IMG/VR virus record: IMGVR_UViG_3300023083_000001
Location: 1-64,000 of that record
Length of the DNA: 64,000 nucleotides
Direction: 5' to 3' (one strand)
Part shown: positions 1 through 64,000 of the stretch, piece by piece
Layout of the letters: each line of letters opens with the position of its first letter
Position numbering within the stretch: the stretch's first letter is position 1
Notes under the pieces: model-generated
Database searches by the model: none
What the model was told of the DNA's origin: nothing
The model's input: only the letters and a program-made list of their open reading frames with translations
Made by a program: the position numbers and the translations under genes

Positions 1-1339
1 ACTTGTCGGGCGATCCTTCAGCATTCTTATCCTTACGACCCACCGCCATGTCGATAACCCGCACACTGGCTTTGATACCAGTGAGGACCTGAGGAACGGT
101 TTTCACCCAACCGGAGATCATGATCGAGTTAGCCGCTACCAAGGTTTTGTAAGTCCTGGTGGCAGCTGCAATTTCTTCAGAAGTGAAACGCTTCTCAGCG
201 GATTTCTCTTCACGCTTGAGAGCGGTCAGTGCGTTTTTGGAAAACGTCTGGATCTTGGCGGCGTACTTATCCCACTCATCGACCTTGGTTTGGATTTTAC
301 CAATCCCCACCAGGCCTGCCAGAGCGGCATTGATGCCCGCAGTCAGATCACCCTTGGTCAGCGCACCCATCTTGGCGTCTTTAACTTTGGAAACCATTTC
401 GATCTTCAAAGTAGAACCGATCATGGAGTTCTCTTTGTCCTGACCTGGAACGATCGAGATCTGGTGAGAAGGTATGAAGTTCAGTTTATTGATCGAAGGT
501 GAGCCGCTGTGGATGATGTTACCGACAGCCGCGCTCAACTGCTGGATAAACTTCTGCTGGCTGGCTTCGTCCATCACACCTGATGGAATCTCGATCTTCA
601 GGATATTGCCAAAGCTACCATCCCACTTCTGACTGAAGGTCTGGAAGTCAGCCATGATCGCGCTGATGGCTTTGTCAGGATGAACGATGGTGCCGTTGTT
701 ATCGGCCAAGTAGATACCGATGTTGCCCAGGTTCACTTCCTTGGTAGCGGACGTGACGGCAAGACCGTTCACCTTGGTCTGTACGGTTTCAGCGTACTTC
801 TTGACCCCGTCGACGTTACCGGCGAACTTCTGGAAGAACGACTTGATCGACGTCCACATGGCGCTGAACGCTTCAGCAATCCAAGCAAGCATACGCGCCA
901 ACATGCCTTGTTTCTTTTCTTCAGCTTCAACCGAATACTCAGCACGAGTCATGCCGCTCTCGAAAGAAGGCACCAGCAGACTGACCGGGATCACGTCGAA
1001 CAACTGCGCCGAACGCAGGATCGATTCAACCGACACACGCATCAGCTCAGCAGCTTGTTCGGTCATGCCGTCTTTGCCGTAGGTGTCCAGTGTCGAATCA
1101 ACCAGGTCAGTCAGCGTACCGGTGAGAGCGTTGTTCTTCATCAGCTCATCAGATTGCGCACTGATGTCTGTGGACGTGGTCAGCATCTCTTCGAGGTTCT
1201 CGGAGACACCTTCGTAGATCTGCGCAAGATCCGATTCGAAAGCTGCATCTTCTACAGCTTGTTTGATACGTTGCAGCTCATCACGCTGTGCAGTCTGTTG
1301 CGCGGTAGCTTTGCTCATGGATTTGAGAAGGCTGGACAT
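1..1339 (-). CDS. phiKZ-like internal head protein paralog (runs off the window edge; not in the ORF track)
   Basis: ATG at 1339 with AAGG upstream; reads MSSLLKSMSKATAQQ...AAFESD...VSVESIL...PSFESGMTRAEYSVEAEEKK...MLAWIAEAF; same architecture as the adjacent 1375-2679 gene, with several S/A-x-E prohead-protease-type sites. Confidence 0.75.
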   Translation of the reverse strand, partial: MSSLLKSMSKATAQQTAQRDELQRIKQAVEDAAFESDLAQIYEGVSENLEEMLTTSTDISAQSDELMKNNALTGTLTDLVDSTLDTYGKDGMTEQAAELMRVSVESILRSAQLFDVIPVSLLVPSFESGMTRAEYSVEAEEKKQGMLARMLAWIAEAFSAMWTSIKSFFQKFAGNVDGVKKYAETVQTKVNGLAVTSATKEVNLGNIGIYLADNNGTIVHPDKAISAIMADFQTFSQKWDGSFGNILKIEIPSGVMDEASQQKFIQQLSAAVGNIIHSGSPSINKLNFIPSHQISIVPGQDKENSMIGSTLKIEMVSKVKDAKMGALTKGDLTAGINAALAGLVGIGKIQTKVDEWDKYAAKIQTFSKNALTALKREEKSAEKRFTSEEIAAATRTYKTLVAANSIMISGWVKTVPQVLTGIKASVRVIDMAVGRKDKNAEGSPDK

Positions 1340-1374
1340 GAATGCCGTTCCTTGATATTAAGTGTGGATAGTTT

Positions 1375-2679
1375 TTATGCAGCTTTCTTCGATTCCAGCG
1401 CATCCACGCACCGATCAAGATATTTCTCGATCGCATACTGAGTGAGCATGTAAGCAGAAAGGTTTTCGCGAGGCAGTCTTGCCAGCTGGGCGAGGATAGT
1501 CCCAAACATGGCGTACATCTGACTGGCTTGACTGGCTATACGTTTTTCTTCGATGTCATCATTGTTTGACAGCTTTTTCATGTTCTCATTGAAGCCGGAG
1601 TCCATCGCAGCGCCCATGGATTTGAATACACGAGAAGCGCTGTCCATTGGAGCCTTCATGGAGTCGAAGCTGCCGTACGATGCCGCAAGCGCGTCCAGCA
1701 GTTGCACACACTCTTTAGATGTCATCGCAGGCGCCATACCTGACTTCTTAGGTTCTTGATGACTTGATACCTTCGCCCCGACCCGATCCCCTTGGCCTTG
1801 AGTCAATTGGATCCTAACAGAATTCCCAGGACCAATCGGAAGGTCACGAACGTAACCACCTTCCCCTTTCTTCAACTCAAGGGCGGTAGTCAGCTTGGCG
1901 AGAATATCAGCCGCGCCGGCTTTTGAGTCATGCTCCCCCGGCTTGAAACCTTTGAACACGTCCATGGTTTTACGCAACATGACCAACGTTTCGTTACCGG
2001 CAGCCTTAGTGTTGGCTTGGGTACTGCTCAACACCGAAATGGTTTTACTACCGCCTTCACCGATCAGGTTCAGATCGGGAACGGATACAGTCGTAGGTGT
2101 CGATGCTTCTGTACTGACGTCTGATTTATTCTCCAATGCGAGTAACCGTTTGCGGATGCCCTCTACACGTTGGGTACCCGCTTCGGAAGACTGCTTAAAG
2201 CGACCAATCAGTTCGCTGATATGGTTGACGACCTTGACCATCTGTTCCTTTATCCACGCCCAGATACGGCGCAGGACATCACCCGCTTTCTTTTCAGCTT
2301 CAACACTGTAGGTGGAGCTGGATTCAAACGATGGCGCCAAGAGACTGGACGGGAGGTCCAATTGACTGACCAGGAAGATCGATTCTACTGACAATTGATA
2401 AACGTCAGCGTCGCGTTCTGTCAGTTCACGACTTTCAGTGAAGAAGCTTGATGTCAACAGCTGAACTGCCGTCAATGTCCGACAGGCTGATTCCAATTCA
2501 AGGTGATCTTGTTCAACCGACTCCATCGACACACCGATCAACTTGGCAAAGCCATTGAAGAAAGCATCCCACCAAGTCGTCTCTTGTTCTAACCAGTTGC
2601 CAGCACCACCGTGACCCCGTTGGTTAGCTTCGAAGACAGCGTCTCCCAAAGCTATACGTTTCATCAGCGACGTAGTCAT
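1375..2679 (-). CDS. phiKZ-like internal head protein paralog
   Basis: 434 aa; acidic N-terminal region with AVFE, SME, SVE, SFE, SVE sites followed by RRIWAWIKEQM helix, typical of proteolytically matured head proteins. Confidence 0.75.
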   Translation of the reverse strand: MTTSLMKRIALGDAVFEANQRGHGGAGNWLEQETTWWDAFFNGFAKLIGVSMESVEQDHLELESACRTLTAVQLLTSSFFTESRELTERDADVYQLSVESIFLVSQLDLPSSLLAPSFESSSTYSVEAEKKAGDVLRRIWAWIKEQMVKVVNHISELIGRFKQSSEAGTQRVEGIRKRLLALENKSDVSTEASTPTTVSVPDLNLIGEGGSKTISVLSSTQANTKAAGNETLVMLRKTMDVFKGFKPGEHDSKAGAADILAKLTTALELKKGEGGYVRDLPIGPGNSVRIQLTQGQGDRVGAKVSSHQEPKKSGMAPAMTSKECVQLLDALAASYGSFDSMKAPMDSASRVFKSMGAAMDSGFNENMKKLSNNDDIEEKRIASQASQMYAMFGTILAQLARLPRENLSAYMLTQYAIEKYLDRCVDALESKKAA

Positions 2680-2771
2680 TTTACACCCACTCGGTTAGTC
2701 ATATGGAAATTGATCGGACTACGTCAAGCCGTGCTGAAACGACGTCCACATAGGATCAGAATGGGGTACTT

Positions 2772-3365
2772 ATGATCACGAAACGTTATGCCGGTATTGG
2801 ATCACGCGAAACACCACCTGATGTCATGAAGACTTCGGTCATCTTCGCTAACATCCTGACTGAATTGGGTTACGCGTTGTATTCGGGCGGTTGTCCTAAA
2901 GGCATGGACATGGCGTGTTTGAAAGGCGCTTATCGACACAGCTCTTTCGACAAGTCCAAACACCGTATCTATCTGTCCTGGAACGGCATGTCCGACCTGT
3001 ACCATCTTCCAGCGGCAGGCCTGTACGATGCGCAGCGTTTCCCTAACTACGAAGAGGCGGGTGCGATCGGCTTACGGATGCGGGGTGTCTGGGATGGCTT
3101 GGGTCGAGGTGGTATTGCTCACCACAGTCGTAACCCGTATCAAGTGTTGGGTGATGACCTTAAGTCTCCTGTGGACTTCGTCTACACCTGGGCGCCACCA
3201 GTAGGTAAGAACGGTAACGTCAAAGGCGGTACAGCCACTGCGGTGAAACTGGCGCTGGAGAATAACATCCCGGTGTACAACATGTACTACGATGAAGTCC
3301 GTGAACGTGTAGAACATTTTGTAGCCAGCGTGTTAACGCAGCGCAGGATGAGTGTGCAGGCATGA
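2772..3365 (+). CDS. SLOG-superfamily (DprA/Smf-like nucleotide-binding) protein
   Basis: YAGIGSRETP, SGGCPKGMD, RNPYQVLG, GGTATAVKLA motifs. Confidence 0.8.
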   Translation: MITKRYAGIGSRETPPDVMKTSVIFANILTELGYALYSGGCPKGMDMACLKGAYRHSSFDKSKHRIYLSWNGMSDLYHLPAAGLYDAQRFPNYEEAGAIGLRMRGVWDGLGRGGIAHHSRNPYQVLGDDLKSPVDFVYTWAPPVGKNGNVKGGTATAVKLALENNIPVYNMYYDEVRERVEHFVASVLTQRRMSVQA

Positions 3366-3712
3366 GGGAACGTCTATTGAAGATCGAAGTAGTGGACGTG
3401 GTCTTCACCACCACCAAGTATGGGAACATCAAACCTGAGTTGGTCATTCAATTCAACAGTTATAAAGGAACGATCGAATTACCCAACGTCCATGTGTTAC
3501 TGGAATCCGGTGTCATGATTGGCGATTACATCAAAGCCGTTCACGACATTGAATCTCAGTTGCCGATGGATGTCGATAAAGGGATAGATCGATCACCTCC
3601 TCTGTTACCAACCCATTGTCCATGCTGTGGGGAAGAACTGTCTATCCAAGTGGGACGACACACCGTCCTTAAATGTCTTAACGTCGTGGGCTGTAGTGCT
3701 CAGAACCAGTGA
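3362..3712 (+). CDS. stand-alone OB-fold + C4 zinc-finger module resembling the C-terminal part of NAD-dependent DNA ligase
   Basis: TKYGNIKP..., LPNVHVL..GVMIGD, PTHCPCCG...LKCLNVVGCSAQ match the LigA OB/Zn-finger pattern; no KxDG adenylation motif. Confidence 0.6.
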   Translation: MRERLLKIEVVDVVFTTTKYGNIKPELVIQFNSYKGTIELPNVHVLLESGVMIGDYIKAVHDIESQLPMDVDKGIDRSPPLLPTHCPCCGEELSIQVGRHTVLKCLNVVGCSAQNQ

Positions 3713-3721
3713 GGTAGCCGC

Positions 3722-4180
3722 GTGGTATTCGAACACACAGGCAACATGTTCCAAATGGCGCCTATGGGTGCGTTGGTGGGTATCCCTGTGAACACTGTGG
3801 GTGTTGCAGGTAAAGGTCTAGCGCTTCACATGAAACAGCGTTACCCAGAAGCACACGAGCAATATAAACAAGCTTGTAGACGAGGGCGTATCGCCGGTGG
3901 CGAACTGCTCGTGGTGGATGTCATAGCTTATAAATTGGCTATGTTACCCACCAAGTACAATTGGGTCAATCCTTCCGAACCTGGCTTGATTGATCAGACC
4001 CTGTACCGCTTGGTTGAATACATGCGGGCAAACAGTATCGAAGAAGCACACATTCCTCGGTTGGGGTGTGGTGTTGCGACTGGGATGTTGGATTACGAGG
4101 AAGACGTCAGTCCCATTATTCAATTCCACTTCGGGAGTGACGAGCAGAAAGAAGCGATTCACGTCTACAACTTCGTGTAA
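3722..4180 (+). CDS. macrodomain (ADP-ribose hydrolase, DarG-like)
   Basis: PVNTVGVAGKGLA, PTKYNW..PS, IPRLGCG motifs. Confidence 0.85.
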   Translation: MVFEHTGNMFQMAPMGALVGIPVNTVGVAGKGLALHMKQRYPEAHEQYKQACRRGRIAGGELLVVDVIAYKLAMLPTKYNWVNPSEPGLIDQTLYRLVEYMRANSIEEAHIPRLGCGVATGMLDYEEDVSPIIQFHFGSDEQKEAIHVYNFV

Positions 4181-4234
4181 TGGCGATCTGACTGCTATGC
4201 ACGACCCTTTTAAATCGAAACAGGAGTAACACCC

Positions 4235-4393
4235 ATGTCGATCTCATTGATCGTGGTTATCCTCCTCGTCGTTCTGTTGTTGGGTGGCATGCCTACCTGG
4301 GGCTATTCTCGCGGATACGGTTGGGGACCTAGCGGTATCATCGGAGTTATCCTGGTGGTCCTCGTGGTCTTGCTTTTGCTTGGCAGGATCTAG
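4235..4393 (+). CDS. DUF3309-like small membrane protein (52 aa, not in ORF track)
   Basis: AGGAG RBS; MSISLIVVILLVVLLLGGMPTWGYSRGYGWGPSGIIGVILVVLVVLLLLGRI. Confidence 0.8.
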   Translation: MSISLIVVILLVVLLLGGMPTWGYSRGYGWGPSGIIGVILVVLVVLLLLGRI

Positions 4394-4452
4394 CGTGATA
4401 ACGGCGGGGTCATTCCCCGCCCTTTATGCCGCAAATTAATCGTAGTTAACTT

Positions 4453-4480
4453 TTCTACAGTCACACATGACCGTATTGAA
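4453..4480 (+). promoter_or_regulatory. putative phage early promoter
   Basis: TTCTACAGTCA-CACATGAC-N5-TGAA; fits the consensus shared by about nine sites in the window. Confidence 0.55.
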
Positions 4481-4524
4481 TAGAAACAATAATGTTTCTT
4501 TAAACACCCGTGGAGGGTAAACAA

Positions 4525-4920
4525 ATGACTACTCAAGCTACTGCTGCAATCAAACAAGCTCTGACCGAAAAGATGGAACGCGTCATGCTGACCACTCAAG
4601 GTACCCGCATCGAACTGTCCGATGCGGCTCTCAAACAAGCAGGTGCTTTGCTTGAGCTGATGAAGAAAGAAACTAACTACGACGAAACCAAATTCGTTGA
4701 AGAAGATTTCGCCTTGGCGACCGCGTTCGTCGACAACTTCACCACGTATGAAATCAACGGTGAAGTTGAAAACAACGTACTTCAGCCTATCCCTGACGAA
4801 ACCTTTGAGTCCGTCATGCATCACTGCAAGGCTCAGTTCGAGACGTATCCTCTTAACGCTGTCATCGCCGTGGACATTCTTCAAGGCCTGATGGCAAAAC
4901 ACAAACACTTCTACCGCTAA
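4525..4920 (+). CDS. hypothetical early protein
   Basis: GGAGG RBS, downstream of early promoter motif. Confidence 0.7.
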   Translation: MTTQATAAIKQALTEKMERVMLTTQGTRIELSDAALKQAGALLELMKKETNYDETKFVEEDFALATAFVDNFTTYEINGEVENNVLQPIPDETFESVMHHCKAQFETYPLNAVIAVDILQGLMAKHKHFYR

Positions 4921-4959
4921 CCCCAGGAGAATTACCTCCTAAAGATCTGGAGATCAATC

Positions 4960-5247
4960 ATGTCCGTTATCCGTTACGCACACCCTACACACATTGACGA
5001 CTTGTTCGTCATTGGTACTGATCGGGCTTTCTATCTGGGAGGTCAAATCAAAGCTGCCTTCCGTAACCCAATCAAGGGTCTCGTACGGGTACTGGTCAAT
5101 GACGATTACGTCACAGTAGGCGGTCCCTTTAACACCCTCGAAGAAGTGTACGAATTTATCAAGAAGGAGTTTCCTAACCACACCCCTCAGAAGGTGTTGG
5201 TTAACCGTCTTGTTCGTACTCGTTGGAAAGCAGCCACTGCGGCTTAA
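4960..5247 (+). CDS. hypothetical early protein
   Basis: GGAG RBS, operon context. Confidence 0.7.
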   Translation: MSVIRYAHPTHIDDLFVIGTDRAFYLGGQIKAAFRNPIKGLVRVLVNDDYVTVGGPFNTLEEVYEFIKKEFPNHTPQKVLVNRLVRTRWKAATAA

Positions 5248-5269
5248 TCGTTGTACTCTGGAGGTCACC

Positions 5270-5728
5270 ATGTTCCTAGTTACCAGTAAACACGTCGCAC
5301 GGGCTAAGCTTGAGTTCAGCAGAAGCGATCCTGAGCTGTTCGATCGTGGCATGTGGCAAACATGCCGGGCCATCAACGAGATCCCTTCAGTGGCTGTTCT
5401 TGATAGCCACGCAGGTCACGCTGAACACGATGACCTTAAGTTCTGGGTGACGTTGATCACATCCACCGAAGAAGGCATTGCCAAGATCGATCAGCTGTAT
5501 TCGATCTGGTGCTCGATGTTGGGCACGCATGTCAAGGTGGATGAGGAGACGTCTTTCCCCATCCATCATCAGCTGTGTCTGGAAGTTAATCGCCTGGAAG
5601 ATAAACATGGTCATGAAGGCGATGTCATCTGGGTACACACGTTGCGTGCAGTCATTGAAGGCTATCACTTACCTTCCTTGACCGTCGCTAATCGGCTGCA
5701 ACTTGCAGCGACTCGAATCAACCGTTAA
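5270..5728 (+). CDS. hypothetical protein (weak Tyw3 N-terminal-like motif)
   Basis: GGAGG RBS before ATG 5270; D..M...CRAINEIPSVAVLDSHAGH. Confidence 0.55.
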   Translation: MFLVTSKHVARAKLEFSRSDPELFDRGMWQTCRAINEIPSVAVLDSHAGHAEHDDLKFWVTLITSTEEGIAKIDQLYSIWCSMLGTHVKVDEETSFPIHHQLCLEVNRLEDKHGHEGDVIWVHTLRAVIEGYHLPSLTVANRLQLAATRINR

Positions 5729-5753
5729 ATAAATCCGACCGTGGAGGTCATTG

Positions 5754-6125
5754 ATGTCTATTGCAAACGTTGTTAAAGCTACTGTTACCCTGGTGGGTAT
5801 TGCCGCGGTTGGTTACGTCGGTTACGTCGGTTACAAAGGTTACCAGAAGCACGTGGGTCCGATCATGAAGTTCCGTCAGGCGCTGACGATCATCGAAGTG
5901 AAGCTCAACAAGCTTGACCGCGCTGTCGCCGCTGAGAAGGATGCAGTGCTCAAAGCTGAAAAGCTCGAGAAGCTGAAACTCTTCCAAGCCAAGCTGATCG
6001 AAGTGCAGAATGTTTGGTCCGATATCGTGGGCCGTTACGCCAGTGATGAACTCACTCATGAACAGTGGGTGAGTGAAGTCACTCAATGGCACGCTAACGT
6101 CACCAGTACGTTTGCTGATCTGTAA
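5754..6125 (+). CDS. membrane-anchored coiled-coil protein
   Basis: GGAGG RBS; N-terminal TM segment with GYVGYVGYKGY followed by a coiled coil. Confidence 0.7.
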   Translation: MSIANVVKATVTLVGIAAVGYVGYVGYKGYQKHVGPIMKFRQALTIIEVKLNKLDRAVAAEKDAVLKAEKLEKLKLFQAKLIEVQNVWSDIVGRYASDELTHEQWVSEVTQWHANVTSTFADL

Positions 6126-6154
6126 CCCATTCCAATCGACCGTGGAGGTCATTG

Positions 6155-6283
6155 ATGAACCGCAAGTCTATCAAAATGCTGTTGGCTGGTTTGATCATCG
6201 GCGGTGTCTTGAACTCCGGTCTGTTTGATGAAGCCGGTCAAGCCCGTGATGCGAAAGTTGCCTGGATCGCATCCTCCAAGTAA
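6155..6283 (+). CDS. small single-TM protein (42 aa, not in ORF track)
   Basis: Same CGACCGTGGAGGTCATTGATG initiation cassette as the 5754 gene; MNRKSIKMLLAGLIIGGVLNSGLF... Confidence 0.65.
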   Translation: MNRKSIKMLLAGLIIGGVLNSGLFDEAGQARDAKVAWIASSK

Positions 6284-6360
6284 TCGTAGTTAAAAGAAAT
6301 AAAAGAATACATCATCCAAGTGGTTACGCGCTGACCTTAACATTCATTAGGAGTTTCACC

Positions 6361-6456
6361 ATGGCTAATATTGCCCGATCTATCGCTGTTGGTATCGTTG
6401 TCGTTGTTGCTTCGAACATCATCCTTAAACAGATGAATAAACGCGGCTGGGTGTAG
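6361..6456 (+). CDS. small single-TM peptide (31 aa, not in ORF track)
   Basis: AGGAG RBS; promoter-like TACATCAT at 6308; MANIARSIAVGIVVVVASNIILKQMNKRGWV. Confidence 0.65.
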   Translation: MANIARSIAVGIVVVVASNIILKQMNKRGWV

Positions 6457-6494
6457 TCCAGCCGTAAACCCTACTATCCTCAAGGATAAGTCAC

Positions 6495-6824
6495 ATGTTT
6501 ACATTCATCGCCGACGCGTTCCTCTGCTTTGTTCAAGTTGTTCTGGTCATCGCCGTCATCTTCTCACATTCAACATTGCTTCATGAAGACGACACACCGA
6601 TCTCAATCATCACGTATTCGATTTGCTCGACCTTGGCTCTCTGGTCCGGCAATATCAAAACGTTCCTTTGCGTAACAATACCGTTCTACGCGTTGGTGAT
6701 TAGCTTGATGACTCTTTACCATCTGACTTACAGTCTAACGTTTGCAATCTTCACCTGTGTTGTTTGTTGGCTGGTGATGGGCTGGATGTGGATGACTTCG
6801 CCGACTATTCGGCGGGTAGGGTAA
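6495..6824 (+). CDS. multi-pass membrane protein
   Basis: AAGGA RBS, about four hydrophobic segments. Confidence 0.65.
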   Translation: MFTFIADAFLCFVQVVLVIAVIFSHSTLLHEDDTPISIITYSICSTLALWSGNIKTFLCVTIPFYALVISLMTLYHLTYSLTFAIFTCVVCWLVMGWMWMTSPTIRRVG

Positions 6825-6893
6825 GGTATGTGGAGGAGGCGAAAGCCTCCTCAATACTTATTCTTTTTTTTTGTTTCAAAGGAGCGGGGGAGC

Positions 6894-7178
6894 ATGCCAA
6901 GTAAAAGTCAAGCCCAACACAAACTCATGTCGATCGCAGCGTACAACAAAGAGTTCGCTGAATCACGTAACATCGATCAAGAGATGGCGCGCGAGTGGGT
7001 CGCTGAAGATAAGAAGATGTTAAAGGAAGATCCCGACTTCTTGAAGAACCTTCCTGAGAAAGCGGAAGATGAACACGACAAGGATGACAAGAAAGACAAG
7101 TCCAAGAAAAAGAAGAAGAAACCCGAAGCTTCAACTGAATCCAGCGGCTGGGCAAAGTTGTTCAGTTGGATCGAGTAA
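6894..7178 (+). CDS. conserved small phage protein (MPSKS.AQH.LM family), possibly head-packaged
   Basis: MPSKSQAQHKLMSIAAYN.EFA; Lys-rich linker and C-terminal STESS...W tail. Confidence 0.65.
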   Translation: MPSKSQAQHKLMSIAAYNKEFAESRNIDQEMAREWVAEDKKMLKEDPDFLKNLPEKAEDEHDKDDKKDKSKKKKKKPEASTESSGWAKLFSWIE

Positions 7179-7180
7179 CG

Positions 7181-7214
7181 ACATAGACGCCCGGCCTCGT
7201 GCCGGGCTGTATGC
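7181..7214. repeat. dispersed CATA-GC hairpin-TATG intergenic element
   Basis: ACATAGACGCCCGGCCTCGTGCCGGGCTGTATGC; near-identical copies at 23893, 37411, 43090. Confidence 0.85.
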
Positions 7215-7224
7215 TGGACTAGGC

Positions 7225-7252
7225 TTTTAAAGCCATACATTACAATGATGAA
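7225..7252 (+). promoter_or_regulatory. putative phage early promoter
   Basis: TTTTAAAGCCA-TACATTAC-N5-TGAA; resembles phiKZ early TATATTAC motif. Confidence 0.7.
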
Positions 7253-7280
7253 CACCAAAAACCATTAGGAGTAATACCGC

Positions 7281-7661
7281 ATGACTATGCCTGCAAATTC
7301 CCGTACTGCTGATAAGTTTGTTGTCCGCCTGCCAGATGGGATGCGTGAGCAAATTTCTGAGGTCGCTAAAGAGAGCAACCGCAGTATGAACTCTGAGATC
7401 ATTACACGTCTCGAATACTCGTTGGCCGGTGAAGCACCGCCAGTAGCCACACGTGTTGAACCTTGGACGCCTGCCATTGGGATGCTTATCGTTTATAAGG
7501 TAGACACCGAGCAAACGCAACCCATGGAAATCTTGAAGTTTGGCTATGACCGAGATACCCTGTCGAGTAAGGTGACGGTGTGGTTCCAGGTGCGCATGCC
7601 TTCAGGTGCCAAGAATGAACCGGTGTATGCAAACCTGTGCCGTCCTTACATCGTTAAGTAA
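7281..7661 (+). CDS. Arc-family ribbon-helix-helix DNA-binding protein, AmrZ-like
   Basis: [39 protein letters not shown] closely matches the Pseudomonas AmrZ RHH domain. Confidence 0.85.
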
Positions 7662-7709
7662 TTAATCACAGCCTCGACTCATGATGTACTAATGACTAGA
7701 GGCTTTGTG

Positions 7710-8363
7710 ATGGCTGACAATAAAGGATTGTTTATCGCCCTGGAAGGAATAGACGGTACAGGCAAGACCACCCAGCGCGAGTTTGTTGCGCAGACTTTCC
7801 GTGATGCTGGCTTTGAGGTGATACTTACTCGTGAGCCGGGCGGCACGCCGCAGGCTGAACGGATTCGTGAGATCATCCTGACGCCACATGAGGAAGATCT
7901 TTCTCCTCGTGCAGAAGTGTTGCTCTTCTTTGCTGCACGCGAACAACATCTTCAACAGGTTATTCTTCCTTACTTGGCAAAAGGCTGCGTTGTCATCACG
8001 GATCGCTTCGTAGACTCGACCTATGCTTATCAAGCTGCGGGCGGTGGGGTCAGTGAAGCTTGGATCAATGATCTGACCGAGATGGTTGTAGGTGAGAACC
8101 AACCTGACATGACTTTCCTACTCACCATGGATCACGCCATAGCCAAGCAGCGTTACGCTGCCCGTGGGGCACTGGACAGGATGGAAGGTAAACCTGACGG
8201 TTATTACGTCGCTGCACAAGAGGCTTTCATTTACCGTGCAAAGATGGAATCGCATCGGTACAAGATTGTGGAAGCTGGTGGTGATCTGGACAGTGTTCGT
8301 GCACAGATCCTCCCCATGTGCAACCGTCTCATTCGACAACTAAAAGCGGCCAGGGCCGACTAA
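7710..8363 (+). CDS. tmk: thymidylate kinase
   Basis: FIALEGIDGTGKTTQ P-loop, TREPGGT, DRFVDSTYAYQ. Confidence 0.95.
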   Translation: MADNKGLFIALEGIDGTGKTTQREFVAQTFRDAGFEVILTREPGGTPQAERIREIILTPHEEDLSPRAEVLLFFAAREQHLQQVILPYLAKGCVVITDRFVDSTYAYQAAGGGVSEAWINDLTEMVVGENQPDMTFLLTMDHAIAKQRYAARGALDRMEGKPDGYYVAAQEAFIYRAKMESHRYKIVEAGGDLDSVRAQILPMCNRLIRQLKAARAD

Positions 8364-8378
8364 CAAAGGAATTTCAAC

Positions 8379-9155
8379 ATGCCGCTCATTGAAGCACTGC
8401 CGTACGAAGAACGGTTGGAGATGATCCTCGGGTTGGATCGTGATACCGCCTTGCATCACTTGATCGCCAAACAAGGCGTAGCGATCCAGAACGTCGAAGG
8501 GTACTGTCATAACCTGCGCTTCGCTCACGTCAGCATGCCTCGGGTGAAGATGGAAGCTGATCGTCTCAAGCTGCACTTCGTTCAGTACGGTCTTGTCCGT
8601 CAGCGTCGCAGCGGCATGCTGCTCAGCTACAAACGTCCATTGAAAGGTGGTGAACTCAGAATTGCAGGTTCTGATTCGGTAGGTGTGGGCGGTCATGTCG
8701 ATGGTATCGACTATTGTGTTGACCCACGTGGTGTGCTGAGTTTGTACGCCACACTCAATACGACTGCCTGGCGTGAGTATTGGGAAGAGATCGCATTCTC
8801 CTACACTCACGGCGGTTCGGTGCGCTGGACCCAAGCGGAGTTGATGGAGAGATCCGAGCTGTTCTTTCATGGCTTTGTCATCGACCGAACTGAAGATGTC
8901 GGTATGACTCACCTGGGCGTCTTCACGACACTGTGGGTCGACGATGACGTCTTGATTGACTCAGGTGAGGACGCGGTCATCGACCCTCACTGGATCACCG
9001 TAGAGGACGCCTTGGAGAAACACGCCAACGGTGAATACAAGTACGAGAACTGGTCCAAGTTCCTGTTGCAACATGTCCACGACCATCCACGCAGTGTAGC
9101 GCCGATCAACGTGGCAGAAACGCACCGCTCGTACAGCTTCCTGCAACCCAAGTAA
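8379..9155 (+). CDS. Nudix-fold hydrolase (predicted phosphoesterase)
   Basis: SVGVGGHVD...AWREYWEEI Nudix box variant, VGMTHLGV, ENWSK. Confidence 0.75.
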   Translation: MPLIEALPYEERLEMILGLDRDTALHHLIAKQGVAIQNVEGYCHNLRFAHVSMPRVKMEADRLKLHFVQYGLVRQRRSGMLLSYKRPLKGGELRIAGSDSVGVGGHVDGIDYCVDPRGVLSLYATLNTTAWREYWEEIAFSYTHGGSVRWTQAELMERSELFFHGFVIDRTEDVGMTHLGVFTTLWVDDDVLIDSGEDAVIDPHWITVEDALEKHANGEYKYENWSKFLLQHVHDHPRSVAPINVAETHRSYSFLQPK

Positions 9156-9635
9156 ACAACATAAAACAACGCCCCATTTCGGTGGGGCGTCTATGGCCTT
9201 CGAGGATTCCCATGCCAGAAATCAAAGCTCCGTGGGCAGTCAGTTTCAAAGAAGCTACTAACGATGAAATCGAATATAGCGTCGTTCGTATTGACAACGA
9301 TCACGGTTTTAAGTCGTGGCGTTGGATTGAACCTGACCGTAAATTGATTGTGGCGTGTTCGCGTGATGCGGATTACAAATACCCACAGTTTCTTAAGGAC
9401 CGTTTGAAAGTAATCGCTATCGATTACGCTAACCACCTGAACGAGCAGGAAGGTCAGGGCGATTTTAACGTCATGTGGCATGAAGACACAAAACCACCTC
9501 ACGCAGTAGAGGTTGTGCCTGAACCGCTGAGTACAGAACAGCAAAATCTAGCCGTCGAATTATTTCGGGCGCAGCGTAAATTGGTTAACGATATCACCGC
9601 CTCCTACCCACCCTACATTCTTACGGAACCCAAAG

Positions 9636-11477
9636 ATGTTGAATAAAGTCGATCGTGAATTTCACAGTTTGTACGAACGTATCCTCAAAGACGGCGCTTT
9701 GAAAGAAGACCGTACCGGTGTGGGTACTATCATGTTACCAGCGCAGACAATGCGCTTTGATTGCCGGGATGGGAAGATGCCGATCCTCTCCACTCGCAAG
9801 ATCCACACGCGTAGCTTTATTCACGAGATGCTCTGGTTCATCTCTGGTGAGAGCAGCATCAAGTACCTGCGTGACAACAAGGTCGGTATCTGGGACAGTT
9901 GGTTTATCAAAGGTACTGACAAGTACGACGAACCGGTAACCAAATACTTGGCAGTTGAAGAACGTCTCAAGTTACCAGAAGCGATTAACCGCTGGGAGGA
10001 GATTGATTTCACCCTGAAGACCGCTTTGGAAAACGCCATTGGTGTCGGTAGTGCTCAACTGGAAATGGTTACACCAGACGGCACTGTCATCGAATACCGA
10101 AACCTCAACGGCCAGGTGTATAGCGAGTTCAGTAAATACCTGGATACGCTACAAGTTCCGACCCACGCTACGCCGGCTATTATCGGGCTTGATCTTAACC
10201 AACGTTTGACTTGGGCTCTAGACCACGGTCATAACGACGCTGTCTACGAGTACAGTCGTGTACTACCCGGCAGCGCTGATCATCAGGTTGCTCAGATCAC
10301 ACTCAAGGACCGCAATGGTGATCGTGTTGTCATCGGCTTAGGTAAGTCGCACGTTAACGAACTAAATGACTTCCTGACATCCCTCGGCGCGCCGACGGTA
10401 AGGTCAAATGGCAGCGATCCGATTTCACTTCAACGCCGGCTGGCTCGTGTCTCCAAGAACGATACTGACAAGTGGGACGCTATCAATCGCGTTATCGACG
10501 AAGACTGGGAAAGTCTGCGTGTCAACTGGGTGGGTGAATCCATCTTGAATGCCGAAGACTCCAAAGACTACGTTGTCTTCCGTGAAGGTAAGTTCCAGAC
10601 CGTCACGCTGATCCCACTGGTGGCCGCTTGCGTCAATGAACGGTTGAACCAACTGAAAGTCCCAGCCTACGAACTCCTCGATGCTGACATCGGTCAAGGT
10701 GGTTACGGTCCCCAGTGGCGTAAATGGCAGGATACTCAAATGGTCCATCATTCTGACAAAGCGACTTACGAGGCTCAAGGATATCACCGCATAACCGAGA
10801 TACAAGTAGAGCACGCATCTTACGATTATGCTGGTTTGGTTATCATGCATCGTGAAATCGATCAGCTGCAAAACGTGATCGACAAGCTGATGATCAACCC
10901 TGACGACCGCCGTATGATCGTTACGGCTCACAACCCTGGCCGTACCTGGCAGGCAGCGCTGCCGCCGTGTCATCTGTACTTCCAGTTTGTTACGCGTTTG
11001 GGTACCGAAGCTGAACTTTTTCAGATCATTGAAAAATCGAACTTGGTCGAACAGTTCAAAGGGGAGTTAGCAACCACTCCCATGCGTCGAAATCAAACTC
11101 GCGATTTCATGATTCGTTTCTGCAACAAACATTCCATCTCAACACGTTACCTAACGTTGTACGTGCAGCTCAGGTCTAACGATGTTCCGTTGGGCGCAGT
11201 TTTCAATGTGGCACAATACGCATTGTTGTTACACATGGTCGCTCAGGTGGTCAACATGGAACCTGACGAACTGATCAGCATGGGTGTGGATTCACACATC
11301 TATCTAAATCAGGTCGACCACATCAAAGAACTCCTCGAGCGTGAGTCGCCAGAAACAACTGATCCTCGGGTGGTCTTTAAGCGTCAAGTGGCAAGTATCG
11401 ATGACTTCACGTTTGACGACATCGAGATCGTAGGTTATGAAAGCGGTCCTGAGTTGAAGATCCCAGTAGCTGTCTAA
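9636..11477 (+). CDS. thyA: thymidylate synthase with large insertions (613 aa)
   Basis: DRTGVGT, EMLWFISG, YGPQWR, PDDRRMIV, ALPPCH, RSNDVPLGAVFN (dUMP-specifying Asn), DSHIYLNQ. Confidence 0.95.
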   Translation: MLNKVDREFHSLYERILKDGALKEDRTGVGTIMLPAQTMRFDCRDGKMPILSTRKIHTRSFIHEMLWFISGESSIKYLRDNKVGIWDSWFIKGTDKYDEPVTKYLAVEERLKLPEAINRWEEIDFTLKTALENAIGVGSAQLEMVTPDGTVIEYRNLNGQVYSEFSKYLDTLQVPTHATPAIIGLDLNQRLTWALDHGHNDAVYEYSRVLPGSADHQVAQITLKDRNGDRVVIGLGKSHVNELNDFLTSLGAPTVRSNGSDPISLQRRLARVSKNDTDKWDAINRVIDEDWESLRVNWVGESILNAEDSKDYVVFREGKFQTVTLIPLVAACVNERLNQLKVPAYELLDADIGQGGYGPQWRKWQDTQMVHHSDKATYEAQGYHRITEIQVEHASYDYAGLVIMHREIDQLQNVIDKLMINPDDRRMIVTAHNPGRTWQAALPPCHLYFQFVTRLGTEAELFQIIEKSNLVEQFKGELATTPMRRNQTRDFMIRFCNKHSISTRYLTLYVQLRSNDVPLGAVFNVAQYALLLHMVAQVVNMEPDELISMGVDSHIYLNQVDHIKELLERESPETTDPRVVFKRQVASIDDFTFDDIEIVGYESGPELKIPVAV

Positions 11478-11524
11478 CCCTCACGTCCCAAGGATGGGAC
11501 ACCTAACTTTCAGAGATGTTGCTG

Positions 11525-12145
11525 ATGACCACCGTAGCGTTCGATGGGAAGATATTGGCTGCCGATACATTAGCAGTACACACCAATGACGATGTAGACC
11601 GTTTCTGCTTGACTTGCAATACTTGCACCGAAGAGGTGGGTGCGGACATCAGTAAGATTCATCTCTACGAAAAGGAAGTGTCTTATAAAGGACAAACCGT
11701 CATCGCCACGGCAAGACTCGGCAGTGCCATTGTATCTAAAGCCATGGACACGTCCCTGGAGTTGGGTCAACTGAACGAAGAGACACTGGAGATTGTTTTC
11801 AGGTTTCTACAATACCGTAATGAAGTCTGCGATGCCACATTGGCTATCTGGACACGTGAATCATTCTGGGTGGTGCGAATCATCGACGGTAAGTTCTCCG
11901 TTACTGAAGTTACGCAATTCCCGTGGGAAGGCGGTAGCGGTGGTTATGTCGCGATGACTGCCATGAAGTACATGGGTCTGAATGCAACTGATGCGTTGGC
12001 CATTGCGACTGACATCGACTACCACAGCGGTGGCCCTGTCGAAAGCGTCGTATTCAAAGACAACACCTATTCATTGGTGAAGACTGAGTATACCGCTAGT
12101 CAGTTGGAGCAGTTAAAGAAATTACCCTCAACCAACCCGCTTTGA
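11525..12145 (+). CDS. HslV-like Ntn-hydrolase (threonine peptidase fold)
   Basis: N-terminal MTTVAFDGKILAADT; GSGG.VA..AM; A..IA...D..SGG. Confidence 0.7.
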   Translation: MTTVAFDGKILAADTLAVHTNDDVDRFCLTCNTCTEEVGADISKIHLYEKEVSYKGQTVIATARLGSAIVSKAMDTSLELGQLNEETLEIVFRFLQYRNEVCDATLAIWTRESFWVVRIIDGKFSVTEVTQFPWEGGSGGYVAMTAMKYMGLNATDALAIATDIDYHSGGPVESVVFKDNTYSLVKTEYTASQLEQLKKLPSTNPL

Positions 12146-12156
12146 AATAAAGGAGA

Positions 12157-12822
12157 TTGTTTATGGCTTGTGTCTGGACGCTCGAACAAATGCCCGGTGA
12201 CAGTACGGAGTTCCTTATCAATGAGTTTAATGAATATTACGAACTCACCAAACTTAAAGAGTTCAAACTCTACGATTGGCGTCGGCAACATTGGTTCGAA
12301 GTCAAAGCCGGTGACATGACTGTTGGTTACGATCGTGACGATGGGTCGGTGGTCTACCTGTATCGCGGTAAGCTCGACGGCTCTGAAGGGGACGTTACTT
12401 CAGAGTACGTTACAGTCAAGCAAGAGGATTATCCAAACCTTGACCCACACACAGTTCTTGGTCGCGCTCATGGTAATCTTCGCCGCATCGTAGCACAACT
12501 CAACTTCAGGGCAAAGGATCTTTGGAACGAACGTGTGATCCTTAAATACGATCATAACAAAGTTTGCACCACTCTCAACGGTGTAGAAGTTGGAGTTTAT
12601 TATAAAACGGACAGCGTTCAGATCGTTGGCGCGATGGATTACCCGCTTGGGATGAAGCTTACAGTGGGGGATGAAAAATATCTCTTGTCGACAAACTGGG
12701 GTGACAGCTTCCTCATCTTTAAGTACGTAAAGGATTCAAAGATTGACAAAACTGTGTCAGTGGATGAGTTAATCATTCCAGGCGACCATCCAGCGCTCCA
12801 ATTCATTAAACCTGTGGAGTAA
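12157..12822 (+). CDS. hypothetical protein
   Basis: AAGGAG RBS, 221-aa ORF in operon. Confidence 0.7.
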   Translation: MFMACVWTLEQMPGDSTEFLINEFNEYYELTKLKEFKLYDWRRQHWFEVKAGDMTVGYDRDDGSVVYLYRGKLDGSEGDVTSEYVTVKQEDYPNLDPHTVLGRAHGNLRRIVAQLNFRAKDLWNERVILKYDHNKVCTTLNGVEVGVYYKTDSVQIVGAMDYPLGMKLTVGDEKYLLSTNWGDSFLIFKYVKDSKIDKTVSVDELIIPGDHPALQFIKPVE

Positions 12823-13403
12823 GTAACGATGTCCGGTACCAGCATCTTTTCTGTAAAGCGTCTCTGGATTGCAATCCCTGTAACCAATAAAGACGGTGTA
12901 GTTGTGCGTCATCGGAAAGCCCGTCTAATCCGAGGTCCGTTTAAAGGTGTCAAGAGCGACGTGGGTTCGGTATCGACCTACACCTTTGCGGTAACGAAAC
13001 GTCAGGTCAGCGGTGACTTTGTCGTCAAGTTAGACAAGGCTACGGGTAACTGCACCGCAGACGCTGACAAGCTGATCGTTCACCACAAACTTGCTAAACG
13101 CAAGTACGTAGTGATCGGTTACGCTCTCGACGCTAATATCACCAACACTAATCGCCGCGCTGCGGCTGTGGAGCTTTAAACAATGGGTATCAGTGAAGAA
13201 ACGTTCAAGCCGGGTCCCTATTACGAAATATCTGGTTTTGGGGAATACGACGTAGTTGTCGTATTTGGCCGACACACCGATAAAGAACAAGCTCAAGCGC
13301 AGTTCGATAAGCTGGCTGCGATTAAGGTTAGCAACCCTGATTCTAAAGTAACGTTGTACGAGGTGACCAAAACTCCAATCGCTACTGCGTTTACGGGAAG
13401 GCG

Positions 13404-13829
13404 TTGATCATGCCAATGTCGTTAGAGCAGTACCTGTTGGGACGAGTGGCTGAAGAGTGTTCTGAGTTGGCTAAGGCTGCAATGAAAGCTCAGTCCTTCG
13501 GGATGGACAGCTATTCCCCCAAGGACAGAACCACCGGCGATAAAGTCATCGATGCTGAATACGTCGATGTGGAAACTGTCTACGGGATGTTGAACGAAGT
13601 ACGTCACCGTGTTTACCATACCGGATCGAAGTCTGATGCACATCTGCGTAAACGTGTAAAGGTCATCCTCTTTCTACGTCGGGCGTTGTCGGCGAATACG
13701 GTGGTGTTGACTCCCGAAGAACAGCAATGGGCCGACACCATCGCCAATAACTACACGGAAGTTTACGTTGAGCTTCAGATGGAGCATGCATTCGTAGTTG
13801 CTGCTGCTGCGTTGGGGGTTGGTCAATGA
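13404..13829 (+). CDS. MazG-like all-alpha nucleotide pyrophosphohydrolase
   Basis: VAEECSELAKAAMK...EYVDV acidic motifs. Confidence 0.6.
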   Translation: MIMPMSLEQYLLGRVAEECSELAKAAMKAQSFGMDSYSPKDRTTGDKVIDAEYVDVETVYGMLNEVRHRVYHTGSKSDAHLRKRVKVILFLRRALSANTVVLTPEEQQWADTIANNYTEVYVELQMEHAFVVAAAALGVGQ

Positions 13830-14386
13830 ATACCAACCACACACTCACCGAGGAACAACAATGGCGCCAAGAAGAACACGACCGCCTGTTTCATTTTGAC
13901 ATCTATACACTCAGCAAACATCACCGACTGGCCCACTTGACCTTACACATGGCTAAGTACAACGGGAAGCTCTTGCAGGCTATTGGTGATGTAAGTCGGG
14001 TGCAGGGCGTATGTGTCGATGCTTTTATCGTAATGACGTCCATCCTCAACACGCTTGGTCATTCATTGGGAGATAAAGAGATAGCAGAGATTTCATACGG
14101 GGCTAACGTCGATTACGCCATTCGTCCATTGGTTATTGAAACCGGCAAGCTCTGCAAGGTAGTCGAAGCCATCGACCATCTCGAATACATCGACATCAGG
14201 AAGACCAGCCTGGAGATCGTTACGAAGTTGTTGAGCGTATGGTTGTTTGTGTGGGTGGAGACTTCAGGTACGTTTGAACAGCTAAGTCAGTCGATCCTTG
14301 AGCGCTTGATCCAGGTAGAGCAAAAGAACATCTTCTACAGACAAATCGTGGAAGAGAACCCACACCTTGGAGCCAATCATGAGTGA
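13826..14386 (+). CDS. hypothetical all-helical protein
   Basis: Overlaps stop of previous gene; operon context. Confidence 0.65.
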   Translation: MNTNHTLTEEQQWRQEEHDRLFHFDIYTLSKHHRLAHLTLHMAKYNGKLLQAIGDVSRVQGVCVDAFIVMTSILNTLGHSLGDKEIAEISYGANVDYAIRPLVIETGKLCKVVEAIDHLEYIDIRKTSLEIVTKLLSVWLFVWVETSGTFEQLSQSILERLIQVEQKNIFYRQIVEENPHLGANHE

Positions 14387-15805
14387 ACGTATTGCAGGTG
14401 TTGTCAAAGCAGGCGAAACAATTACTCTTGGCTGGAGCTATTACCAAAACCGTGAACACATCCTCACAGCGTTAGTCGACTTTGACGCTGGTAACGATTT
14501 GGCTGAGTTAAGGCAACGCCTGATCGACGATAAGCAGGATGACGATACAGACGAACTCGAGCTTGAGGAGTTCTATCCTAAAGTCATTGAGCGTTGGACT
14601 CTCCTCGGCTACGTGACTGAAGTCAAGATCATTCACGGGTTCATTGGAGCGACTGTTCCAAGTTACGGTGTCAGTCAATTCAACGTCAATGAATGGAGAC
14701 TTGTCCCGGACGACTAACTCTCTGTCAATGTTCAAATCCGTAAATTAATGAGGAACCGTATCATGAGTAAAGCTAAGTCTGATCAATGGCGTAAATCTAA
14801 CAGCGAATACAAGAAAGAGAAAGCGTTGGAACACAACGAACTGTACGAGTACATGAAGAAGAAGGGTGGTGAGAAAGAAATCATCCCAGCGACCGCTGGG
14901 CGTACCGGCGCTTCTAACCCACCTCGTAAGTAGGAGGCGTTATGTCGGAAGTACCCCAGTACCAATACACCTTCTTCGGCCCAGAAGCGTGTCTCAAGAA
15001 ACTCACCCACATGCATGACGTGGATGCAGTTATTGACGACCGTCAATGGATCATGGGTAAGGAAGTCTTGTCTCTTCTGAACTCCAACACGTTCCCAGAG
15101 CCTGGCTTCACCAGGATCCGTCCTGATATCAAACTGGACACCGAACTGGAAACGATCACCATGCGTCTTGACTACACTGAACATGACGGTGTCACTATCG
15201 CGATCGCTGGTGGTGTGATGTCAGTAACCATCAAGCCTGTGAAAGTCATGCGTACACCATCCGGGGGTTAACGTGTTCAAGACATTCTTCCAGAAGCGTA
15301 AACTCAGGATGAAGGAAGCCGTACTCAACCACCTACTCAGGCAGATGGTGCGTAATAACTACCCCTACCTCTCCCTGAAGATAGACATCGGCCATCCGAG
15401 TCTGATCGGCGATTACCTCATCCTTGGGTTCAACGAGGAGAAGGTGTGGTTTGTCGTTGGTGATAAAGTAGCCTGGGTCTACAAGTGGCAAGTGTTGACC
15501 AGTGCTAACGCCATGACCAGTCTGGAAACGGAGATGTTGGCTCGCATTAGCAACTCCTATTACCAAGGGGAGGTCATTGACGCTCTCGAAGCGTTTACCC
15601 CGTACTTCGGCCAATCGGTTATCTTGACCGATAAGACTACAGGCCAGAAATACATCACTCATAACTTCCAGATCCATCGGGGACATCTGCTAGATCGAGA
15701 AGATCCACCTCAGACGTTGGCCGTTCACTTCACTCCAGGGTGGGAAGTTGGTTTCTTTTACCTGCACCACTGCACACCTTCCCCTTACATCAAGGAGTAA
15801 TTTGA

Positions 15806-16282
15806 ATGAGTTCTATTGAAGTAGAGCTACTTGATCTATTCATCCCTACAAAAGCTACCGGTCGTACTTATCTGGTGACTCCGGCGCTGTTGTTCTGGAT
15901 TGAAAAGATGTACTCCAACGGCGTAACGGTCGAATGGCAGTCGCCTTCCAGGCCTGAGACTATGGGCGCTGAGGACTGGATCAAACGCATTCGAACGATC
16001 GATCTAAGTTCAGGCGCTGGATTGCTTAGCGGGTTTCGTCTGAAGACTGTCGACGGCGTCGTCAAACTGACCGGCCTCTTCACCCCTTGTGGTCCGCACG
16101 GCGACTTTGGTAGTAAGATCTTGCGCGACAATTCGGCCATGTTCTCTATGCGGGCGTTTTCTAGCAAGATCTCGACGAACGGGAGACCGACCTGGTGGAT
16201 TGATGAAGTGATCACCTTTGACCTCTCCCCATTACCGAGTCCTAAAGATGACAGCAGCAACGGAGTTGTGGACAAAGCCTGA
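15806..16282 (+). CDS. prohead-protease-like (T4 gp21 fold) paralog, possibly inactive
   Basis: TGRTY, RIRTID, PCGPHG, FSMRAFS, ITFDL pattern. Confidence 0.5.
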   Translation: MSSIEVELLDLFIPTKATGRTYLVTPALLFWIEKMYSNGVTVEWQSPSRPETMGAEDWIKRIRTIDLSSGAGLLSGFRLKTVDGVVKLTGLFTPCGPHGDFGSKILRDNSAMFSMRAFSSKISTNGRPTWWIDEVITFDLSPLPSPKDDSSNGVVDKA

Positions 16283-17284
16283 AGACCTCACTGACGCTCA
16301 GAAGGCGTTAACGGTTGTAGCCCGCTGGAAGTATATCGAAGTAATGCCCGATGACTCCATGCGGGCTGTGGATGAAGTAACGGGGGTCTTGGGAAACCTC
16401 ACCGCCTTTGCTGTAACTTTCCAAGGAATACAGATAGGAGATGTATCGGAAGTCCGTGAAGGACCTACACGGGAAGAAGACGTCGTTGTCATCTATCGAA
16501 AAGAACGTTTTACTGATCAGCCGGGGTAATTGTGGACAATCTAACAGAGATTCAAAAACTCAACAACGAATTGATCGAAACCCATCAGAAGCTGATCGAG
16601 GCGCAGGCTTTGATCAAAGGTCCTGAGGGTTATGCGACCTGGCGCGATGCGGCTGTTCATGAACGGTCTCTTCGTGTTGCCGAGCGTCGTGAGGGTATCA
16701 AGGACCACGATGTAGAAATCGGTTCATTCAAATACCCATCCGAAGAAGACCGTACCAAGTGGTGTGTGGGTGAGTGGGCCAGACACTACGGTGCATTCGA
16801 GAACGATAAGGACCAAGTCTGTTTTGGCAGCTGGTTTGCGTTTGCCAATCTGGTCATTGGTGTGGTCAAGTGCTTCAAACCCAAAGTCGAACAGGAGTTA
16901 AACCATTGAAACCCAAACAAGAACATGCAGCTAGTAAAATGCAAGGTACTGAAGTTGAGTTCGCTGAAATCACAGCGGGTATCCAGATGACCATGCTGTT
17001 GAAGATGGCCAGCTCCTTCAACCTGGCTGTCATGGATTTCAGTGAAGAAGTTCTTCACGAAACTCACATGCACGACGTGGACGTTACGGTGCGTATTAAG
17101 ACAGACGCTCGTGGTATTGGTGAGATTCACTTCATCACAACTGAGTTCCAACCTTCTGTCTGGAAGCTTGGCGGTATGTACGCATTACGTACGTCCCAGG
17201 ATCGTGAACTGGCAGGGTTGCAGCCCTTTCAGATGCTCACGTGTTTGAACATGGCGCTTCTGAAACTGCGAAGCAGAACCAGTC

Positions 17285-17542
17285 ATGACGTTCACTGAGT
17301 TAATCGCGCAGTTCAAACCCGGTATGATTGCGCAACGTCCCTCCTGGGATGCGCAATACACCCTCCAGCAAAAGGAGGGTGATGTCATCCGCTTGCGCGA
17401 CAAACGGTGCCCAAGCTTCGGTCCGCAGTGGCGTCAATCAGGTTACGACGCCGCGGCAGACGACTACGTGTTTGTAGTCCCTGTCGTTGAAGAGCTGGTG
17501 GACTTACCTGTTTGTAATGCTGTGCAGGTAACTACCGCCTAA
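17285..17542 (+). CDS. DUF2829/Tad2-like protein
   Basis: MTF.E....K.G....R.SW ... W..S..D..A.DY pattern. Confidence 0.6.
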   Translation: MTFTELIAQFKPGMIAQRPSWDAQYTLQQKEGDVIRLRDKRCPSFGPQWRQSGYDAAADDYVFVVPVVEELVDLPVCNAVQVTTA

Positions 17543-17909
17543 TTAGGATGTGCATATGGAAAATCACGATCACCTCACGCCAGAGTTCCTCTTAGAAGTA
17601 TCGGGGATGTTGGTCTTGTCCATGGGGGATAAGTTCCAGGAAGCTGTGGAAGCTGAGACACAACTGCAAGTGCGTAGTTCCGAGATCGAAGGGATTTTGA
17701 TGATCGTCTCGTTCACCCAGGTTCAGGAGGGTGGTCGTCTGATTGAATTTCACACGCCATCTGAAACGATTGCTTTGGAATTCAACTATGTTCCAAACGC
17801 AGAAGTCAAAGTCGTGAGGTATCATAAGGCTGTCGATACCAAGGCTATTGGCGCAGACACGTTACTCAGTGTGTTAGGTTCTGCACTTGAGAAACTCCAC
17901 GAATAAACG

Positions 17910-17954
17910 GCATAGACCACCTGGGTGTACCCAGGTGGCTTTGTTCTTTTTTTT
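17910..17954 (+). terminator. intrinsic terminator (CATA-hairpin type)
   Basis: CCACCTGGGT-GT-ACCCAGGTGG followed by a T-run. Confidence 0.75.
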
Positions 17955-17960
17955 GTATTA

Positions 17961-17988
17961 ATTTAGAGTCATACATCATCCGACTGAA
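17961..17988 (+). promoter_or_regulatory. putative phage early promoter
   Basis: ATTTAGAGTCA-TACATCAT-N5-TGAA. Confidence 0.65.
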
Positions 17989-20033
17989 CGATGTATTCTC
18001 ATGAGGAGTGTAGTTACATGGCTTTTGACTTAAACGGCTTGCATTTGGCACTGATGGCCGCTGCGTTGGAATACGCGGATGACCAAGGTGTGCTGTTTGA
18101 CGATCTCGAAACCATCATTGAGATTGGTGAATCGAGAGTGAACGTTGGCGTCTACTTCGTCAATGCCCCGCAACAAGTAGTCAGTATCCGTAAGCGCCGA
18201 GATGCAGCTGCACTTACAGATACCGTCTTCAGATTCGTGACGATGTTTGAAACCATCAACTATCGTTATTACGCCTCCAACCGAGGTCTGGAATTGCTAG
18301 ACCGCACCGTAGGACACCCAGATGATCCGAAGCTTTCTCAGGATGATCAGTTGCGCCTTCTGAAAGAGGCTTTGGTAGCCGCTACAGAGTAACGCCGCAA
18401 ATGGTGACTTCCATGTACATCCAGCTCAATGATAACTCTCCGTACAGTCTCATGGACCGTATAGCGTTGACCCAAATGGCAACGGCTATCATGACGCTAC
18501 ACCAGAACAGTATCAGTTTCCTGCCTGGTGAAATCTTCACGTACACGTTACACAGCTCAACTGATCACCACCAAGCCTCGGTGCTCTTTAAAGACATCAA
18601 CGGGGTAGGTGTGCATGTCACGATCTACACTGAACACCAAACCAGTGAATGGCAATGGTTGTTGGGTGAAGATCAGATTCGCCCTCTGAACCACACCACG
18701 CACACGTTTAACGGGTATGTGGAACCTGTCAGTTTGATAGACAAGGTAGCCTTGGTTAACAGGGCTATCCAGGATGTGGTGCAACGTCACTTGATGTCGG
18801 TGGGTAAGCGGGAGTAACTTTGATCCAAATGGGATGAGTTGGATCGTTTGGTCCGGTTCGTTTCACCGGGAGATAAGAGGATGCCACGCGTGCTAATCAA
18901 TCGCCGACGGTTACTTGTGGGTGACCGGTTTGTACTCCCTGGTGATCGAGACCGAACTCTATACGAGGTAATGGGTAATAGTCCTGAGGGATTAATCCTA
19001 AGGCCAAGGAAAGGAGGTTGGTACGGTTACCTTCATATCGACTCCGGCGTCGTAACAGGGAGTGAACAAGGTAGTGAGTTCAAGGAATTACTCAAAGTGC
19101 CAGATGCAGTGGCAATGAGAGAATGCGACGTGATCTAAACATATCGGCGGGCTAGTTCCCGCCTTTATGCCCTAAACCTATAATTGGAATTGGAACTATG
19201 TACGCTACTAATCCACTGATTGCTCAATTTGAACAGAACCTGGCACTTCGCAAGATTGCCGGGGTCATCCAGACGTCCAATGAATTGAAGGTCGATCTGG
19301 TTAATCATCGCTACATCGTACAGGAAAAGATTATCCCTCGTTACATCGACGTGACGTTCTATCGTGATTCCAGCGGCGTGTCGATTAAACTACACGACCA
19401 GGACATTACAGTCACACTCAACTGTTCGTACGGTGATGATCCTACCAAGATTGTCGATACCCTCTTTCGCGCGACTGTCGTTGATATCATCGTCCACACG
19501 ACCGTTGAACCTAGACGATCGATGGCCAATCGTCCTTCCCTGTGGGTCGATGCAGTGACTTCAGCGATCACTACCGAAGCCTGGAAGAAGTGGCCTCAGA
19601 TCGACTAACGTCAAATAATACCGAACTGGAATCTTGTATACCTACTGAAGGATTTGTGCCATGACTTTGCGGAGACCCACCGCTCCAAACCAGATCAAAC
19701 AGATTCAGAAGCTGACGAAGCTGATCAATGAATCCAGTTATCTGTTTGTTACCGACAACGAAGTCCACACCGGTCAGAAGCTCTCTGAAGGTGAGTGGTT
19801 GCCACGGGTGGACGAATTCATCAGCGACCCTATCTCGGGTATCCCTGACACCGACTATGACCGCATGTACACCAGGGCGTTGCTGACTAAGCGTTTCAGT
19901 CAGTACCTGGATAAGACGGTGGTCGAGAAGTTCACGCGTTGTCTGATCGACCCCACACCTGCCGACCCTAAGCAGGTAGCTATTAACAACCTGATCAAAA
20001 CATTTAAGAGAAAGAAATAAAAGGAGCGTCAGT

Positions 20034-20411
20034 ATGAAGTTTGTCAGTAAACCCGAAGAAGTAGAAGCTATCCAGCTGACGACTGAGAATTTGAATGAAG
20101 TGCGCAAATGGCTGGAAGCCGCGCCCAAAACTCCGTTCACTCTCAAGCGTCGTGGGAACACTCTTGATTTGACAGTGCAGACGCCAAACGGTCTGGTGCA
20201 GGTACCGCCTGGCCATTACTTGATCAAGTTGATCGGTGAAGCTGAGGTGGTGAACGAAACGCTGTTCAAGCAGTACTTCAGCCAGTTGGCTAATCAGGTC
20301 GTGCGCAAGCCCGTACCTAAACGCTTGGACGCCTGGTTGCCGACTGTGCTGGGTAATAACATCCAGACATTGAACGTCACCATCAACAACTTCGGCGTAA
20401 GGCGGCGATGA
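20034..20411 (+). CDS. conserved phage protein (KP..VEAIQ family)
   Basis: KPEEVEAIQLT...TPNG...V.PGHYLIK...F...F; related to the N-terminus of 52998-54017. Confidence 0.6.
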   Translation: MKFVSKPEEVEAIQLTTENLNEVRKWLEAAPKTPFTLKRRGNTLDLTVQTPNGLVQVPPGHYLIKLIGEAEVVNETLFKQYFSQLANQVVRKPVPKRLDAWLPTVLGNNIQTLNVTINNFGVRRR

Positions 20412-20684
20412 TGGAAGTCCTCATTAAGCAAACGAGTGAGGAATGTGAAACAGCCGAAGACGCTTTCGATCTCATGCACGCTCTGCGGCAGATGGAGGGA
20501 TGTGTCTTTGGTTATGTCAACATCGATGAATGTAAGTCGGTGAGTTTCCATCAACCTAACCCACCCATTACCTACGAAGATATTCAAGTCGGTAATGGTC
20601 AGACTTTCGCCAGGCAAGAGTACGTCCTTGTACTTGAGTGTGACGAAGATCGGTTACCTGTTACGTATGCGAAGGAGATCGATA

Positions 20685-20912
20685 GTGACGCCTGAAGAAG
20701 AAGTCGCTCTGCGTAAGATGCTGCTGAAGTTGGTATCTTCGATTATGGACTTGCGTTTTAATACTGTCCAAGCGGTCAGTAAAGAAATTGGTATTCCAAC
20801 CGAACAGCTCAACCACATCCTCAACAGCACCATCGGGAAGGTCAAGATTGACACGATCCTGACGATTGCCCACAAGGCTGGTAAACAGGTCATGGTCAAG
20901 ATCGATGACTGA
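20685..20912 (+). CDS. XRE-family HTH protein
   Basis: AAGGAG RBS before GTG; VSKEIGIPTEQLNHILN...KVKIDTILTIA. Confidence 0.65.
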   Translation: MTPEEEVALRKMLLKLVSSIMDLRFNTVQAVSKEIGIPTEQLNHILNSTIGKVKIDTILTIAHKAGKQVMVKIDD

Positions 20913-21324
20913 TACGTTAGGTAGTCGTATCAAGTATCTGCGCAACAAGAATGGCCTGACCCAAGAACAATTGGCTAAGGCTATCAAAGCTAGCACATAC
21001 TCGATCTCATCGTGGGAAAGTGATCGGATACGCCCGAGAACAATCAACCGCTTGGCAAGCTTCTTCAAGGTGCCGATGTGGTGGATCTTTCAGGGCGGGG
21101 AGTTACCCGCAGTGTTCGACAGTGTTAACTGCCGTAACGATCCGGCTGCAATTATCAAACAACTGTACCGTACGTTGGCTAAGCGAGCGATCGTTGAACT
21201 GACACGTGCTGGGGTTGAGCCAACTCCCCAAGAACTCACTCAGTTCAGTAAAGAATTGAGTGCTAAGACAGACCTGGAAATCAAACGTTTATTGAAACTG
21301 GAGAGTTGTCGTGTCAAAGACTAA
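20905..21324 (+). CDS. XRE-family HTH transcriptional regulator
   Basis: LGSRIKYLRNKNGLTQEQLAKAIKASTYSISSWE. Confidence 0.85.
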   Translation: MTDTLGSRIKYLRNKNGLTQEQLAKAIKASTYSISSWESDRIRPRTINRLASFFKVPMWWIFQGGELPAVFDSVNCRNDPAAIIKQLYRTLAKRAIVELTRAGVEPTPQELTQFSKELSAKTDLEIKRLLKLESCRVKD

Positions 21325-21859
21325 ATTTGGTTTGATCGTAGCTTCTACACCCAAAGGTGAGATTGGTTTTCAGAACACCATCCCTTGGCGCCTTAAGGGT
21401 GATCTGGCACGCTTCAAAGCGTTGACTCTTAATCAGGTCATTATCCACGGTCGTAAGACGCTGGAGTCTCTTCCAGGTGGTCAACCACTTGCAGGGCGCT
21501 ACACGATCATCCTGAGCAAGACCCTCAAGCCTGGTGCGTTGGATAATGAACTGTACGGCACCAGTGTGCAGGTGGTGGGTACCATTGAAGAAGCCATCGC
21601 CATGGCTGAGCACTACTTCCATTCCGACTGGGCTTACTTCGTGGGTGGGGCAGAGGTTTACGAAGAAGCGTTGAAGTTCGTGACAGTGGCTCACGTGACC
21701 ATGGTGTATCTCGAATGTTACGAGTACGACACCAAGATCAAGAACTTCACTTTCCCTGACCAGATCTGGGAAGGTACTTACCCGGAAGATCAACCTGCTC
21801 TCAAGGCAGATGGGTCAGCGCCTGGGTTTGCGTTCATTGATTATAAACGCAGGCAGTAA
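21311..21859 (+). CDS. folA: dihydrofolate reductase
   Basis: IGFQNTIPWRLKGDLARFKALT, GRKTLESLP, VGGAEVY. Confidence 0.95.
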   Translation: MSKTKFGLIVASTPKGEIGFQNTIPWRLKGDLARFKALTLNQVIIHGRKTLESLPGGQPLAGRYTIILSKTLKPGALDNELYGTSVQVVGTIEEAIAMAEHYFHSDWAYFVGGAEVYEEALKFVTVAHVTMVYLECYEYDTKIKNFTFPDQIWEGTYPEDQPALKADGSAPGFAFIDYKRRQ

Positions 21860-22419
21860 TAAGGAGACACCACTTGAAAGGAATATTTCTGTGGGACGGA
21901 AAACGCGCTGAGGACGGGGGTCTTTTTCAGATAGCGACCGTTTCAATGGAGAGACTTGACAAGGCAGGGTTGTGGAACTTGCCGACATGTACGACAGGTG
22001 ATGGCATTAAGGCGATTGATCTTAAGATCTTCATCGTACGTGTAGGTCGGATTATTGGCGGTGAAGCCACGATAAAGAACAGGGTGGAGATTGTCCGCGC
22101 CTTGTCTCAATATCGGTATTTAAAATGGGGTAAAGAATGACTATGCAGTCTTACGTTTGGACCAGCTTGCTGATCACTGTAGCCGCCGCGTTGTTTTATT
22201 GGTTGCTCAATTGGTGGTTACATCGTGCAAAGAAATACCCGGTGGAGTTCAAAGGATGGAAGGGGTTCTTGCGTTGGGGTAAGTTACTGCGTTGGAACAT
22301 GATGTTAGTTGCAGTGTTTGTACTGGTGATACAGTTTGCAGTCATGCCAGAGCAAGTCAAACATCGCGTTGAAGTCAGCAACACGTCACTGTCTAAAATC
22401 TTTCTATAAAGGAGCTGTA

Positions 22420-22902
22420 ATGCCTAAAGTAGCCTGGGTACCAAAAGAAGCCGCTAAAAAGATTACTGTTCCCACCAACGTCATCAGCATCCGCGGTCCT
22501 TACGACAGCTACCCGACGTTTGCTGTAAAACACAAGCGCGTGCTGAGCCTGAGCTTCAATCCGTTTGATACTCACCAGTCGGAGAGTATGAAGGAGAAGG
22601 AGTTCACACCAGCACTTTGCCGTGAAGTCTTCGCGTTCATGGAAAGCTGTCAGGGTGAAGACATCCTGGTTCACTGTGGTGAGGGTCGTATCCGTTCACC
22701 AGCGGTTGCCTTCTTCATCGCCGAAGCTTACGACCGTACCGACGAACCCGTTGGCGGTAGCTGGACTCCAGACTTCAAACACCCTGATCGCAAGTTCTCA
22801 GATGCCGGCATGGACCGTCAACTGTGGCGTATGCTCAAGCGTGAATGGCAACTTTATAACGAAGAGAAGAAGGAACAACATGAGCTTCCTGACCAATCCT
22901 GA
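22420..22902 (+). CDS. protein-tyrosine/dual-specificity phosphatase-like
   Basis: VHCGEGRIRS CX5R motif; GGAG RBS. Confidence 0.8.
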   Translation: MPKVAWVPKEAAKKITVPTNVISIRGPYDSYPTFAVKHKRVLSLSFNPFDTHQSESMKEKEFTPALCREVFAFMESCQGEDILVHCGEGRIRSPAVAFFIAEAYDRTDEPVGGSWTPDFKHPDRKFSDAGMDRQLWRMLKREWQLYNEEKKEQHELPDQS

Positions 22903-23461
22903 CGGCAGTCGGTTGGTAGTGTATCGCGGTGAACATGGGTCTTACGCTGGTAAGGCCTTTCATACCCGCAGCGCAACTCTCTACTTTTCAGACGTAGAGG
23001 CTGCTAACTATTACGCTATGCACCCAAACAACCGCAACGAGTTTGCCGAACAACCCCGTGTCATTCCAGCGTATCTGAAAATGTCCAAGCCCTTCATCAA
23101 TACTCCGTTGGATTCGTTCATCGAACTGTCGGAAGTAGAGCAGAAACTTGGTACGGCTGAAGCCAAACGAATTGCCTGTAAGTTTGCTTACTGGGTCAAG
23201 GCTACCGATAACTGGCAGTTCACTATCAACCCGGACGAACACTGGCACGGTGTGGCTGAATACCTCTACCACAACAAAGATGGACTCAAGCACTTGTTCT
23301 TCCAGGCGTATCCTTTCTTTGCGGATGAGCGAGAAGTCAATCGTTTGAAGCGCCAGGGTTATGACGGGGCTATCCATGCGGGTACCGGTATGGCGACCGC
23401 TAACCGTACTGAGTATTGTGTGTTCAATCACAAACAAGCTGTTCCCATCTTCACAGCGTAA
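22880..23461 (+). CDS. ADP-ribosyltransferase-fold protein (ART-PolyVal-like)
   Basis: PDGSRLVVYRG, LYFSD...A..YA, VIPAYLKMSKPF, LKRQGYDGAI, EYCVF...Q. Confidence 0.65.
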   Translation: MSFLTNPDGSRLVVYRGEHGSYAGKAFHTRSATLYFSDVEAANYYAMHPNNRNEFAEQPRVIPAYLKMSKPFINTPLDSFIELSEVEQKLGTAEAKRIACKFAYWVKATDNWQFTINPDEHWHGVAEYLYHNKDGLKHLFFQAYPFFADEREVNRLKRQGYDGAIHAGTGMATANRTEYCVFNHKQAVPIFTA

Positions 23462-23892
23462 ACGGTTACAGTTATACATCACAGACACGTACCCCACATC
23501 TGTTGGGCTATTTACCTCTATAAGGAATTACCATGCTCTTGAGTATCAAACTTGATCGCGATCAATCTGGCCACATCTCAGAATTAGCCAGTGAAGTAGA
23601 CCGTAAGAAGATCTGTCCAATGGACACCATTTTCACAGGTTTGATCCCGGTCTCCGTGCGTAATAAATCGAACAAGGTTACTAATCAGGAAACCCTGATC
23701 TGCGACCCTACTAAGATCGACTTCGGTCGACGCGAGTACCGTGTACTCGCACGCGGCCAGACACGTCCTAAAGCGACGATCGTCATCGACATGAATACTG
23801 GTCGCTTCGAAGTGACAGTCGCTCCTGAAGAGCGTAAGCGGGCCCTGTCAGCTGAGTTTGAGATCTCCACGAAGACGCCTAAGAAGGCAACG

Positions 23893-23926
23893 GCATAACA
23901 CGCCCGGCCTAGTGCCGGGCTGTATG
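23893..23926. repeat. dispersed CATA-GC hairpin-TATG element
   Basis: GCATAACACGCCCGGCCTAGTGCCGGGCTGTATG. Confidence 0.85.
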
Positions 23927-26123
23927 TTGTAAATTCTGATTTTAGGTCTGTATGGTTTGAATAAACTTGCAGGCGTCAAACATGAAGAAGAGTAACCTCT
24001 GGGTCCAATACGGCATTGTCGTCCTGGTACTCGCTGTCTTTACAGTCATCGTTTGCACCATCCGCGCGATGAATGACCATTATCATTTCTATTAAGAAGA
24101 GAAGCAGTATGATCATTAAATCCTTGGGCGCTATGCAAGACTTCGTCAAACTCTGGGACAGCTTGATCGACAAGCCCGATCTGGAGTTTGTTTCCTTGAA
24201 AGGTATCCAAATCGCCGAAGCGGTCGCACTGAGCAAGATGCCCGTGACGTTGACAGGTACTTCGGCTCGTGGGATTCGCTTCGCGGGTCAGTATCATGAG
24301 GAGTACGTCATCGTCCATGGCGAGTACGGTTACCTCGTCATGCGTACCACGGCCGATAATAAGGTCGTACTGGAAAAGTCCACCAGCTATGTATTCAAAG
24401 ATGCACACGCGTCAGCTACTGTTCGTATGGACGAGCTTGCAAGCGCATGTCTGCTGACCGGGTTGAAAATCCCTACTCTGATGCATTGGTACGATTCGGT
24501 GTACCGCAAGGTGTCCGGTAAGCATGTAAGTCAGAACTTCTGTCCGTTCAAGTCGCTCGACAAGTCGGCGGCAATGATTGTTCCGGGTCTGGTGCAGTTG
24601 ATGAAAATCAAATACCCGGAAGAAACGATCAGCGCAGATAACTATCTGCCGATCATGCACACAACCGCCCAACGTGTTCATCACGCGATGTCATAACCTT
24701 AGAGGTGTCAGATGTCCTTCACCGATGCTAAAGTAAGTCAGCTCAAATGTACCCGCAGTAAAGGCGACTGGTTTGCTGAACTCGATGGGCAGCGTGTGGG
24801 AATCGATTGGGATGAACCAATCTACGACCACGACTGGGATTATCATTACCAAGGCGTCAATGGGAAGTTGGTGTTCCTGGAGATCCACGATGGGGATGAT
24901 CCTTACTTCAGCTCTCAGAAGGACGCTGACAAACAACTGATGCACTCATTGAACCTGGATCCAAGTCAGGAGTTCATCCGCCACATGTACGCGTTCGTGG
25001 GAGATGAAGAAGTTAATCTGGGCGACATCATCGTCAAGGAGTAGTAATGTTTCGCCTGATGAAAAACTATAAACGCAGCGTCATCGATCGCGAGGAGCTG
25101 TACGCTCGTATTGAAGAGGCGTATGCGGAACTCAAAGACATCTATTCAGAAGAACGTATTGCCAGGTCTACACGACTGACGATTCAGACTTCGGCATCAG
25201 ATGCGCTGGACATCGCGTGCGGTATGGCTAACGACTGCACGCGGTTTGCTGAAACAACCTTACGCTACATGTGGTTGGATATTTTCTTCTATCCAGGTAT
25301 CAAAGCTAAATCCGATAACGCCCGCAAGATGGCATTCCAAGCTAACGTGTACGTCAATCGTACATCTGCACTGCTGGAAGCTGCCATGGGTAAACCAATC
25401 AAACCTAAACTCACGGTGGTAAAGAATGAACGCATTGGCTAACAACGAACAACTCCTGTCCCTCAAGAAATCCCTGCCAGTCACCCAAGCTGCCGCACCG
25501 ACCTACAAAGACGTGCAAGTCGGCGAAGTCTACAAGACCGAGCGTTACAAGATCGAAAGCACGGTCGTGGTTGTTGAAGTCAAGAAGGACCAGCTCAAGC
25601 TCAAGCGTGACCCTACGGCCAAGGACTCGTTCACCGAATCCCGTGCTCGCTTCGACAAGTTCTACAAGAAGGTACGCTAACATGGCAGCGTACATGACCG
25701 TGTACCATCCTGAGCGGGAAATCAACGAGCACGATGTTGCGCGGTACATGTCGCTGCATCCGTACTTCTCGACGTTGAAGAATGTTGATACGTCCTTGAA
25801 AGGAGCCTGCTCTCAACTCGGGGGCTTCTTCATGACGGTCTTGCAGTTTAATGACGTCCCAGCTGACGAACGGTCTACGATGCATTGCATCTTTGACTTC
25901 GCTGAACCGTTTGACTTCAAGAAGTTCAAACCTCAGCTGGACTACGCACTCAGCTACTGGTTCAGGCTTAACCTGATCGACCGGCCTGAGTACGAAGTGC
26001 TTCTGGGTAACCCTACGATGTTCATGATCGACCTGTACGGCATCAAGGTTGCTCAGGTGACCTTGGACGCCATGACAGTAGTTCACGACACTCCGGCTAA
26101 AACGCTACACTGAGGTATGGGTC

Positions 26124-26468
26124 ATGCAAGATAAAGCACAAGCAGTCTTTGACGTGTTAGTTCAGGCTGCTCGTGAGACGAGGACGGTGGTAGTTTCAGA
26201 CCTCGTTCAAACGTGTGGGTTTCCTAGTGCAACTAACAACATCACTTTAGATGCATTGGGTGAGGTTCACCAGCACTGCATCGATAATGGATTACCTTTC
26301 CTGTTATCGTTGCTGGTCGGTAAAGGTAAGTACGGCGATCGACACATGGTGTCGATCTTTTGGGGGCTCTATAAAGGAGGTATCTACGCCAAGCGCGTGG
26401 ACCACTTCAAGTTGAGTCTGGTCTTGAAACTTCGCGAAGATGTCTACATTCATTACTGCAAGGATTGA
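26124..26468 (+). CDS. winged-helix-like protein, paralog of 27901 and 46737 genes
   Basis: L..AA....TV...DL...G...ALGEV..HC...GLP.L..LLV. Confidence 0.6.
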   Translation: MQDKAQAVFDVLVQAARETRTVVVSDLVQTCGFPSATNNITLDALGEVHQHCIDNGLPFLLSLLVGKGKYGDRHMVSIFWGLYKGGIYAKRVDHFKLSLVLKLREDVYIHYCKD

Positions 26469-26471
26469 CGT

Positions 26472-27836
26472 ATGGATTTCGTTAACTGGCTTAAAGATCA
26501 ATACGGTGTACTCAACGCAATGTCGCCGATTGCTGGTGGTGTGGTACTTGCGAGTTTGATGGGTCTGATCTACGCGACTTTGCGTGGATTGCCAAAGGTT
26601 ATCTATACGGCAACCTTGAATCAGTGCATTACCAGCCTCACGTTCACCAACGCTGGGGCATGGACTGAAGAGCGTGTGGGTTTCACCTCCTTCATGGGTT
26701 GGTTTATTTCCAACAAGTGGTCAAGGCATTCCAGAAACATCAGCATGGTTACGGTCGGCGATAACGTCGTCTTTGGTCCTGGGAATGGCCGCCACTTCTT
26801 CTTCTACAAAGGTAAGCTCTTCTGGTTCAATAAAGAAGCGCTTGCCAGCAGCGGTACGCATGTCGAGAAAGAACGCATCACTATCGTGACCTTTGGCCGT
26901 GATCAGGAAAAGCTCAAAGAGATCGTGAAGTCGTTCATGCCCAAACCTGAAGACGGTAAGCCTCGGGTCTATACGTTCACTCACGACAACAATTGGCAGT
27001 ATCTGTGCACTATCCCACGTCGTGACTTGTCTACAGTGGTGATCGACAAGGAAACCAAAGCTCATCTGGTCAAGAAGCTCGAGGAGTTCGCTGCTAGCGA
27101 AGAATGGTTTAAATCCAAAGGCTTAGCCTGGAAGTTGACCGTGATCCTGCACGGTGTTCCAGGTACCGGGAAGACCAGCCTAGTCAAGGCACTTGCTAGT
27201 CACTACGGGAAGAACATTGCCTCGCTCAATATCTCTGGCGTGTCTGACGCTCAGTTTGAGAAAGCGGTGAGTAGTCTGCCGGAGAATACGTGGTTGTTGG
27301 TTGAAGACTTCGACAGCGCCAATGCAGTCAAGTCTCGTGGCCTGAGCCGTAAAGCACCTGCGCCAACACCCGGAAAAGAAATTGTAGCACCGGCAAGTGA
27401 CGGCATCAAACCAGCAGCACCCGTTAAGAAAATGGATGCGGTGGATAGTCTGATCGAGGAGTTCACTCGTCTGTCTCTGACCAAGGTGCTCAATACGCTG
27501 GATGGCATTGTGAGTCTGGATAATTCGGTGATCTGGCTGACCACTAACGCTCTGGACCGTATCGATGAAGCAGTGACTCGTAAGGGTCGAGTGGACCACA
27601 TCTGGGAGATCAAACTCCTGGAAGACCCTGAAGTGCGCGAATACATCAACATGGTGTTCCCTGATCACGAGATCAAGAACCCAGGCAAGTTCTCTCAAAT
27701 CGCAGGCTGTGACTTACAGGCATTGTTCCTGGAAGAGCGATTTGACTCGGCAGCATTTGAACAATCGATTCCGAAAGAGTTCAGAGCGCCGTTTGTCCAC
27801 TCGGTCAACAGTAACACGCATTTGTACCAATCCTAG
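26472..27836 (+). CDS. BCS1-like membrane-anchored AAA ATPase
   Basis: N-terminal TM, BCS1_N-like FGPGNGRHFFFYKGKLFW..ERITIVTFGRD; GVPGTGKTS, LLVEDFD, LNTLDG, RKGRVD. Confidence 0.85.
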   Translation: MDFVNWLKDQYGVLNAMSPIAGGVVLASLMGLIYATLRGLPKVIYTATLNQCITSLTFTNAGAWTEERVGFTSFMGWFISNKWSRHSRNISMVTVGDNVVFGPGNGRHFFFYKGKLFWFNKEALASSGTHVEKERITIVTFGRDQEKLKEIVKSFMPKPEDGKPRVYTFTHDNNWQYLCTIPRRDLSTVVIDKETKAHLVKKLEEFAASEEWFKSKGLAWKLTVILHGVPGTGKTSLVKALASHYGKNIASLNISGVSDAQFEKAVSSLPENTWLLVEDFDSANAVKSRGLSRKAPAPTPGKEIVAPASDGIKPAAPVKKMDAVDSLIEEFTRLSLTKVLNTLDGIVSLDNSVIWLTTNALDRIDEAVTRKGRVDHIWEIKLLEDPEVREYINMVFPDHEIKNPGKFSQIAGCDLQALFLEERFDSAAFEQSIPKEFRAPFVHSVNSNTHLYQS

Positions 27837-27900
27837 TTCACCCCACCGCCGACATCCCGTCGGCGTACTACTCACTCCACACGGAGTAAGGAAAAGCCAC

Positions 27901-28899
27901 ATGGCTACCATTTATGATGCACAGGTTCCCAAAAGCTGGATCGCACCAAATGTCAACGCCGACATCCTCACGTACTTGGTGTCGTGCGCTGCGAACAACC
28001 TCACGGTTACTTATCGAGACGTACAATCCAAAGTTAGGTACCATTTAGCAAATACCCTTGACGACTCTAAAATCATCATCACCACCAACGTCGCCTTGAC
28101 CAGCATCTTCGATTGGTGTATGAAGAAAGAATGGCCTCCTCTGACCTGTTTGATCGCGCGCAGTTCGGGTGAAGATAAAGGCCTACCTGCACGCAGGTTC
28201 TGGGAAATGTTAGACCAAACTAATTACGTCCAGGACTTTTATTCCGAAACGTCCTTGGTGGATGCGCCTAAAGAGATCCGTGAACTCTGCACGCGTTATT
28301 TACAGCAGCGGTGTTTCAACTATTTCGCAGGACTGAAAGTTACATCGGCCGCTTTGGTTACTCAGCAAGGTTCGACCGTAACGCCAGATACCCCAGCTGA
28401 ATCGTCAGACCTCCCCATCACCAGAAACTGGCTCCATAACCGCGCCTCGCAAGAGTACGGATATCACCAGTTGACGGACGATGATAAAGAACGGATAGCT
28501 AAAAGGTTCGTTGGGGAAACATGCAGTTTTTTCGAAACGTTTATCGAGCGAGTTAATGTTAAAAATAGGGTAAATGACGCCAATCCCAAGCGGGCTTGGT
28601 TAGAGGTTCTAGACGGTTATTGTCCCCTGGTGAATCAAGCTCCTATAAACGACACGACCAAAGTTCTCGGCACTATCCTAACGCTACCTGGGTTCAATGA
28701 TCTCAGTCACACTGTACAGGCTGAGATCAAAACGCACTTCGGGCGCATTCACGACGATATCCAGTCGGATATTAACCAGTTCGTTGAAGCCGTGAAACGT
28801 GACCAGAGCGTTTACTGTCATTTAGGTGGTATGTCGCTCTCTGACGTAATCCTTTACCTGTTCGCCAAGATCAGCGTCGAGTTTAACCGTTCACTGTAA
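27901..28899 (+). CDS. winged-helix-like paralog with C-terminal extension
   Basis: TVTYRDV...WC...WPPLTCLIARSSG...GLPARRFW. Confidence 0.6.
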   Translation: MATIYDAQVPKSWIAPNVNADILTYLVSCAANNLTVTYRDVQSKVRYHLANTLDDSKIIITTNVALTSIFDWCMKKEWPPLTCLIARSSGEDKGLPARRFWEMLDQTNYVQDFYSETSLVDAPKEIRELCTRYLQQRCFNYFAGLKVTSAALVTQQGSTVTPDTPAESSDLPITRNWLHNRASQEYGYHQLTDDDKERIAKRFVGETCSFFETFIERVNVKNRVNDANPKRAWLEVLDGYCPLVNQAPINDTTKVLGTILTLPGFNDLSHTVQAEIKTHFGRIHDDIQSDINQFVEAVKRDQSVYCHLGGMSLSDVILYLFAKISVEFNRSL

Positions 28900-29691
28900 C
28901 GACACACAGCCGGGGAGAAATCCCCGGCCTTATTTCCTTTAGGAGTAGTTGCATGACCGATAAGAAAATGCCTGAATGGAACGACACCAACATTCAGAAA
29001 GCTTTGATCATGACCGGTGGTACACCGGATCAACAAGTTGAAGCGCGTGAGTTCCTCAGCCATTACCTGCTACCGGATCCTGATCGCTTTAAGCCCTACA
29101 TGAACTTGTACTTGCTCAATAAAACAAACCACGCCATGTGCAAGTTCAACCGCATGGTCGTAGCCGCTCCAAATGAAGAGGTCGCCCGTACAATCAGACC
29201 CACGCATCGGGATGATGACGACAATTCCGATTCATACTTCAATAAGAACAATGATCCCACTCGCTTTACCGATGAAGATTTGTTGTCACGGGGTTTCGGC
29301 GAACATGATTACTGGGATTGTACGCTCATCGGTAAGGGTGTTGGGAAAGAACCCAAACTCATTCTCAGTCATTACTGGCATCCGTAGGAGATTTCATGAG
29401 ACATCAATTCAAGCCGGGTGATCCGGCTATCATTACAACGGTTACCAATCCTCTCCTGATCGAAAACATCGGTAAGGTAGTTACGTTTGTGGACTGGTGC
29501 GATGACGACGGGGATCCTAAATTCGATTGCGTGATCGAAGCGTCTGACCTACTCGCTGTGAACCGTACGTCTAGAGAAGTCTGGCCTTACAGTGGGCTGG
29601 GAAGATCCCACACGTCTCGCCTCATGCGATTGTTTGACGACGATAACGACTTCAGTGATGAGGTAGTTGATCAGCGACAGCTTGTCATGGG

Positions 29692-30030
29692 ATGAGGTAC
29701 TGCCTGGAGCTTGACCAGTTCGCTAGGCAAGTGATCGCGAAGAACTTCAACATGGCTGTGCCGTGGTACCTATCGGCCAGCTATGCGTACTACAAAGAGG
29801 CTGAGTCGATTATTAGCGATGAGTTCTTTGACAGTATCTGTAGGATACTGAAAATGTATTGGTCAGCAATAGATCACCCGCACAAATACTTGATCCGGGA
29901 GGACAGTTTAGATTCTGGCACTGGTTACTATCTAGATTATGATTTATTGCCGTTGAGGACTCGCTCAGCGACACAAAGACTTATCCTGGTTGCTCAAGGT
30001 AAGATTCCGTTGTATCCCACTAAGTCCTGA
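29692..30030 (+). CDS. stand-alone NAD-ligase domain Ia-like (Nlig-Ia) protein
   Basis: YLSASYAYY...SIISDEFFDSICRIL matches the LigA domain Ia YY..D..YD motif. Confidence 0.7.
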   Translation: MRYCLELDQFARQVIAKNFNMAVPWYLSASYAYYKEAESIISDEFFDSICRILKMYWSAIDHPHKYLIREDSLDSGTGYYLDYDLLPLRTRSATQRLILVAQGKIPLYPTKS

Positions 30031-30033
30031 ACG

Positions 30034-30078
30034 ACATACAGCCCCGCCGTTTGGCGGGGCTGTATGCTCTTCTTTTTT
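30034..30078. terminator. CATA-hairpin-TATG element between convergent genes (bidirectional terminator candidate)
   Basis: CATACAGCCCCGCC-GTTT-GGCGGGGCTGTATG perfect inverted repeat plus T-run. Confidence 0.75.
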
Positions 30079-30316
30079 TATGTTGCTTTCTTGCTCTTGA
30101 CTTTACGGTCTGCATCCCATTCGTCGTATTGCTGTTGCAGGCGACCTTGAAGGCGTATGGTGCCACAGTGCCCACACTGGTCACTGCATTTGGTGCAGAC
30201 GACATGACCGCCACTCAGGATGAACTTGTTGTTAATCAACTCATCCCAAAACTGCTGAGGTAACCGGGTATTGTGATCATCGAACACCCAGTCCCAAAAC
30301 CGCTCCCACAGTTGTT

Positions 30317-30643
30317 TCATGATTTCTTCTCGCACAGACATTTTCGACAAAGACAGGTATCACCAGCGTCTGCCATCTCTGGTTTACTTTCCCGTACTAC
30401 AGTCATGCACCAACAGGTGTTAGCTGACTTACCGCCTTCCATAGCGCAGTATGCCGGGCCTTCACAGCTTGGACAGGTGTGAGTGCTAGTCTGTCCTTTA
30501 AGTTGGTTCATGAGCGCCATACGGTCGTCCACGGGTTTGTTTCTCCAGTCCTTGAGTTCATCACGGGTCCGCAGGCATCCTTTACAGATGCCATTGACTA
30601 GACCGCATTCAGAGATGCAAGGACTTACGATGGGTTGATTCAT
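30317..30643 (-). CDS. DUF1289 / cysteine-rich CWC Fe-S or Zn protein
   Basis: SPCISECGL..ICKGCLRT.DE..DW; CPSC...C...CWCM...CLCRKCL. Confidence 0.8.
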   Translation of the reverse strand: MNQPIVSPCISECGLVNGICKGCLRTRDELKDWRNKPVDDRMALMNQLKGQTSTHTCPSCEGPAYCAMEGGKSANTCWCMTVVRESKPEMADAGDTCLCRKCLCEKKS

Positions 30644-31077
30644 TCGACGGCCTGTTTATAACGTTCCCAGCCTTCACGGATGTTCGCTTCGTTAACATCA
30701 AGCGCTGGACCGTGGACGTTGGGGTTCTTGAGGTGTGCACGGGAGGTATCTTCTTCTGTCCAGACGCTGACGTCGCTACTGGATAACTCGAGTTTATACT
30801 TGACCTGTAACTGGATCAGCTCTTCAAGAAACTCGTTAACCCGTTGCTTTTCTTCTACGGTACGATCGGACATTCGATACCTCTACATTTATAACCACGG
30901 GGACTTAAAGGAGGGACCCTAAGGTCCCTCTCTAGTTGGATCAGTTGAACAATTGCTTAACGCGCAATGCGAAGAACTTCCAACGACCTTTCAAGGTCTT
31001 AGGTTTCTTCGTAGCCATTAGCAACAACTTATCCAATTCAGTGTTTTCAATCATGGACAGATTTCCTGTTAGATCGG

Positions 31078-32301
31078 TTACACGTTAGCCGCTGCGTAAG
31101 CATCGGCACGTGCAGCCAGGTCAGGTACTTCACACGCGCCGCCGGCGCAAGCTGCTGCACCCATGGTGTCGACTTCGGTGTAGGTTTCCTGAACGAGCTG
31201 GTCAGCGAAGTTGATCGGTTGCATGGAACGAGTGATGTTCTCCCACTTGTGGAGGTTGTAGACGTCCTTCAAGCAGAAGGTCATCTTCTCCAGGTTACCG
31301 CCGAAGTAGTTACCCGCAAACTTCTTGGCACGGCGTACCCAGTCGCGTGGCAGCAACAGATCAGAGTTGTCGCCAGAGATGTCGATACCCTGACCCATCA
31401 CGGTGGAGCAACCCAACCACAGGTTGTTGTTAAACGCCTCCATGCCATCAACGATCAAGCCCGATGCAAAGATCGCACCTTCGCCGTACAGGTCCATGAT
31501 TTCCTGAGCTTCCAGGACTTCAGTGAACGGAGCCTGAGCGTATGCCTTGTCGCCACTGCCAGCCATCAGACTGATACCGGCAAAGTACTGACGGTTATCA
31601 AAGATGTACTGCTCAACTTCAGCCCACGCCTCGTCGGTGTTTTCTACCGAGATGGTGTTGGAGATGTTGTGGCGGATGCGTTTATCAACCGACAGGCTGT
31701 CATCGCTACCGTGCTCGATCCAGTTCTGCTGAGCCAACTTCACGTATTCCAGTTGCTTCTTGCCCAGCAGGTCTTTCTTGAAGATAGCCGTTTCACTGGA
31801 AACGATCGGGAAGGATACAACCAACGATTTGCCGTTGCTGTCCCAGACCGACTTCTCAACCATTTTCGGGTTGAACTCTTTGATCAGCGGCAGAACGGTT
31901 TCCTGGTCAGTCATCTGCACGTTACGGAAGTAACGCTTGGAGTGTGCGCCGTGGATGCCGGAGTCAGTGCCCAGCAGGACCGAGGCATTACCCGACGGCT
32001 TGGTGGTGGTGGTACGTGGTGCGGGATTGATACCAATCAGCTTGGCAATTTTCTTGTTAGTAGCCAGTACCAACTCAGCCGCAAGCTTCATGTGTTGAGG
32101 ATCGAACAACACACCTGGTTCAGTCATCCATCCGGTGATTGAAACGCCCAACAGAGCCTCGCGCTCAGTGATCTCACGAGTAGCGTCGCCAAGGTAAGTG
32201 AAGTTAGTGTAACCAGCTTGAAGCGTACCCATGATGCCGCCAGCTTTGCTGGCTCGCAGCAGTGCCGCAAGCGTTGTGCACTGCGCGCCATTGGTTTCAG
32301 T
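31078..32301 (-). CDS. nrdJ: class II (AdoCbl-dependent, monomeric) ribonucleotide reductase, exon 2
   Basis: Begins ACT GAA ACC AAT (TETN) after the intron; LLGVSITG, TTTKPSGNAS, HNISNTI, YAQAPF, C-terminal ACAGGACE redox pair. Confidence 0.9.
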   Translation of the reverse strand, partial: TETNGAQCTTLAALLRASKAGGIMGTLQAGYTNFTYLGDATREITEREALLGVSITGWMTEPGVLFDPQHMKLAAELVLATNKKIAKLIGINPAPRTTTTKPSGNASVLLGTDSGIHGAHSKRYFRNVQMTDQETVLPLIKEFNPKMVEKSVWDSNGKSLVVSFPIVSSETAIFKKDLLGKKQLEYVKLAQQNWIEHGSDDSLSVDKRIRHNISNTISVENTDEAWAEVEQYIFDNRQYFAGISLMAGSGDKAYAQAPFTEVLEAQEIMDLYGEGAIFASGLIVDGMEAFNNNLWLGCSTVMGQGIDISGDNSDLLLPRDWVRRAKKFAGNYFGGNLEKMTFCLKDVYNLHKWENITRSMQPINFADQLVQETYTEVDTMGAAACAGGACEVPDLAARADAYAAANV

Positions 32302-32800
32302 CTTTATGTTCAAGGATCAGCGTTAGTCGATCCTCGGGGATTTCTTCGTACGTCCTATACACCCAGTCAGCAAACTTCAACAACTGCGATGGTGTTGCGA
32401 ATGACTTCATCGAGTTTGCCAACTGACTAATTACCTGAACGTTTCCTGGAGCGTAATCGATCGTAGTATCAATTCTATCCAAAGATGGGGAATTGTACTT
32501 CCCACCTGGAGACCCGGAATGGCAGACCAACGGAATGTCCAATACAGGACATCTTTCTGGAATGACGATATCGGCAACGGTAAGACTACAGATCGACTGC
32601 CTGTGTGTACTTCTGGCTTTGGCTCTCGCCAACATCCTGGACTCAGCGCTAGAGCTTTTCACACGCGCCGAGTTACATTTACCGCAAAGGGTAACTGTCT
32701 TAGAAGTCTTTGGAAACATCATACGGCAATTAGTACACTGCCTCTCCGTGTCGGAAATTAAGTTACCTTCACGATTGAGACGGTATTGGGTGGTGGTCAT
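32297..32800 (-). CDS. intron-encoded HNH-superfamily homing endonuclease
   Basis: N-terminal CxxC..CxxC, CPVL, SLDRID....Y.PGNVQVISQLANSMK beta-beta-alpha-Me motif; located 3' of P9. Confidence 0.85.
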   Translation of the reverse strand: MTTTQYRLNREGNLISDTERQCTNCRMMFPKTSKTVTLCGKCNSARVKSSSAESRMLARAKARSTHRQSICSLTVADIVIPERCPVLDIPLVCHSGSPGGKYNSPSLDRIDTTIDYAPGNVQVISQLANSMKSFATPSQLLKFADWVYRTYEEIPEDRLTLILEHKD

Positions 32801-33161
32801 ACGGACATCCTTGAGTTCTGTAATCTACATACTATTCAGAATTCAAGTATATCTACCCACCTGCAAGTCTCCTTGCAGAACAGACTACATCATCACCGAC
32901 TCCTGTCGGTGCTACGCGCTTCCCACCACTTGGCGGTACTCTACTCATCACCTATGTCATCATCCATGTAGGTGCTTTCGATAGTCGTTGAACCCGATTC
33001 GTGATACGTTAGACGTACTTTAGAACCTCGGCTGCTGATTGTCCTGTAATGATAGATTTTCAAGCATTCACGCTCACCGTTTCCAGTCACGTTGTAGCTC
33101 TATCACCTTTAGGAGTTTCCAGCAATTCGCGTAGTTTATTAACGTAACCTCATTGATGTTT
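32302..33161 (-). mobile_element. group I intron (IA2-like), 860 nt, in nrdJ
   Basis: P1 GUAACCUU/GAGGUUAC with U-G at the splice site; P AAUUGCUGGAA, Q AAUCAGCAG, R UUCAACGACUA, S GAUGUAGUC; P3 CUACGCG/CGCGUAG; terminal G; removal restores FCNL|TETN in frame. Confidence 0.93.
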
Positions 33162-34220
33162 AAGGTTACAGAATTGAAAGCCTGAACGACCGTCTTCGGT
33201 GTAAGCCCGCAGACCGATCTCGACACACGGGTTGTAACCCTGCTCGCTGTCTTCTGCGAAGATGAAGCCAGGCTCGCCGAATTCACGAACGGACTTCATG
33301 ATGGTTGCCCACTCAGAACGACCCAGCTCACTGCGGATCAGCAGTGCAGAGTTGTTAGAACGACCACGTTGCGGGTTGGTGGTGTACCAATCGCCTGTCT
33401 TGGCGGTGAGCATTTCTTTGTCATCTTTGGAGAAGATGCAGATCGTTGCAGCGCGCCGTATACCGCCTGACAGAACAGCGTCAGCCATGTGCATGACGAA
33501 GTCGTACGCGTGGATCGGTTTGAGCTGCAATTCAAGGTCTGGGTGTGCGATGCCATCAAGTAGTTCGCGACACTTCTCCAGAGAGCGTTGCAGGCCGTCA
33601 GGACCCGGTGCTTTAAAGCCGCCGGAGATCAATGCGCCGCGTGGACGGACTTCGGAGTAATCGAAGTGCACCTGAGTGTTCTTGTACTCAGGGAACGTAC
33701 CGCCGTCAACGAAGTAGCTGGATAGCAGAACGCCGAATGCGTCAGACCAACCTTCAATGCTGTCCGGCACGACGAAGACTTTGGCTTTGTCTTTACCAGG
33801 TGCAGTGACTTTCGGCAACTTGGCGATGTGGTGCTTTTGTACGGAGAACCCAACACCGCAGCCTGCCAGCAACAGATACATGGCGTGTTGGAAGAACTCG
33901 GTACGGTCGCAGTAGCTGAACGAGCAGTTGTACATACGCGCTTCGTGCTGGAAGATCTGAGGACCACCAAACTGCAAAGCACGCTGGGAGCCAAGTACGG
34001 CTTTATCTTTGTAAGCCAATTCAGCGAAGGCAATTGCCTCTTCCAACTCAGGTGACATTACCGCTGCATACTTCTCGCGGTGCATGTCCATCACACGCTC
34101 TACCGCCTCATCCCACGTCTCATACCGCCCAAGCTTCTCGGAGAACCGAGAATAACCCATGAAAAACTTGGAATCAGCCAACATGTCTTTGGCTAGGCTA
34201 GGTTGGAAGTTAGAATTCAT
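33162..34220 (-). CDS. nrdJ: class II ribonucleotide reductase, exon 1
   Basis: GGAG RBS before ATG 34220; YSR...ETWDEAVERV, MYNCS, GCGVGFS, GGIRRAA, GEPG, NPCVEI (thiyl Cys), FCNL. Confidence 0.9.
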
Positions 34221-34751
34221 TAACAGCTCCGTTGTGTTTTCGTATGACAAATTCTGGAGGATTTACGGTCCCTATATCGCTAGTGACCAGGGTTAAAATC
34301 TACTCTTATTTTTCGTCTTGGACATATACTAAGGTCTGATTTTTCGATTGACTTAATGGTATTAAAACTTAACGTTCAAGCGCTATATATTGACCCCGCA
34401 AACCCTTACTTTGGAGCGTTATCATGAGCAAACAACCGACCTACAGTTCAATCCCAGACCCAAGGGATTTTACACCCAATCAACCAGCAGTTATCCTCCA
34501 ACCGGTTGACGTCAGTGCGATCTGCAATTTCGCAGAGATCTACCCTACCGGAGCCAGCGAAGAAGTTAAGTTCATCGCTAACACTAATCATGTCATCGAT
34601 CTGGCTAGAACGGCCGGGTGGGGTGAGATTACCTTGATAGGTAAACAGATCCTGCTGGTAGCTAAACTCTCCCTGGACGATCCCGGCGTGCCTGCAAAAG
34701 CTGACGAGTAAGCTCCAGATCGTATAACCTACCTTACTGCGGTTATACGTC

Positions 34752-35042
34752 ATGATCAAATTCTGGAAACGTCACTCGCTCAGCATCGTACTCTTCACTA
34801 TTACCCTAGGTATGTTTCTTTCCAGCTGGCATCTGGGGAAAGCAGCTTGGGATGGTAAGGGTAGTTATTTTGACTTCTTTGTAGCGCAATCAATCTGGGC
34901 CTTCGAAGGTGATATGTTTGGAGGTTTCATTTTGGTTTTGTTTACCAAGTGGTTTAAAGAGTACGGTTCTGCTGCGAGTAACGACACGAAAGAAGAAAAG
35001 GCTGCGCGAGCCTCCATTGATAATCTGGAGGATCGCCCTTAA
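34752..35042 (+). CDS. small membrane protein (DUF6766-like)
   Basis: FWKRHSLSIVLF...LFTKWFKEYGSAAS. Confidence 0.55.
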   Translation: MIKFWKRHSLSIVLFTITLGMFLSSWHLGKAAWDGKGSYFDFFVAQSIWAFEGDMFGGFILVLFTKWFKEYGSAASNDTKEEKAARASIDNLEDRP

Positions 35043-35787
35043 TACGTATAAAAAGGAATTGCCATGGCAACTCGTAAAGGAAGTGTACTCCTCACCGTAG
35101 ATACGCAAGACAAAGCCGACGCCCTGGCTAAGTACTTCAAGGAGGAGTTTGTTGACATCGGTCCAATGTTAGCGCCTGGAAGTCGTACCCGTAAAGCTCA
35201 GCTAAACGAGGTAGCGTCAGGTATCTTGCACGGCCGTACCAAATTCGCCTATCTGGTCAAACCTAAAGATGAAAATGAAACCGGCAGAGACTGGTGGTTG
35301 ACCAAACACATCCAGTCAATTTACCCGCTTTACCACCAGTACGATAAAGTCGTTGTGATGTCAGACAAGACGTTGGTGTTCGAAAACCGTCAGATCGGCA
35401 CACGTTGCGCAACCCTGCTCAAGCTGGCTCAACAACTATGCGATGTAAACGCTCCAGACTTTTATCTGGAGATCTGCTGAGTAAGGTCTACTAGGAGGCC
35501 GGTCGATGTCCCTCTACAAATGTTTCGATACCGATCGCAACGGTAACTTCTATCTACTGACGGTCTCCATCAGCTATGACAAGAAAGGCACTCGTTCCGA
35601 TACCGTACAGCGAGTGGTACATCTGGGACGACACGCTAACCAGGACTACACCACCATCATCCGGGAACATGCGCCCGGTCTGACCAACGTGATGCTCTTC
35701 GCTGAAGCGCGTGAGTTGCCTGAGTCCGTCTTGGTTCAGTAACTTATTACACAGCCCACCAGTCTTATACGAGAAGAGGATTCCCGA

Positions 35788-36177
35788 ATGACTGATAAGA
35801 ACATCGAAGTAGGCAGTGTTGTCTACCTCAAGAGTGGTTCTCCTGGTTTGACTGTATTGGCCATTTCCGGTGATAGAGGCGGGCAATACCAAGATAAAGA
35901 TGGCGAACGGGTGCGTGGGTTGATGCCTAACCACGTACGAGTCACTTGGGAAGGTCCTCAGGGACTGGCTGAGTTCGAGAACTTCCCCACTGCTTGCGTA
36001 TCCTTGACCAAACCCGTCTGCCCTGACAGTGAAGCAACACTGGCTCGTATCAGGGAACTGCGTGAAATGGTTGCCAACATTCCAAAACGTGAAGTGCCGA
36101 TCAGTGGTCAGCGCCATTGGTACGTACAGCGCGGTGAAGTGCTCGATTGCTTCGATGAAGCCTTGGGTACTTTGTAA
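35788..36177 (+). CDS. DUF2158/YodC-like SH3-fold protein
   Basis: IEVGSVVYLKSGSPGLTV...VTW...FP..CV. Confidence 0.6.
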   Translation: MTDKNIEVGSVVYLKSGSPGLTVLAISGDRGGQYQDKDGERVRGLMPNHVRVTWEGPQGLAEFENFPTACVSLTKPVCPDSEATLARIRELREMVANIPKREVPISGQRHWYVQRGEVLDCFDEALGTL

Positions 36178-36184
36178 AGCGTTC

Positions 36185-36324
36185 GAAGCAGCACGGTGTG
36201 CCAGAGACGGTTGAATGGTGAATAGATGGAGTAACGTCCATTACAGAGCTACAGTGAAGACAGTGTCCGCCTGGGACTATACTGAATCTAACCGTGGGTT
36301 CGAATCCCATCGCCGTGTTGCTTC
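36185..36324 (+). ncRNA. tRNA-like RNA 1 (anticodon arm replaced by ~70-nt domain)
   Basis: 14-bp terminal stem GAAGCAGCACGGTG/CGCCGTGTTGCTTC; class-II-type D arm TG-CCA-GAGACGGTTGAA-TGG; T arm GTGGG-TTCGAAT-CCCAT. Confidence 0.75.
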
Positions 36325-36328
36325 AAAC

Positions 36329-36574
36329 CTCGTTCGCCAGCAGATAAGTCTGGCAAACATTGAGTGTGATGTGCCTAAACTACCCAGGCGCCGGACTGTA
36401 CGTCACCTCTCTTATCGATCCCTACGACCATACCCAGTGAGTCTATTTACTGAATTGCGAGGGAAGTCCACAGCCGCCGCACCCCGATAGGATGTAACCA
36501 CTGGAATAGACTCTGGAGGTTACCGCCCGATACTGACCTGAAAGCGTAAGAAGGTCCGGTTGGTCACGAACGAG
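36329..36574 (+). ncRNA. ~250-nt structured RNA with kissing loops and pseudoknot
   Basis: Closing stem CTCGTTCG/CGAACGAG; complementary hairpin loops GTCTAT and ATAGAC; CCGGACT/GGTCCGG long-range pair; followed by a UUCG hairpin. Confidence 0.65.
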
Positions 36575-36588
36575 ATACCCGTGGCACG

Positions 36589-36610
36589 TTACCTCCCTTC
36601 GGGGAGGTAG
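36589..36610 (+). terminator. UUCG-capped hairpin (terminator or processing/stabilising stem)
   Basis: TTACCTCCC-TTCG-GGGAGGTAG. Confidence 0.6.
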
Positions 36611-36622
36611 CACTTATTATAT

Positions 36623-36726
36623 ACCGAATGCGCTCGAAAGAGCCAGCCAGTAAGGGTGGGTCAGTTCCGCCTCGCTGACCGAGGGTAGGTGCGAAAGGAG
36701 TGGGGTTCAATTCCCCATGATTCAGT
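36623..36726 (+). ncRNA. tRNA-like RNA 2 (degenerate acceptor stem)
   Basis: T arm TGGGG-TTCAATT-CCCCA; GCTC-GAAA-GAGC in D position; GGTCAG/CTGACC internal stem. Confidence 0.5.
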
Positions 36727-36827
36727 CTTAGGGACAATAATCCTTAAGTAACTCTGGTGAGACAAATGGTCCGGGCGACACGCCCGTTAAACGCACCGGC
36801 GGAATCCGGTCGAAGTGTAAAGTTTCT

Positions 36828-36912
36828 GGAGAGGTTCCCGAGCGGTCAAAGGGGGCAGACTGTAAATCTGCTGTCGCGTACTTCGAAGGTTCGAATCCTT
36901 CTCTCTCCACCA
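36828..36912 (+). tRNA. tRNA-Tyr (GTA)
   Basis: GGAGAGG/TCTCTCC acceptor, GCAGA-CTGTAAA-TCTGC anticodon arm, long V arm, GAAGG-TTCGAAT-CCTTC, encoded ACCA. Confidence 0.97.
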
Positions 36913-37015
36913 ATTACGATCCTTTGTAACTGCACGCGACTTGCCATTGAGCGAACGTCATTCGGGCAGAAGCATTAACTTGGCGCTGTTGGCGCTGGGA
37001 GGGTCACCTTTACTC

Positions 37016-37101
37016 GGATCGATAGGGAAGTGGCTTAACCCAACGGCCTGCAAAGCCGTCTTCGAAAGATACCGTCAGTTCAAATCTGACTCGATCCTCC
37101 A
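37016..37101 (+). tRNA. tRNA-Cys (GCA) with long variable region
   Basis: GGATCGA/TCGATCC acceptor, U73, CCA; ACGGC-CTGCAAA-GCCGT; GTCAG-TTCAAAT-CTGAC. Confidence 0.92.
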
Positions 37102-37115
37102 ATTTAGGAATCGGC

Positions 37116-37268
37116 ATGGTTACTGTAATGAAGCTGGATCTCAGTAAAGTCAATTCGGTTCCGCCTGAGTTTCATCTGGAAAAGATCCGTCAATTCCAGG
37201 AAGCTCAAACCAAGCTTGAACAGGTCTGCAAAGAGAAAGGTATTCCTGTACCGATCATGGTCTGTTAA
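37116..37268 (+). CDS. small hypothetical protein (50 aa) inside the RNA cluster
   Basis: AGGA RBS; MVTVMKLDLSKVNSVPPEFHLEKIRQFQEAQTKLEQVCKEKGIPVPIMVC. Confidence 0.6.
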   Translation: MVTVMKLDLSKVNSVPPEFHLEKIRQFQEAQTKLEQVCKEKGIPVPIMVC

Positions 37269-37278
37269 TAGTTTCAAT

Positions 37279-37406
37279 CCCTCGGTCCGCAGTTGGGCGG
37301 GGTCACTGTAAGGCGATACGATACGGGAAGAGGTCGAACAAGTTTTGATAGGTCGTTCGTCCGTCGCTGGAAGTTACCGGGAGTTCGACACTTCCACTTA
37401 GGGCCA
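37279..37406 (+). ncRNA. tRNA-like RNA 3 with encoded CCA
   Basis: CCTCGGT/ACTTAGG acceptor + G + CCA; CCGC-AGTTGG-GCGG D-like arm; GGGAG-TTCGACA-CTTCC T arm; ~78-nt insert closed by GGTCACT/AGTTACC. Confidence 0.7.
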
Positions 37407-37410
37407 AACA

Positions 37411-37444
37411 ACATAGACGCCCGGCCTAGTGCCGGGCTTTATGC
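37411..37444. repeat. dispersed CATA-GC hairpin-TATG element
   Basis: ACATAGACGCCCGGCCTAGTGCCGGGCTTTATGC. Confidence 0.85.
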
Positions 37445-37452
37445 TGCTAATG

Positions 37453-37480
37453 TTTTAAAGCAATACATTACAGTGGTGAG
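37453..37480 (+). promoter_or_regulatory. putative phage early promoter
   Basis: TTTTAAAGCAA-TACATTAC-N5-TGAG. Confidence 0.7.
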
Positions 37481-37504
37481 TCCATCTATCACACAGGTGT
37501 CTAA

Positions 37505-37852
37505 ATGAAAGCATTAGTAGTCGCAGTCCTGTTATTGATCTCAGGTTACGTTCACGCTGAAACCGAGAAGATCATGAAGTACACTAACAAAGATTGTGAA
37601 CGCCTACGTTCCAATCTTCAAATCATCGCGGACAAGCAACAGAAGGGCGTTGACTTCAACGTCGCCATTGCAAGCCTGTACCGACCTTCAGTCTTAAGTG
37701 ACTTTACCTACAGGGCGTCTCTGTGGATGCTGGTCTTTTCCTCTAACAAGTTTTACGAAGTCCCTAACATGGATCAGAGTATGTATATTGGTAAAATATA
37801 CACTACGTGTATGGGAAAAGTCGGAACCGGTTATTGGACCTATTACGAATAA
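37505..37852 (+). CDS. secreted two-cysteine protein, paralog A
   Basis: Signal peptide (VHA|E); T..DC ... G V ... YR..L ... Y.TCM. Confidence 0.7.
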   Translation: MKALVVAVLLLISGYVHAETEKIMKYTNKDCERLRSNLQIIADKQQKGVDFNVAIASLYRPSVLSDFTYRASLWMLVFSSNKFYEVPNMDQSMYIGKIYTTCMGKVGTGYWTYYE

Positions 37853-39972
37853 AGGGGTTTGTAGCAATGCTTAATCATTTCAAAGGGCTGACGTTCGAGA
37901 ACAAATACTTCGCTATGCGCCCGTTGCTTGTCCATGCAATTCATGCGCTGTCTGACTTACCGCTGTTGTCGTTTACGTTGATAGACGATACGGGAGATTC
38001 ATCTAAGGTCTACTACGACCTGGATTTCATAGATTACAATCCAGAGCACCACGTTCCCAGTCACCTGGCGCACTCCCTTGCCAACAGGGTCTGTAGCGCT
38101 ATGATGCAAGAGGGTGTTCGCTTCGATGGTGAAGAGGAACGTTGGCACGGTAGTCCTGGCGACTATTTGGCGTCGGTGATCAGGGGAACAATCAACCGTA
38201 AGTATCCTAACGGCAGCTCAGTCATCCGCGAGGACATCATGACTGTCAGACTGCCGCAAGGGGCCGTGCTCCTTGTACTCGACAAAGACCACGAACGGTT
38301 GGACAGTACCAAACCACACAACCGTGAAGACCTTCTTCACACACTCATGCTTGGGAAGGTCAACTTCTTCGGTATTGACAAGGTCTGGATGTTTCACCAA
38401 CCACATGTGAAGTTCACGGAAATCAGCATTCCGTCACCGAACATCCTGTTGAACGAGATCATCGATATTGTCTTCCAAACATTCCCCTTCCTTAAAGGAC
38501 ATGTGGTGTTTGGTCCTGAGATCAGTTACATCACTGACAAGCCTTAAGGAGCTGTAGTCGATGGAAATCAATAACGATGTAAACGCAGTCATCATCGATT
38601 TGAAGCTGTACAACGAACTGCTGCGAATGGCAGACTTCGCTATCAGTGAAGTACGGTCTAACGAAACAATCGTAAGGCGTATCAACAAACATGTCTGTCG
38701 TTTTAACCCGTACATTGCCGAGGCTCAGAAGGTAGGCCGGGAAGTGATCGCATTGTCGACAAAGACCATGCGCGATAAGTTGAAGAGCTTATACAGAACC
38801 GGCGGTAAGCAGGTCTACTACCGCGAAGATAAAGACGTGTACTGGCCTGTCACGCTGGGTAAACAAATGAAGTACGATTGGACGATGGTGCGGATGAAGT
38901 CCGCTACTGAACATCGTAAGTTCTCGTCGTACGAAATCTGGCAGCATCTGAATAGCTTTGTGGTCGAGGGTGACGTTCGACTGTGTCCTAACCCAAACGT
39001 TCCTGGTTCGTTCATGAGAGCCTTGACCGAAGCTGAACGTAACGCTGAGTGGGAAAGGAACCAACCACCTGTTGTCAAAAAATCAAAACCTTACAACTTG
39101 AAAGTTATCATCACCGGCGATTCACTTACGGTGCATAAAGAAAGATCTGACGGTGAGGTGGTCGTAGAGCCTGACGATCAAGAAGAACCGAAACTGTATC
39201 TTGCGAAAATCAGATCGTTAATGAACGATTGTGTGGACGAACACCTCATTGCAGATCTTTATCGGATTGCCGATGATACCTTCGGCGGTGATCGCTACTT
39301 CGGCCAATTGCTTGTGGAGCAAAAGTGATGTTTCCGTTAAAGGACATGGTTCCAAAGAAGTACAGTCCGGTGATCGTTTACTTCAACGCCAGTTCGGTGG
39401 AAGAACTTGAAGCACAGCGTACCGCAGTACATGAGTCGATGGTTGCTAACGGTTATCACTTGCAAGCGTTCTCAAGTCATAGTTCTGTTAGTGTGGAGGT
39501 TGCATATCTCTCTACACCGATGAAGCAGTTGGCTGATGCAGAGTTCTTGCATTCAGATCGCAATTCGGCAGGACATCTTTTCCATGACAAGAAAACATTG
39601 GAACTTCCGCTCGACCACGGATTGAATGGTACCTGGCCGTTTTCTGAGGCTGATACCAATGACCTTGATCATAATTCGATGGTCGTATCCCGCTCCAATG
39701 GTGAGGTGTTGGTATATTGGAAAGAGTGGCGACTCACTCACATGCAAGCTAGACTGATAACTATCAGTCTAGCTGAGAAGGAATTTCCAATGGTCCGTAT
39801 TGTCATCGATGCGGAAGGGAAGTTTCGAATTGACCTCGATCAGTCCTTCCCTAAAGGACTGAAACTAACTGTTACTTACTAGCTAAGTGCCATTATGTGC
39901 CGAGGATATGATAGGACCCGGAGCACACCCCCTAATTCCAGCTACATCCCACGAATGAAAGGATATCGAGTC

Positions 39973-40782
39973 ATGACTAAAGCTAAAGATAAAGAGACCA
40001 AAGCAGCGGCCGCTAAAGACACTAAAGATGTCAAAGACACCTCTGTCGAAGATCTCAAAGAGCAAAACAAAGACGCCGTTGGTACTGCCGCTGCACCAAA
40101 GCCACCTGAGCCTGGTAGCGTTGGCATGAACGATGGTTCCAAATCCAACGTCAACGAAGAACCTGGCATCGATACCAACGTCCGTGAAGGCGCTGGCATT
40201 GCTGACGGTAACGAGCGTATCGGTCTGAACGACGGTACTGTTGGTACTCGTGATGACCTGGCTCCAGGTTCGACTGTTATCGGCGAAGGCAATGCTGCCG
40301 CTGGTACTCCTGACGACCGCGAACCAGAACCTGTTGCACGTGAAGGCCTGTCGCCTGCGGAGCTGAACCCTACGCCATCGACTGACCCTGCGATCAACAG
40401 TCTGTTCGGCGGTAACCAAGCACCATCGCCAACTCTCGACAACGTGCCGGCTGGCACTACGGTCGGTGACGAAGCACCTGGAATGACGCCAGAAGATGAG
40501 CGCCTGGTCGGTGTTCCTACCGATTTGATGGTACCTCTGAAAGCAACCATGGACCGTATCACTGTTGCTCGTGATCTGGGTCATGCCGAAGCTGCTGACC
40601 GGGCCATCAAAGACCTGTACGAAGCGCTCGGACCTGTCGATGCCGGTCAGGCTTCGGCACTGCGTGATTGGGCGAACGAACAGCGTGACGGTCTGGCCAA
40701 AGACAACGAGAAGGCTGCAAAGAAAGCTGCTCGTGATCGTCTGAAGGCTCAAGAGGCTCAGGAAGAAGCCAACAAGAAGTAA
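39973..40782 (+). CDS. low-complexity acidic Pro/Gly/Thr-rich protein
   Basis: AAGGA RBS; disordered core with charged helical ends. Confidence 0.75.
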   Translation: MTKAKDKETKAAAAKDTKDVKDTSVEDLKEQNKDAVGTAAAPKPPEPGSVGMNDGSKSNVNEEPGIDTNVREGAGIADGNERIGLNDGTVGTRDDLAPGSTVIGEGNAAAGTPDDREPEPVAREGLSPAELNPTPSTDPAINSLFGGNQAPSPTLDNVPAGTTVGDEAPGMTPEDERLVGVPTDLMVPLKATMDRITVARDLGHAEAADRAIKDLYEALGPVDAGQASALRDWANEQRDGLAKDNEKAAKKAARDRLKAQEAQEEANKK

Positions 40783-40891
40783 TAGTGTCAGTAGCCGCCC
40801 TACGGGGCGGCTGTCTTATGCTTGCTTAAAATAATACCTGGTGTAGGAATCAGATAGTCAAATAAAACAGCATATCGCAAGGACGTTATCA

Positions 40892-41260
40892 ATGAAGCAC
40901 TTCTTGATCGCACTGTTGTTAATGGTGGTGGCATTACCAGCACTGTCGGCAGATAACATCTCCACAGTCGATGATGCCAAGACTCGTAAGAACACCCCGG
41001 ACGACTGCCTGCGTGTAGTCGAGAATGGTAAACAGGTAATCAAGCTGCGGGACGACGGCGTAGGACTCGCTACCGTTACTGCATCGATGTTGCGCAAGAA
41101 CCTGCTGCAAGATGATCAGTACCGTACCACGTTGCCTCTGCTGCTGAACTTTGCATCACAGGCGTATGGGCGCGGGAAGTTACTGCCAGGTAAGGATTTG
41201 GTCACCGCGTTGAATATGACTTGTCATAGTGAGACTAACGGTGAATGGGTCTACTTCTAA
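40892..41260 (+). CDS. secreted two-cysteine protein, paralog B
   Basis: Signal peptide; TPDDC...RDDGV...YRTTL...AY...TC. Confidence 0.7.
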   Translation: MKHFLIALLLMVVALPALSADNISTVDDAKTRKNTPDDCLRVVENGKQVIKLRDDGVGLATVTASMLRKNLLQDDQYRTTLPLLLNFASQAYGRGKLLPGKDLVTALNMTCHSETNGEWVYF

Positions 41261-41327
41261 CCACGATTCCTAATCATCGATATCGGTACGCCGATATCGA
41301 TGTGTCTATGTCCATTGGAGGATACCC

Positions 41328-41990
41328 ATGAAAGAAGGTAAGCAACAACGTAAGTACCAGATTAAGGTCACAACCACCTCCGGTGTCGATAAGGTCTTTC
41401 ACACGCACAACCATTTGCGTGAGAACAAGGTCTTCGAACACACCGAGTTGGTTGACATCCTCCACCAAGCGTCGACATTTGCGGCAGAAACGCACATGAC
41501 CGACCCTATCGTTAAACTTGTCGAAACCAGCATGGCGGCGACTGACTCCGAGATGCTGGTAGTGCCCACTAGCCTGCTGACCGGCGTTGCTCTCGATTAC
41601 GCTGTAGCGCAAGCACTCAATTGGGTAGAGCCGTTCCACAGTAGAGGCGACATCATGGTACTCGAAAGTGGGCAACATATCGAGTACCAGTGTCCAAATC
41701 CAAACGACACCGATGAACCGTTGACGTGGGATCATACGGCCGTTTGGAACCCATCGACCAATATGGCTCTGGCCGCCAGGTTGATGAAGATCTACAAAAT
41801 CTCCGTAACCCCGTCGACTGTAGAAGTCCAAAGTCCCAACATCATAGCGGGCTACAAACCCACTGATTTCCATCCCGAAATCAAAATTGAAGCGGAGACC
41901 TACGAGCGAGCGATCTGCCTGGTGGTGGTGATGTCTATCAACGGCCCAAGCACTGTAATCCCTGCGCAGTTGGAATCGTCATTGGTCTGA
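41328..41990 (+). CDS. NinX-family (DUF2591) phage protein
   Basis: LTGVALDYAVAQA, WNPSTN..LA..LM....ISV, AIC..VV. Confidence 0.7.
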   Translation: MKEGKQQRKYQIKVTTTSGVDKVFHTHNHLRENKVFEHTELVDILHQASTFAAETHMTDPIVKLVETSMAATDSEMLVVPTSLLTGVALDYAVAQALNWVEPFHSRGDIMVLESGQHIEYQCPNPNDTDEPLTWDHTAVWNPSTNMALAARLMKIYKISVTPSTVEVQSPNIIAGYKPTDFHPEIKIEAETYERAICLVVVMSINGPSTVIPAQLESSLV

Positions 41991-42016
41991 TTCGACCAAC
42001 AAGAAGGTATCGGGTA

Positions 42017-43087
42017 ATGAAGGCTGATCTGCTCTATTTGGGTTTTGAAAACGCTGTGGCTCATGCACGCAACTTGGGTAAGGTTGCTAACTATCTGGAA
42101 GCCGTTCGCCTGGCTACCGGGTACGTGGTCATGAATCCTGCGTTGTTTGCCGATGGGTTTACGTGCGGCTACATCGGTGTGGATTCCCGGCGTGCCATCG
42201 TGTGGCGTGGGATCAATGGTTGGGTCTGCATCCATGAGAGTCTGGAAGGTGTGTTAGAACTTGCACTAGACGACCAGTATCAAGTGGCGTTGGATAAAGC
42301 AGGTTCGGATGTTCGTGACTATACCCGTTTGATCATGAACATCATGGCCGGTGGTCTGCCCTTCGATACGCTGCTGGTCCTGCTCGATGCCAGCCTGGGT
42401 GATCCTACGATCCTTGAGAACAAGTTGCGTCCTCTGAGCGATGGGTTACGTGATGTGTTTGACGTCCTGGAAGCTCAGCTGGAGCGTTCTAACGTCGGTG
42501 ACCCATTACTACGTCGCCGCGTGGAAGAAGAGCTTGCAGGCGCTGTGAGTACGTTCTACACCGACCTATCGTCGGACGTTCAGCTGCGCATCTTTAATCA
42601 GGTGGCTACGCTGATCGAAGACGATCGTCGGTTTAACTCGTTAACCCGTCTGCAAGCGTTCCAGGACAAGAAGTCTACCGCTGTCTCCATGGAAGACGTT
42701 GCATCCCTGTTGGCCTGGATTCTGGAATACGCGTATCACCATTCGGTTCTCATCCCGATGTGGGATGCGGTGATCGCTCCACCTGATGCGCAATACATTC
42801 CGTTACCGGATGCCAGTATTCGTACCGTCGGTGTGATGAGTCAATTAGGTAAGCTGCAACGTACTGACCCTGACTTCTCCACTAAAGTTCAAGCCATCAT
42901 GGATGTCGTCCAACTGGACAGTCGCTTTGGTGACTTCTACAACGACCATCCTGGCATGAACCTGTGGCGTGCCATGTACGATCGAGTACTGGGTATGGAA
43001 GGTGATGACGCAGCGAACGATCGTCTGTCGTGGCCTCTTTATCAGCTGTTGTTGCAATACGCGATCAAACACGAGATCGTGCATTAA
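42017..43087 (+). CDS. hypothetical helical protein (possible virion protein)
   Basis: 356-aa ORF with SLE/SME motifs and an internal D.RF...L..A..H repeat. Confidence 0.6.
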   Translation: MKADLLYLGFENAVAHARNLGKVANYLEAVRLATGYVVMNPALFADGFTCGYIGVDSRRAIVWRGINGWVCIHESLEGVLELALDDQYQVALDKAGSDVRDYTRLIMNIMAGGLPFDTLLVLLDASLGDPTILENKLRPLSDGLRDVFDVLEAQLERSNVGDPLLRRRVEEELAGAVSTFYTDLSSDVQLRIFNQVATLIEDDRRFNSLTRLQAFQDKKSTAVSMEDVASLLAWILEYAYHHSVLIPMWDAVIAPPDAQYIPLPDASIRTVGVMSQLGKLQRTDPDFSTKVQAIMDVVQLDSRFGDFYNDHPGMNLWRAMYDRVLGMEGDDAANDRLSWPLYQLLLQYAIKHEIVH

Positions 43088-43089
43088 TG

Positions 43090-43122
43090 ACATACAGCCC
43101 GGCTCAATGCCGGGCTGTATGC
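43090..43122. repeat. dispersed CATA-GC hairpin-TATG element
   Basis: ACATACAGCCCGGCTCAATGCCGGGCTGTATGC; followed by early promoter motif at 43137-43164. Confidence 0.85.
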
Positions 43123-43195
43123 TGTCTAGTCCAGTTAATTACAGTCACACATTCTTAGATTGAACAACATCCCTAATGTCCGTGGAGGACACGAA

Positions 43196-43543
43196 ATGAA
43201 ATACCTGCTTCTTGCTCTCGCTTTGATTACTGGCTCTGCGCAGGCAAGTCTCCAATCCCAACCAGCACCTCAGGTAGAGATTACCGATGAGGATTGTGAT
43301 ACGTTCAAACAAGTGTCTCACGACGCCGTTCTGTTTCGCAACGATGGCACCGCCGTACAAGTGGTTAAAGACACCATCGTCACCAACACCCTCAATGAAA
43401 CAACCGAGTACAAGAAACTGTTACCCCGGATGTTCTCGTTGGTTGATAAAGCTTACTCGGACAAAACCAGCACTCCTGATAAAGAGTCTGAAGATACGTA
43501 CATGAAATGCATGGACCACGTTTACGCCGGTACCGACTTCTGA
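43196..43543 (+). CDS. secreted two-cysteine protein, paralog C
   Basis: GGAGG RBS; signal peptide (AQA|S); TDEDC...RNDGT...YKKLL...AY...YMKCM. Confidence 0.7.
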   Translation: MKYLLLALALITGSAQASLQSQPAPQVEITDEDCDTFKQVSHDAVLFRNDGTAVQVVKDTIVTNTLNETTEYKKLLPRMFSLVDKAYSDKTSTPDKESEDTYMKCMDHVYAGTDF

Positions 43544-43910
43544 CACCCTCCTCCCTTCGGGGAGGACTCACCCTTCTTTTTTTGTTAATTCTTACCTGCT
43601 GTCGTATTCGTATACACCTACTTACGAGTACAGGTAATGAATCTTTCAAAGATAGAAGTGACTCAAGAAATTGAGGCCGCTATACAAAGAGCTATGCTCC
43701 AAGACACATTGGCTAAGGCCGTTGCTGCGATCTCGCTGTGGGAACACTTACGACTGTGTCGCGAGATCCGTGACGGTATCCCGGTTACTTCTAACTTCTT
43801 GTACCTGGTCCAGCGTGTGATTCAGGAATACATCTGGGTATCTCCTAGCGATGCCAAGCTGTTTCCAGACGAGACCACCATTCACCTACCTAAAATGGAC
43901 TGATCAACTT

Positions 43911-43938
43911 TATTTGGGTCCTACATTACCGGCTTGAG
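43911..43938 (+). promoter_or_regulatory. putative phage early promoter
   Basis: TATTTGGGTCC-TACATTAC-N5-TGAG. Confidence 0.6.
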
Positions 43939-45585
43939 TTATACCTAGTCCGATATGGAGATCTGAACAATGAACATCAGTCCTATCTTGCGTCAACTGA
44001 GTCTGTGTCTGGTCATCGCCGTAGCGCTGATTGGTATCGTCTTGATGGCTAAGGATTCCCGCCCTTCTGACTTAGGTCAGCAAATCGGCGGACAGATTCG
44101 CGCATTCAATAAATAGAGGTTTTTCAATGCCAGCTATTAAAGCATTCAAACGTCATCCGTCCATTCACAGCATCATGTACCTCACTGACCCAACCAACGC
44201 GGTAATCTTGCGTGAAATTGAAGACAAGCAAGGGAACAAGAAGTGGGTACCGTGCCGTACTGAAGGCTATCCTAGCTGGAAGCATCGTTTCAAATGCGCC
44301 TGGCTGGTCTTTACTGGTCGGGCTGACGCATTGACTTGGCCCGAGGATCAATAATGATCGTTGTAAAGACTCGCAAAGAACTGACACGGCTCATTTCCAA
44401 CTTCAGCGTTGAAATTCTGGAGTTCGGTGATGTTATCAAGGCGACTGGGAAATTAGGGTCGTTTGAATTCAGCTCCGAGTCTCACTTTGGTGGACCTGGT
44501 ACCGCTGGTGGAATGGCTTCTATTCGTGATCGGGTAGCTGATTGCTTCTCGGAGATCGTTGATGGGGTGATGGAAGCCTTGCTTGACCGCGGCGAAACCA
44601 TTACCTATAACGGCGAGGAATTGAAATGGGAGGATGTCCCGCCCGCCCAACCTCCTGTTGCACTTTCCGTGGTTAAGACCCAACCAAACACTGAATGGGA
44701 GATAACGCCAATACGCAATCGCGCACCCTTCAAGATCGAAGTAACTCTTTTGGGCGTTAATTCGTTCCACGTGTTGACTACGTCGATCTTCGGTACCCCG
44801 GTGGACAGGCCAGCCTTACGTCCTTATGCCCATCAGGCGATTGAGATTATTGATCAACTGCCAACTACGTTGACTGACGGTTATCGTAGTCAGTTGATCA
44901 TCGACAACATCAACGCACATTTTGAAGGCACCGAGTACTTCCAAGGTGTCGTCATTAAAGATCTTCGAGAAAACGTATGACCAACGTCAGCACGATCGAC
45001 TCACCGCTCAACAACATGCGTCGTTCGGCGATAGCAGTTGAGCAACGATACCAGAACATGCTCGGTGCACTGCAACAAACGATTGTACTCGAGCCTAATC
45101 ACCTGGTGTTTCATCTGGCTGCACATTTGCTGGGCCAATACTTAGGTATAGCTAGCAAACATTGGGTAGCGGCTACCGACTTCCGATTAAAGATCGAAGA
45201 CCCTGAGGATTACGGGGTGACTGTTAACAGCATCCTACTGGGTCAGGAAAAGAAGCTGGTTGTGGAGTTCACTTCAACTCAGTTGGGCGCTGCGTACATT
45301 GGCCCTACAACGCCCTGGGGCGACATCATCGCTATTCGTGACCACTGGACGACTAAGTACGCCGAAGTTGTTCAACCGATGTCGATGTTCATCTACGCCG
45401 CCATTCAGTACTTTGAGATGCATGGGTGGCGGCTAGTGCAAAATAAAGCTGTACCGGGTGATGAGAAGTTCGACTGGGTCTGGTTAGATCCTAGCCGCAC
45501 GTACCTCATCACGATGAAGATTAATTACAGCACTCTACATGAAGATGGCGAGATGCTCAAACCACGAGTGAGTGAGTAGATACAC

Positions 45586-45756
45586 ATGGCTATTAAACTG
45601 AGTCGTTCGTTCTTGAAAATAGCGCTCGGCGTTATCGCTGCTGCGTTCCTTACCCTCAATGTGTGGTACAGCTTTACTACGGTCGAACAAAGTGACCGTG
45701 CTGCCGTCGTAATGGGCGGTGTACCACCGATTGCCAAACAACCCACCAAAGAGTAG
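45586..45756 (+). CDS. truncated SPFH N-terminal paralog (56 aa, not in ORF track)
   Basis: MAIKLSRSFLKIALGVIAAAFLTLNVWYSFTTVEQSDRAAVVMGG aligns with the start of the downstream SPFH gene. Confidence 0.6.
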   Translation: MAIKLSRSFLKIALGVIAAAFLTLNVWYSFTTVEQSDRAAVVMGGVPPIAKQPTKE

Positions 45757-45765
45757 TAGACACAC

Positions 45766-46641
45766 ATGGAAATTCGTGAAACTCGTTCGTACTTCAAACC
45801 CGTGATCCTTTCGGTGCTGGCGTTGATTATCCTCGTCGTTCTGTTGAGTAGTTTCTACAGTGTCGAGGAACAAAACCGCGGCATCGTCCTGAGCGGCGGC
45901 GCTTACACCGAGACGGTAGCACCCGGTCTTCACATGAAGATCCCGTTCTACCAAAAAGTTAAGATGCTGAGCACTCAGACTTGGACCGATACTTACCCCA
46001 AGCTTGAAGCTTACAGCAAAGACCGTCAAACAGCGACCATGCGGGTTTCCGTTACTTGGGCGCCGGTGTCTGACAAATTGGTTGATTTGTATCGGGACGT
46101 ACTGGATCTTCAGAACGTGACGGATCGGTATATCACCCCGTCAGTACCAACCCAGGTGGAAATCACCTTTGGTAAGTTCGAAGCTGAAACCTTCTCGGCT
46201 GATCGCGATAAGTTTGCACTGGCGTTGACGAACAACATCCGTGCGTTGGCCCCTCCATATATCAAGATCGCTTCGGTTCAGGTGGAGAACGTTGACTTCA
46301 CTCCGGCTTACGAGAAGGCGTCTGAAGATCGCGCTGTGGCCGAGGTGGCGTCTAAGACGATTGTCCATCTGGAAGCCAAGCGTGTCGTAGAGCAGCGGAT
46401 CCAAGTAGCTCAGGCTAAAGCCGATGCTGAATCACAGTTGGCTAAAGCTAAAGCAGAAGCTGAAGGTATTGCGGTACGTGGTAAGGCTGAAGCTGAAGGC
46501 ATCTCTGCCAAAGGCGCTGCGTTGCGTGATAACCCGATGTTGGTCGAACTGGCTAAGGCAGACAAGTGGAACGGCGTATTGCCTACTACCGTCCTCCCTG
46601 GCAACGCTACACCTTTCATCAGCCAGTCACTCGGTAAGTAA
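45766..46641 (+). CDS. SPFH/band 7 (prohibitin-family) membrane protein
   Basis: TM anchor, PGLHMKIPFYQKV, SKDRQ, VQVENVDF, AKAEAE coiled coil, KWNGVLP. Confidence 0.9.
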   Translation: MEIRETRSYFKPVILSVLALIILVVLLSSFYSVEEQNRGIVLSGGAYTETVAPGLHMKIPFYQKVKMLSTQTWTDTYPKLEAYSKDRQTATMRVSVTWAPVSDKLVDLYRDVLDLQNVTDRYITPSVPTQVEITFGKFEAETFSADRDKFALALTNNIRALAPPYIKIASVQVENVDFTPAYEKASEDRAVAEVASKTIVHLEAKRVVEQRIQVAQAKADAESQLAKAKAEAEGIAVRGKAEAEGISAKGAALRDNPMLVELAKADKWNGVLPTTVLPGNATPFISQSLGK

Positions 46642-46736
46642 GTAACACCCCCCCCCCTGTCCAATGACTGGGGGGTCTAAACGCCACCTAGGTGACATCA
46701 CTGTAGTAATGCTACCAACGTAGCGAGGAGTTTCCC

Positions 46737-47135
46737 ATGGAAACTGTAGAAATTGTAGAAGTAAAAGAACTGACCTTGCGTCAGATGCGGGCGTTGTCTT
46801 GCCTGCATATTTTGCAACAACTGGCAGTTCAGAAACGCACAGTCCCCTACGAGGCCATGGCAGTGATTCTTGGTTTGCCTCATAAAGGCCAGGCGATGGT
46901 GGGAGCGATCTCACAGGTGCTGTATGACGTGTTCGATCATTGTCGGATGACAGGTCACCCACACTTGACTGTGCTGGTAGTGCGCAAGTCTGGTAAGGAC
47001 GTGGGGTTGCCAGGCCCTGGGTTTTGGAAAGTTTGGGCTAAAGATGGGGCGATCCCGGACTTCCATACTCGGGTAGAGCAGACCGAGTTGATGACCGGTA
47101 TGTGCTACCGCCTCTACGATCATCTCGGCAAGTAA
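46737..47135 (+). CDS. winged-helix-like protein, paralog of 26124 and 27901 genes
   Basis: RTVPYEAMA..LG...HC...GHPHLTVLVVRKSG...GLPGPGFW. Confidence 0.65.
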   Translation: METVEIVEVKELTLRQMRALSCLHILQQLAVQKRTVPYEAMAVILGLPHKGQAMVGAISQVLYDVFDHCRMTGHPHLTVLVVRKSGKDVGLPGPGFWKVWAKDGAIPDFHTRVEQTELMTGMCYRLYDHLGK

Positions 47136-48340
47136 CATCTAACGGGTGGGGTAATTCCCACCTGTTGTTTTATTTTTTATTTAACCAGATGGATTTTATT
47201 TATGAGAACTAAAATCGATTGGCCTGATACCAGTCGTGAGTTAGACGGTATGGACAGGTTCTGCGGAGGTCCTTCTCACGAGGACTATGATGCGGCTACT
47301 TACTACGGCTGGATTAAGCCTTTAGTAAACCGGGCGATTCACAATCTCGAACAAGAGATCGACCAACTCAGGTTTGAAGTCCAGAAATTGGTTGAAGCTA
47401 AACCAAGGCTTCGTTTCCACCCCGAACTACAGTTGTGGTACGTGGTGTCAAAGGAGAATCAAAGTGGCTGCTAGAGGTATCGCATTAATCATTGTCGGGC
47501 AGCTAGGTGGAAACGTCTGGCCTCTCAACGTAGAGATCACCTCTGAGACGAACAACCTGGACGTACGCAACCGTTCGGTGATGTTCTTCCCCGAGATCTC
47601 GGACTACCCGACATTGGTTGAAAAAGAGTTATTGTTCCGAGCAGAAGTACCGAAACTGTGGTACGTACTTCGCAGTAAGCCACCCGCTACTAAAGATGGG
47701 TTGGAAGTTTGGCAACCAGATATTCCGATCGAAGAACCAAAACCTGTTGAGATTCTGTTCCACAACGTCGGCTCTTACAAAGGTGCTTATGGTGAGTATG
47801 ATGTCATCATCATGGAACCGACCGGCGTTGAAGTGATGTACAAAAACCGCAACACTGTATTGGGTGGCCGCACCCTACCCCAAATAGCGTTCGATGACCT
47901 GGATCTAGATCTGAGTCAAATGTTGTTGGACGCATGGAAACGTTTTCAATAAACCAAAAAGGAAGCAGTACGATGTCGAAGATCCCTTTGAGTAAAGCAG
48001 TAGGTCAGATCCAGGACACGTTTAACAAGGTAGGTGTTACCACGTATAGCCGCTACATCAAGGGCGAACACTTGACCTTCTTCACCGAAGGTCTGAAGAC
48101 CCGTGGTTGGCCTGAGTTGATGATAGATCACAGTAGTCAGCTTCTTGCTGATCTGACCATCGCCACTGTTCTGGAAGAATGGGAACGCCGTGGTGGTCCA
48201 TTCACCGGCGATGCTGAATACACAGTCAGCAAGAACATCCTCAATCTGAAGTCAGAGTACAGCACGCATTTGGGGATCAAGTACATCAAGGTGTCGCTGA
48301 TCCCCAAAGCGCAGTTGATGAAGAAAACTGGGTAACGACG

Positions 48341-48377
48341 GCATACAGCCCCGGCACTGCCGGGGCTGTAGTTATGC
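48341..48377. terminator. CATA-hairpin-TATG element between convergent genes
   Basis: GCATACAGCCCCGGCACTGCCGGGGCTGTAGTTATGC. Confidence 0.7.
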
Positions 48378-48917
48378 TTACGCTGGATCGAACCCATTCA
48401 TGACCAGAACGGTGACTACGTTACCCAACGGGATGTCGGTGTCAGGTGTGGTCAACTGGATGTTCAGCGGATTGCCGACATACAACGAACTGTTGGCAAG
48501 TGGCGTCACTGTCACGGAGACAGATGTATCGTCTTCGTTAGCGGGCAAACCAATGTCACCCCCACCTACCGCTGTTACAGTGATCTGAGATTCCATCAGA
48601 CCCAACGCAGCTGCCACTTTGGTCTTACGCTGCGCTTGAGTGTCAGCCGGGAAAATCGAGATCGAAGCTGGCAGTGGGTTCACACCTTGGTTCACGCCAA
48701 GTCGGTTGTATTTGATTGTTACACTTTGCGAGTAACCCATGTTAGCTTTTGCTGTCACGGTTACTTGACTGTTCTTACCACTCGCATCACCAGTGAGTGC
48801 CTGTACAGGACCTACTGTGATCTTGTCCAAAGTCACCGTGGATGCAGCACTAGGGTTTGCATCGTGGATCAGCGCGAGCATGTTCTCCGCGATAGTCTTA
48901 CTGAGATTAATCTTCAT
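48378..48917 (-). CDS. virion structural protein (phiKZ-type repeated tail/baseplate module)
   Basis: L.LI...NP...NSQVTVTA...GY..SVTI.Y.RL module shared with the neighbour. Confidence 0.7.
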   Translation of the reverse strand: MKINLSKTIAENMLALIHDANPSAASTVTLDKITVGPVQALTGDASGKNSQVTVTAKANMGYSQSVTIKYNRLGVNQGVNPLPASISIFPADTQAQRKTKVAAALGLMESQITVTAVGGGDIGLPANEDDTSVSVTVTPLANSSLYVGNPLNIQLTTPDTDIPLGNVVTVLVMNGFDPA

Positions 48918-48932
48918 TAAAGTATTCCTCGT

Positions 48933-50132
48933 TTAGGCAACCAAGCCTTTTATCTGCGTGGAGTTATTTCCTGCAATAAACGTGACGGTCTTGCCGTTCA
49001 AGTTAATCGCCTTCCCAGCAGCACCGCCTGGGAAGTTGGTAATGGTGGTTGAGCCAGCCGTTCCAAACGTGGCCACTCCCGCAGTACCCGCAGCGCCTGG
49101 CGCGCCGCCGTTACCACCTTTACTGTTCTGCGTCGTATTGCCAGTGTTCGTACAGACTGCACCGTTCCCGCCTGCTGTGGATGTCCCTACCGTGGGTTGA
49201 CTGGTTACTGTACCAACTGTCATGACTGCGGTCCCTGTACCTATGGGACCTGCGGAGACGCCTGAACCGCCGCCACCGGCCGCACGCAAATACCCTGACC
49301 CTAGTCCGGCAAGACCAGGCCAGCTTTGAGCACAACCACCGCCACCACCGCCACCACCGAATGTTTTCCCGGTACCGGTATCGTAACTGAAGTTCATTAG
49401 CGCATTGATTGCATCTCCACCGGGTAGGCCCGGTCCTGTGTAAGGACCACCTTGTCCGCCCATCCCCTGGATAGTACCTTTGTTAATCAGCGTCATTACT
49501 GACCCTGTTGGTAATACCCCGATGGTTAAAGCAGGGCTTGAAGTAGACGTGCTACCGATCACACCAGTGATAGTCAGTCTATAATCAGCGATCGCAGTTG
49601 GCGAGTTCAGCAGAGTTAAAGTATTGAGGTTGTTACCGATACCTGAATACGTTACTTCTACGATAGGAAGTGTCATTTTCAGCGTAACTGTTTTACTGGC
49701 TGTTGTTAGGAACAGCTTCGAATTGTTCTTGGCGGCAATGGTCACGTTGACTGTTTGATTAGTCAGGGTGGGTAATGTAATTGGTACGCCTGCGTTGATA
49801 ATGAACTCTGAAGAGAGCACACCCATTGCAGCGACCAATCTCGCTGTCACCGCAGCGATCGTATCAGCTTCTGCAACCACCCAGGTATCTGCCATTGCAG
49901 GAAAAGCCTGAGCGAACGATAATCGTCTGTACGCTATCGTGACACTGTCCCGGTAGCCTTTGTTCTTTATAGCCGTCACAGTGATCTTACTGTTGCTGAC
50001 TCCAGAGGGGTCAGTGAAAGCAACCGGATCACCAAATGTCACAAGTTGATCAGTCATGGGTTTTGTAGGATTTACTTCATTCATGAGAAGAAGTAAGTTC
50101 GGGACTACAGCCTTGGTCGGATCGATCTTCAT
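48933..50132 (-). CDS. tail fibre/adhesin with glycine-rich gp38-like C-terminus
   Basis: Same N-terminal module plus IQGMGGQGG, GGDAI, GGGGGGGG, GGNGGAPGAAG, GGAAGKAI motifs. Confidence 0.7.
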   Translation of the reverse strand: MKIDPTKAVVPNLLLLMNEVNPTKPMTDQLVTFGDPVAFTDPSGVSNSKITVTAIKNKGYRDSVTIAYRRLSFAQAFPAMADTWVVAEADTIAAVTARLVAAMGVLSSEFIINAGVPITLPTLTNQTVNVTIAAKNNSKLFLTTASKTVTLKMTLPIVEVTYSGIGNNLNTLTLLNSPTAIADYRLTITGVIGSTSTSSPALTIGVLPTGSVMTLINKGTIQGMGGQGGPYTGPGLPGGDAINALMNFSYDTGTGKTFGGGGGGGGCAQSWPGLAGLGSGYLRAAGGGGSGVSAGPIGTGTAVMTVGTVTSQPTVGTSTAGGNGAVCTNTGNTTQNSKGGNGGAPGAAGTAGVATFGTAGSTTITNFPGGAAGKAINLNGKTVTFIAGNNSTQIKGLVA

Positions 50133-52310
50133 GACCTTACTGACTTCCTTATGGGGTCTTTTGACATACTATTTTTTAAGAGGTGTATATGAAACGTAAC
50201 TTATTGTACGCTGCGGTTGCATTATCACTGGCTCACACGACTATTACAATGTCGTCTGTCTCGTGGTCCAACTTCCACACGCCTAAACATCCTGACGAAC
50301 ACAAACATCGTAAAGACATCGACCGTCACGGCATGCCTCGTAAACGTAAGAAAGGGAGTACGCACTAATGTTCAAATCCGGTACCGAAACTCCTGAGCGG
50401 TATTACGACCCTGAACCAGAGCAGTGTCAGCAGGATGACGAAGTCAAGAAGCCTGCGTTCTACCGCCATGATCTCAATCTTAACGGTGTTCCTGGCCGTA
50501 AGAAGAAAGGTCACCACAGTCGCCATTCCTAATCGAGGATAGTTCCATGGTAAACGATCGCGACATGCGTGATGCGAACATGTTGTTGGATATATACGGT
50601 CCTCGCATGACAGCCACCAAGCCGGAGCGAAACCCGCCTTGTGTAATGCGGGGTGTGTCTGAAGGTATCTACCCGATAATGGAGCGATGGGCTTTATCTC
50701 CAGATGCCCAAGTCACGTTGCAGTACGCTACCGGTCCAGAAACACAAGTGGTGGTCTTGGTTACAGGTCCAGAGCATCGTACAGGTCAAGTACATGAACT
50801 CATGCGATTGATGAATGAAGAACATCCGCAATATGAATTCATTGAACTTGGACGAAATATGTTCGAGGAATTGCAGGCGTACGAGGAACAGATGAAGATC
50901 CCGCGCTCGATGATGTTTGAGATCGACAGTATCTCACCGCCAGACAGAGTGCTTTCTGCTAAACACATGAATAAGTCTTACTTTTACCGGCCACGTAGCG
51001 AACGTGTTCCTCACATGAAGCGCGCTGGTTTCGATAAACAGCGTAAACCGTATTAAGGAGTACCGATGCCGCATTCACTGTATCGCCCCTTGGCTCCTAC
51101 CGATCTGGTAGATGCTGAGATCACTGAACTCTCACCTATCCCAGCTGAGGGTAATCCTTATCTGCACGACCCTATTCGTAGCGGATTGGGATTACCTAAA
51201 GGCTGGGAGATCATGTACGAGACCAGCAAACCTGGTGCGCTCGAAGAACTGATCCTGGTCAACTGGAAAAGCGGGCAGCGTTTGAAGATCGACTTCACAC
51301 CCAAACATTTACAGTTGGCTGACATCATCGAAAGCGGTAAACACCGCGACAAACGCGCTGTCTCCGGCGTACTGTACTTCGCTGAGATGGGTGACGGTGA
51401 TCAGATCCTTTGGAAGTGTGTGGATGATCTCGACAGAAGTGGGATTGAAGAATTCCTCTACGCACTCTGGTGGGGTGAGCGTGGGATGTACTTCGTCAAA
51501 GCTACGTTGTTTGTAGACACGACCAAGTTCCCGCGCGAATTCCTGACGTTCAGTGAAGATCCCAAGTTCGACCCTAACCGGATGTACCCCAACGACGTAG
51601 CTCGTATTCAAGCGATGTTGGATCAGTACAAACCCGGCGAACCTCCAACAACTGCTAACAACGTCACTGCAAAACCGTTTGGTTTGAACGAATAAGACGG
51701 CGGGGGTTATTCCCCGCTTTATGCCCAATGTATAAAACCACGAATTAGGATAATTGCATGAATGCTCATGTAGACGTACCTCAGACTTCAGAAGAACCCA
51801 CCATTGTGATACACCCAGGTACGTATCAAGGTGTTGATGCGGGAGATAATGCGCGCCGGTTGGTCAAGCTGCGTAAAGCAGCCGTGGTGGCCAGAAAAGT
51901 CTTCTTTCGTACAATCGCACTGGTTGTCGTGTTGAGTCTACTCAGCGTGGCTGCTGCGGCGTACTACGGCTACACCACTCGTGTCGGTGGTTACAAGTCA
52001 GTGGAAACCAAGTGTAGCTTTATGTTGGGTGACCAAGAACTGACCGGTACTCGGATCTACTCGTACCCGTTCCAGGAATACTTCGGTTTCCGTTTGACCG
52101 ACACCAAGCAGATCGAAGAGAAGACTCGCCTCAATACCAACGGCAACCCACTTCAAGTGATCGGCCTGGAAGGCGATACGCATTGGGTGCAGAACATCGG
52201 AATGGGCGAACGTGGTTTCGTTCTACTCAACCACGCCGACAGTTACGTCTTCACCAGCGGTAAGGTTGCAGACGTGGTCAAATATAAATCCTTCTGTAAG
52301 TGAGAACATC

Positions 52311-52727
52311 ATGACCGTAGATAACTCGCTATACCCTGACCTGATCGAGGAAGCCTACCCTCTGGAAGAATGCATCCGTCATTTGGAAGCGCATTACACC
52401 AACCTTAACAGTTACGAAGACGGTGTCCCACACCACGTCAAGTACGCTGCTAATCGCCGCATTGCTTGCGCTGCGAACCGTTACGGTAAGTATATCGTCA
52501 CCGGGGCCCGTCATCATGATTCCATGATGCGTATCCAGATCATGGCGATAGGTGCGGATCGACTATGGGCGTTGGCTGGTGGACGTCATAGGGAAGAACA
52601 AGGCTTCGTGGATCAATGGGGTATCTTCCTCACCCGTGAAGAAGCCTGGGTGGTTGCGGAAGCAGCGGGGCAGATCAAAGACCGTACCTTCGGTCACGGC
52701 ACCTTGTTCTCCGAGAACTATTTATAA
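52311..52727 (+). CDS. conserved phage hypothetical protein
   Basis: IACAAN...GARH...EQGFVDQWG.FLTREEAW.VA..AGQI...LFSE. Confidence 0.7.
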   Translation: MTVDNSLYPDLIEEAYPLEECIRHLEAHYTNLNSYEDGVPHHVKYAANRRIACAANRYGKYIVTGARHHDSMMRIQIMAIGADRLWALAGGRHREEQGFVDQWGIFLTREEAWVVAEAAGQIKDRTFGHGTLFSENYL

Positions 52728-52997
52728 CAAGAGGTTTGCATGACGAACAAAGTTGAAGGTGTCGAGAACGTCACCGCCTTCCTCAGTGCATTGGTTGATG
52801 TTGGACAACTCACAGCCGATGCAGCTAAACAGTTGGTGGCTTTAGCCACTGACGGCGTTACACGCTTTACCGCCCAGGTGATCACTGTAGGTACTAAACA
52901 GGAAGTGATGGTGGAGACAGACAATCGTTTCCCGTACTACTTCCCGTTGCGTGCAGTGAAACCCATCCCTCAAATAGACCCACAGTAAGGAAGTCCC

Positions 52998-54017
52998 ATG
53001 GATCTTAAGAACCTGTATATACACACGCCTGGCTACGTTGACAAGAAATCAAAGTACGCCGTTTTCGCTGTCCAGTACACCGGTCCAGAATCGGTGCCAG
53101 AGGACATGAGTACCGATTTCGCCAAGTTGGTCAATCAATTCATGCCTGAGTACGACGAGGCGTATAAACAGGTTTTCCCAGACGGCGCGTTGCTGGTGAC
53201 TCTGAATGAGGACTGGGTATTTATCCATCCGACCGATTGGTTAGTACGATCCACGGTTGATGGACCTGCGCGTATTTACACCGATGACAGCTTCACTGCA
53301 TTGCACACGTCGGCAGCAGCCCTCAACACCCCAACCGCTGAAGAGCAACTCGCTCATGTACCGTCGGCACTGTCGCGTGCTAACGCGGTTAATCCAAATG
53401 TTGCTGTCGGCGACGTTGCGGTTACTGCGTTGATCGAAAGACTCGTCGCTGAAGGTCGTCTTGAATTAGACAGGGCTACATTCAGCATCTGGGATCTTCC
53501 GCATTGGGAAGGGGTAATCAGTGCTCGAATCGTTGAAGTGGTCATCGCCGGCACTGCTCTCGCTGAACTTGAAATCTCGGCTAACGACTGCCAGCCTGCG
53601 TACATCCTGCTGGATGGGCCAGCGATTATCTCCAAAGACAAGCACCACGTCACCGCGGAAGCCGCCTACCCAACGCTTGACGCCGAACACACTCCGCGTG
53701 AATTGACGTTCAATGCACTAAACGACGACTTCGCCGAGTTCGCGCTACTGATGCAAACCAAAGCAGACGAGCTGGGTATCGCTGACGACCATAAGTCTCT
53801 CATGAAAGCCATGGCTGAAGCCCTGACCAATATTGAAGACGATGACGTCCAGATCACAATCGCCGTCTGCGCAATGGGTCTGCATAATCTCGGCGACTTT
53901 ACACCGGGTGAGTTGATGGCAGCTGACACACACGACCTGGTAGAACCTGCCGCCGAACCTGGTGGTGACATCGTTGATATCGGCGATGATGAACCGGGTT
54001 CAGCACGCGGCCAGTAA
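52998..54017 (+). CDS. acidic hypothetical protein
   Basis: AAGGA RBS; 339 aa. Confidence 0.7.
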   Translation: MDLKNLYIHTPGYVDKKSKYAVFAVQYTGPESVPEDMSTDFAKLVNQFMPEYDEAYKQVFPDGALLVTLNEDWVFIHPTDWLVRSTVDGPARIYTDDSFTALHTSAAALNTPTAEEQLAHVPSALSRANAVNPNVAVGDVAVTALIERLVAEGRLELDRATFSIWDLPHWEGVISARIVEVVIAGTALAELEISANDCQPAYILLDGPAIISKDKHHVTAEAAYPTLDAEHTPRELTFNALNDDFAEFALLMQTKADELGIADDHKSLMKAMAEALTNIEDDDVQITIAVCAMGLHNLGDFTPGELMAADTHDLVEPAAEPGGDIVDIGDDEPGSARGQ

Positions 54018-54589
54018 TTCACGCTACTTCAGATAAGGATAGTTTCCGTGGATAAGAAGAATATTTACGTAGTGGTAAAGTCTCCCAATTGGGCTATGGC
54101 TCACTCGGTAGGTGTGGCGATTTCTCTCGGCCTGGCTACGCTGGACATTGAGAACAAACTGGCAGGACCTAATGAGAAGTTGTTGTTCACAGCGGGTTCT
54201 TTGGAAGATGGGGCTGACCACAATGGCCTTATCAAAGGTATCCTGTTTACCGAACACAGTTTGAATCCTCAAACCGATCGCGTTCGCCCAGCTATCCCCA
54301 AAAGCCAGGTGTCGTTGCAACACAATCTACACATCGCAATCGCCGGCTCAGCTAACTCCGGTAAAACGTCGGCCAGATGTTTGATCGGCTCGCTACTCGA
54401 TCTTCATTACGAAACCATCTTCCCGTTCATCGACATTACGCTTGATGGGATGGAAAAGTATCCTGATGAAAATCTGCGTCTTTTCCTGACTTCACCAGAA
54501 CACGTGACAAAGATGCGCGATAAGATCATCGTCAACATCATCCCACAACAACTGATCACCTTTGAGATTATCTGAGTCAGTTGTAAGCG

Positions 54590-54667
54590 GCATACAACCA
54601 CCGGGGTCATTCCCGGTGGTCTGTTCTTTTTTTGTATTTAATTGTGGTCATACATTACCCCTAGGAG
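54590..54667 (+). promoter_or_regulatory. terminator + early promoter cassette
   Basis: CATA-ACCACCGGG/CCCGGTGGT-T run, then AATTGTGGTCA-TACATTAC; parallels 17910-17988. Confidence 0.65.
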
Positions 54668-57600
54668 TACCAACCATTAGGAATAAGGCGCATGTACGAT
54701 ATCATGGACGCTATGTTGATCATGGCGCTTCACGCTAGTAAGAAACCCAGTGTCAAAGAATTCAAACGGGAAGCCTTCAAGCTTTCGAAGAAATGCACAC
54801 CGGCGGTACAAGCTGGATTCATGGCGGTATTACAAGTCGCTCCTAATCCGATTGACACGATGTACTTTCACGTTGAACAGTTCCTGGATCTTCTGACTTG
54901 TTCTTCAGAAGTTTCCAAGATGGGGAATGATTGCATCGGCCTCGTCGTTCACGACTTCCAGGCGTATCCTGTCAGGATAACATTCTCAGCCGAGACCCTG
55001 AAAGAGCAACAAGCTGATGCTACTTGGTTAATGCAGAACGAGTTATCGTTGACGACCCGTATCGTTCAACAATCCTTGAAGGCACTCAACCTGACCAAGA
55101 TTACGTGCAGAGTTCTTCTATTTAATAACCGCGGCTTCTCAGGAGTCCTGGTTCCATTTAACAATGTTGGGGGTGAGGTATGGATCTGAATGAAATGCGC
55201 GAGATGCATGAGCGTCAGCGGCAGTTTACGGTCAAGCAAGACATTATTGTCGTGACAGCCAAACAACCTGAGTCCGGCAAGATTCAATACAACGGCCAGG
55301 TAATTATGCCAGCTGTCCCTTCGGTAGTCGATTACATTGGCTTGCTCTGCGTCTAACGTTTTATAGTTTAGGAGATCATGATGAGCAATGGCCTGATTAC
55401 TCTGGGTGATGTACTTGACGTTGAGTCGTTTGACCTGATGGAAGAACTCAACCAGATGCGCAGGGAGGTGGTTGATCCCATCGACTTCGATCTGGATCGT
55501 TTCAACGAGATCATGGATCAGCTGTGGGGAACTGAGTAATGAACCTTCAGACGATCATGATCGGTGCAGCCATCTGGGCTGCTGGCACCATGTTACTGGT
55601 GGCTGTGGAATCCAAATTTCTGCGACATGATAAAGAAGCGTTAAATCAGCTTCCTTACTTTTGGCGCAAGCACTGGGACCACCTCCTGGCTGCGGCTATC
55701 TATCTTTGGCCTGTGGTGGTGTGGTTTCTACTCCACTACCTTGCCGGACACTACATCCTGCGCTTGATTGAGATCACTATTGATTATCTTGATCAGCGTA
55801 AATTGAATAAAGGGGTTAAGCGTGTATAAAGTCGTTATCAATAAACAGATTGGTGGTTTCGGTTTTGGTAACGAGGCGGAGGCTTTCATTGCCGCGTTAC
55901 TCGAGTGCGAAGAACTCAGCTCCTGGGTTGATCGTCCTGACGTGGAATACGAACTCGATCCAGTCGACCGTATCTACTTTGCAAACATCCCACGTCATCA
56001 TCCTGCGCTTATTAAGTTGGTGGAGGAGCATCGTAACTCACTCGAAGGTCAATATGAAGTGGTGGAGTTGATCTACCCGACGTACTCCATCTTCGACGAT
56101 GGTCGTGGTGTGGAATACATCTCGGTTATTTCCTCGCATCAGTTCGATGCACGAATCATCCCTAAGGAAGGTGAGGTAGAGTACCATCCAAGTTCACTGG
56201 TCCCGATCGGTGAGTTGCAAGCGTTAGTGGACTCGTGCGGTAAGTCGTTCCATGGCGTTTCCGCTTACCAGCTCACTCAGGACCTCGTTGCCTTGATTGT
56301 CAAATACACCCCAGGAGTATAAAGATGGACACCTCTCCGCCGACTGTCATCGACAAAGATAAATCAGACCTGTTCAGAAAAGACGGTGTGGTTTATAGCT
56401 ACAAAGGTATCGCTCACGAGCGTGGTCTCAACGACACGGTCATCAAGTTCCACCTCCTGCTGAATCACAATACCAATGAGTTCTGGTTGGAAGACAACGA
56501 GGGGATCTTGGATTACCGCCAATTGACCAAGGAAGAAGAACATACTTACCGTTACGGAAAGAATACAACGGTTATAAACTGTCGGCGTAAGCCGTTGGCT
56601 AGCGTTAAACTGTAGAAACTTACAGCTAATCAATAGTTTATGTAACAGACGCATCGATCGTTAGTAAGGATACTACATGGAGCTACTCCTTTGGTGTTTG
56701 GTTCCTCTACTGATCGGTTTCATGATTCTCACTTCCTGGTGCACTCGGGTTAGTATCTCTGCGACGTACGTTTTGCCACAAGCGTCGGTGGTACTGCTCA
56801 GCATTAAGGAACGTGGTCATTCGTATACGGTAGGCTTCTGGGGCCTACACGAGCGGGTTGATTACTTGATGAGAACTAGATTGATCGGTACGCCTCAAGC
56901 TGACACGACCCTAACCTCAGGGCACAGGTCCCTGTAAGGTGAAGTAGTAGGGATAAAGTAATCACAGTAAGTGTTGGAACACCCCTCCAGTACAGCTCCC
57001 TGGTTACAGACCCACCAAAGAGACGGGATGACCGCTCACCCAAGATAACGACGACAGTTGTCGTCACGGCACAGCCCTGCTCCCCTGACCTATTGCTGGT
57101 TACGAGTACTCTGTGTAGATGTACGGTTCAAGTGTCCCCCTATATATCGCCACTAGCCCTCTAGCGCCGCCAGATTAATTACCTGGAAGAACGGATATGG
57201 CAAGTCGATCACTATAGGGGTCATTTTCTTTTCTTTATGCTGTATCTTTATTTAGGAGAGTCTGTATGAACGCTGTAACTTTGGAAGAACAAAGCTACGC
57301 AATAGAACTGCTGTTCCCTCAACCGGGAGACCAGGCGTTCTTTAACGAACACATCCTGCACAGTATCGCTGGTACTCTGGCCAAGCTGGCGATGGTGACT
57401 GTCGAACGATTTTCCAAACAAGAAGAGATGTTCATCGCTGTCTTGCGTGAAATATTCATGATGAAGTTCTCCAAAGACCAAGTAGTCTCGTTCAGCGGTA
57501 AATACCATCAGAACCATGACGAACTCGGCCCTCATTACGATCTCGGACTACGCTTGGGTGAAGGGATGGATGCCATCTACCCGGTGCGGGTCACATTCCT

Positions 57601-58109
57601 CCAGACCCCCAAGCAAACCACAACTGTACATTAATTACCAATGGACTAAGCAGATGCATCTCCAACGCCGGATACTGTACATCGTCACAACGTTACTCCT
57701 CATTATCTGCTGTTGGTACTGGGTCAGTAACGATTACATGACTTCCCGTGACTACACGGTCAAGATGGTCGACAAGTTCAAAGAAGAACGCTGCCACAAA
57801 AGCAGCTGCAATCTCTATCTGAAAGGTTTGTTTAGAACCGAAGACGGAGACTTCTTTGATCTGGATCTGACCATGGCTTCTTACACCCGGCTACATCCCG
57901 GTGATGAAGCAGTCTTTGATCTCAGACCGTTCGATATAAAACAAACCCCCAGAGAGAACCTGTTGTACTTCTTTGGTCCGGTGATCGTTTATTCACTAGC
58001 CCTCAGTGCCATTTTATGGTCGGTGGTATGTGTTATCGTTGAACGAAAGGACGCTAAAGTCAAGAAGGAATCCAAATGAAATGAATAGACACCCCTAGAG
58101 GCGATCATC

Positions 58110-58649
58110 GTGACAGACTGGAACCCTGAGTTTACACCCAGTTTCACACCGCAGGAGATGCTGGAGAAAGGCGTCTTCGAAGGTAAGTACATCAACAGCG
58201 TCAAAGGGGTTCCAGTCTCTTGGAAGAAGTCCCCTAAAGTCTTGGGTCCTAAAGACGAACCGGACATCTCTCTGAACTTCTACGGTGAGAAGTCACGTCA
58301 ACCTCTATCCGTCTGGAAAGCCAATGGTTGGATCAAGACAGATAAGAGCGCCTGGTTTGAATGGTTTTGTCACTACTTTCAAGGGAGGCGTCTAGGCGCT
58401 GAAGATGACTGGCAGATCGGGCGATGGAAAAGCTTTGTAGCCAGACACATGGGGCAGATCAAAGCCAACTGTAGCCTCACCGATAACAAGTGTCGACCTA
58501 CCCAACGCCAAGGTCTGTTGCAATGGGCGTGGGATTCATCGACACCGTTTAACGAAGAACAACGCAAGAAGAACCTGACTCGGATCTTAAGTAAGTCAGG
58601 TGCCAAGAAAGCGGAGCCTTCTACCGAATCCAAAGTGTTCCAATGGTAA
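58110..58649 (+). CDS. conserved large-virus protein of unknown function with C-terminal STES..W tail
   Basis: F.P..TP.EML..GVF.GKY, WFEWFC.Y..GRR..ED..QI.RW..F..RH, RQGLLQWA. Confidence 0.7.
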   Translation: MTDWNPEFTPSFTPQEMLEKGVFEGKYINSVKGVPVSWKKSPKVLGPKDEPDISLNFYGEKSRQPLSVWKANGWIKTDKSAWFEWFCHYFQGRRLGAEDDWQIGRWKSFVARHMGQIKANCSLTDNKCRPTQRQGLLQWAWDSSTPFNEEQRKKNLTRILSKSGAKKAEPSTESKVFQW

Positions 58650-60693
58650 CGTCGATCAGCGCAGGACACCCTGCGCTGTCTATGCCGTAAATGTGTTTTA
58701 CTAATATTTTCTTTGCTGAGATGTAGGGGAATGAAAATGCATACACGAATCACACAACTCACCCTATCAAGAGAAGTGGGGAATCACAGCGGTTATTTCA
58801 CCATCTGCCGAGCGTTGCAAGAAGTAGGTATCCGAGTAACCGATAAAGAAGTGGTTGTTGATGTGAAACGGTTCCATGATGAAAACCGTACGTTTGATCT
58901 CGAGATCACCGAGAACACCGTACACTACACTCGTCTTACTGGTGATGAAGCCATCGTCATCACTGTTAACTTAAGGGAGCTTTGACGTATGAATCAAGCT
59001 GAACGTAATGCTGTCCACGTTTTCAACCCAGAAGCTGGGGATATGTGGTACGACGGTCAACGGGGCGAACAATGTTGTTTGGTTCTCCGTGCATTGGACA
59101 ACGGGAACGTGGTGATCACGACTAAATGTATCACCACGCCTTTCGGTTGGGAGTGGGATATTTCTAAGGCCGCTGAAGTAGAAGGTCGTGACTTTGAAAA
59201 CTTCGTCTCGGGCTCTGGTGCAGATGTCTCAATGAACCCAGGACACAGCCTGATTCAAGAATGGAATGCCGAAGGTAGTCAATACCAACCGTTACCTGAA
59301 CCATACGTCGATAAACGCATTACACGTCGGTACCTGCATGAACTCCGTCAGCGCGGATACGTGGCGAGGAAAAGTGACAAGGGTAATTACCTGGACGGTA
59401 ATCACTTGATGTGGATGCTCAACAGCATTCATTTCAACCTCGTGTCATCCCAGACCAAAGCTCACCGGTGGCTCGGATTTGTTCAATGTGCCCTGTGTGT
59501 TCTAAACGTCACCACTGTAGACGGTGAGCGTGAGTTCACACGCGCCATCTTCAACGGCAAATAAGTAACAATCATCTCAACGAGGAAAAACGCTTGAAAC
59601 GGTTCTGGTTCAGAAACTGGCATTACATTTTAGCCTTTGTTATAGCGGGGTCGATTATTGCAGCTCAGGTGTATGCTGGCCGGGATGCGGACGTACGTGC
59701 AATTGCTGCATTGGAAGGAGCAGGTTACACTGAGGTTAAACTCAGTGGACAACGGTGGTGGGGGTGTGGTAGTGCCGAATATATGAACTATGGCTTCATT
59801 GCCAAAGGTCCTACCGGTAAGACCGTCATGGGTGTCGCTTGCTCTGGCATGTCCAAATATACAACAATACGTTTGCACTAAGGAACCCGTCATGTCCAAA
59901 GACACCGTTATTCTCATCAATCCACGCAAGTCCATCAAGGACGCCTTCATTAACTCAGACGTGCACTTGTACTTGCCAGTGGATGATAAGGGTAACGTAG
60001 TAGACCCCAGTAAGGCCCGACGGTTGGAGTGTTGGGTGAGTGTGTCTGCTATTGCACAGGCTGCATTGCCAGAAGTCTTCGGTGATGATAAAGCCGGAAT
60101 CAGTAACGCTCTCCTGTGGAAGAAGGGCGACCATGAGTTTGGCACATTGTCTCGCAGTGTAGCGTTTGGCTCCATCATGAAACTCAATGAATGGCTCCAC
60201 ACGTTACACCGCTTACCTGCCAGGGATATTTCCTACTCAAAGGCTTACATCGCCAATCAGTAAGCGGCATAATGCAGGAGGGCGTTTGCCCTCCTGTTAC
60301 TTTCTTTTATTTTTATCCAGTCGAGGTGGTTATGGATGAAGTCCAAACGTCACATTTCTTCTTTCGCGAAGAATATTGGGACAACACAATCTTTAAAGGC
60401 GCTCCTCCTCTGGAGTTCAGCAACACCTCTACAGACGACGTTAATCTGTTCTTGAACGGTGTACTCAACAAGCGTGTGAAAGACCTGGAGGTTGAGCTGG
60501 TGCGTCCTGAAGACATGCCATTGAATGCTTACGCAGAAGTGATCAACCACACGTTGCTCTACATCGACCCAGACAGCCTGATGATTGTTGTGGGTTGGTT
60601 TGATACCGTGCCGGTGTACTGGCCAACTTAATTATTTACCAGTTCAGTAGCATCTATGTACTGAACCCCTAATTCCCGTAGGATGTATTTCGC

Positions 60694-61404
60694 ATGTCCG
60701 TACTTTCCGATAAGTCAATCAAGAAGTTGTGTCAAGTTCAGACGGTGGCGACCAGTAAGCAGTCGACCAGGTTTTTCGTCGAAACTCTGCGTGACGACAT
60801 CCAAAGAATGCTAGAGTTTTCAGGTCACAAAGTTTCCGCAGTGACTTCCGAAGACTATGAGGAAATCGGATTTCAACCGATGATCTCTCCGTACTTTGCC
60901 AAGAAGGTGAAGGTCGATGAGCAGGGCAACAAGATTGCCAGTTACGGCCAAAGCTCTGGTGGTTACGATATCCGCTGCGCGCCTGAGTTCAAGTTGTTCT
61001 GTGGTGTCGACGGTGAGCCGATCGATTACAAGAACATCCGTGACGATCAGTTCAAGACCATTCTGGCTGACCAAGTCATTCTGCCGCCCAACAGCTTTGT
61101 GCTGTCGCGCAGTATCGAAAAGATCAAGATGCCGCGTAACGTCATCGCGCTCTGCATTGGTAAGTCCACGCCAGCGCGTGCAGCTATCAGTTGCCTGTGC
61201 ACTCCACTGGAACCTGAGTGGGAAGGTTACGTGACGCTGGAGTTTGCCAACACCAGTAACCAACCTGTCATCCTCTACGCCAATGAAGGTGCAGTGCAGT
61301 TGATGTTCCTGTGGTTGGACGAAGAATGTGAACGTGGTTACGCTGCCGATGGTGGCGGTAAGTATCAGAGCCAGTTGCCGGAAATCACGCTACCGCGTGT
61401 TTAA
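60694..61404 (+). CDS. dcd: dCTP deaminase
   Basis: SYGQSSGGYDIR, GKSTPAR, TPLEPEWEGYVTLEF, YANEG, GGKYQ; ~45-aa N-terminal insertion. Confidence 0.95.
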   Translation: MSVLSDKSIKKLCQVQTVATSKQSTRFFVETLRDDIQRMLEFSGHKVSAVTSEDYEEIGFQPMISPYFAKKVKVDEQGNKIASYGQSSGGYDIRCAPEFKLFCGVDGEPIDYKNIRDDQFKTILADQVILPPNSFVLSRSIEKIKMPRNVIALCIGKSTPARAAISCLCTPLEPEWEGYVTLEFANTSNQPVILYANEGAVQLMFLWLDEECERGYAADGGGKYQSQLPEITLPRV

Positions 61405-62048
61405 TGGATTTTGTAGTACGACGCTGAGGAAAGCGGTGATGATCGATTGGATGAAGAGAAAGATAAGCAGGGGTCAGGTCAAATCCACTGACGCAGTCGA
61501 ATATCCGAAAGGACCACCTGAGAAACTTCATCGACATTGTCCACCCATCGTGTTACGCGTGGGGGATGTCAGCAGTATCAGCGACGATAACCACCGCCAG
61601 TTCCTTAGTTACGGTTGGCGTTATGGGAAAGACACTCCTCTAACCCAACCGTTTGACCGCATGATGTTCGAAGGTCTTAACGGCGCCGGTGAATACATCG
61701 TGCTCGGTGTGACGTTACCTATCCCCGATGGGTTTCATGTACGTGCAGCGCAGGTGGCACAACACGAAGGGATCGATTACTACGGTGATGCGTTGATCTG
61801 TCTTTTCATCCCAGGCGATGTCAGACTCAAAGGCATGTTACGTTCCTCCAGTCACGTCGGTGGTCCTACAACTGAACTGATGGAAATGATTCAATACCTG
61901 GCCATGCGGTTTGAGTCACGCATCATCTCGATCGAAACCGCTCTCGATGGCGACGTGTTGATCCTGTTCTCTCCTTGGAATAAGCAGTACACCTTGGAGA
62001 ACTACAACATGCGCTGGAAGGAAGAACGCATCACGAGGGCGTTTGACA

Positions 62049-62423
62049 ATGGACCTCTGGACGATACAGATGGCAAAGTGGAGGATAGCAAGGGATCAGG
62101 AGATACCCTTTCTTGACACCACTGTAAAATCGGGTGACAAGGTCTTTGCACCCTCATGGCAGATTGTCATGGATGTAAAGGCCAAGATCATTACACCTGA
62201 TGAGTACACCGTACACTACACCGCCATGATGCGGGAAAGCTACACCCACAATAAGGAACGCTGGTTAGAAGTGTGCAATATGAAACAGGTCGCCATTGCC
62301 TGCTATTGCGAGGAAGGACACTTCTGCCACCGACATGTATTAGCGTATATGTTTCAACGCGTTTGTCATCAACATGGAATTTCGTTTAAATTACGAGGCG
62401 AGTTATCTCGTCGTCAGGGGTGA
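62049..62423 (+). CDS. DUF488-like protein
   Basis: FAPSW...EY...Y...MR...ACYC....FCHRHVLA. Confidence 0.65.
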   Translation: MDLWTIQMAKWRIARDQEIPFLDTTVKSGDKVFAPSWQIVMDVKAKIITPDEYTVHYTAMMRESYTHNKERWLEVCNMKQVAIACYCEEGHFCHRHVLAYMFQRVCHQHGISFKLRGELSRRQG

Positions 62424-63106
62424 AGTATGCAAGCTCTGAAACTCAAACCACGGCCAACTGTAAGTATTGCAGTGGATCCGAATCCTACAGCTAGCGAAGT
62501 TGCTTACACCAACGGTCACGTAGCGACCACGTTGTTGAAGATGAACAACGTGCAACTGGATGGTCATGCCATTCCAGAGAAAGACGGCGATGTATTCCGT
62601 CGCAGGGTCATTGCCAGTAAGATTGTCAAGAAACGTGCGCCGTCAGACGACTTGCCAGACCTCAGTGATCTGAGTGATACCAACTTACCTTGGGCTGGTC
62701 ATCTCACGTTCGTCGGTGCTCATCGGCAATTCCGCAGCAAGTTCGTCTTGGCCGCGGTCTGCGACATCGTGCGGATGTACGATGGGTTTCTGTACCACCT
62801 GAGTGTTGCAACGCCAGGACGGGATTACAAAGCCCACCCGTTCTGTTTGATCAACATCCCGCCAGTGGATATCCGCGAACAACACTGTCACGTTACCATC
62901 GACCGCCATCTTGATTACGCTACTGTCGAGCGTCATTTCAGCAATGCTGAGGACGTTCCGCGGCAGTTGATCCTTGAACTGGTCCGGTTGGGCTATGTAC
63001 TTGAGGGTAACGTCTTCAGTCATCCGCAGTTCACAGGGATTGAAGGTCGTATCCGTTGCGACCTGTGGGGTAAGGTCATCACCAACCAACCGTTGCGAGA
63101 AGTGAA

Positions 63107-63625
63107 ATGACCGCATTTCTGAAGCTGATCCCTGGTTGGATCTACGCCGTGATTGCGTTCCTGGTCCTGGCATTCGTGATTTACGAGGTCGTGGACACGA
63201 TCAGTGCTCAAGCCACCAGCATCGCCAAGTTGCAAGATGAGAAGGCTGACTTGGTTACCGATAACGCTTCTCTGACAAAGGAGATCGCTCGGATCAATCA
63301 GGACATTGCTGACAAAGCCAAACTCAACGGTGAAGTCGCAACCAAGACGCAAGAGAACAACCAGACCTTTAACGAACTCGATCAGACATTACAGTCGGCC
63401 ATCGAAGAACGTAAAGCGCTGGAAGCGGCTCTGGCGGCGCAGCAGGCGATTCAGTCACCTGCCGACAATCCTAACACGATTGACATCATACCGGTCTCAA
63501 ACAAGCCCGTAGTCACTCAGGCGTTAATCAACGCCAAGGCTGCGAACAATGAAATGAACCTGGTGTGGAAAGCCTACTGCGTAGGGTCCACCGATGCCAA
63601 ATGTGTGAAGGGGAAGACGCCATGA
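63107..63625 (+). CDS. inner-membrane spanin (Rz-like)
   Basis: N-terminal TM, long coiled coil, C-terminal cysteines; overlaps the lipoprotein gene. Confidence 0.7.
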   Translation: MTAFLKLIPGWIYAVIAFLVLAFVIYEVVDTISAQATSIAKLQDEKADLVTDNASLTKEIARINQDIADKAKLNGEVATKTQENNQTFNELDQTLQSAIEERKALEAALAAQQAIQSPADNPNTIDIIPVSNKPVVTQALINAKAANNEMNLVWKAYCVGSTDAKCVKGKTP

Positions 63626-63945
63626 AGCATGTTCTGATATTGGCGATCTTGTTCATGATCGTTGGCTGTGCTGCGCAAACTGTGACGGTCACCGAGACCA
63701 CCACACACTACGCCGTCATGGAAGATAACTGGCTAGTGGATTGTCCGACGGTACCACCGCCTGACCAGCTGGTATATACAGCTGGTACGTTGCAACAACG
63801 CATTGACATGTGGACGGCTACCTATCTGGAACAAGCCCGTATCCAGAGCGAGTGTCGTATCCGTAGTAAAGCTGCACGCGACTACAATAATCTCAAGCGT
63901 AACGAGACGACGGTCGTAACGTGTAGCGAAGGTCAGTGCAAATAA
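63622..63945 (+). CDS. outer-membrane spanin lipoprotein (Rz1-like)
   Basis: Lipobox IVG|C, Pro-rich DCPTVPPP, helical C-terminus with Cys. Confidence 0.75.
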   Translation: MKHVLILAILFMIVGCAAQTVTVTETTTHYAVMEDNWLVDCPTVPPPDQLVYTAGTLQQRIDMWTATYLEQARIQSECRIRSKAARDYNNLKRNETTVVTCSEGQCK

Positions 63946-64000
63946 ATGCGGCCGTGGGTAAGACCACGGCTGTATGCCCCATTCTTATTTAAATTAGTTA

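What the first reader, a model, noticed from the sequence alone, without database searches (positions are those of the whole stretch)
32302..33161. Group I intron interrupts class II RNR immediately after the catalytic CNL motif
Seen: complete P1 with U-G wobble, P3, P7, extra helices between P7 and P3' (IA2 layout), P8, P9 and terminal G; splicing restores NPCVEI...FCNL|TETN. Automated annotation would call two RNR fragments. Known: phage introns target nrdB, nrdD, nrdE/F and td; to my knowledge insertions in monomeric nrdJ of jumbo phages are less documented, and intron endonucleases of nucleus-forming phages can mediate interference between co-infecting phages.
Basis: partly seen in the sequence, partly recalled or inferred. 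Interest (0 to 1): 0.62.

Follow-up and report, generated by a model that had tools for sequence, protein, structure and literature searches.

The report
Mobile group I intron splitting phage nrdJ
A self-splicing-type group I intron carrying its own homing-endonuclease gene splits the B12-dependent ribonucleotide reductase gene of an uncultivated phiKZ-like jumbo phage; it is a real but fairly ordinary mobile element, from a widespread intron family that existing annotation misses.

Summary
Confirmed. On the minus strand, an 860-nt group I intron (33161..32302) sits between nrdJ exon 1 (34250..33162, ending FCNL) and exon 2 (32301..31081, starting TETN).

- **Intron identity:** Rfam RF00028 scores 73.7 bits against a cut-off of 50.
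- **Exact junction:** 71 intron-less homologues have the two exon matches exactly adjacent. A 151-nt DNA contig from a second leaf-litter metagenome is about 98.6% identical and lacks the 860 nt (CTA|ACA).
- **Structure:** 15 homologous introns share P3-P9, with 99% of cells paired and 23 of 36 pairs compensatory. All have a U.G at the 5' splice site. A covarying 2-bp P9.0 and a 3'-terminal hairpin mark the distant 3' splice site.
- **Endonuclease gene:** It is a zinc-ribbon plus PacI-like beta-beta-alpha-metal nuclease with no Pfam match.
- **Host gene and phage:** the reductase is of the L. leichmannii RTPR type, and the intron follows the Cys419 equivalent. The 258-kb genome encodes chimallin, PhuZ and nvRNAP homologues.
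- **Family spread:** the same intron plus endonuclease lies unannotated in Roseobacter phage CRP-7, Rhizobium phage RHph_N3_13 and many metagenomic contigs, at sites -6, 0 or +1.

No RNA data exist, so splicing and homing are inferred. I rate it a new member of a known kind, of moderate interest.

The parts
33162..34250 (-). nrdJ exon 1. It encodes the N-terminal 363 aa of an RTPR-type class II ribonucleotide reductase and ends ...NPCVEI...FQFCNL. The start codon is uncertain: TTG at 34250 or ATG at 34220.
   Evidence: PHROG 367 ribonucleotide reductase 6e-56. TIGR02505 RTPR 3e-34. PDB 1L1L 1e-16. tblastn to intron-less homologues ends exactly at residue 363.
32302..33161 (-). Group I intron, 860 nt, IA2-type layout, ending in omega-G at 32302.
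   Evidence: RF00028 73.7 bits. Exact adjacency of the exons in 71 intron-less homologues. An intron-less near-identical DNA contig skips it.
33143..33170 (-). P1. The 5' exon strand UGUAACCUU (33170..33162) pairs with the internal guide GAGGUUACG (33151..33143), with U33162.G33151 at the splice site. The L1 loop holds the in-frame stop UGA (33152..33150) of the exon-1 reading frame and the P10 partner UCAAU (33156..33152).
   Evidence: Sequence, script and MFE fold. All 15 family members have a U.G at the 5' splice site.
32912..33134 (-). P3 (33134..33128 with 32918..32912), which encloses P4 (33124..33119 with 33038..33033), P5 plus its extension with a GAAA loop (33115..33041), P6/P6a/P6b (33032..32992), the 5' strand of P7 (32986..32982), P7.1 (32981..32939) and P7.2 (32936..32923).
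   Evidence: RNAalifold and pair counts on alignment A2: P3, P4, P5, P6 and P7.2 all show compensatory changes. MFE fold.
32861..32911 (-). P8 hairpin (32911..32894), J8/7, the 3' strand of P7 UAGUC (32887..32883), J7/9 UGUU whose last two U (32880..32879) form the 5' half of P9.0, and the P9 hairpin (32878..32861).
   Evidence: P7 is invariant in all 15 sequences. P9 has 6 of 7 pairs with compensatory change.
32808..32847 (-). P9.1-like hairpin (32847..32810). Its 3' strand covers part of the Shine-Dalgarno AAGGA (32812..32808) of the endonuclease ORF.
   Evidence: strand folding: window -17.6 kcal/mol (z -1.9). The closest relative L091 forms a 19-bp perfect hairpin (-31.1 kcal/mol, z -7.4).
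32297..32800 (-). Intron-encoded endonuclease ORF, 167 aa, with an N-terminal Cys4 zinc ribbon and a PacI-like beta-beta-alpha-metal (HNH-superfamily) nuclease domain. The stop codon TGA (32299..32297) lies in exon 2.
   Evidence: phrog_3322 endonuclease 5e-23, phrog_1035 endonuclease VII 7.5e-14, phrog_3118 HNH 1.8e-6. AlphaFold model pLDDT 92.4. Best PDB match PacI 3LDY: Foldseek prob 0.99, E 7e-3; VIA-align Z 6.7, rmsd 3.3 over 86 aa. 149 homologues.
32302..32336 (-). 3'-terminal domain. It comprises a hairpin CGAGGAUCG[ACUAACGC]UGAUCCUUG (32336..32311), then AACAUAAAG, with AA (32304..32303) as the 3' half of P9.0 and omega-G at 32302. It overlaps the last codons of the ORF.
   Evidence: Script: 14 of 15 family members have a stem of at least 7 bp here, and all 15 stems differ, around an invariant UA(A/G)CG loop. 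Script: P9.0 pairs in 13 of 15, with six different dinucleotide combinations. Strand folding.
31081..32301 (-). nrdJ exon 2, 407 aa. It starts TETNGAQ, and its C-terminal tail holds the CAGGAC cysteine pair. The stop codon is 31080..31078. The first bases ACUGA (32301..32297) can form P10 with UCAAU in L1.
   Evidence: PHROG 367 5.5e-25. TIGR02505 4.9e-12. PDB 1L1L including the C-terminal C..GGAC match. Adjacency in homologues.

Best explanation
This is a mobile group I intron of IA2-type architecture, inserted in the adenosylcobalamin-dependent, RTPR-type ribonucleotide reductase gene (nrdJ) of a phiKZ-like, chimallin-encoding jumbo phage. It sits directly after the Leu codon of the FCNL motif, whose cysteine is the equivalent of RTPR Cys419.

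Proposed mechanism:
1. The gene is transcribed as one pre-mRNA. The exon-1 reading frame stops three codons into the intron.
2. The ribozyme folds. P1 presents U33162.G33151, and exogenous guanosine bound in P7 attacks the 5' splice site.
3. The 3' splice site lies 560 nt beyond the catalytic core. It is brought in by a 2-bp P9.0 (UU of J7/9 with AA before omega-G), by P10 (ACUGA with UCAAU) and by a conserved 3'-terminal hairpin.
4. Exon ligation restores ...FCNL-TETN... and therefore a single-chain reductase.
5. The segment between P9 and the 3'-terminal hairpin encodes a zinc-ribbon plus PacI-like beta-beta-alpha-metal endonuclease. Its ribosome-binding site is partly buried in a hairpin.
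6. This enzyme is inferred to cut or nick intron-less nrdJ alleles near the CNL site during co-infection. Repair from the intron-bearing genome then copies the intron in (homing).

Shown here: the sequence, the conserved structure, the exact boundaries, the presence/absence polymorphism, and the linkage of the ORF family with nrdJ. Inferred: self-splicing, endonuclease activity and homing.
For: - **Intron model:** RF00028 73.7 bits over the full-length model. The MFE fold recovers P1 and P3-P9, z -4.5.
- **Exact insertion:** 71 of the 80 nearest nrdJ loci have exon 1 and exon 2 adjacent to the base. Intron-less GenBank phages RHph_I1_18, VPs20, PD0307 and Mel-JY01 show the same.
- **Polymorphism:** a contig about 98.6% identical in a second leaf-litter metagenome joins 32298 to 33163 with TGTT between. 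That is an intron-less CTA|ACA allele. A more diverged intron-less relative (QKCNL|TETN) lies in the source sample. The three nearest relatives (86%/81% aa, contigs of 254 and 188 kb) are intron-less.
- **Homologous introns:** they occur with the same ORF in 14 other loci. Covariation: 99.1% of cells paired, 23 of 36 pairs compensatory, 0 of 500 shuffles. P9.0 pairs in 13 of 15 with six combinations, and a U.G is present in all 15. The 3' hairpin has 15 different stems.
- **Base at -1:** all 10 intron-bearing alleles at this site end exon 1 in CTT. Only 13 of 71 intron-less alleles have T there.
- **In-frame stop:** one lies at or just inside the 5' end of every family member.
- **ORF:** PHROG endonuclease families. 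Confident model whose best match is PacI, followed by other HNH nucleases. Invariant D108, Y116, N120, N129 and K132, plus a Cys4 ribbon, in 81 sequences. Every one of 15 examined homologues sits inside nrdJ.
- **Reductase:** RTPR type. NPC aligns with Cys408 and CNL with Cys419.
Against: - No RNA evidence exists. The only public runs that hold this DNA are DNA metagenomes kept as contigs.
- Self-splicing and endonuclease activity were not and could not be tested here.
- The ORF has no Pfam or NCBIfam match. The histidine at the usual HNH position (H102) is not conserved in the family, so activity rests on a PacI-like, tyrosine-based analogy recalled from memory.
- The structural match to PacI is modest (Z 6.7, TM about 0.4).
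- Translation of the ORF runs through the 3' hairpin, P9.0 and the splice site, and could interfere with splicing.
- The intron-less allele rests on a single 151-nt contig of depth 2.8.
- P10 in the window has one mismatch in 5 bp.
Confidence: 0.9

Rival explanations
1. Genes in pieces. The intron is a splicing-dead relic or is irrelevant, and the reductase is made as two polypeptides (N and C halves) that assemble. The precedents are Aeromonas phage Aeh1 NrdA-a/NrdA-b split by mobE and Thermus phage phiYS40 nrdJa/nrdJb.
For: Such split but functional RNRs are reported in phages (PMC3653736, read). A TTG codon four codons upstream of exon 2 gives a mechanical ORF, 31078..32313. No RNA data exist.
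Against: Every core helix, the U.G pair, omega-G, P9.0 and P10 are intact in the window and maintained by compensatory changes across 15 loci. All intron-bearing alleles keep T at -1. There is no Shine-Dalgarno at a suitable distance before the TTG. The break lies inside the active-site loop, between the Cys419 equivalent and the next strand.
Confidence: 0.05
2. The intron splices, but the ORF is a decayed or domesticated protein that no longer promotes homing. Examples would be a maturase-like or DNA-binding protein, or the 'Srd sigma decoy' annotated in GenBank. On this view the intron is now inherited only vertically.
For: No Pfam HNH match. H102 is not conserved. RHph_N3_13 and S-CBS4 homologues are annotated as Srd/anti-sigma decoys. 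The nearest intron-less relatives differ at about 6 of 30 bases around the site.
Against: The ORF is full length and under conservation: invariant D108, Y116, N120, N129 and K132 plus the Cys4 ribbon in 81 sequences. The fold is a nuclease fold. The same intron and ORF occur in nrdJ genes only about 30% identical in protein, and at three neighbouring sites, which needs horizontal movement. Presence/absence polymorphism exists between phages about 98.6% identical.
Confidence: 0.2
3. An intein or another in-frame element, rather than an RNA intron.
For: nrdJ is a known intein target near the NPC cysteine (PMC2677866). Relatives carry other insertions there.
Against: The exon-1 frame hits UGA 3 codons into the insert. 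The ORF is in another arrangement, with its own start. No Hint or intein domains were found. There is a strong RF00028 match and RNA covariation.
Confidence: 0.01

Closest known systems
Phage T4 nrdD (sunY) intron with I-TevII
   Same: A group IA2-type phage intron in a ribonucleotide reductase gene. The endonuclease ORF lies downstream of the catalytic core (after P9), so the 3' splice site is remote and has to be recruited by P9.0, P10 and 3'-terminal pairings (own knowledge of Shub, Xu and Michel's work; not re-checked here).
   Different: The target is class II nrdJ, not class III nrdD. The endonuclease is a PacI-like beta-beta-alpha-metal protein, not GIY-YIG. No detectable sequence relationship was sought or shown.
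Phage T4 nrdB intron/I-TevIII and Staphylococcus phage Twort nrdE introns/I-TwoI
   Same: Self-splicing group I introns with HNH-superfamily endonucleases, inserted next to catalytically important, conserved residues of RNR genes (PMC3653736).
   Different: Those are in class I genes, and the ORFs sit in other loops. The endonucleases there are canonical HNH, whereas here the family lacks a conserved first histidine and has no Pfam match.
PhiPA3 gp210 intron endonuclease (chimallivirus vRNAP gene)
   Same: A group I intron with an endonuclease in a nucleus-forming jumbo phage. The endonuclease can act on an intron-less relative during co-infection (PMC11620839 and PMC12908238).
   Different: The target gene differs (RNA polymerase subunit versus nrdJ). 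Homology between the two endonucleases was not tested. No competition data exist for this phage.
Unannotated nrdJ introns in Roseobacter phage CRP-7 and Rhizobium phage RHph_N3_13
   Same: Homologous intron core (RF00028 79.2 and 83.6 bits), homologous ORF (47-52% identity), the same 3'-terminal hairpin and GAACAUAA motif, and the same target motif FCNL.
   Different: They are inserted 6 nt upstream (FC|NL), with a matching change of the internal guide sequence. They lack the P5 extension, and the host nrdJ is only about 30% identical.
Restriction endonuclease PacI (PDB 3LDY)
   Same: The best structural match of the ORF's nuclease domain. Both have zinc-bound motifs around a beta-beta-alpha-metal site. 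In both, a tyrosine rather than the canonical histidine may act; Y116 is invariant here, and the PacI mechanism is recalled from memory.
   Different: 14% identity and modest Z (6.7). PacI is a dimeric restriction enzyme of a bacterial R-M system, not intron-encoded.

Membership tests
Group I intron (Rfam RF00028) | Covariance-model score at or above the curated gathering score | tested here: met
   73.7 bits against 50, full model 1-253, E 8e-17.
Group I intron (Rfam RF00028) | P1 formed by the 5' exon and internal guide, with a U.G pair at the 5' splice site | tested here: met
   UGUAACCUU/GAGGUUACG with U33162.G33151. A U.G is present in all 15 family members, and the guide covaries with the exon (AACCUU/GAGGUU, AAUCUU/GAGAUU, UUCUGU/GCAGAA).
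Group I intron (Rfam RF00028) | Conserved core P3-P8 with the P3/P7 pseudoknot, supported by covariation | tested here: met
   99.1% of cells paired, 23 of 36 pairs compensatory, 0 of 500 shuffles, slid controls 27-40%. P7 is invariant, so it is neither supported nor contradicted by covariation.
Group I intron (Rfam RF00028) | Terminal guanosine (omega-G) at the 3' splice site, with P9.0/P10 | tested here: met
   G at 32302. P9.0 pairs in 13 of 15 with six combinations. P10 pairs at 4 of 5 positions in the window.
Group I intron (Rfam RF00028) | Guanosine-dependent self-splicing | not testable with these tools
   No RNA runs hold the locus. An in vitro assay is needed.
Subgroup IA2 | Extra helices P7.1 and P7.2 between P7 and P3' | tested here: met
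   P7.1 at 32981..32939 and P7.2 at 32936..32923. P7.2 has 5 of 5 pairs with compensatory change. Other subgroup criteria were not examined.
HNH / His-Me finger (beta-beta-alpha-metal) homing endonuclease | Beta-beta-alpha-metal nuclease fold | tested here: met
   Model pLDDT 92.4. Matches: PacI Z 6.7, Gme HNH 4.9, Hpy99I 4.6, T4 endonuclease VII 3.5, Cas9 HNH 3.0. PHROG endonuclease, endonuclease VII and HNH families. The Z values are modest.
HNH / His-Me finger (beta-beta-alpha-metal) homing endonuclease | Match to curated HNH profiles and a conserved catalytic histidine | tested here: not met
   No Pfam or NCBIfam hit. H102 is not conserved in 81 homologues, whereas D108, Y116, N120, N129 and K132 are invariant. 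So it works like an HNH-superfamily nuclease but is not a canonical HNH member.
HNH / His-Me finger (beta-beta-alpha-metal) homing endonuclease | Site-specific cleavage of the intron-less allele and homing | not testable with these tools
   Only indirect evidence: strict linkage of the ORF family with nrdJ in 15 of 15 contexts, occurrence in nrdJ genes about 30% identical, and intron presence/absence polymorphism.
Class II RNR, monomeric RTPR type (TIGR02505) | Score above the equivalog cut-off | tested here: inconclusive
   Exon 1 scores 118 bits and exon 2 scores 45 bits against a cut-off of 340. The exons were searched separately by rule, and the joined protein was not scored. RTPR is the best family for both, and 1L1L is the only significant PDB hit.
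Class II RNR, monomeric RTPR type (TIGR02505) | Active-site N-P-C-x-E (Cys408), second redox cysteine C-N-L (Cys419) and a C-terminal cysteine pair | tested here: met
   A profile of intron-less relatives aligns NPCvEI...CNL to 1L1L residues 406-421. The window has NPCVEI, FCNL and the C-terminal CAGGAC. The functional roles of these residues come from my own knowledge.
Chimalliviridae (nucleus-forming jumbo phages) | Chimallin, PhuZ tubulin and multisubunit nvRNAP genes | tested here: met
   Homologues of phiKZ gp54 (E 1.6e-10, covering 23-598 of 626), gp39 (9e-26) and gp74 (4e-75) in the 258-kb genome. A phiKZ_IP head protein lies in the window. Nucleus formation itself is not testable here.

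The most novel reading that the evidence does not exclude
The window holds the chimallivirus member of a large, so far undescribed family of nrdJ-homing IA2 introns. Their PacI-like nuclease lacks the canonical histidine.

Under this reading:
1. The family has re-targeted itself among three insertion points within 7 nt (FC|NL, CNL| and CNL+1) by changing its internal guide sequence.
2. In this phage the intron would splice inside a ribosome-free phage nucleus.
3. Its endonuclease would have to be imported there.
4. It would then act against the near-identical intron-less phages that co-occur in leaf litter. That would give homing and/or interference competition, as shown for PhiPA3 gp210.
Probability: 0.2. 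Interest if true: 0.6.

Novelty: new member of a known kind. Interest (0 to 1): 0.38.

Why it matters
- **Annotation:** this gene, and homologous genes in cultured phages such as CRP-7 and RHph_N3_13, are called as two reductase fragments plus a hypothetical or 'sigma decoy' ORF. Recognising the intron restores one intact nrdJ and identifies the ORF as a likely homing endonuclease.
- **Biology:** the finding adds class II (B12-dependent, RTPR-type) reductases to the list of phage RNR genes colonised by group I introns, again right at an active-site cysteine. It defines a sizeable endonuclease family with no Pfam model (149 homologues).
- **Study systems:** near-identical intron-bearing and intron-less phages co-occur in related samples, which offers a natural case for homing or phage-phage competition in a nucleus-forming phage. 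The homologous introns at three offset sites give a small natural experiment on how guide sequence and insertion site co-evolve.
- **Limits:** none of this overturns current understanding.

Tried and rejected
- **GenBank relatives:** a near-identity DNA search of GenBank phages with the locus and with 22 kb of neighbouring window found no relative. It returned only 66-74-nt matches of the P3-P5 core to introns of Enterococcus and Shewanella phages, and one tRNA.
- **ORF by profile and sequence:** Pfam and NCBIfam gave nothing on the ORF. phmmer of the ORF against PDB gave only a chance zinc-ribbon match. The fold search was needed.
- **Placing CNL on 1L1L:** single-sequence alignments of the exons or of an intron-less homologue to 1L1L did not reach the NPC/CNL region. 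A profile of nine intron-less relatives did.
- **RNA evidence:** no RNA run holds the locus, so splicing could not be observed.
- **Promoters:** the sigma-70 promoter/terminator scan gave nothing above shuffles on the gene strand, and it is not informative for a phage with its own RNA polymerase.
- **3' elements:** I looked for a partner of the invariant UA(A/G)CG loop and of the GAACAUAA segment and found no conserved complement. Their roles remain open beyond P9.0.
- **Other interruptions:** RF00028 does not match the other interruptions of nrdJ relatives near the NPC cysteine, nor the 235-nt insert of phage KLEP7.
- **Rejected readings:** an intein, because of in-frame stops; and a free-standing endonuclease between two genes, because the ORF lies inside the splice boundaries.
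- **Joined exons:** The only joined item was a 72-nt in-script comparison of the exon ends with natural intron-less alleles.
- **Literature:** searches found no description of a group I intron in a phage nrdJ. The library lacks most subscription journals, so prior description cannot be excluded.
- **Failed call:** one alignment call failed on a wrong frame and was repeated without that sequence.
Full report
**Observation**

The feature is on the minus strand. Rfam's group I intron model (RF00028) matches 33171..32861 (-) at 73.7 bits against a gathering score of 50, over the whole model. It is the only such match in the 258,357-bp genome.

Reading the RNA gives the following.
- The 5' exon ends ...UUC UGU AAC CUU (F C N L). 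Its last nine bases UGUAACCUU pair with GAGGUUACG ten bases into the intron. U33162 lies opposite G33151, the U.G wobble that marks a group I 5' splice site.
- The exon-1 reading frame runs on for three codons (AAA CAU CAA) and stops at UGA inside the P1 loop.
- Downstream lie P3 (7 bp), P4, P5 with an extension ending in a GAAA loop, P6/6a/6b, P7 (GACUA/UAGUC), two extra hairpins P7.1 and P7.2 before P3', then P8 and P9.
- The thermodynamic fold of 33171..32852 alone recovers all of these except the pseudoknotted P7 (-103 kcal/mol, z -4.5).
- The intron ends ...GAACAUAAAG at 32302, and exon 2 starts ACU GAA ACC AAU (T E T N).

**The junction is exact**

The joined protein was never built, searched or folded.
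- In GenBank phages RHph_I1_18, VPs20, PD0307 and Mel-JY01 the exon-1 match ends at the base before the exon-2 match begins.
- Among the 80 nearest loci in viral contigs, 71 show the same exact adjacency. These include the three closest relatives (86%/81% amino-acid identity, contigs of 254 and 188 kb), which are intron-less.
- Two leaf-litter metagenomes hold this DNA, both as DNA contigs only.
- In the second one, a 151-nt contig about 98.6% identical to the window joins 32298 to 33163 with TGTT between. On the gene strand this reads ...AAC CTA|ACA GAA... It is a precise intron-less allele that differs only by synonymous changes at -1 and +3.
- The source sample also contains a more diverged intron-less relative (QKCNL|TETN).

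So the 860 nt are an insertion/deletion polymorphism among closely related phages. That contig is single and shallow (depth 2.8).

**What is inside the intron**

The catalytic core ends at 32861, but the 3' splice site is 560 nt further on. The interval holds an ORF of 167 aa (32800..32297) whose stop codon lies 3 nt into exon 2.
- Pfam and NCBIfam do not recognise it.
- PHROGs place it in endonuclease families: phrog_3322 at 5e-23, endonuclease VII at 7.5e-14 and HNH at 1.8e-6.
- It has 149 homologues. An alignment of 81 of them shows a Cys4 zinc ribbon (C22, C25, C39, C42). P81, C84, D108, Y116, N120, N129 and K132 are invariant, but the histidine at the usual HNH position is not conserved.
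- An AlphaFold model is confident (pLDDT 92.4). Its best solved relative is the HNH restriction enzyme PacI (Foldseek probability 0.99; VIA-align Z 6.7, rmsd 3.3 over 86 residues). It is followed by Gme HNH, Hpy99I, T4 endonuclease VII and the Cas9 HNH domain.
- From memory, PacI is the HNH enzyme in which a tyrosine rather than a histidine is thought to start cleavage. The invariant Y116 fits that, but I did not test it.
- The ORF's Shine-Dalgarno (AAGGA, 32812..32808) lies partly in the 3' strand of a hairpin. In the closest relative this hairpin is a perfect 19-bp stem. That is reminiscent of the translational masking known for other phage homing-endonuclease genes (inference).

**A family of such introns**

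The ORF's relatives led to the same arrangement elsewhere: reductase N-part, about 300 nt of intron core, ORF, reductase C-part.
- It occurs in Roseobacter phage CRP-7 and Rhizobium phage RHph_N3_13. There the pieces are annotated as two partial reductases plus a hypothetical or 'Srd decoy' protein. RF00028 scores 79 and 84 bits.
- It also occurs in a dozen metagenomic contigs.
- All 15 contexts I examined are inside nrdJ.
- Ten introns, including the window's, sit at CNL|. Four sit 6 nt upstream (FC|NL). One sits 1 nt downstream.
- In each case the internal guide sequence matches its own exon and keeps a U.G pair.

On an alignment of the 15 cores (A2), RNAalifold finds P3, P4, P5, P6, P7.2 and P9.

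| Measure | Result |
|---|---|
| Cells paired, with P7 added | 99.1% |
| Pairs with changes on both sides | 23 of 36 |
| Shuffles reaching these values | 0 of 500 |
| Pairing when partners are slid | 27-40% |

P7 never varies, so it adds nothing either way.

**How the distant 3' splice site is found**

Three elements are conserved at the 3' end (A3).
- A hairpin ends 9-13 nt (usually 10) before the splice site. Its stem is different in all 15 sequences, with at least 7 bp in 14 of them, around an invariant UA(A/G)CG loop.
- A GAACAUAA-like single strand follows the hairpin.
- The two bases before the terminal G pair with the last two bases of J7/9 in 13 of 15 introns. Six different combinations occur (UU/AA in the window, also UA/UA, AG/CU, AU/AU, AA/UU and GU/AC). 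This is a covarying P9.0.

P10 is possible in the window: ACUGA with UCAAU, 4 of 5 pairs. As I recall it, this layout resembles that of the T4 nrdD (sunY) intron, where the ORF also follows the core.

Two further regularities fit a working intron.
- Every family member has an in-frame stop at or just inside its 5' end.
- All ten intron-bearing alleles at this site end exon 1 in CTT, as the U.G pair requires. Intron-less alleles use all six Leu codons, and only 13 of 71 have T there.

**The host gene and the phage**

- Both exons match only RTPR-type reductase models (TIGR02505) and the L. leichmannii RTPR structure 1L1L. Each is below the equivalog cut-off because the exons were scored separately.
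- A profile of nine natural intron-less relatives aligns NPCvEI...CNL to 1L1L residues 406-421. The NPC cysteine is therefore Cys408, and the CNL cysteine is Cys419.
- By my own knowledge these are the radical cysteine and one of the redox pair. The intron lies between the equivalents of Leu421 and Phe422.
- The C-terminal CAGGAC matches the RTPR tail.
- The genome has direct terminal repeats and is rated complete. It encodes homologues of phiKZ chimallin, PhuZ and nvRNAP beta, and the window holds a phiKZ-type internal head protein.

**Interpretation**

The best explanation is a mobile group I intron that splices to restore a single-chain NrdJ and carries a homing endonuclease.

| Status | Items |
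|---|---|
| Shown | Intact and conserved ribozyme structure; exact boundaries; ORF-nrdJ linkage; horizontal spread between nrdJ genes only about 30% identical; presence/absence polymorphism between near-identical phages |
| Inferred | Self-splicing; endonuclease activity; homing; any role in phage-phage competition |

- The main rival, a split gene giving two polypeptides, cannot be excluded without RNA or protein data. It is hard to square with the maintained splice-site pairings.
- A spliced intron whose ORF no longer promotes mobility is possible (about 0.2).

**Comparison and novelty**

Group I introns with endonuclease genes in phage RNR genes are classic: T4 nrdB and nrdD, Twort nrdE, SPbeta. 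The review read lists them.
- That survey found split nrdJ only in phiYS40 and P60, neither with an intron.
- My searches found no paper describing a group I intron in a phage nrdJ. The library is incomplete.
- Intron endonucleases in chimalliviruses are known from PhiPA3 gp210.

I therefore rate this a new member of a known kind: a new target gene and site, and an undescribed but widespread intron and endonuclease family. It matters for annotation and may serve as a study system, but it would not surprise a specialist.

Noticed in passing
L002 (Pseudaeromonas phage KLEP7, OM654377) about 1146-1380: The KLEP7 nrdJ is annotated as two CDS. About 235 non-coding nt sit inside the Cys codon of the NPC radical-cysteine motif (exon ...AAT CCG T | ... 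G | GT GCA GAA), with U and G at the ends as in a group I intron. RF00028 gives no match even at E up to 10.
   Followed up: partly
L039, L059, L064, L067/L068, L215 (about 1248-2099, LAGLIDADG_2 ORF) and L043: Several close nrdJ relatives are interrupted at other places. Most are at or next to the NPC cysteine (inserts of 0.24-1.6 kb). One is about 110 residues into the exon-2 part. L215 carries both a LAGLIDADG-containing insert at NPC and the CNL intron. None of the NPC inserts reaches the RF00028 threshold, so they may be inteins or other intron types.
   Followed up: partly
L003, L004, L085, L116 (site -6); L214 (site +1): Homologous introns with homologous endonuclease ORFs sit 6 nt upstream or 1 nt downstream of the window's site in the same FCNL motif. 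Their internal guide sequences are changed to match. This looks like re-targeting or sliding within a 7-nt window.
   Followed up: yes
window 9636-11474 (+): A 613-aa thymidylate synthase (PF00303, 1.6e-75, matched in two stretches) carries an in-frame insert of about 250 aa between profile positions about 87 and 88. No intein or other Pfam domain was detected in the insert.
   Followed up: no
window 36828-36912 and 37016-37101 (+): There are two phage tRNA genes with long variable arms. ARAGORN calls them tRNA-Tyr (GTA) and tRNA-Cys (GCA). The first region shares 78% identity with a tRNA-Leu region of Pseudomonas phage D6.
   Followed up: no
window 30320-30643 (-) and loci L091, L095, L216: A small DUF1289 plus Cys_rich_CWC protein gene lies just downstream of nrdJ. 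The same gene accompanies nrdJ in several unrelated contigs, which suggests a conserved partnership with the reductase.
   Followed up: no
Streptomyces phages, e.g. Jay2Jay KM652554 21945-22412: More distant relatives of the endonuclease (29-38% identity) lie as free-standing genes immediately downstream of nrdJ rather than inside it. The nuclease family therefore seems tied to nrdJ with or without an intron.
   Followed up: no
window 26472-27836 and 27709-28899 (+): Two long ORFs overlap by 128 nt on the same strand. The first is a BCS1_N plus AAA ATPase, and the second has no Pfam match. Possible explanations are a frameshift, a programmed shift, or simply overlapping genes.
   Followed up: no

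Follow-up and report, generated by a model that had tools for sequence, protein, structure and literature searches.

The nearest precedent for the element described here is the phage T4 RNAC (species 1 RNA, rnaC), and with it RNAD, whose function has been unknown for 50 years (PMC3014915; PMC9697503). RNAC is a stable, phage-encoded RNA of about 140 nt in the tRNA gene region, and has a canonical T arm with a TTCGAAT loop next to a 7-position end helix. It has no anticodon, and a conserved hairpin just upstream of its T arm carries an invariant loop (CGTCAA) that is complementary to an invariant upstream hexamer (TTGACG). The bacterial Y RNAs with a tRNA-like domain, YrlA and Yrn1, are non-decoding RNAs that keep the D-arm and T-arm contacts and the Levitt pair and are recognised by tRNA enzymes, and in Yrn1 the ends lie in the helix that occupies the acceptor position (PMC4201824). 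In the tmRNA, an acceptor and T-arm mimic is joined to pseudoknotted RNA. Finally, phage tRNA-like genes with tens of extra nucleotides between the D and T arms have been described, including the "enigmatic introns" of Lak phages (PMC6784885).

We analyzed a 64,000-nt window (positions 1 to 64,000 of the 258-kb IMG/VR record IMGVR_UViG_3300023083_000001, = Ga0247734_1000011), which is a phiKZ-like jumbo-phage contig. A first-pass annotation of the sequence alone had proposed that positions 36185-36324 (+) encode a selectively maintained tRNA elbow mimic, rather than a decayed tRNA, in which a branched domain replaces the anticodon arm. Our analysis confirms the observation and supports its central inference, although several details require correction. 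In RNAC the D arm is the part replaced, by a hairpin of about 65 nt, whereas here the D arm is intact and the anticodon arm is replaced. No sequence homology to RNAC is detectable, because blastn of the element finds no T4-like phage, and rnaC homologues are confined to T4-like phages. A covariance model of the present family scores RNAC at only 28.7 bits, in a register that disagrees with the consensus fold we computed for RNAC itself. RNAC is therefore considered an analogue, not a demonstrated relative.

Architecture of the element at 36185-36324

The element is bounded by a terminal helix of 14 contiguous pairs, three of them G-U, formed by 36185-36198 (+) and 36311-36324 (+). The inner 7 pairs, CACGGTG/CGCCGTG, were correctly reported by the first-pass annotation, and positions 36192-36198 are the acceptor-stem equivalent. 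No discriminator base or CCA follows the helix, while both neighbouring tRNAs encode CCA. The TG at 36199-36200 (+) occupies tRNA positions 8 and 9. It is followed by a D arm of the long-variable-arm (class II) type at 36201-36218 (+), composed of a 3-bp stem CCA/TGG (36201-03 with 36216-18) and a GAGACGGTTGAA loop of the Ser/Leu/Tyr type, which carries G13, A14, G15, GG and A22. The T arm at 36294-36310 (+), GTGGG-TTCGAAT-CCCAT, is canonical, and 75 nt lie between the D and T arms. The 140 nt fold at -53.4 kcal/mol, with z = -4.5 against 200 shuffles.

Despite the intact core, neither default ARAGORN nor Rfam, at gathering thresholds or with E up to 10, reports anything at this position, while both find the two neighbouring tRNAs. 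The element is also absent from Rfam 15. The homologues L219 and L235 (L numbers are our labels for contigs) reach only 26.3 and 24.9 bits with the Rfam tRNA model (RF00005), against a cut-off of 29. No 5-bp anticodon stem with a 7-nt loop is present in this copy or in the family.

The region between the two arms begins with TGA at 36219-36221 (+), directly after the D stem. Hairpin A, ATGGA-GTAACG-TCCAT, lies at 36226-36241 (+), and a candidate pseudoknot strand, CAGAGC, at 36244-36249 (+). A bulged two-part arm, termed S2, occupies 36261-36284 (+): an outer stem CAGT/ACTG (36261-64 with 36281-84), an inner stem GTCC/GGAC (36265-68 with 36274-77), a loop GCCTG (36269-73) and a 3' bulge TAT (36278-80). 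S2 was not regarded as a K-turn, because inspection reveals no tandem G-A pairs after the bulge. A 9-nt linker at 36285-36293 (+) ends in C36293, which sits where tRNA C48 pairs with G15 (the Levitt pair). Of the inner stems in the first-pass annotation, GGA/TCC (hairpin A) and CAGT/ACTG (outer S2) are kept with compensatory changes in homologues. Its proposed closing stem, TAGAT/ATCTA, exists in this sequence but is absent from L219, L230 and L235, and is probably not real. The middle domain is better described as hairpin A plus a bulged arm with a likely loop-to-strand pseudoknot.

The element lies in a non-coding island. It starts 8 nt after the stop codon of a same-strand ORF (35788-36177), and a terminator-like 10-bp hairpin at 36588-36611 (+), found by a consensus scan only, may end the transcript that carries it. 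Further downstream is a separate conserved structured RNA with T-arm-like hairpins, which we term 2T-RNA (36625-36822, +), in which 31 of 40 pairs show compensatory changes across 9 phages. It is followed by tRNA-Tyr (36828-36912) and tRNA-Cys (37016-37101).

Related RNAs in viral and metagenomic contigs

To evaluate whether the element is unique, we carried out pattern scans, which yielded 10 more distinct relatives in viral and metagenomic contigs. The invariance of some features is partly by selection, since the patterns required parts of the D arm, TGGTGA and the T loop. The D arm is invariant in our alignment (A2), TGA follows it in all 11 members, and TG at positions 8 and 9 is found in 10 of 11, with TA in L235. 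The nucleotide before the T stem is C in 11 of 11, the linker is 6-9 nt in all, and the T stem covaries across the family. Other searches were less productive. A loose D-loop-to-T-loop pattern gave mostly adjacent tRNA genes and coding noise, although it yielded L086 and L097, and a GGAGTAAC-anchored pattern gave only coding noise apart from the window's own contig. A scan of genome contigs gave only noise, so there is no evidence that the family is bacterial. Against cultured phages, blastn of the element gave only T-arm-sized hits and megablast of 24 kb gave nothing useful, and the neighbouring protein finds only the source contig among viral contigs.

Since a MAFFT alignment of long-form and short-form members together misaligned the middle domain, S2 was assessed by a manual parse and by a descriptor test with shuffles. 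In the manual parse both stems are 100% paired in all 11 members, with 3-4 pair types per position. In the descriptor test the S2 architecture occurs in 9 of 11 members, against a mean of 0.78 of 11 (maximum 4) in 2000 shuffles. With a pseudoknot of 4 bp or more, it is 7 of 11 against 0.19. On the MAFFT alignment of the short members, the structure beats all 500 shuffles and all slid controls, with a covariation score of 0.50 against 0.21 for shuffles and at most 0.22 for slides. A covariance model built from 8 short members, without this copy, scores it over its full length at 55.5 bits (E about 1e-13). Notably, however, the same model gives ordinary long-variable-arm tRNAs 30-49 bits, and its score does not separate the family from tRNAs.

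The S2 loop is complementary to an upstream strand (Fisher p = 0.006), suggesting a pseudoknot. The pairing is 4-6 bp in 8 other members and 3 bp in L209, at a consistent position, although the loop geometry varies between members. In the window copy the pairing is weak, with only 3 contiguous pairs, or 5 with a bulged A (36244-49 with 36269-73). Hairpin A is found only in the four long-form members, including this one. L219 has CCGGA-GTAACT-TCCGG, with two compensatory pairs and the same loop, and L235 and L230 have a hairpin at the same place.

The ends also vary. Six members, including this one, close with a 10-20 bp helix and no CCA. L219 has 14 contiguous pairs with an unrelated sequence, and L230, L235, L209 and L231 have long helices with bulges. 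Interestingly, three members have 9 bp plus N-CC(A), implying that a tRNA-like 3' end may matter for them and that the family may not have a single function.

The family resembles long-variable-arm tRNAs of phages, especially tRNA-Ser, whose D arm (TGCCAGAG-GGTTGAATGG) is identical or nearly identical and whose T arm and core tertiary residues are shared. The family most likely derives from such genes. It differs from them in the end helices of 9-14 bp or more instead of 7, and in the 6-9-nt linker before the T stem. The Rfam tmRNA model gives faint end-to-end matches to two members, L170 and L218, at 14-18 bits, far below the cut-off of 47. In contrast to tmRNA, a full D stem is present here, there is no tag reading frame and no G3-U70, the size is 106-144 nt, and ARAGORN finds no tmRNA. 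In the phage tRNA-like genes with inserts, removal of the insert leaves a perfect anticodon arm and variable arm, whereas no such arm exists here and the extra RNA is itself the conserved part.

The neighbouring genes are phage genes, and most loci carry no other tRNA. No protein family is consistently linked to the element, with only an HNH endonuclease shared by three loci and a helicase by two. The nearest ORFs are adaptor, primase-like, HNH, helicase and antirepressor genes rather than integrases, and both halves of the fold are present; an integration-site remnant was rejected.

Possible roles of the RNA

We are highly confident that the element is a conserved, non-decoding member of an undescribed family found in uncultured phages, although only 11 distinct members are known. 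The family descends from, or copies, Ser-like tRNAs with a long variable arm, and keeps every core element that builds the L-shape: U8, G13, A14, G15, G18-G19, A22, a C48-like C, and the T loop. We infer that the RNA cannot be aminoacylated or read a codon. Although there are no expression, processing or binding data, it seems likely that it works as a folded RNA through its tRNA-like core and end helix, most likely by occupying or recruiting a factor that recognises tRNA shape. Overall, a selectively kept mimic of this kind is the reading we favor, with moderate confidence.

Our preferred specific version, which is only tentative, is a decoy or sponge for a host factor or defence nuclease that recognises long-variable-arm tRNAs such as Tyr, Ser and Leu. 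Phage tRNA genes are now seen as weapons against host nucleases that cut tRNAs. Defence nucleases that cut the variable arm of tRNA-Tyr (PMC13096335) and phage tRNA-Tyr acting as a supplement or decoy (PMC10264068) are documented, and the element lies in the same non-coding island as the phage's own tRNA-Tyr. However, nothing links it to any particular defence system. A conserved RNA that keeps the tRNA shape but has given up decoding would be a purer case, as its only possible use would be to be recognised as a tRNA. If so, the family would offer a handle on the host or phage factor that reads tRNA shape during infection, a new fold in which a tRNA core is joined to a bulged, probably pseudoknotted arm, and a comparison point for T4 RNAC and RNAD. 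It is possible, though rather unlikely, that uncultured phages from 18-kb genomes to jumbo phages carry a whole class of such mimics acting as counter-defence decoys or adaptors, in some phages combined with further tRNA-shaped modules and the 2T-RNA into dedicated RNA operons.

Among the alternatives, the least improbable is a processing or stability element, in which a tRNA-shaped fold would direct RNase P or RNase Z-type cleavage or block 3' exonucleases, and thereby define and protect the ends of the upstream mRNA or of the downstream RNA and tRNA transcript, as mascRNA does for MALAT1. Consistent with this, other members also sit just downstream of a same-strand ORF. [quoted passage not shown] On the other hand, a conserved, covarying S2 arm and likely pseudoknot are not needed for that role. 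In this copy the RNase P site would lie inside a continuous 14-bp helix, which is a poor substrate; a 7-bp acceptor stem is a major determinant of cleavage (PMC4201824). In L218, moreover, the element begins the transcript rather than following a gene.

It is also conceivable, but doubtful, that the element is one module of a larger multi-module RNA or RNA-protein particle spanning about 36185-36822, with the element, 260 nt of unknown RNA, and the 2T-RNA. In L218 one promoter-to-terminator unit carries a family member, a second cloverleaf with a 15-bp closing helix, and a 2T-like RNA. In the window the 2T-RNA lies 300 nt downstream on the same strand, and the sealed ends of this copy would suit an internal module. 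However, the terminator-like hairpin described above lies between the two RNAs, and the intervening 36325-36622 is only modestly structured (z = -2.2). Only 2 of 7 family loci with at least 600 nt of downstream sequence show T-arm-like hairpins there, and in other phages the 2T-RNA follows ordinary tRNAs.

A working tRNA gene interrupted by an insert, one of the options raised in the first-pass annotation, is very unlikely. With introns allowed, ARAGORN draws a tRNA-Pro(GGG) with a 46-nt intron, an anticodon stem GAATA/TATAC, a loop CTGGGAC and an 11-nt variable loop, and short inserts in phage tRNA anticodon loops do exist, as in L086, which has tRNA-Leu and tRNA-Ser with 48-49-nt inserts. 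Nevertheless, the proposed stem has an A-A mismatch and is not conserved in L219, L230 or L235, and the intron sits at an odd position. The same procedure calls nothing in 8 of 11 members, and three different anticodons at three different insert positions in the other three, indicating that it mislabels such genes. Under this reading S2 would be partly intron and partly anticodon loop, the 14-bp end helix without a discriminator base or CCA is conserved in L219, and no ribozyme or intron family matches the region.

An antisense regulator matured like a tRNA, as P1 C4 RNA and P4 CI RNA appear to be, with the S2 loop as the seed, is similarly improbable. L126 and L212 carry the element just downstream of an AntA/AntB antirepressor gene. 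However, no significant complement to the S2 hairpin lies within 600 nt on either side in any of 12 loci, the best case being an 8-mer at +59 in the window (p about 0.12). There is no Rfam C4 match, and the likely partner of the loop lies inside the same RNA at a fixed position.

A Y-RNA-like tether, in which the long end helix would bind a Ro60 (Rsr) protein and the tRNA-like part an effector, has equally little support. The overall layout of an end helix plus a tRNA-like module matches that of D. radiodurans Yrn1, and Y RNAs occur in phages (PMC4201824). However, YrlA has the permuted order of T arm, closed acceptor and D arm, with the ends on the anticodon side, whereas the order here is that of a tRNA. 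We read no exact GNCGAA-type Ro-binding motif in the helix, and there is no Rfam match. Y RNAs are defined by Ro60 binding and by lying next to the rsr gene. No TROVE-domain hit was found among the ten window ORFs scanned against Pfam, and the neighbouring small ORFs, scanned against PHROGs only, gave nothing relevant, with only about a quarter of the phage genome visible.

Lastly, a decaying tRNA pseudogene with a random insertion can be largely dismissed although the D and T arms resemble tRNA-Ser-like genes of phages and no tRNA finder calls the element, because all core tertiary-contact residues are intact, ten further distinct relatives in unrelated contigs, which are not ordinary tRNAs carrying a recent insertion, keep the same non-tRNA arm through compensatory changes while acceptor and arm sequences differ completely, and the end helix is extended rather than eroded.

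Sequence and genomic setting of the element

The window is part of a 258-kb viral contig (IMGVR_UViG_3300023083_000001 = Ga0247734_1000011), of which loci L002, L119 and L220 are identical copies. It carries genes for a phiKZ-type internal head protein, thymidylate synthase and class II ribonucleotide reductase, and has no close relative among cultured phages. A group I intron (Rfam, 73.7 bits) at 32861-33171 (-) lies between two minus-strand ORFs, 33150-34250 and 31078-32313, the first of which has a B12-dependent ribonucleotide reductase domain; a 167-aa ORF (32297-32800, -) is located next to it.

The tRNA-like element lies at the start of a non-coding island of about 930 nt (36178-37105), which begins 8 nt after the stop codon of ORF 35788-36177. 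The island also holds a terminator-like hairpin (36588-36611), a conserved structured RNA (36625-36822), tRNA-Tyr (36828-36912) and tRNA-Cys (37016-37101, +). Interestingly, this tRNA-Cys, together with L001:3606-3689 and genes in viral contigs such as L124, L136 and L140, has a Cys anticodon (GCA) but a long extra arm, and in several viral contigs such genes also have the Ser-type D arm. These features are unusual for tRNA-Cys and raise the question of which synthetase charges them.

The features described in the first-pass annotation are all present in the sequence, and the element is real and correctly described. It has a 14-bp helix (36185-98 with 36311-24), TG at the tRNA positions 8 and 9, a 3-bp D stem with a GAGACGGTTGAA loop like that of tRNA-Ser, a GTGGG-TTCGAAT-CCCAT T arm, 75 nt in between, and no CCA. 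The predicted fold is more stable than all 200 shuffles (z = -4.5). Default ARAGORN, and Rfam even at E up to 10, report nothing at this position, while both find the two neighbouring tRNAs.

Relatives and their common architecture

To evaluate whether the element has relatives, we carried out exact-pattern scans of viral, metagenome and genome collections, which gave ten further distinct sequences with the same build. The long form comprises loci L219, L230, L235 and the window copy, with sizes of 133-144 nt and end helices of 10-14 bp without CCA. The short form comprises L231 (L234 is a near-identical variant), L207, L209, L212, L126 (also seen as L208 and L221), L170 and L218, with sizes of 106-130 nt and variable end helices. 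No member occurs in the 50,697 cultured-phage records at blastn sensitivity, none was found in the bacterial and archaeal genome collection, and the family is absent from Rfam 15.

L219 is the closest relative, and has the same D arm. Its hairpin A, CCGGA-GTAACT-TCCGG, has two compensatory pairs and the same loop as ATGGA-GTAACG-TCCAT in the window. Its stem GAGT/ACTC surrounds a GC-rich hairpin with a 3' bulge AAT, where the window has CAGT/ACTG around GTCC-GCCTG-GGAC with a bulge TAT. Notably, its end helix again has exactly 14 contiguous pairs, but with a wholly different sequence and no CCA.

A manual parse gives the common architecture from 5' to 3'. An end helix is followed by TG (TA in L235), the D arm (CCA, loop, TGG), an invariant TGA, hairpin A in the long form only, a strand termed S1a, and a loop of 10-15 nt that is often A-rich. 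Next comes an arm termed S2, with an outer stem of 3-5 bp, an inner stem of 3-4 bp, a loop of 5-9 nt and a 3' bulge of 3-6 nt (AAT, TAT, ATA and similar), and then a 6-9-nt linker that always ends in C, the T arm and the 3' strand of the end helix. The residues that build the tRNA L-shape are all present: U8, G13, A14, G15, GG, A22, the C that would pair with G15 (the Levitt pair), and TTCGAAT. Since our search patterns required parts of the D loop, TGGTGA and the T loop, the invariance of those parts is partly by selection, whereas the complementarity of S2, the invariant C before the T stem, the pseudoknot and the end helices were not required by any pattern.

Three observations support the S2 arm. 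It is 100% paired in all 11 members, with 3-4 different pair types per position. A fixed descriptor finds it in 9 of 11 real sequences, while in 2000 shuffles of the same middle regions the mean is 0.78 of 11 and the maximum is 4. On the unedited MAFFT alignment of eight short members, the five-helix structure exceeds all 500 column shuffles and all slid controls, with a covariation score of 0.50 against 0.21 for shuffles and at most 0.22 for slides, and this holds even though some rows are a column or two out of register.

The S2 loop is complementary to S1a, with 4-6 Watson-Crick pairs in eight members and 3 bp in L209. In the short form the pairing starts 3-5 nt after the D-stem TGG, and in the long form it lies 25-30 nt after the TGG, just past hairpin A. 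The combined p is 0.006 without using position, and with the S2 descriptor the pairing is found in 7 of 11 members, against 0.19 in shuffles. In the window copy, however, this pairing is weak (CAGaGC at 36244-49 with GCCTG at 36269-73), and we therefore treat the pseudoknot as likely for the family and unproven for this copy.

A covariance model made from the eight short members, without the window copy, scores the window element at 55.5 bits (E about 1e-13), L230 at 57.8, L219 at 51.0 and L235 at 40.6. The same model gives ordinary long-variable-arm tRNAs 30-49 bits. It therefore shows kinship with that tRNA class rather than separating the family from it.

Six members close with a long helix and no CCA: the window copy (14 bp), L219 (14 bp), L230 (13 bp with one bulge), L235 (11 bp with one bulge), and L209 and L231, which have long irregular helices. 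L212, L126 and L170 have a 9-bp helix followed by N-CCA or N-CC, L207 has 9 bp without CCA, and L218 has 6-7 bp. Nine or more pairs stacked on a 5-bp T stem is longer than the 12 bp of an elongator tRNA or the 13 bp of tRNA-Sec. Therefore, even the CCA-bearing forms are unlikely to be used by EF-Tu and the ribosome.

Genomic context and possible roles

Most family loci hold no other tRNA gene, so these RNAs are not part of a tRNA supply set, and no protein family is consistently linked to them. In L218, a sigma-70-like promoter that we read in the sequence and a terminator frame one transcript of about 460 nt (L218:371-840, +), which seems to encode three tRNA-shaped modules: a family member (371-477), a second cloverleaf closed by a 15-bp helix with a TATCGAAT T-like loop (about 536-636, z = -5.4), and a diverged copy of the conserved structured RNA of the island, here called the 2T-RNA. 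In the window the 2T-RNA (36625-36822, +) lies 300 nt downstream of the element.

The 2T-RNA is itself a real and apparently undescribed structured RNA of about 190 nt, with one or two T-arm-like hairpins (GGTTCGATTCC), a hairpin with a CAATAA loop, and an invariant GTAACTCTGGTGAGACAAATGG. It is conserved in Pseudomonas phages D6 and Holyagarpour, in Salmonella phage SA002 and in several viral contigs, and was located at L001:2505-2699, L120:1476-1670, L121 about 1501-1647, L201-L206 and L218 about 640-800. Of its 40 predicted pairs, 31 show compensatory changes, and it has no Rfam match. In other phages it usually directly follows an ordinary tRNA.

The sequences demonstrate a conserved fold that keeps the tRNA core and end helix and discards the anticodon arm, with sealed ends in this copy. 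We regard it as a new family among the already known tRNA-mimicking non-coding RNAs, although its function is unproven. We infer that the RNA cannot be charged or decode, so that selection must act on recognition of its tRNA-like shape. The factors that read only that half of a tRNA include processing and modifying enzymes and, as recent work shows, defence nucleases that cut tRNAs. Septu and retron-Eco7 cut the variable arm of tRNA-Tyr, a long-variable-arm tRNA, and phage tRNA-Tyr acts as a supplement or decoy (PMC13096335); phage tRNAs also evade anticodon nucleases (PMC10264068). The likely derivation of the element from a long-variable-arm tRNA, its S2 arm leaving the core on the variable-arm side, and its place beside the phage's own tRNA-Tyr make a decoy or sponge role our preferred specific model, which is only tentative. 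A processing or stability role is less likely but possible, and a role as one module of a larger RNA is somewhat more doubtful again.

The remaining readings fare worse. For an intron-containing tRNA, the proposed anticodon stem has a mismatch and is not conserved in L219, L230 or L235, and ARAGORN calls nothing in 8 of 11 members, while in the other three it calls different anticodons with different insert positions. By contrast, L086:1777-2055 (+), a phage tRNA cluster, has tRNA-Leu and tRNA-Ser(GCU) genes that each carry a 48-49-nt insert in the anticodon loop, with short direct repeats at the insert ends, and that become perfect tRNAs once the insert is removed. This matches the 'enigmatic introns' of Lak phages (PMC6784885), and the present family is not of that kind.

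An antisense regulator of the P1 C4 or P4 CI kind is unlikely, since no significant complementary sites were found within 600 nt in 12 loci and there is no Rfam match. The about 260 nt of non-coding sequence between the element and the terminator-like hairpin (36325-36587, +), which is only modestly structured (z = -2.2) and for which no homologue was found, contains an 8-mer (CCCAGGCG, 36383-36390) complementary to the S2 hairpin, but this is not significant (p about 0.12). A Y RNA is similarly unlikely: YrlA is circularly permuted relative to tRNA (PMC4201824) and this RNA is not, and no Ro60 gene was found among the ORFs scanned, although most of the genome lies outside the window. For tmRNA there is no reading frame, no detector call, and only faint Rfam scores for two members. 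A remnant of an integration site is not indicated, as the neighbouring genes are phage adaptor, primase-like, HNH, helicase and antirepressor genes, not integrases, and the fold is complete. A pseudogene is excluded by the conserved, covarying non-tRNA arm.

Comparison with T4 RNAC

The nearest precedent is T4 RNAC, a stable RNA of about 140 nt in the T4 tRNA region whose function is still unknown (PMC3014915, PMC9697503). To compare the two, we aligned five T4-like rnaC genes, namely phage T4 rnaC (L240:1909-2047, -) and its homologues L241-L244. There is no detectable homology between RNAC and the present family, and in RNAC the D arm is the part replaced; RNAC is therefore an analogue, not a member. 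Nevertheless, its consensus fold is also a tRNA-like cloverleaf with a canonical T arm, and it too has a conserved hairpin, whose invariant loop CGTCAA is complementary to an invariant upstream hexamer, TTGACG. A pseudoknot or tertiary contact is thus possible across T4-like phages, and the stems around these motifs covary.

What the first reader, a model, noticed from the sequence alone, without database searches (positions are those of the whole stretch)
36329..36574. ~250-nt RNA with a perfect 6-bp kissing-loop pair and a long-range pseudoknot
Seen: terminal helix CTCGTTCG(36329)/CGAACGAG(36567); hairpin GCCAG/CTGGC; helix GTGATGTG(36366)/TACGTCAC(36399) enclosing CCGGACT(36391), which can pair with GGTCCGG(36553); CTTATCG/CGATAGG helix. 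Hairpin CAGTGA-[GTCTAT]-TTACTG (36435-36452) and hairpin GTAACC..CTGGA-[ATAGAC]-TCTGG..GGTTAC (36494-36523) have exactly complementary loops. A UUCG hairpin follows. Inference: this degree of tertiary organisation is typical of ribozymes or self-assembling RNAs; the loops could also pair between molecules, as in pRNA-type multimers. I cannot match it to a family I recognise.
Basis: partly seen in the sequence, partly recalled or inferred. Interest (0 to 1): 0.85.

Follow-up and report, generated by a model that had tools for sequence, protein, structure and literature searches.

The report
Orphan structured RNA in phage tRNA island
A jumbo phage from leaf litter carries, among its tRNA genes, a roughly 250-base non-coding RNA gene of no known family; a second, diverged copy keeps its two main hairpins through compensating mutations, but what the RNA does is untested.

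Summary
The two 6-nt loops (GUCUAU 36441-36446, AUAGAC 36506-36511) are exactly complementary. That happens in 3 of 1000 shuffles.

One second copy exists. It is a 1330-nt contig from the same leaf-litter metagenome, 93% identical, with unrelated flanking genes but again beside tRNA genes. Between the copies, 16 substitutions break none of the proposed pairs. Three pairs changed on both sides and stayed paired (two in hairpin 1, one in hairpin 2). Both loops are unchanged.

The overlapping ORF 36215-36490 is not coding. G·U pairs place the RNA on the + strand, the strand of the tRNAs. A conserved UUCG terminator-like hairpin follows it.

So this is a real structured RNA gene of about 250-290 nt. 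It matches no Rfam family and is missing from the phage's nearest relatives.

- The kissing interaction is conserved but not tested by covariation.
- The "pseudoknot" is no better than chance and competes with a strong local hairpin.
- The outer 3 bp of the terminal helix are not conserved.
- Ribozyme or multimer function is untested.

Immediately downstream (36635-36815) lies a separate, widespread phage RNA family with much stronger support, also absent from Rfam.

The parts
36329..36574 (+). Homology with the second copy (L118) starts at 36332.
   Evidence: No Rfam hit.
36329..36336 (+). P1 5' strand. Only 36332-36336 (GTTCG) is conserved.
   Evidence: Pair probability of the core is 0.82 in the window and 0.70 in L118.
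36567..36574 (+). P1 3' strand (CGAACGAG).
36336..36354 (+). Small hairpin (G)CCAG/CTGG(C).
   Evidence: pair probability 0.89. Invariant between the copies.
36366..36406 (+). Helix GTGATGTG/TACGTCAC enclosing a variable loop and the CCGGACT segment (36391-36397).
   Evidence: Three substitutions fall in its loop (36381, 36386, 36390) and none in the stem.
36411..36417 (+). Helix E 5' strand (CTTATCG).
   Evidence: pair probability 0.94/0.82.
36485..36491 (+). Helix E 3' strand (CGATAGG). The C36484>T change in L118 adds an A-U pair with A36418.
36435..36452 (+). Hairpin 1: stem CAGTGA/TTACTG, loop GTCTAT (36441-36446).
   Evidence: Two compensatory pairs: G-C>A-U at 36437/36450 and U-A>C-G at 36438/36449. 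The loop is invariant.
36494..36523 (+). Hairpin 2: outer stem GTAACC/GGTTAC, inner stem CTGGA/TCTGG, loop ATAGAC (36506-36511).
   Evidence: One compensatory pair, A-U>U-A at 36497/36520. The loop is invariant.
36535..36556 (+). Local hairpin GACCT/AGGTC. It competes with the proposed pseudoknot strand at 36553-36559.
   Evidence: pair probability 0.97/0.92. The substitution at 36542 lies in its loop.
36588..36611 (+). UUCG-capped, GC-rich hairpin with a T-rich tail: terminator-like. It is conserved in L118 up to that contig's end.
36191..36319 (+). Context: tRNA-like element with a 46-nt insertion, immediately upstream. It is absent from the second copy.
36635..36815 (+). Context: a separate, widely conserved phage RNA family, not part of the finding.
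36828..37101 (+). Context: tRNA-Tyr (36828-36912) and tRNA-Cys (37016-37101), the phage's only canonical tRNAs.

Best explanation
It is a discrete phage gene for a highly structured non-coding RNA of about 250-290 nt. It is transcribed on the + strand within the phage's tRNA/ncRNA island and ends at the UUCG-capped terminator-like hairpin.

The RNA folds into a multi-branched body: a short closing helix, helix 36366/36406, helix 36411/36491, hairpin 1, hairpin 2 and hairpin 36535/36556. Hairpins 1 and 2 display 6-nt loops that are exact complements and most likely pair with each other, either within one molecule or between molecules.

I infer that it acts in trans as a folded RNA, as a scaffold, decoy or binding partner, in the same genomic niche as GOLLD and ROOL. 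It behaves as an independent module, because it sits in two unrelated gene neighbourhoods.

Shown: the RNA-level structure of hairpins 1 and 2, the lack of coding signal, the strand, and the modularity. Inferred: transcript ends, loop-loop pairing, trans action and any biological role.
For: 1. The second copy, L118, is 93% identical over 36332-36608. Of 16 substitutions, none breaks a proposed pair and 3 pairs changed on both sides. Permutation gives P(no broken pair)=0.0007 and P(3 or more compensatory)<=5e-5. For the 10 substitutions outside hairpin 1 and the outer stem of hairpin 2, P=0.025.
2. It is not coding. ORF 36215-36490 has no Pfam or PHROG hit and no homologue among 5.8 billion proteins. 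Its first 38 codons have no counterpart in L118. Substitutions fall at codon positions 1/2/3 in the ratio 4/5/1, whereas in the neighbouring gene 35788-36177 all 5 strain variants are at third positions.
3. G.U pairs that would be A.C on the other strand (36439/36448, 36502/36515, 36503/36514, 36370/36402, 36412/36490) place the RNA on the + strand, the strand of the tRNAs.
4. Both copies independently predict the same nested fold.
5. Loop complementarity is rare in shuffles, 3/1000, and identical in both copies.
6. Terminator-like hairpin 36588-36611 is conserved with the element.
7. The element lies in the largest ORF-poor gap of the 258-kb genome, next to tRNA-Tyr and tRNA-Cys. In L118 it follows tRNA-Asp, tRNA-Leu and one ORF. 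Neither L118 ORF occurs in this phage or its relatives.
8. ROOL and GOLLD are phage RNAs 'often near tRNA islands' that are held together by kissing loops (PMC12286853).
Against: - Only two diverged copies and one strain allele exist, so covariation rests on 3 pairs.
- The loops, P1 core, helix C, helix E and the pseudoknot strands never vary, so they are conserved but unproven as pairs.
- The MFE z-score is only -1.7.
- No RNA-seq run could be listed, so there is no direct evidence of transcription or of the transcript ends.
- No sigma-70-like promoter was found on the + strand, although jumbo phages often use other promoters.
- The closest relatives, with 86% identical RNR, lack the element, so it is dispensable for that phage lineage.
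- No function is shown.
Confidence: 0.55

Rival explanations
1. Self-assembling RNA. Loop 1 of one molecule pairs with loop 2 of the next, hand in hand as in phi29 pRNA or the quaternary kissing loops of ROOL and GOLLD, giving dimers or closed rings.
For: Two different, mutually complementary 6-nt loops sit on covariation-supported arms and are unchanged while the stems mutate. In ROOL, a kissing loop first read as intramolecular proved to be intermolecular (PMC12286853). The genomic niche is the same, a phage tRNA island.
Against: Nothing here tells intra- from intermolecular pairing. The RNA is much smaller than ROOL or GOLLD, and no CM hit to pRNA, ROOL or GOLLD was found. With only 12 loop positions at 7% divergence, unchanged loops are expected about 40% of the time.
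Confidence: 0.15
2. Cis-acting leader of riboswitch or attenuator type. The folded domain senses a ligand or a tRNA and controls read-through of terminator 36588-36611 into the downstream RNA and the tRNA-Tyr and tRNA-Cys genes.
For: The layout is a structured domain, a 13-nt spacer, a terminator-like hairpin and then downstream genes on the same strand. Kissing loops are common in riboswitch aptamers (established knowledge: the lysine, purine and cobalamin classes). The 3' strand of hairpin 2 (GGAGGTTAC) could pair with the terminator's 5' strand (GTTACCTCC).
Against: No riboswitch or T-box model hit at E<=10. The candidate antiterminator pairing shrinks to GGAGG/CCTCC in L118, because the changes at 36589-90 and at 36497/36520 do not compensate each other. 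In L118 the element follows an ORF, and its downstream side is unknown.
Confidence: 0.12
3. A ribozyme, for example a reduced RNase P-like RNA that processes the island's tRNAs, or a self-cleaving processing element.
For: It lies in a tRNA island. The fold is multi-branched with a closing helix.
Against: No RNase P, group I or self-cleaving family hit even at E<=10, while the search found a real group I intron at 32861-33171. No P4 partner lies 3' of the CR-I-like string. Its only complement (GGACT 36393-97) lies 5' of it, the wrong topology.
Confidence: 0.05
4. No function of its own: an intergenic spacer or decayed remnant whose structure is fortuitous, or a DNA-level signal.
For: Extremely rare, with two copies in one metagenome. 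Absent from the nearest relatives. Modest MFE z-score.
Against: Three compensatory double changes and no disruptive change among 16 substitutions. The element is conserved as a unit, with a sharp 5' boundary, in unrelated contexts. In the second sample's strain allele (run X2), divergence over 36371-36697 (about 1%) is lower than in the adjacent coding gene (about 5%). Conserved G.U pairs argue for RNA hairpins and against DNA hairpins.
Confidence: 0.08
5. The 91-codon ORF 36215-36490 is a real gene, and the apparent structure is incidental.
For: An ATG-started ORF of 91 codons exists. The 3-nt deletion at 36471-73 is in frame.
Against: No family and no homologue other than itself. The N-terminal 38 codons overlap a tRNA-like element and are missing in L118. 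9 of 10 substitutions fall at codon positions 1 or 2. The deletion lies in a GCCGCC repeat, where any slippage is 3 nt.
Confidence: 0.02

Closest known systems
ROOL and GOLLD RNAs (large ornate phage and prophage RNAs)
   Same: Encoded by phages, located at tRNA islands, multi-branched, with kissing loops as key contacts and no known function (PMC12286853).
   Different: About 250 nt against about 580 and over 800 nt. No sequence or CM similarity. Known from only two copies. Oligomerisation untested.
phi29-type packaging RNA (pRNA)
   Same: A phage RNA with two mutually complementary loops in one molecule that could pair between molecules.
   Different: From my own knowledge, pRNA belongs to small phi29-like phages, lies near a genome end, and uses 4-nt loops. 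Here the phage is a 258-kb jumbo phage, the gene is in a tRNA island, the loops are 6 nt, and no pRNA model hit was found.
The conserved ~180-nt phage tRNA-island RNA immediately downstream (36635-36815)
   Same: Same island, same strand, also absent from Rfam and also a stand-alone structured RNA.
   Different: Unrelated in sequence and structure. It is widespread (15 members held) and strongly covarying. In other phages it occurs without the finding's element.
Riboswitch aptamers with loop-loop contacts (lysine, purine, cobalamin)
   Same: A multi-helix junction whose two arms kiss, followed by a terminator-like hairpin.
   Different: No model hit, no conserved antiterminator, and no regulated coding gene downstream.
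Bacterial RNase P RNA
   Same: tRNA context, a closing helix, and a CR-I-like 11-mer.
   Different: No model hit. The P4 topology is absent. It is smaller than any bacterial RNase P RNA.

Membership tests
Any Rfam 15 family | A covariance-model match at the gathering score, or at least E<=10 | tested here: not met
   No hit on 36178-36827 or on the L118 copy. tRNAs and a group I intron elsewhere in the window served as positive controls.
RNase P RNA | CR-I/CR-V forming the P4 pseudoknot, with the 3' strand near the 3' end | tested here: not met
   A CR-I-like string lies at 36459-36469, but no complementary strand lies 3' of it (inspection). No RNase P model hit.
RNase P RNA | Cleaves pre-tRNA 5' leaders | not testable with these tools
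   Needs an in vitro assay.
Group I intron | Conserved P3-P8/P7 core recognised by the model, and flanking exons that join into a gene | tested here: not met
   Intron_gpI hit 32861-33171 but not this element. The flanks are a tRNA-like element or an ORF stop on one side and a hairpin on the other, not split exons.
phi29 pRNA | Two complementary loops within one RNA | tested here: met
   GUCUAU and AUAGAC, 6 of 6 complementary.
phi29 pRNA | Sequence and structure family, in a phi29-like genome context with a packaging motor | tested here: not met
   No model hit. The genome is a 258-kb phage with terminal repeats, and the gene sits in a tRNA island.
ROOL / GOLLD | Match to the family models, and a size of about 580 or over 800 nt | tested here: not met
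   No hit. The element is about 250-290 nt.
ROOL / GOLLD | Phage-encoded, near tRNA islands | tested here: met
   The family property is taken from PMC12286853.
ROOL / GOLLD | Homo-oligomeric assembly | not testable with these tools
   Needs native gels or cryo-EM.
Riboswitch / transcription attenuator | Mutually exclusive terminator and antiterminator, conserved among homologues | tested here: inconclusive
   A terminator-like hairpin is present. The only candidate antiterminator loses most of its pairs in L118. L118 ends inside the hairpin.
Conserved tRNA-island RNA family (36635-36815) | Match to model R2 | tested here: not met
   R2 matches 36635-36815 only. R1, the model of the finding, matches none of that family's loci.

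The most novel reading that the evidence does not exclude
A new class of small phage RNA that assembles by itself. The two covariation-supported arms present complementary 6-nt loops that link molecules hand in hand into dimers or rings. This would make it a roughly 250-nt relative in principle of pRNA and of the ROOL and GOLLD nanocages, carried as a mobile module in phage tRNA islands. Alternatively, it could be a new ribozyme class.
Probability: 0.12. Interest if true: 0.8.

Novelty: new variant of a known kind. Interest (0 to 1): 0.45.

Why it matters
Phage tRNA islands are emerging as reservoirs of elaborate RNAs of unknown function, such as GOLLD and ROOL. This element would add a much smaller and therefore more tractable example. 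Its pair of complementary loops is simple to test with compensatory mutants, native gels and SHAPE. If the loops bridge molecules, it would be a minimal natural self-assembling RNA. If they pair within one molecule, it would be a new compact tertiary fold. Its rarity (two copies) limits general importance for now. The neighbouring widespread ~180-nt family may be the more important lead from this locus.

Tried and rejected
Homologue searches that found nothing further:
- blastn against 50,697 GenBank phages gave only T-arm-like 20-mers.
- BLAST and model R1 against the four nearest jumbo-phage records and 100 loci held gave none.
- IMG/VR scans: the flanking ORF; GCGAGGGAAGTCCACAG, 0 hits; the two 9-mers with a gap, 8 AT-rich chance matches; the minus-strand ORF; the L118 ORF; the two pseudoknot strands with a gap, 2 unrelated hits.
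- GTDB genomes: ORF-derived patterns gave none. The pseudoknot-strand pattern gave 22 hits that are chance or an unrelated protein gene with a fixed 183-nt span.
- Searches of 5.8 billion proteins with the spurious ORF and with both flanking ORFs each returned only the query itself.
- No RNA run could be listed.

Ideas considered and dropped:
- RNase P-like: a CR-I-like 11-mer, but the wrong topology and no model hit.
- Group I intron: no exons and no core.
- Cobalamin-like 'GGGAAG' core: no model hit.
- Retron msr/msd: no reverse-transcriptase domain in the ORFs scanned.
- tRNA-Tyr anticodon mimic: GACTGTA at 36394-36400 equals the 7-mer in tRNA-Tyr, but it is partly inside helix C and the match is post hoc, roughly p=0.03 by my own rough estimate.
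- Antiterminator between hairpin 2 and the terminator: not conserved.
- Intermolecular pairing with the neighbouring RNAs and tRNAs by duplexfold: z from -1.1 to +1.8, nothing notable.
- An alternative long-range helix from RNAalifold, 36426-34 with 36558-65: pair probability only 0.03-0.07 in either copy.

Full report
WHERE IT IS. The window is the first 64 kb of a 258,357-bp viral record with direct terminal repeats, a jumbo phage assembled from a leaf-litter metagenome. The finding lies in the largest ORF-poor gap of the genome, 36178-37504. On the + strand, in order, this island holds:
- a tRNA-like element with a 46-nt insertion, 36191-36319, seen only with ARAGORN's intron option;
- the finding, 36329-36574;
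- a UUCG-capped GC-rich hairpin with a T-rich tail, 36588-36611, which scores as terminator-like;
- a conserved RNA, 36635-36815;
- tRNA-Tyr (36828-36912) and tRNA-Cys (37016-37101), the only canonical tRNAs of the phage.

THE OBSERVATION. The loops GUCUAU (36441-46) and AUAGAC (36506-11) are exact complements.

In 1000 dinucleotide-preserving shuffles folded by MFE, two hairpin loops shared a perfect complement of 6 nt or more only 3 times. A perfect inverted repeat of 9 nt or more anywhere in the sequence occurred 66 times.

The global folding energy is unremarkable, with z = -1.7 to -1.8.

Runs of 7 consecutive pairs with at most one G.U are common by chance: 6.6 windows on average in shuffles against 13 here, and 6% of shuffles reach 13. 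The 7-bp 'pseudoknot' (36391-97 with 36553-59) therefore carries no weight on its own. The same CCGGACU segment can equally pair with 36347-54 or, over 5 bp, with AGUCC at 36465-69. The pseudoknot's 3' strand also overlaps a local hairpin (36535-39 with 36552-56) that has pair probability 0.92-0.97 in both copies.

IS IT A KNOWN RNA? No Rfam 15 family matches 36178-36827 at the gathering score or at E<=10. In the same searches the tRNAs and a group I intron at 32861-33171 were found. The second copy gives no hit either.

HOMOLOGUES. blastn against GenBank phages finds nothing for the element. The nearest relatives found through the class II ribonucleotide reductase (86% identical; records of 253,921 and 188,198 bp) lack it by BLAST and by covariance model. 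Their tRNA cluster also sits elsewhere relative to the reductase gene.

I translated the spurious ORF 36215-36487 and used it as a multi-anchor probe of 241 million metagenome records. That returned the source contig and one other, L118, 1330 nt, from the same metagenome.

L118 aligns from window position 36332 to the contig's end at 36608 with 93% identity. Upstream of 36332 it is unrelated. Its layout is a 105-codon ORF, tRNA-Asp, tRNA-Leu and a 100-codon ORF whose stop lies 8 nt before the element. Neither ORF occurs in this phage or its relatives, nor anywhere else among 5.8 billion proteins for the 100-codon one.

Contigs of a second leaf-litter run (X2) carry a strain allele with three of L118's differences (36390 G>A, 36453 A>G, and a 3-nt deletion at 36471-73). 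In that allele the element is still joined to the downstream RNA. All further scans of IMG/VR, GTDB genomes and the protein collection returned nothing (see Tried and rejected). The element is therefore very rare, and it behaves as a module with a sharp 5' edge that coincides with the conserved core of P1.

WHAT THE SECOND COPY SAYS. Inside 36332-36574 there are 16 substitutions and one 3-nt deletion.
- Six substitutions form three double changes that keep a pair: G-C>A-U (36437/36450) and U-A>C-G (36438/36449) in hairpin 1, and A-U>U-A (36497/36520) in the outer stem of hairpin 2.
- C36484>U turns an A.C next to helix E into A-U.
- G36390>A turns a possible G.U into A-U, either with U36560 or in the alternative small hairpin 36371/36391.
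- All the others, and the deletion, fall in predicted loops or linkers (36356, 36381, 36386, 36453, 36531, 36532, 36534, 36542).
- None breaks a proposed pair.

Random placement of 16 substitutions leaves all pairs intact in 0.07% of trials for nested helices plus pseudoknot plus kissing. It gives three or more compensated pairs in at most 0.005% of trials. For the ten substitutions outside hairpin 1 and the outer stem of hairpin 2, the figure is 2.5%.

Hairpins 1 and 2 are thus established. The other helices are conserved and thermodynamically favoured in both copies, but they are not proven.

Both hairpin stems are real, and the 9-nt complementarity crosses the outer stem of hairpin 2. Any pairing between the two segments must therefore be a loop-loop contact and not a simple nested helix. 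The loops are identical in both copies. With 12 positions at about 7% divergence, that is expected about 40% of the time, so the contact is conserved but untested.

NOT CODING, AND WHICH STRAND.
- The 91-codon ORF has no Pfam or PHROG match and no homologue.
- Its first 38 codons overlap the tRNA-like element and have no counterpart in L118.
- Its substitutions sit at codon positions 1, 2 and 3 in the ratio 4:5:1. In the neighbouring gene 35788-36177, all five strain variants are at third positions.
- The minus-strand ORF 36443-36613 shows a ratio of 5:4:5.
- Several conserved G.U pairs would be A.C mismatches on the other strand, so the RNA is read on the + strand, like the tRNAs.

MOST LIKELY NATURE. 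It is a stand-alone gene for a compact, multi-branched RNA of about 250-290 nt. It is expressed with the tRNA island and ends at the conserved terminator-like hairpin. Two of its arms most likely touch through their loops.

Its closest analogues in kind are the phage tRNA-island RNAs ROOL and GOLLD. Their functions are also unknown, and their kissing loops turned out to be partly intermolecular (PMC12286853). It is not a member of either family.

NEXT DOOR. The RNA at 36635-36815 belongs to a family I could assemble from 15 phage sequences: Pseudomonas phages D6, OBP and Holyagarpour, Salmonella SA002, Shewanella SXP01 and nine IMG/VR contigs.
- 97% of cells are paired.
- 31 of 40 pairs show changes on both sides.
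- Slid controls give 34-42% pairing.
- In other phages it stands alone, often directly between tRNA genes, and never with the finding's element. The two are separate modules.
- It too has no Rfam match.

VERDICT. The sequence observation holds. The RNA is real and new as a family, and the kissing loop is plausible but unproven. The pseudoknot and the outer part of the terminal helix are not supported, and the ribozyme or multimer reading is open. Interest is moderate: the object is clean and easily testable, but it is known from two copies only.

Noticed in passing
window 36635-36815 (+): Member of a widespread ~180-nt structured RNA family of phage tRNA islands, with 15 members held. 97% of cells are paired and 31 of 40 pairs are compensatory. 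Features: two T-arm-like hairpins with UUCGAUU loops, a hairpin with a CAAUAA loop, and an invariant GUAACUCUGGUGAGACAAAUGG. No Rfam 15 match. It is often flanked directly by tRNA genes. Probably the stronger discovery at this locus.
   Followed up: partly
window 36191-36319 (+): tRNA-like element with an 8-bp acceptor stem, a good T-arm (GTGGG-TTCGAAT-CCCAT), weak D and anticodon arms, and a 46-nt insertion. ARAGORN calls it tRNA-Pro(GGG) only with its intron option. It has no homologue in GenBank phages beyond the T-arm.
   Followed up: partly
L106 8790-9250 (relative G001, 253,921-bp phage): This relative's tRNA cluster holds tRNA-like genes with insertions in the anticodon arm, about 55 nt in the clearest case at about 9126-9250. 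That one carries a T-loop-like hairpin and an encoded CCA. This suggests that insert-bearing tRNAs or tRNA mimics are a trait of this phage group.
   Followed up: no
window 32861-33171 (-): A group I intron (Rfam 73.7 bits) splits the class II (B12-dependent) ribonucleotide reductase gene. The relatives G001 and G002 have the gene uninterrupted.
   Followed up: partly
window 36459-36469 and 36394-36400 (+): GAGGGAAGTCC matches 10 of 11 bases of the RNase P CR-I consensus, recalled from memory. GACTGTA equals the 7-mer of the anticodon arm of the phage's own tRNA-Tyr. Both observations are post hoc and neither is supported by structure or by a model hit.
   Followed up: partly
window 37102-37504 (+): A further 400 nt of ORF-poor sequence follows tRNA-Cys and ends in a perfect 7-bp GC hairpin (37419-37437, terminator-like on both strands). 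It has no homologue in GenBank phages.
   Followed up: no

What the first reader, a model, noticed from the sequence alone, without database searches (positions are those of the whole stretch)
37016..37101. tRNA-Cys(GCA) with a class II-sized variable arm
Seen: an 86-nt tRNA with GCA anticodon and U73 (Cys identity elements) but 14 nt (CTTCGAAAGATACC) between the anticodon and T stems, able to form a small hairpin. Known: bacterial tRNA-Cys normally has a 4-5-nt variable loop; long arms characterise Ser, Leu, Tyr and Sec tRNAs and are recognised by SerRS. Inference: either a nuclease-resistant or anticodon-switched tRNA, or one that could be charged with another amino acid and misread Cys codons.
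Basis: partly seen in the sequence, partly recalled or inferred. Interest (0 to 1): 0.6.

Follow-up and report, generated by a model that had tools for sequence, protein, structure and literature searches.

The report
Phage cysteine tRNA with extra arm
A 258-kb phage from leaf litter carries an intact cysteine tRNA with a 14-base variable region; this layout recurs in many phages and a few bacteria, so it is most likely an ordinary cysteine decoder, and the purpose of the extra arm is untested.

Summary
Window 37016-37101 (+) is an intact 86-nt tRNA(GCA) with U73, an encoded CCA and a 14-nt variable region, CUUCGAAAGAUACC. ARAGORN calls it, and Rfam scores it 56.6 bits.

It is not unique. About 14% of tRNA-Cys genes in a sample of IMG/VR viral contigs have variable regions of 11-21 nt. 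So do the isolated phages Pseudomonas D6 and RVTF4 (both distant kin of this phage), Escherichia EcS1, Xanthomonas XacN1 and Xoo-sp13, and Brevundimonas Kabachok. Three genomes of one Actinomycetes order carry a 12-nt version, and in the two contigs examined the neighbouring genes are ordinary bacterial ones.

In these relatives the arm is a covarying 3-bp helix capped by a tetraloop. The window copy is the weakest example, with 2 Watson-Crick pairs and a U·U around GAAA.

The body is cysteine-type. Its nearest neighbours are canonical tRNA-Cys, and it has U73, GCA, G15:C48 and A13·A22. It is therefore not an anticodon-switched Ser, Leu or Tyr tRNA, and mischarging is unlikely.

The phage has only two tRNAs, Tyr and Cys, and no CysRS. 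Cys makes up 0.86% of its codons. A role in protecting the phage from tRNA-cutting host defences is plausible but untested.

I found no paper describing such arms on phage tRNA-Cys.

The parts
37016..37101 (+). tRNA-Cys(GCA), 86 nt including the encoded CCA. Acceptor 37016-37022 / 37091-37097; D arm 37025-37041; anticodon arm 37043-37059; T arm 37074-37090.
   Evidence: ARAGORN; Rfam RF00005 56.6 bits; unconstrained cloverleaf fold
37050..37052 (+). Anticodon GCA, in the loop C32 U33 G C A A37 A38.
   Evidence: Sequence; ARAGORN places the anticodon at position 35
37060..37073 (+). Variable region CUUCGAAAGAUACC (14 nt): 1-nt spacer, UUC / GAAA tetraloop / GAU (C:G, U:A, U·U), then ACC ending in C48.
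   Evidence: Sequence. The same layout forms a covarying 3-bp helix in 15 relatives; the window copy is the only unpaired cell
37098..37101 (+). Discriminator U73 followed by the encoded CCA.
   Evidence: Sequence. U73 occurs in 32 of 33 long-arm and 86 of 87 canonical phage tRNA(GCA)
36828..36912 (+). tRNA-Tyr(GTA), 85 nt. It is the only other tRNA in the 258-kb genome and lies 103 nt upstream.
   Evidence: ARAGORN on the whole genome; Rfam 53.5 bits
36630..36822 (+). Conserved structured element directly upstream of tRNA-Tyr. It is a candidate non-coding RNA of tRNA operons and is not part of the tRNA-Cys.
   Evidence: 83% identical to Pseudomonas phage D6, where it follows tRNA-Leu, with compensatory changes in three hairpins. 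No Rfam, tRNA or tmRNA call
36588..36611 (+). Terminator-like hairpin (10 pairs, UUCG loop) ahead of the RNA gene block.

Best explanation
This is a working phage tRNA-Cys that reads UGU and UGC. It is most likely charged with cysteine by the host CysRS, since the phage encodes none.

Its variable loop has been expanded by a small GAAA-capped hairpin. Phage tRNA-Cys genes have gained or lost this expansion repeatedly, and one bacterial lineage carries it too.

Inference: the arm is tolerated for two reasons. First, tRNA-Cys already has the class II-type core, a 3-bp D stem with a purine13·A22 mismatch and G15:C48. Second, CysRS recognises the discriminator and the anticodon, not the variable face.

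Inference: the phage's only two tRNAs, Tyr and Cys, act as insurance against host nucleases that deplete single tRNA species, and the altered variable region may help the phage copy escape recognition. Shown here: the gene, its intact fold, its Cys-type body and identity elements, the recurrence of the layout, and covariation of the arm in relatives. Not shown: charging, expression, and any resistance to a nuclease.
For: - Intact tRNA.
- Cys-type body and elements. U73 and GCA are the major CysRS determinants (PMC9976931).
- No phage CysRS.
- Recurrence: 33 unique tRNA(GCA) genes with variable regions of 11-21 nt, 31 from viral-contig loci or isolated phages and 2 not (the window's own tRNA and the bacterial L146); 32 of the 33 have U73. 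This is about 11 of roughly 80 tRNA-Cys in one database sample.
- Isolated phages D6, RVTF4, EcS1, XacN1, Xoo-sp13 and Kabachok carry one. In D6, RVTF4, XacN1 and EcS1 it is the only tRNA(GCA) match.
- The arm covaries: 3 of 3 pairs show changes on both sides, and 47 of 48 cells are paired.
- Cellular precedent: the 82-nt form was seen next to ordinary bacterial genes in two contigs, the Actinomycetes genome contig L146 and the metagenome contig L398. In a sample of that order, three genomes including the one holding L146 have the 12-nt region while 20 relatives have 6 nt.
- The class II-like D arm is the rule for tRNA-Cys, 106 of 120.
- Demand does not explain the gene: Cys is 0.86% of codons.
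- Defence precedent: PtuAB of Retron-Eco7 and Septu cut the tRNA-Tyr variable loop, and phage tRNA-Tyr counters this (PMC11555353, PMC12673091, PMC13096335). VapC4 targets tRNA-Cys(GCA) and VapC52 cuts a variable loop (PMC13273310).
Against: - No aminoacylation, expression or cleavage data exist. The only runs that hold the stretch are DNA contigs.
- The window's arm is the weakest of the family (U·U, no predicted stability), so here it may be decaying or neutral.
- No close relative of this phage was found to show whether this exact arm is conserved.
- The host is unknown, so no defence system can be named.
- Mukai et al. (PMC5389517) argue that a long arm with G73 or U73 can suit SerRS, so serylation is not formally excluded.
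Confidence: 0.7

Rival explanations
1. The arm is a neutral insertion. The tRNA is a normal Cys decoder and the extra hairpin does nothing; it persists because that face of tRNA-Cys is unconstrained.
For: The window copy has a U·U mismatch and no predicted stability. Variable lengths of 4, 5, 6, 7 and 11-21 nt all occur. Bacterial relatives differ only by a 6-nt versus 12-nt loop.
Against: In relatives the helix is kept by compensatory changes, 47 of 48 cells paired. The state was gained or lost at least 8 times on the tree. Arm-bearing versions of other class I tRNAs are enriched in the same contigs, 11.1% versus 3.4%. It was not found in the checked loci of 401 Gammaproteobacteria. All of this points to selection in phages.
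Confidence: 0.3
2. The tRNA is mischarged. The long arm recruits SerRS (or TyrRS or LeuRS), so Cys codons are partly read as another amino acid.
For: Long arms are SerRS determinants, and Mukai et al. accept U73 as compatible with serylation for allo-tRNAs (PMC5389517). Some long-arm tRNA(GCA) genes in other contigs have Ser-like D arms and anticodon stems.
Against: This copy has U73 and GCA, a Cys-type body and at most 3 weak pairs in the arm. From my own knowledge, tRNA-Ser arms have 5-7 pairs, and converting tRNA-Tyr to Ser identity required lengthening the arm. A73, needed by Tyr and Leu, is absent. In four isolated phages the long-arm gene is the only tRNA(GCA) match, and it was the only credible tRNA(GCA) match in the one bacterial genome checked; both fit a faithful decoder.
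Confidence: 0.05
3. It is an anticodon-switched class II tRNA: a Tyr (GUA) or Ser (GCU) tRNA that became GCA by one base change and then acquired U73.
For: GUA to GCA and GCU to GCA are single changes. tRNA-Tyr sits 103 nt away. Ser and Tyr tRNAs appear among the top 30 neighbours at 69-72% identity.
Against: The best neighbours are canonical tRNA-Cys at up to 79%. The anticodon and T arms are identical to those of the 78-nt tRNA-Cys in L012 and L025. From reading the two sequences side by side, I see little similarity to the adjacent tRNA-Tyr; I did not align them.
Confidence: 0.05
4. It has a non-translational role. A Tyr-sized variable arm on a tRNA-Cys body acts as a decoy or inhibitor for variable-loop-cutting nucleases such as PtuAB, or as another regulatory RNA.
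For: The arm layout (1 + 3 bp + loop + 3 bp + 3 nt) has the size I recall for bacterial tRNA-Tyr arms. The gene is paired with tRNA-Tyr as the phage's only tRNAs. Over-expressed tRNA-Tyr neutralises PtuAB (PMC12673091).
Against: There is no direct evidence. All translation-related features are intact (U33, A37, T loop, CCA). Other phages keep the long-arm gene inside full tRNA sets.
Confidence: 0.07

Closest known systems
Canonical bacterial and phage tRNA-Cys(GCA) (class I, 4-6-nt variable loop)
   Same: U73, GCA, G15:C48, a 3-bp D stem with purine13·A22, a 7/5 acceptor/T branch and an encoded CCA. The anticodon and T arms are identical to the 78-nt phage tRNA-Cys in L012 and L025.
   Different: The variable region is 14 nt instead of 4-6 nt.
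Long-arm tRNA-Cys of isolated phages (Pseudomonas D6 and RVTF4, Escherichia EcS1, Xanthomonas XacN1 and Xoo-sp13, Brevundimonas Kabachok). D6, EcS1, XacN1 and Kabachok are annotated plainly as tRNA-Cys; RVTF4 and Xoo-sp13 are unannotated. I found no discussion of the arm.
   Same: 7/5 cloverleaf, U73-CCA, GCA, and a 15-17-nt variable region built as spacer + 3-4 bp + tetraloop + spacer. D6 also shares the D-loop pattern AAGTGGYNNAA and the upstream conserved RNA element.
   Different: Their arms are fully paired, whereas the window copy has U·U. Overall sequence identity is too low for BLAST to find them.
selC* tRNA-Cys (Mukai et al. 2017, PMC5389517)
   Same: A long variable arm together with U73 and a GCA anticodon. 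That paper showed cysteinylation of selC* tRNAs in vitro (D. tiedjei, by its CysRS) and in vivo (D. biacutus UCA form, by an engineered CysRS variant); some species need a dedicated CysRS*.
   Different: selC* is tRNA-Sec-like, with longer acceptor and anticodon stems, an 8/4 branch in certain delta-proteobacteria, linkage to selB*/cysS*, and a home in anaerobic bacteria. The window tRNA is 7/5 with a 5-bp anticodon stem and a normal D arm, and it sits in a phage with no CysRS.
allo-tRNAs and nematode nev-tRNAs (class II bodies with non-Ser/Leu anticodons; PMC5389517, PMC3333845)
   Same: A variable arm on a tRNA whose anticodon belongs to a class I amino acid.
   Different: In those tRNAs the body and identity follow Ser or Leu, so they can mistranslate. 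Here the body and discriminator follow the anticodon (Cys).
Phage tRNA-Tyr that escapes PtuAB (Retron-Eco7, Septu) through a distinct variable loop (PMC11555353, PMC12673091, PMC13096335)
   Same: A phage-encoded tRNA whose variable region differs from the host's. The window phage also carries a tRNA-Tyr next to the tRNA-Cys.
   Different: That mechanism has been shown only for tRNA-Tyr. I found no report of a defence nuclease acting on the tRNA-Cys variable region.

Membership tests
tRNA (Rfam RF00005) | Cloverleaf scoring above the family's gathering score | tested here: met
   56.6 bits against 29, E = 1.5e-9; ARAGORN call
tRNA-Cys | GCA anticodon and U73 discriminator (the major CysRS determinants, PMC9976931) | tested here: met
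   37050-37052 GCA; T at 37098
tRNA-Cys | Body resembles other tRNA-Cys once the anticodon is masked | tested here: met
   19 of the 30 nearest among 1252 phage tRNAs are Cys, the best at 79%. Part of the pool was fetched by similarity to this tRNA, which biases the top hits.
tRNA-Cys | Core typical of tRNA-Cys: G15 with its position-48 partner, and a 3-bp D stem with a 13·22 mismatch | tested here: met
   G15:C48 and A13·A22. The pool has 106 of 120 with a 3-bp D stem and mostly G15:C48. E. coli's G15:G48 variant is not present.
tRNA-Cys | Aminoacylated with cysteine by CysRS | not testable with these tools
   Needs an in vitro or in vivo charging assay.
Class II tRNA (structural class) | Variable region longer than 10 nt | tested here: met
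   14 nt
Class II tRNA (structural class) | Variable region forms a stable stem-loop of at least 3 bp | tested here: inconclusive
   2 Watson-Crick pairs plus U·U around GAAA; absent from the centroid fold. The homologous helix covaries in relatives.
selC* tRNA-Cys / tRNA-Sec-like | 8/4 (or 8/5, 9/4) acceptor/T branch with extended anticodon and D stems | tested here: not met
   7/5 branch, 5-bp anticodon stem, 3-bp D stem with an 11-nt loop. An eighth acceptor pair would be U8·C.
allo-tRNA | 12-bp acceptor branch in an 8/4 or 9/3 layout with a Ser-type body | tested here: not met
   7/5 branch and a Cys-type body
Nuclease-evading phage tRNA | Resists a host tRNA nuclease that cleaves the host isoacceptor | not testable with these tools
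   Host and defence system are unknown. There is only literature precedent, for tRNA-Tyr and tRNA-Lys.

The most novel reading that the evidence does not exclude
Gaining a variable arm is a convergent, adaptive trait of phage tRNAs. Small tetraloop-capped arms added to class I isotypes (Cys above all, but also Asn, Met, Thr, Lys, Pro, Val, Gly, Trp and His) would let phage tRNAs escape, or act as decoys for, host nucleases that recognise tRNA cores or variable loops. On this reading the Tyr + Cys pair in this phage is a minimal anti-defence tRNA cassette rather than a codon-supply device.
Probability: 0.2. Interest if true: 0.8.

Novelty: new variant of a known kind. Interest (0 to 1): 0.45.

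Why it matters
As a single gene it is modest: a cysteine tRNA that most likely works normally. The context it exposed is more useful.

- Roughly one in seven phage tRNA-Cys genes in the sample carries a class II-like arm.
- The arm has been gained or lost repeatedly.
- Arm-bearing versions of other class I tRNAs are enriched in the same phage contigs.
- It was not found in the checked loci of 401 Gammaproteobacteria.
- I found no paper that describes it. The XacN1 genome paper calls these genes canonical.

Variable-loop-cutting defence nucleases (PtuAB in Septu and Retron-Eco7) have only recently been described. That gives a testable link between tRNA architecture and the contest between phages and host defences, and cultured systems are available for the test: D6 on P. 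syringae DC3000 and EcS1 on E. coli. It also shows that CysRS systems tolerate a variable arm, which is relevant to tRNA engineering.

Tried and rejected
- Close relatives of this phage: the search for related loci with two window proteins (37807-38547 and 26472-27836) found none in viral contigs. I could not test whether this exact arm is conserved in near kin.
- BLAST of the 86-nt tRNA against 50,697 phage records at E <= 1: no match. Relatives came from pattern scans and from an upstream conserved element instead.
- A specific pattern (CTGCAAAGCCGT, gap 8-20, GTTCAAATC) in viral contigs returned only normal-size tRNA-Cys. The same idea in metagenome contigs returned the phage's own contig plus a bacterial 82-nt family.
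It is not a usable rate.
- In the 401 Gammaproteobacteria, matches ran near the reversed-pattern control, and 33 fetched bacterial loci (31 of them from these 401 genomes) held no tRNA(GCA). The other 73 matches were not fetched.
- The EcS1 long-arm tRNA-Cys against 5,426 complete E. coli genomes: no match.
- Sequencing runs: only DNA contigs hold the stretch, so there is nothing on expression. The second leaf-litter sample does not cover the tRNA-Cys.
- Pfam and PHROGs on ten neighbouring ORFs: nothing informative, and no RlmN-like methyltransferase such as the one next to the D6 and RVTF4 tRNA clusters.
- selC*, allo-tRNA and tRNA-Sec readings were rejected on the 7/5 architecture.
- Codon-supply explanation judged weak: Cys is 0.86% of codons, but the host's codon usage is unknown.
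- A tree of 120 tRNA(GCA) cores has only 69 columns and is poorly resolved. I use it only to say that the long-arm genes do not form one clade.

Full report
**What is there.** The window is the first 64 kb of a complete 258,357-bp viral record with direct terminal repeats. The same contig appears in a metagenome collection as Ga0247734_1000011, and the only sequencing runs holding most of the stretch are leaf-litter metagenomes.

An AAA-type ATPase at 26472-27836 finds phiKZ-like jumbo phages (Noxifer, PhiPA3, SL2, Munch) at about 40% identity. The phage is therefore a distant member of that broad group. No close relative turned up in viral contigs.

The whole genome has exactly two tRNA genes. 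These are tRNA-Tyr(GTA) at 36828-36912 and tRNA-Cys(GCA) at 37016-37101, both on the + strand and both with an encoded CCA.

**Checking the observation.** ARAGORN and Rfam both call the tRNA-Cys (56.6 bits against a gathering score of 29). Every stem is fully paired, and the conserved bases are all present: U8, A14, G18 G19, U33, the T loop TTCAAAT and C61. An unconstrained fold gives the cloverleaf.

Its pairing is weak: C:G and U:A around a GAAA tetraloop, with U·U as a third 'pair'. It appears in the minimum-energy fold but not in the centroid, and the 14-mer alone does not fold.

**It is a cysteine tRNA, not a converted class II tRNA.** It has U73 and GCA, the two major CysRS determinants (PMC9976931). 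It also has G15:C48 and a 3-bp D stem with A13·A22.

Of the tRNA(GCA) genes in that pool, 106 of 120 have this same 3-bp D stem with a purine13·A22 mismatch, the pattern also seen in tRNA-Leu (98 of 108). Most other class I isotypes have 4-bp D stems.

With the anticodon masked and the variable region removed, 19 of the 30 nearest neighbours are tRNA-Cys. The best, at 79%, is a 78-nt tRNA-Cys (L012) whose anticodon and T arms are identical to the window's and whose variable loop is AAAGCC. Part of that pool was fetched by similarity to this tRNA, which favours those top hits. Several other neighbours, however, came from a generic pattern.

**The layout is recurrent.** About 27 of these are real tRNA(GCA) genes of 81-93 nt.

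Re-running with gap 12-30 scanned the same front part of the database. It gave 69 tRNA(GCA) genes with variable loops of 3-7 nt in 86 new loci, against about 11 long ones. That is roughly 14% of tRNA-Cys genes matching these loop motifs. This figure comes from one prefix of one database, not from a census.

Across everything fetched there are 33 unique long-arm tRNA(GCA) genes with variable regions of 11-21 nt, and 32 of them have U73. Thirty-one come from viral-contig loci or isolated phages; the other two are the window's own tRNA and the bacterial L146.

Isolated phages carry them too:
- Pseudomonas D6, 87 nt, annotated tRNA-Cys
- Pseudomonas RVTF4, 88 nt
- Escherichia EcS1, a T4-like phage, 87 nt
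- Xanthomonas XacN1 and Xoo-sp13, 89 nt
- Brevundimonas Kabachok and four kin; Kabachok's is 87 nt, and the four kin gave the same partial match under a tRNA-Cys annotation but were not fetched

D6 and RVTF4 share the ATPase at 33-34% identity, so they are distant relatives of the window phage. D6 also shares the conserved RNA element upstream of the tRNAs. In D6, RVTF4, XacN1 and EcS1 the long-arm gene is the only tRNA(GCA) match.

**The arm is a real helix in the family.** Most long-arm copies share one layout: 1-2 nt, a stem of 3-5 bp, a tetraloop (often GAAA), then 3-4 nt (often CAUC) ending in C48.

I aligned 16 copies that share this layout. All three arm pairs show changes on both sides, and 47 of 48 cells are paired, as good as the four standard helices. 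The one unpaired cell is the window tRNA's U·U. I chose those 16 because they aligned cleanly, which favours pairing, but the variety of pair types (GC, AU, UA, CG) does not depend on that choice.

**Repeated gain, and a wider phage trait.** On a tree of the 120 tRNA(GCA) cores the long-arm state is scattered. It needs 27 changes, against a shuffled mean of 29.3, and supported branches force at least 8. The tree rests on only 69 columns, so I conclude only that the long-arm genes do not form one clade.

Other class I isotypes with arms occur in the same material: Asn, Ile(UAU), Met, Lys, Thr, Pro, Val, Gly, Trp and His. Most keep the discriminator expected for their isotype. They are enriched in loci that also have a long-arm Cys, 11.1% against 3.4% of tRNAs; per locus, 11 of 23 against 16 of 73.

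**Bacteria.** In 401 sampled Gammaproteobacteria the long-gap pattern matched at about the rate of its reversed control, and 33 fetched bacterial loci (31 of them from these 401 genomes) held no tRNA(GCA).

An exception turned up in the metagenome and genome scans. It is an 82-nt tRNA-Cys with variable region UGCGAAAGCUUC. In the two contigs whose neighbours I scanned (L146, from an Actinomycetes genome, and the metagenome contig L398), the flanking genes are plainly bacterial: CoA transferase, xanthine dehydrogenase, a polyketide synthase and VanY. In a sample of 151 genomes of that Actinomycetes order, 20 have the 6-nt loop and three, including the genome that holds L146, have the 12-nt loop. 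In the one genome checked it was the only credible tRNA(GCA) match. A cell can evidently live with an arm-bearing tRNA-Cys, which argues that CysRS accepts it.

**Function.** The phage has no CysRS and no CCA-adding enzyme. Cys is 0.86% of its codons, so demand for Cys decoding is a weak reason to carry the gene.

Recent work shows that PtuAB nucleases of Retron-Eco7 and Septu cut tRNA-Tyr in its variable loop. Phage tRNA-Tyr counters them, in one case through a distinct variable loop (PMC11555353, PMC12673091, PMC13096335). VapC4 targets tRNA-Cys(GCA), and VapC52 cuts a tRNA-Ser variable loop and some phage tRNAs (PMC13273310).

A two-gene Tyr + Cys set fits an insurance role against such nucleases, and a changed variable region is a plausible route to escape. 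This is inference. Nothing here tests it, and the host is unknown.

**Mischarging.** The arm is shorter and weaker than the tRNA-Ser arms I know of. A73, needed by TyrRS and LeuRS, is absent, and both CysRS determinants are present. Mukai et al. note that a long arm with U73 can suit SerRS in allo-tRNAs, so I keep this rival at about 5% rather than zero.

**Literature.** Nine full-text searches found no description of arm-bearing tRNA-Cys in phages. The XacN1 genome paper counts its tRNAs as canonical. The closest described class is selC* tRNA-Cys. It shares the long arm, U73 and GCA, but it is Sec-like (8/4 in some lineages) and lives in bacteria. The window tRNA fails that architecture test.

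**Verdict.** The reading that the tRNA is an oddity or a mistranslator is not supported. It is a member of an under-described but common class of phage tRNA-Cys, and it has the weakest arm of the 16 aligned copies. What the arm does remains open.

Noticed in passing
window 36630-36822 (+): A conserved structured element lies directly upstream of tRNA-Tyr. It is 83% identical to Pseudomonas phage D6, where it follows tRNA-Leu, with compensatory changes in three hairpins, one of them T-arm-like. It also matches P. putida phages Holyagarpour and Ebordelon and Salmonella phage SA002. In one public run a related contig at depth about 149 is flanked by tRNA ends. Rfam, tRNA and tmRNA searches find nothing. 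It is a candidate new non-coding RNA of phage tRNA operons.
   Followed up: partly
window 36828-36912 (+): tRNA-Tyr(GTA) is the only other tRNA in the genome. Its variable region is UGUCGCGUACUUC. Defence nucleases PtuAB (Septu, Retron-Eco7) cut tRNA-Tyr in the variable loop, so this gene may be a counter-defence. Environmental tRNA-Tyr contigs differ from it by insertions and deletions at 36874-36879, inside this loop.
   Followed up: partly
window 32861-33171 (-): A group I intron (Rfam 73.7 bits) adjoins and slightly overlaps the 3' end of an ORF (33150-34250) that matches ribonucleotide reductase, so it probably interrupts that gene.
   Followed up: no
L264:2988-3074 (Xoo-sp13), L271:2247-2335 (XacN1), L272:2662-2748 (Kabachok): Isolated phages carry 87-89-nt tRNA-Asn(GTT) and tRNA-Met(CAT) genes with well-paired variable arms. 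The Xoo-sp13 Asn gene has U73 rather than the usual G73.
   Followed up: partly
L293:7917-8001 (-): A tRNA-Asn(GTT) in an unrelated viral contig has the variable region UUCGAAAGACACC, almost the same string as the window's tRNA-Cys (CUUCGAAAGAUACC) and with the same mismatched outer pair. This hints at a sequence-specific motif or an exchange of arms between tRNAs.
   Followed up: no
L119 463-547 and 553-625; L074 3611-3685 and 5467-5552; L093 5-79 and 220-306: Three viral contigs carry both a canonical tRNA-Cys (73-75 nt) and a long-arm one (85-87 nt). In L119 the two are adjacent; in L074 and L093 they lie in the same locus. This suggests the two forms are not redundant.
   Followed up: no
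L015, L108, L123, L280, L300, L309, L315, L351 and others: tRNA-Ile(UAU) genes of 88-95 nt with variable regions of 21-27 nt and A73 are frequent in viral contigs, 10 of 65 Ile genes. They may correspond to the UAU allo-tRNA-like class of Mukai et al..
   Followed up: no
L266 3138-3193 (D6), L267 2725-3618 (RVTF4): In both Pseudomonas jumbo phages an RlmN-like RNA methyltransferase gene lies just downstream of the Ser-Cys-Thr tRNA cluster. No counterpart was found near the window's tRNAs.
   Followed up: partly
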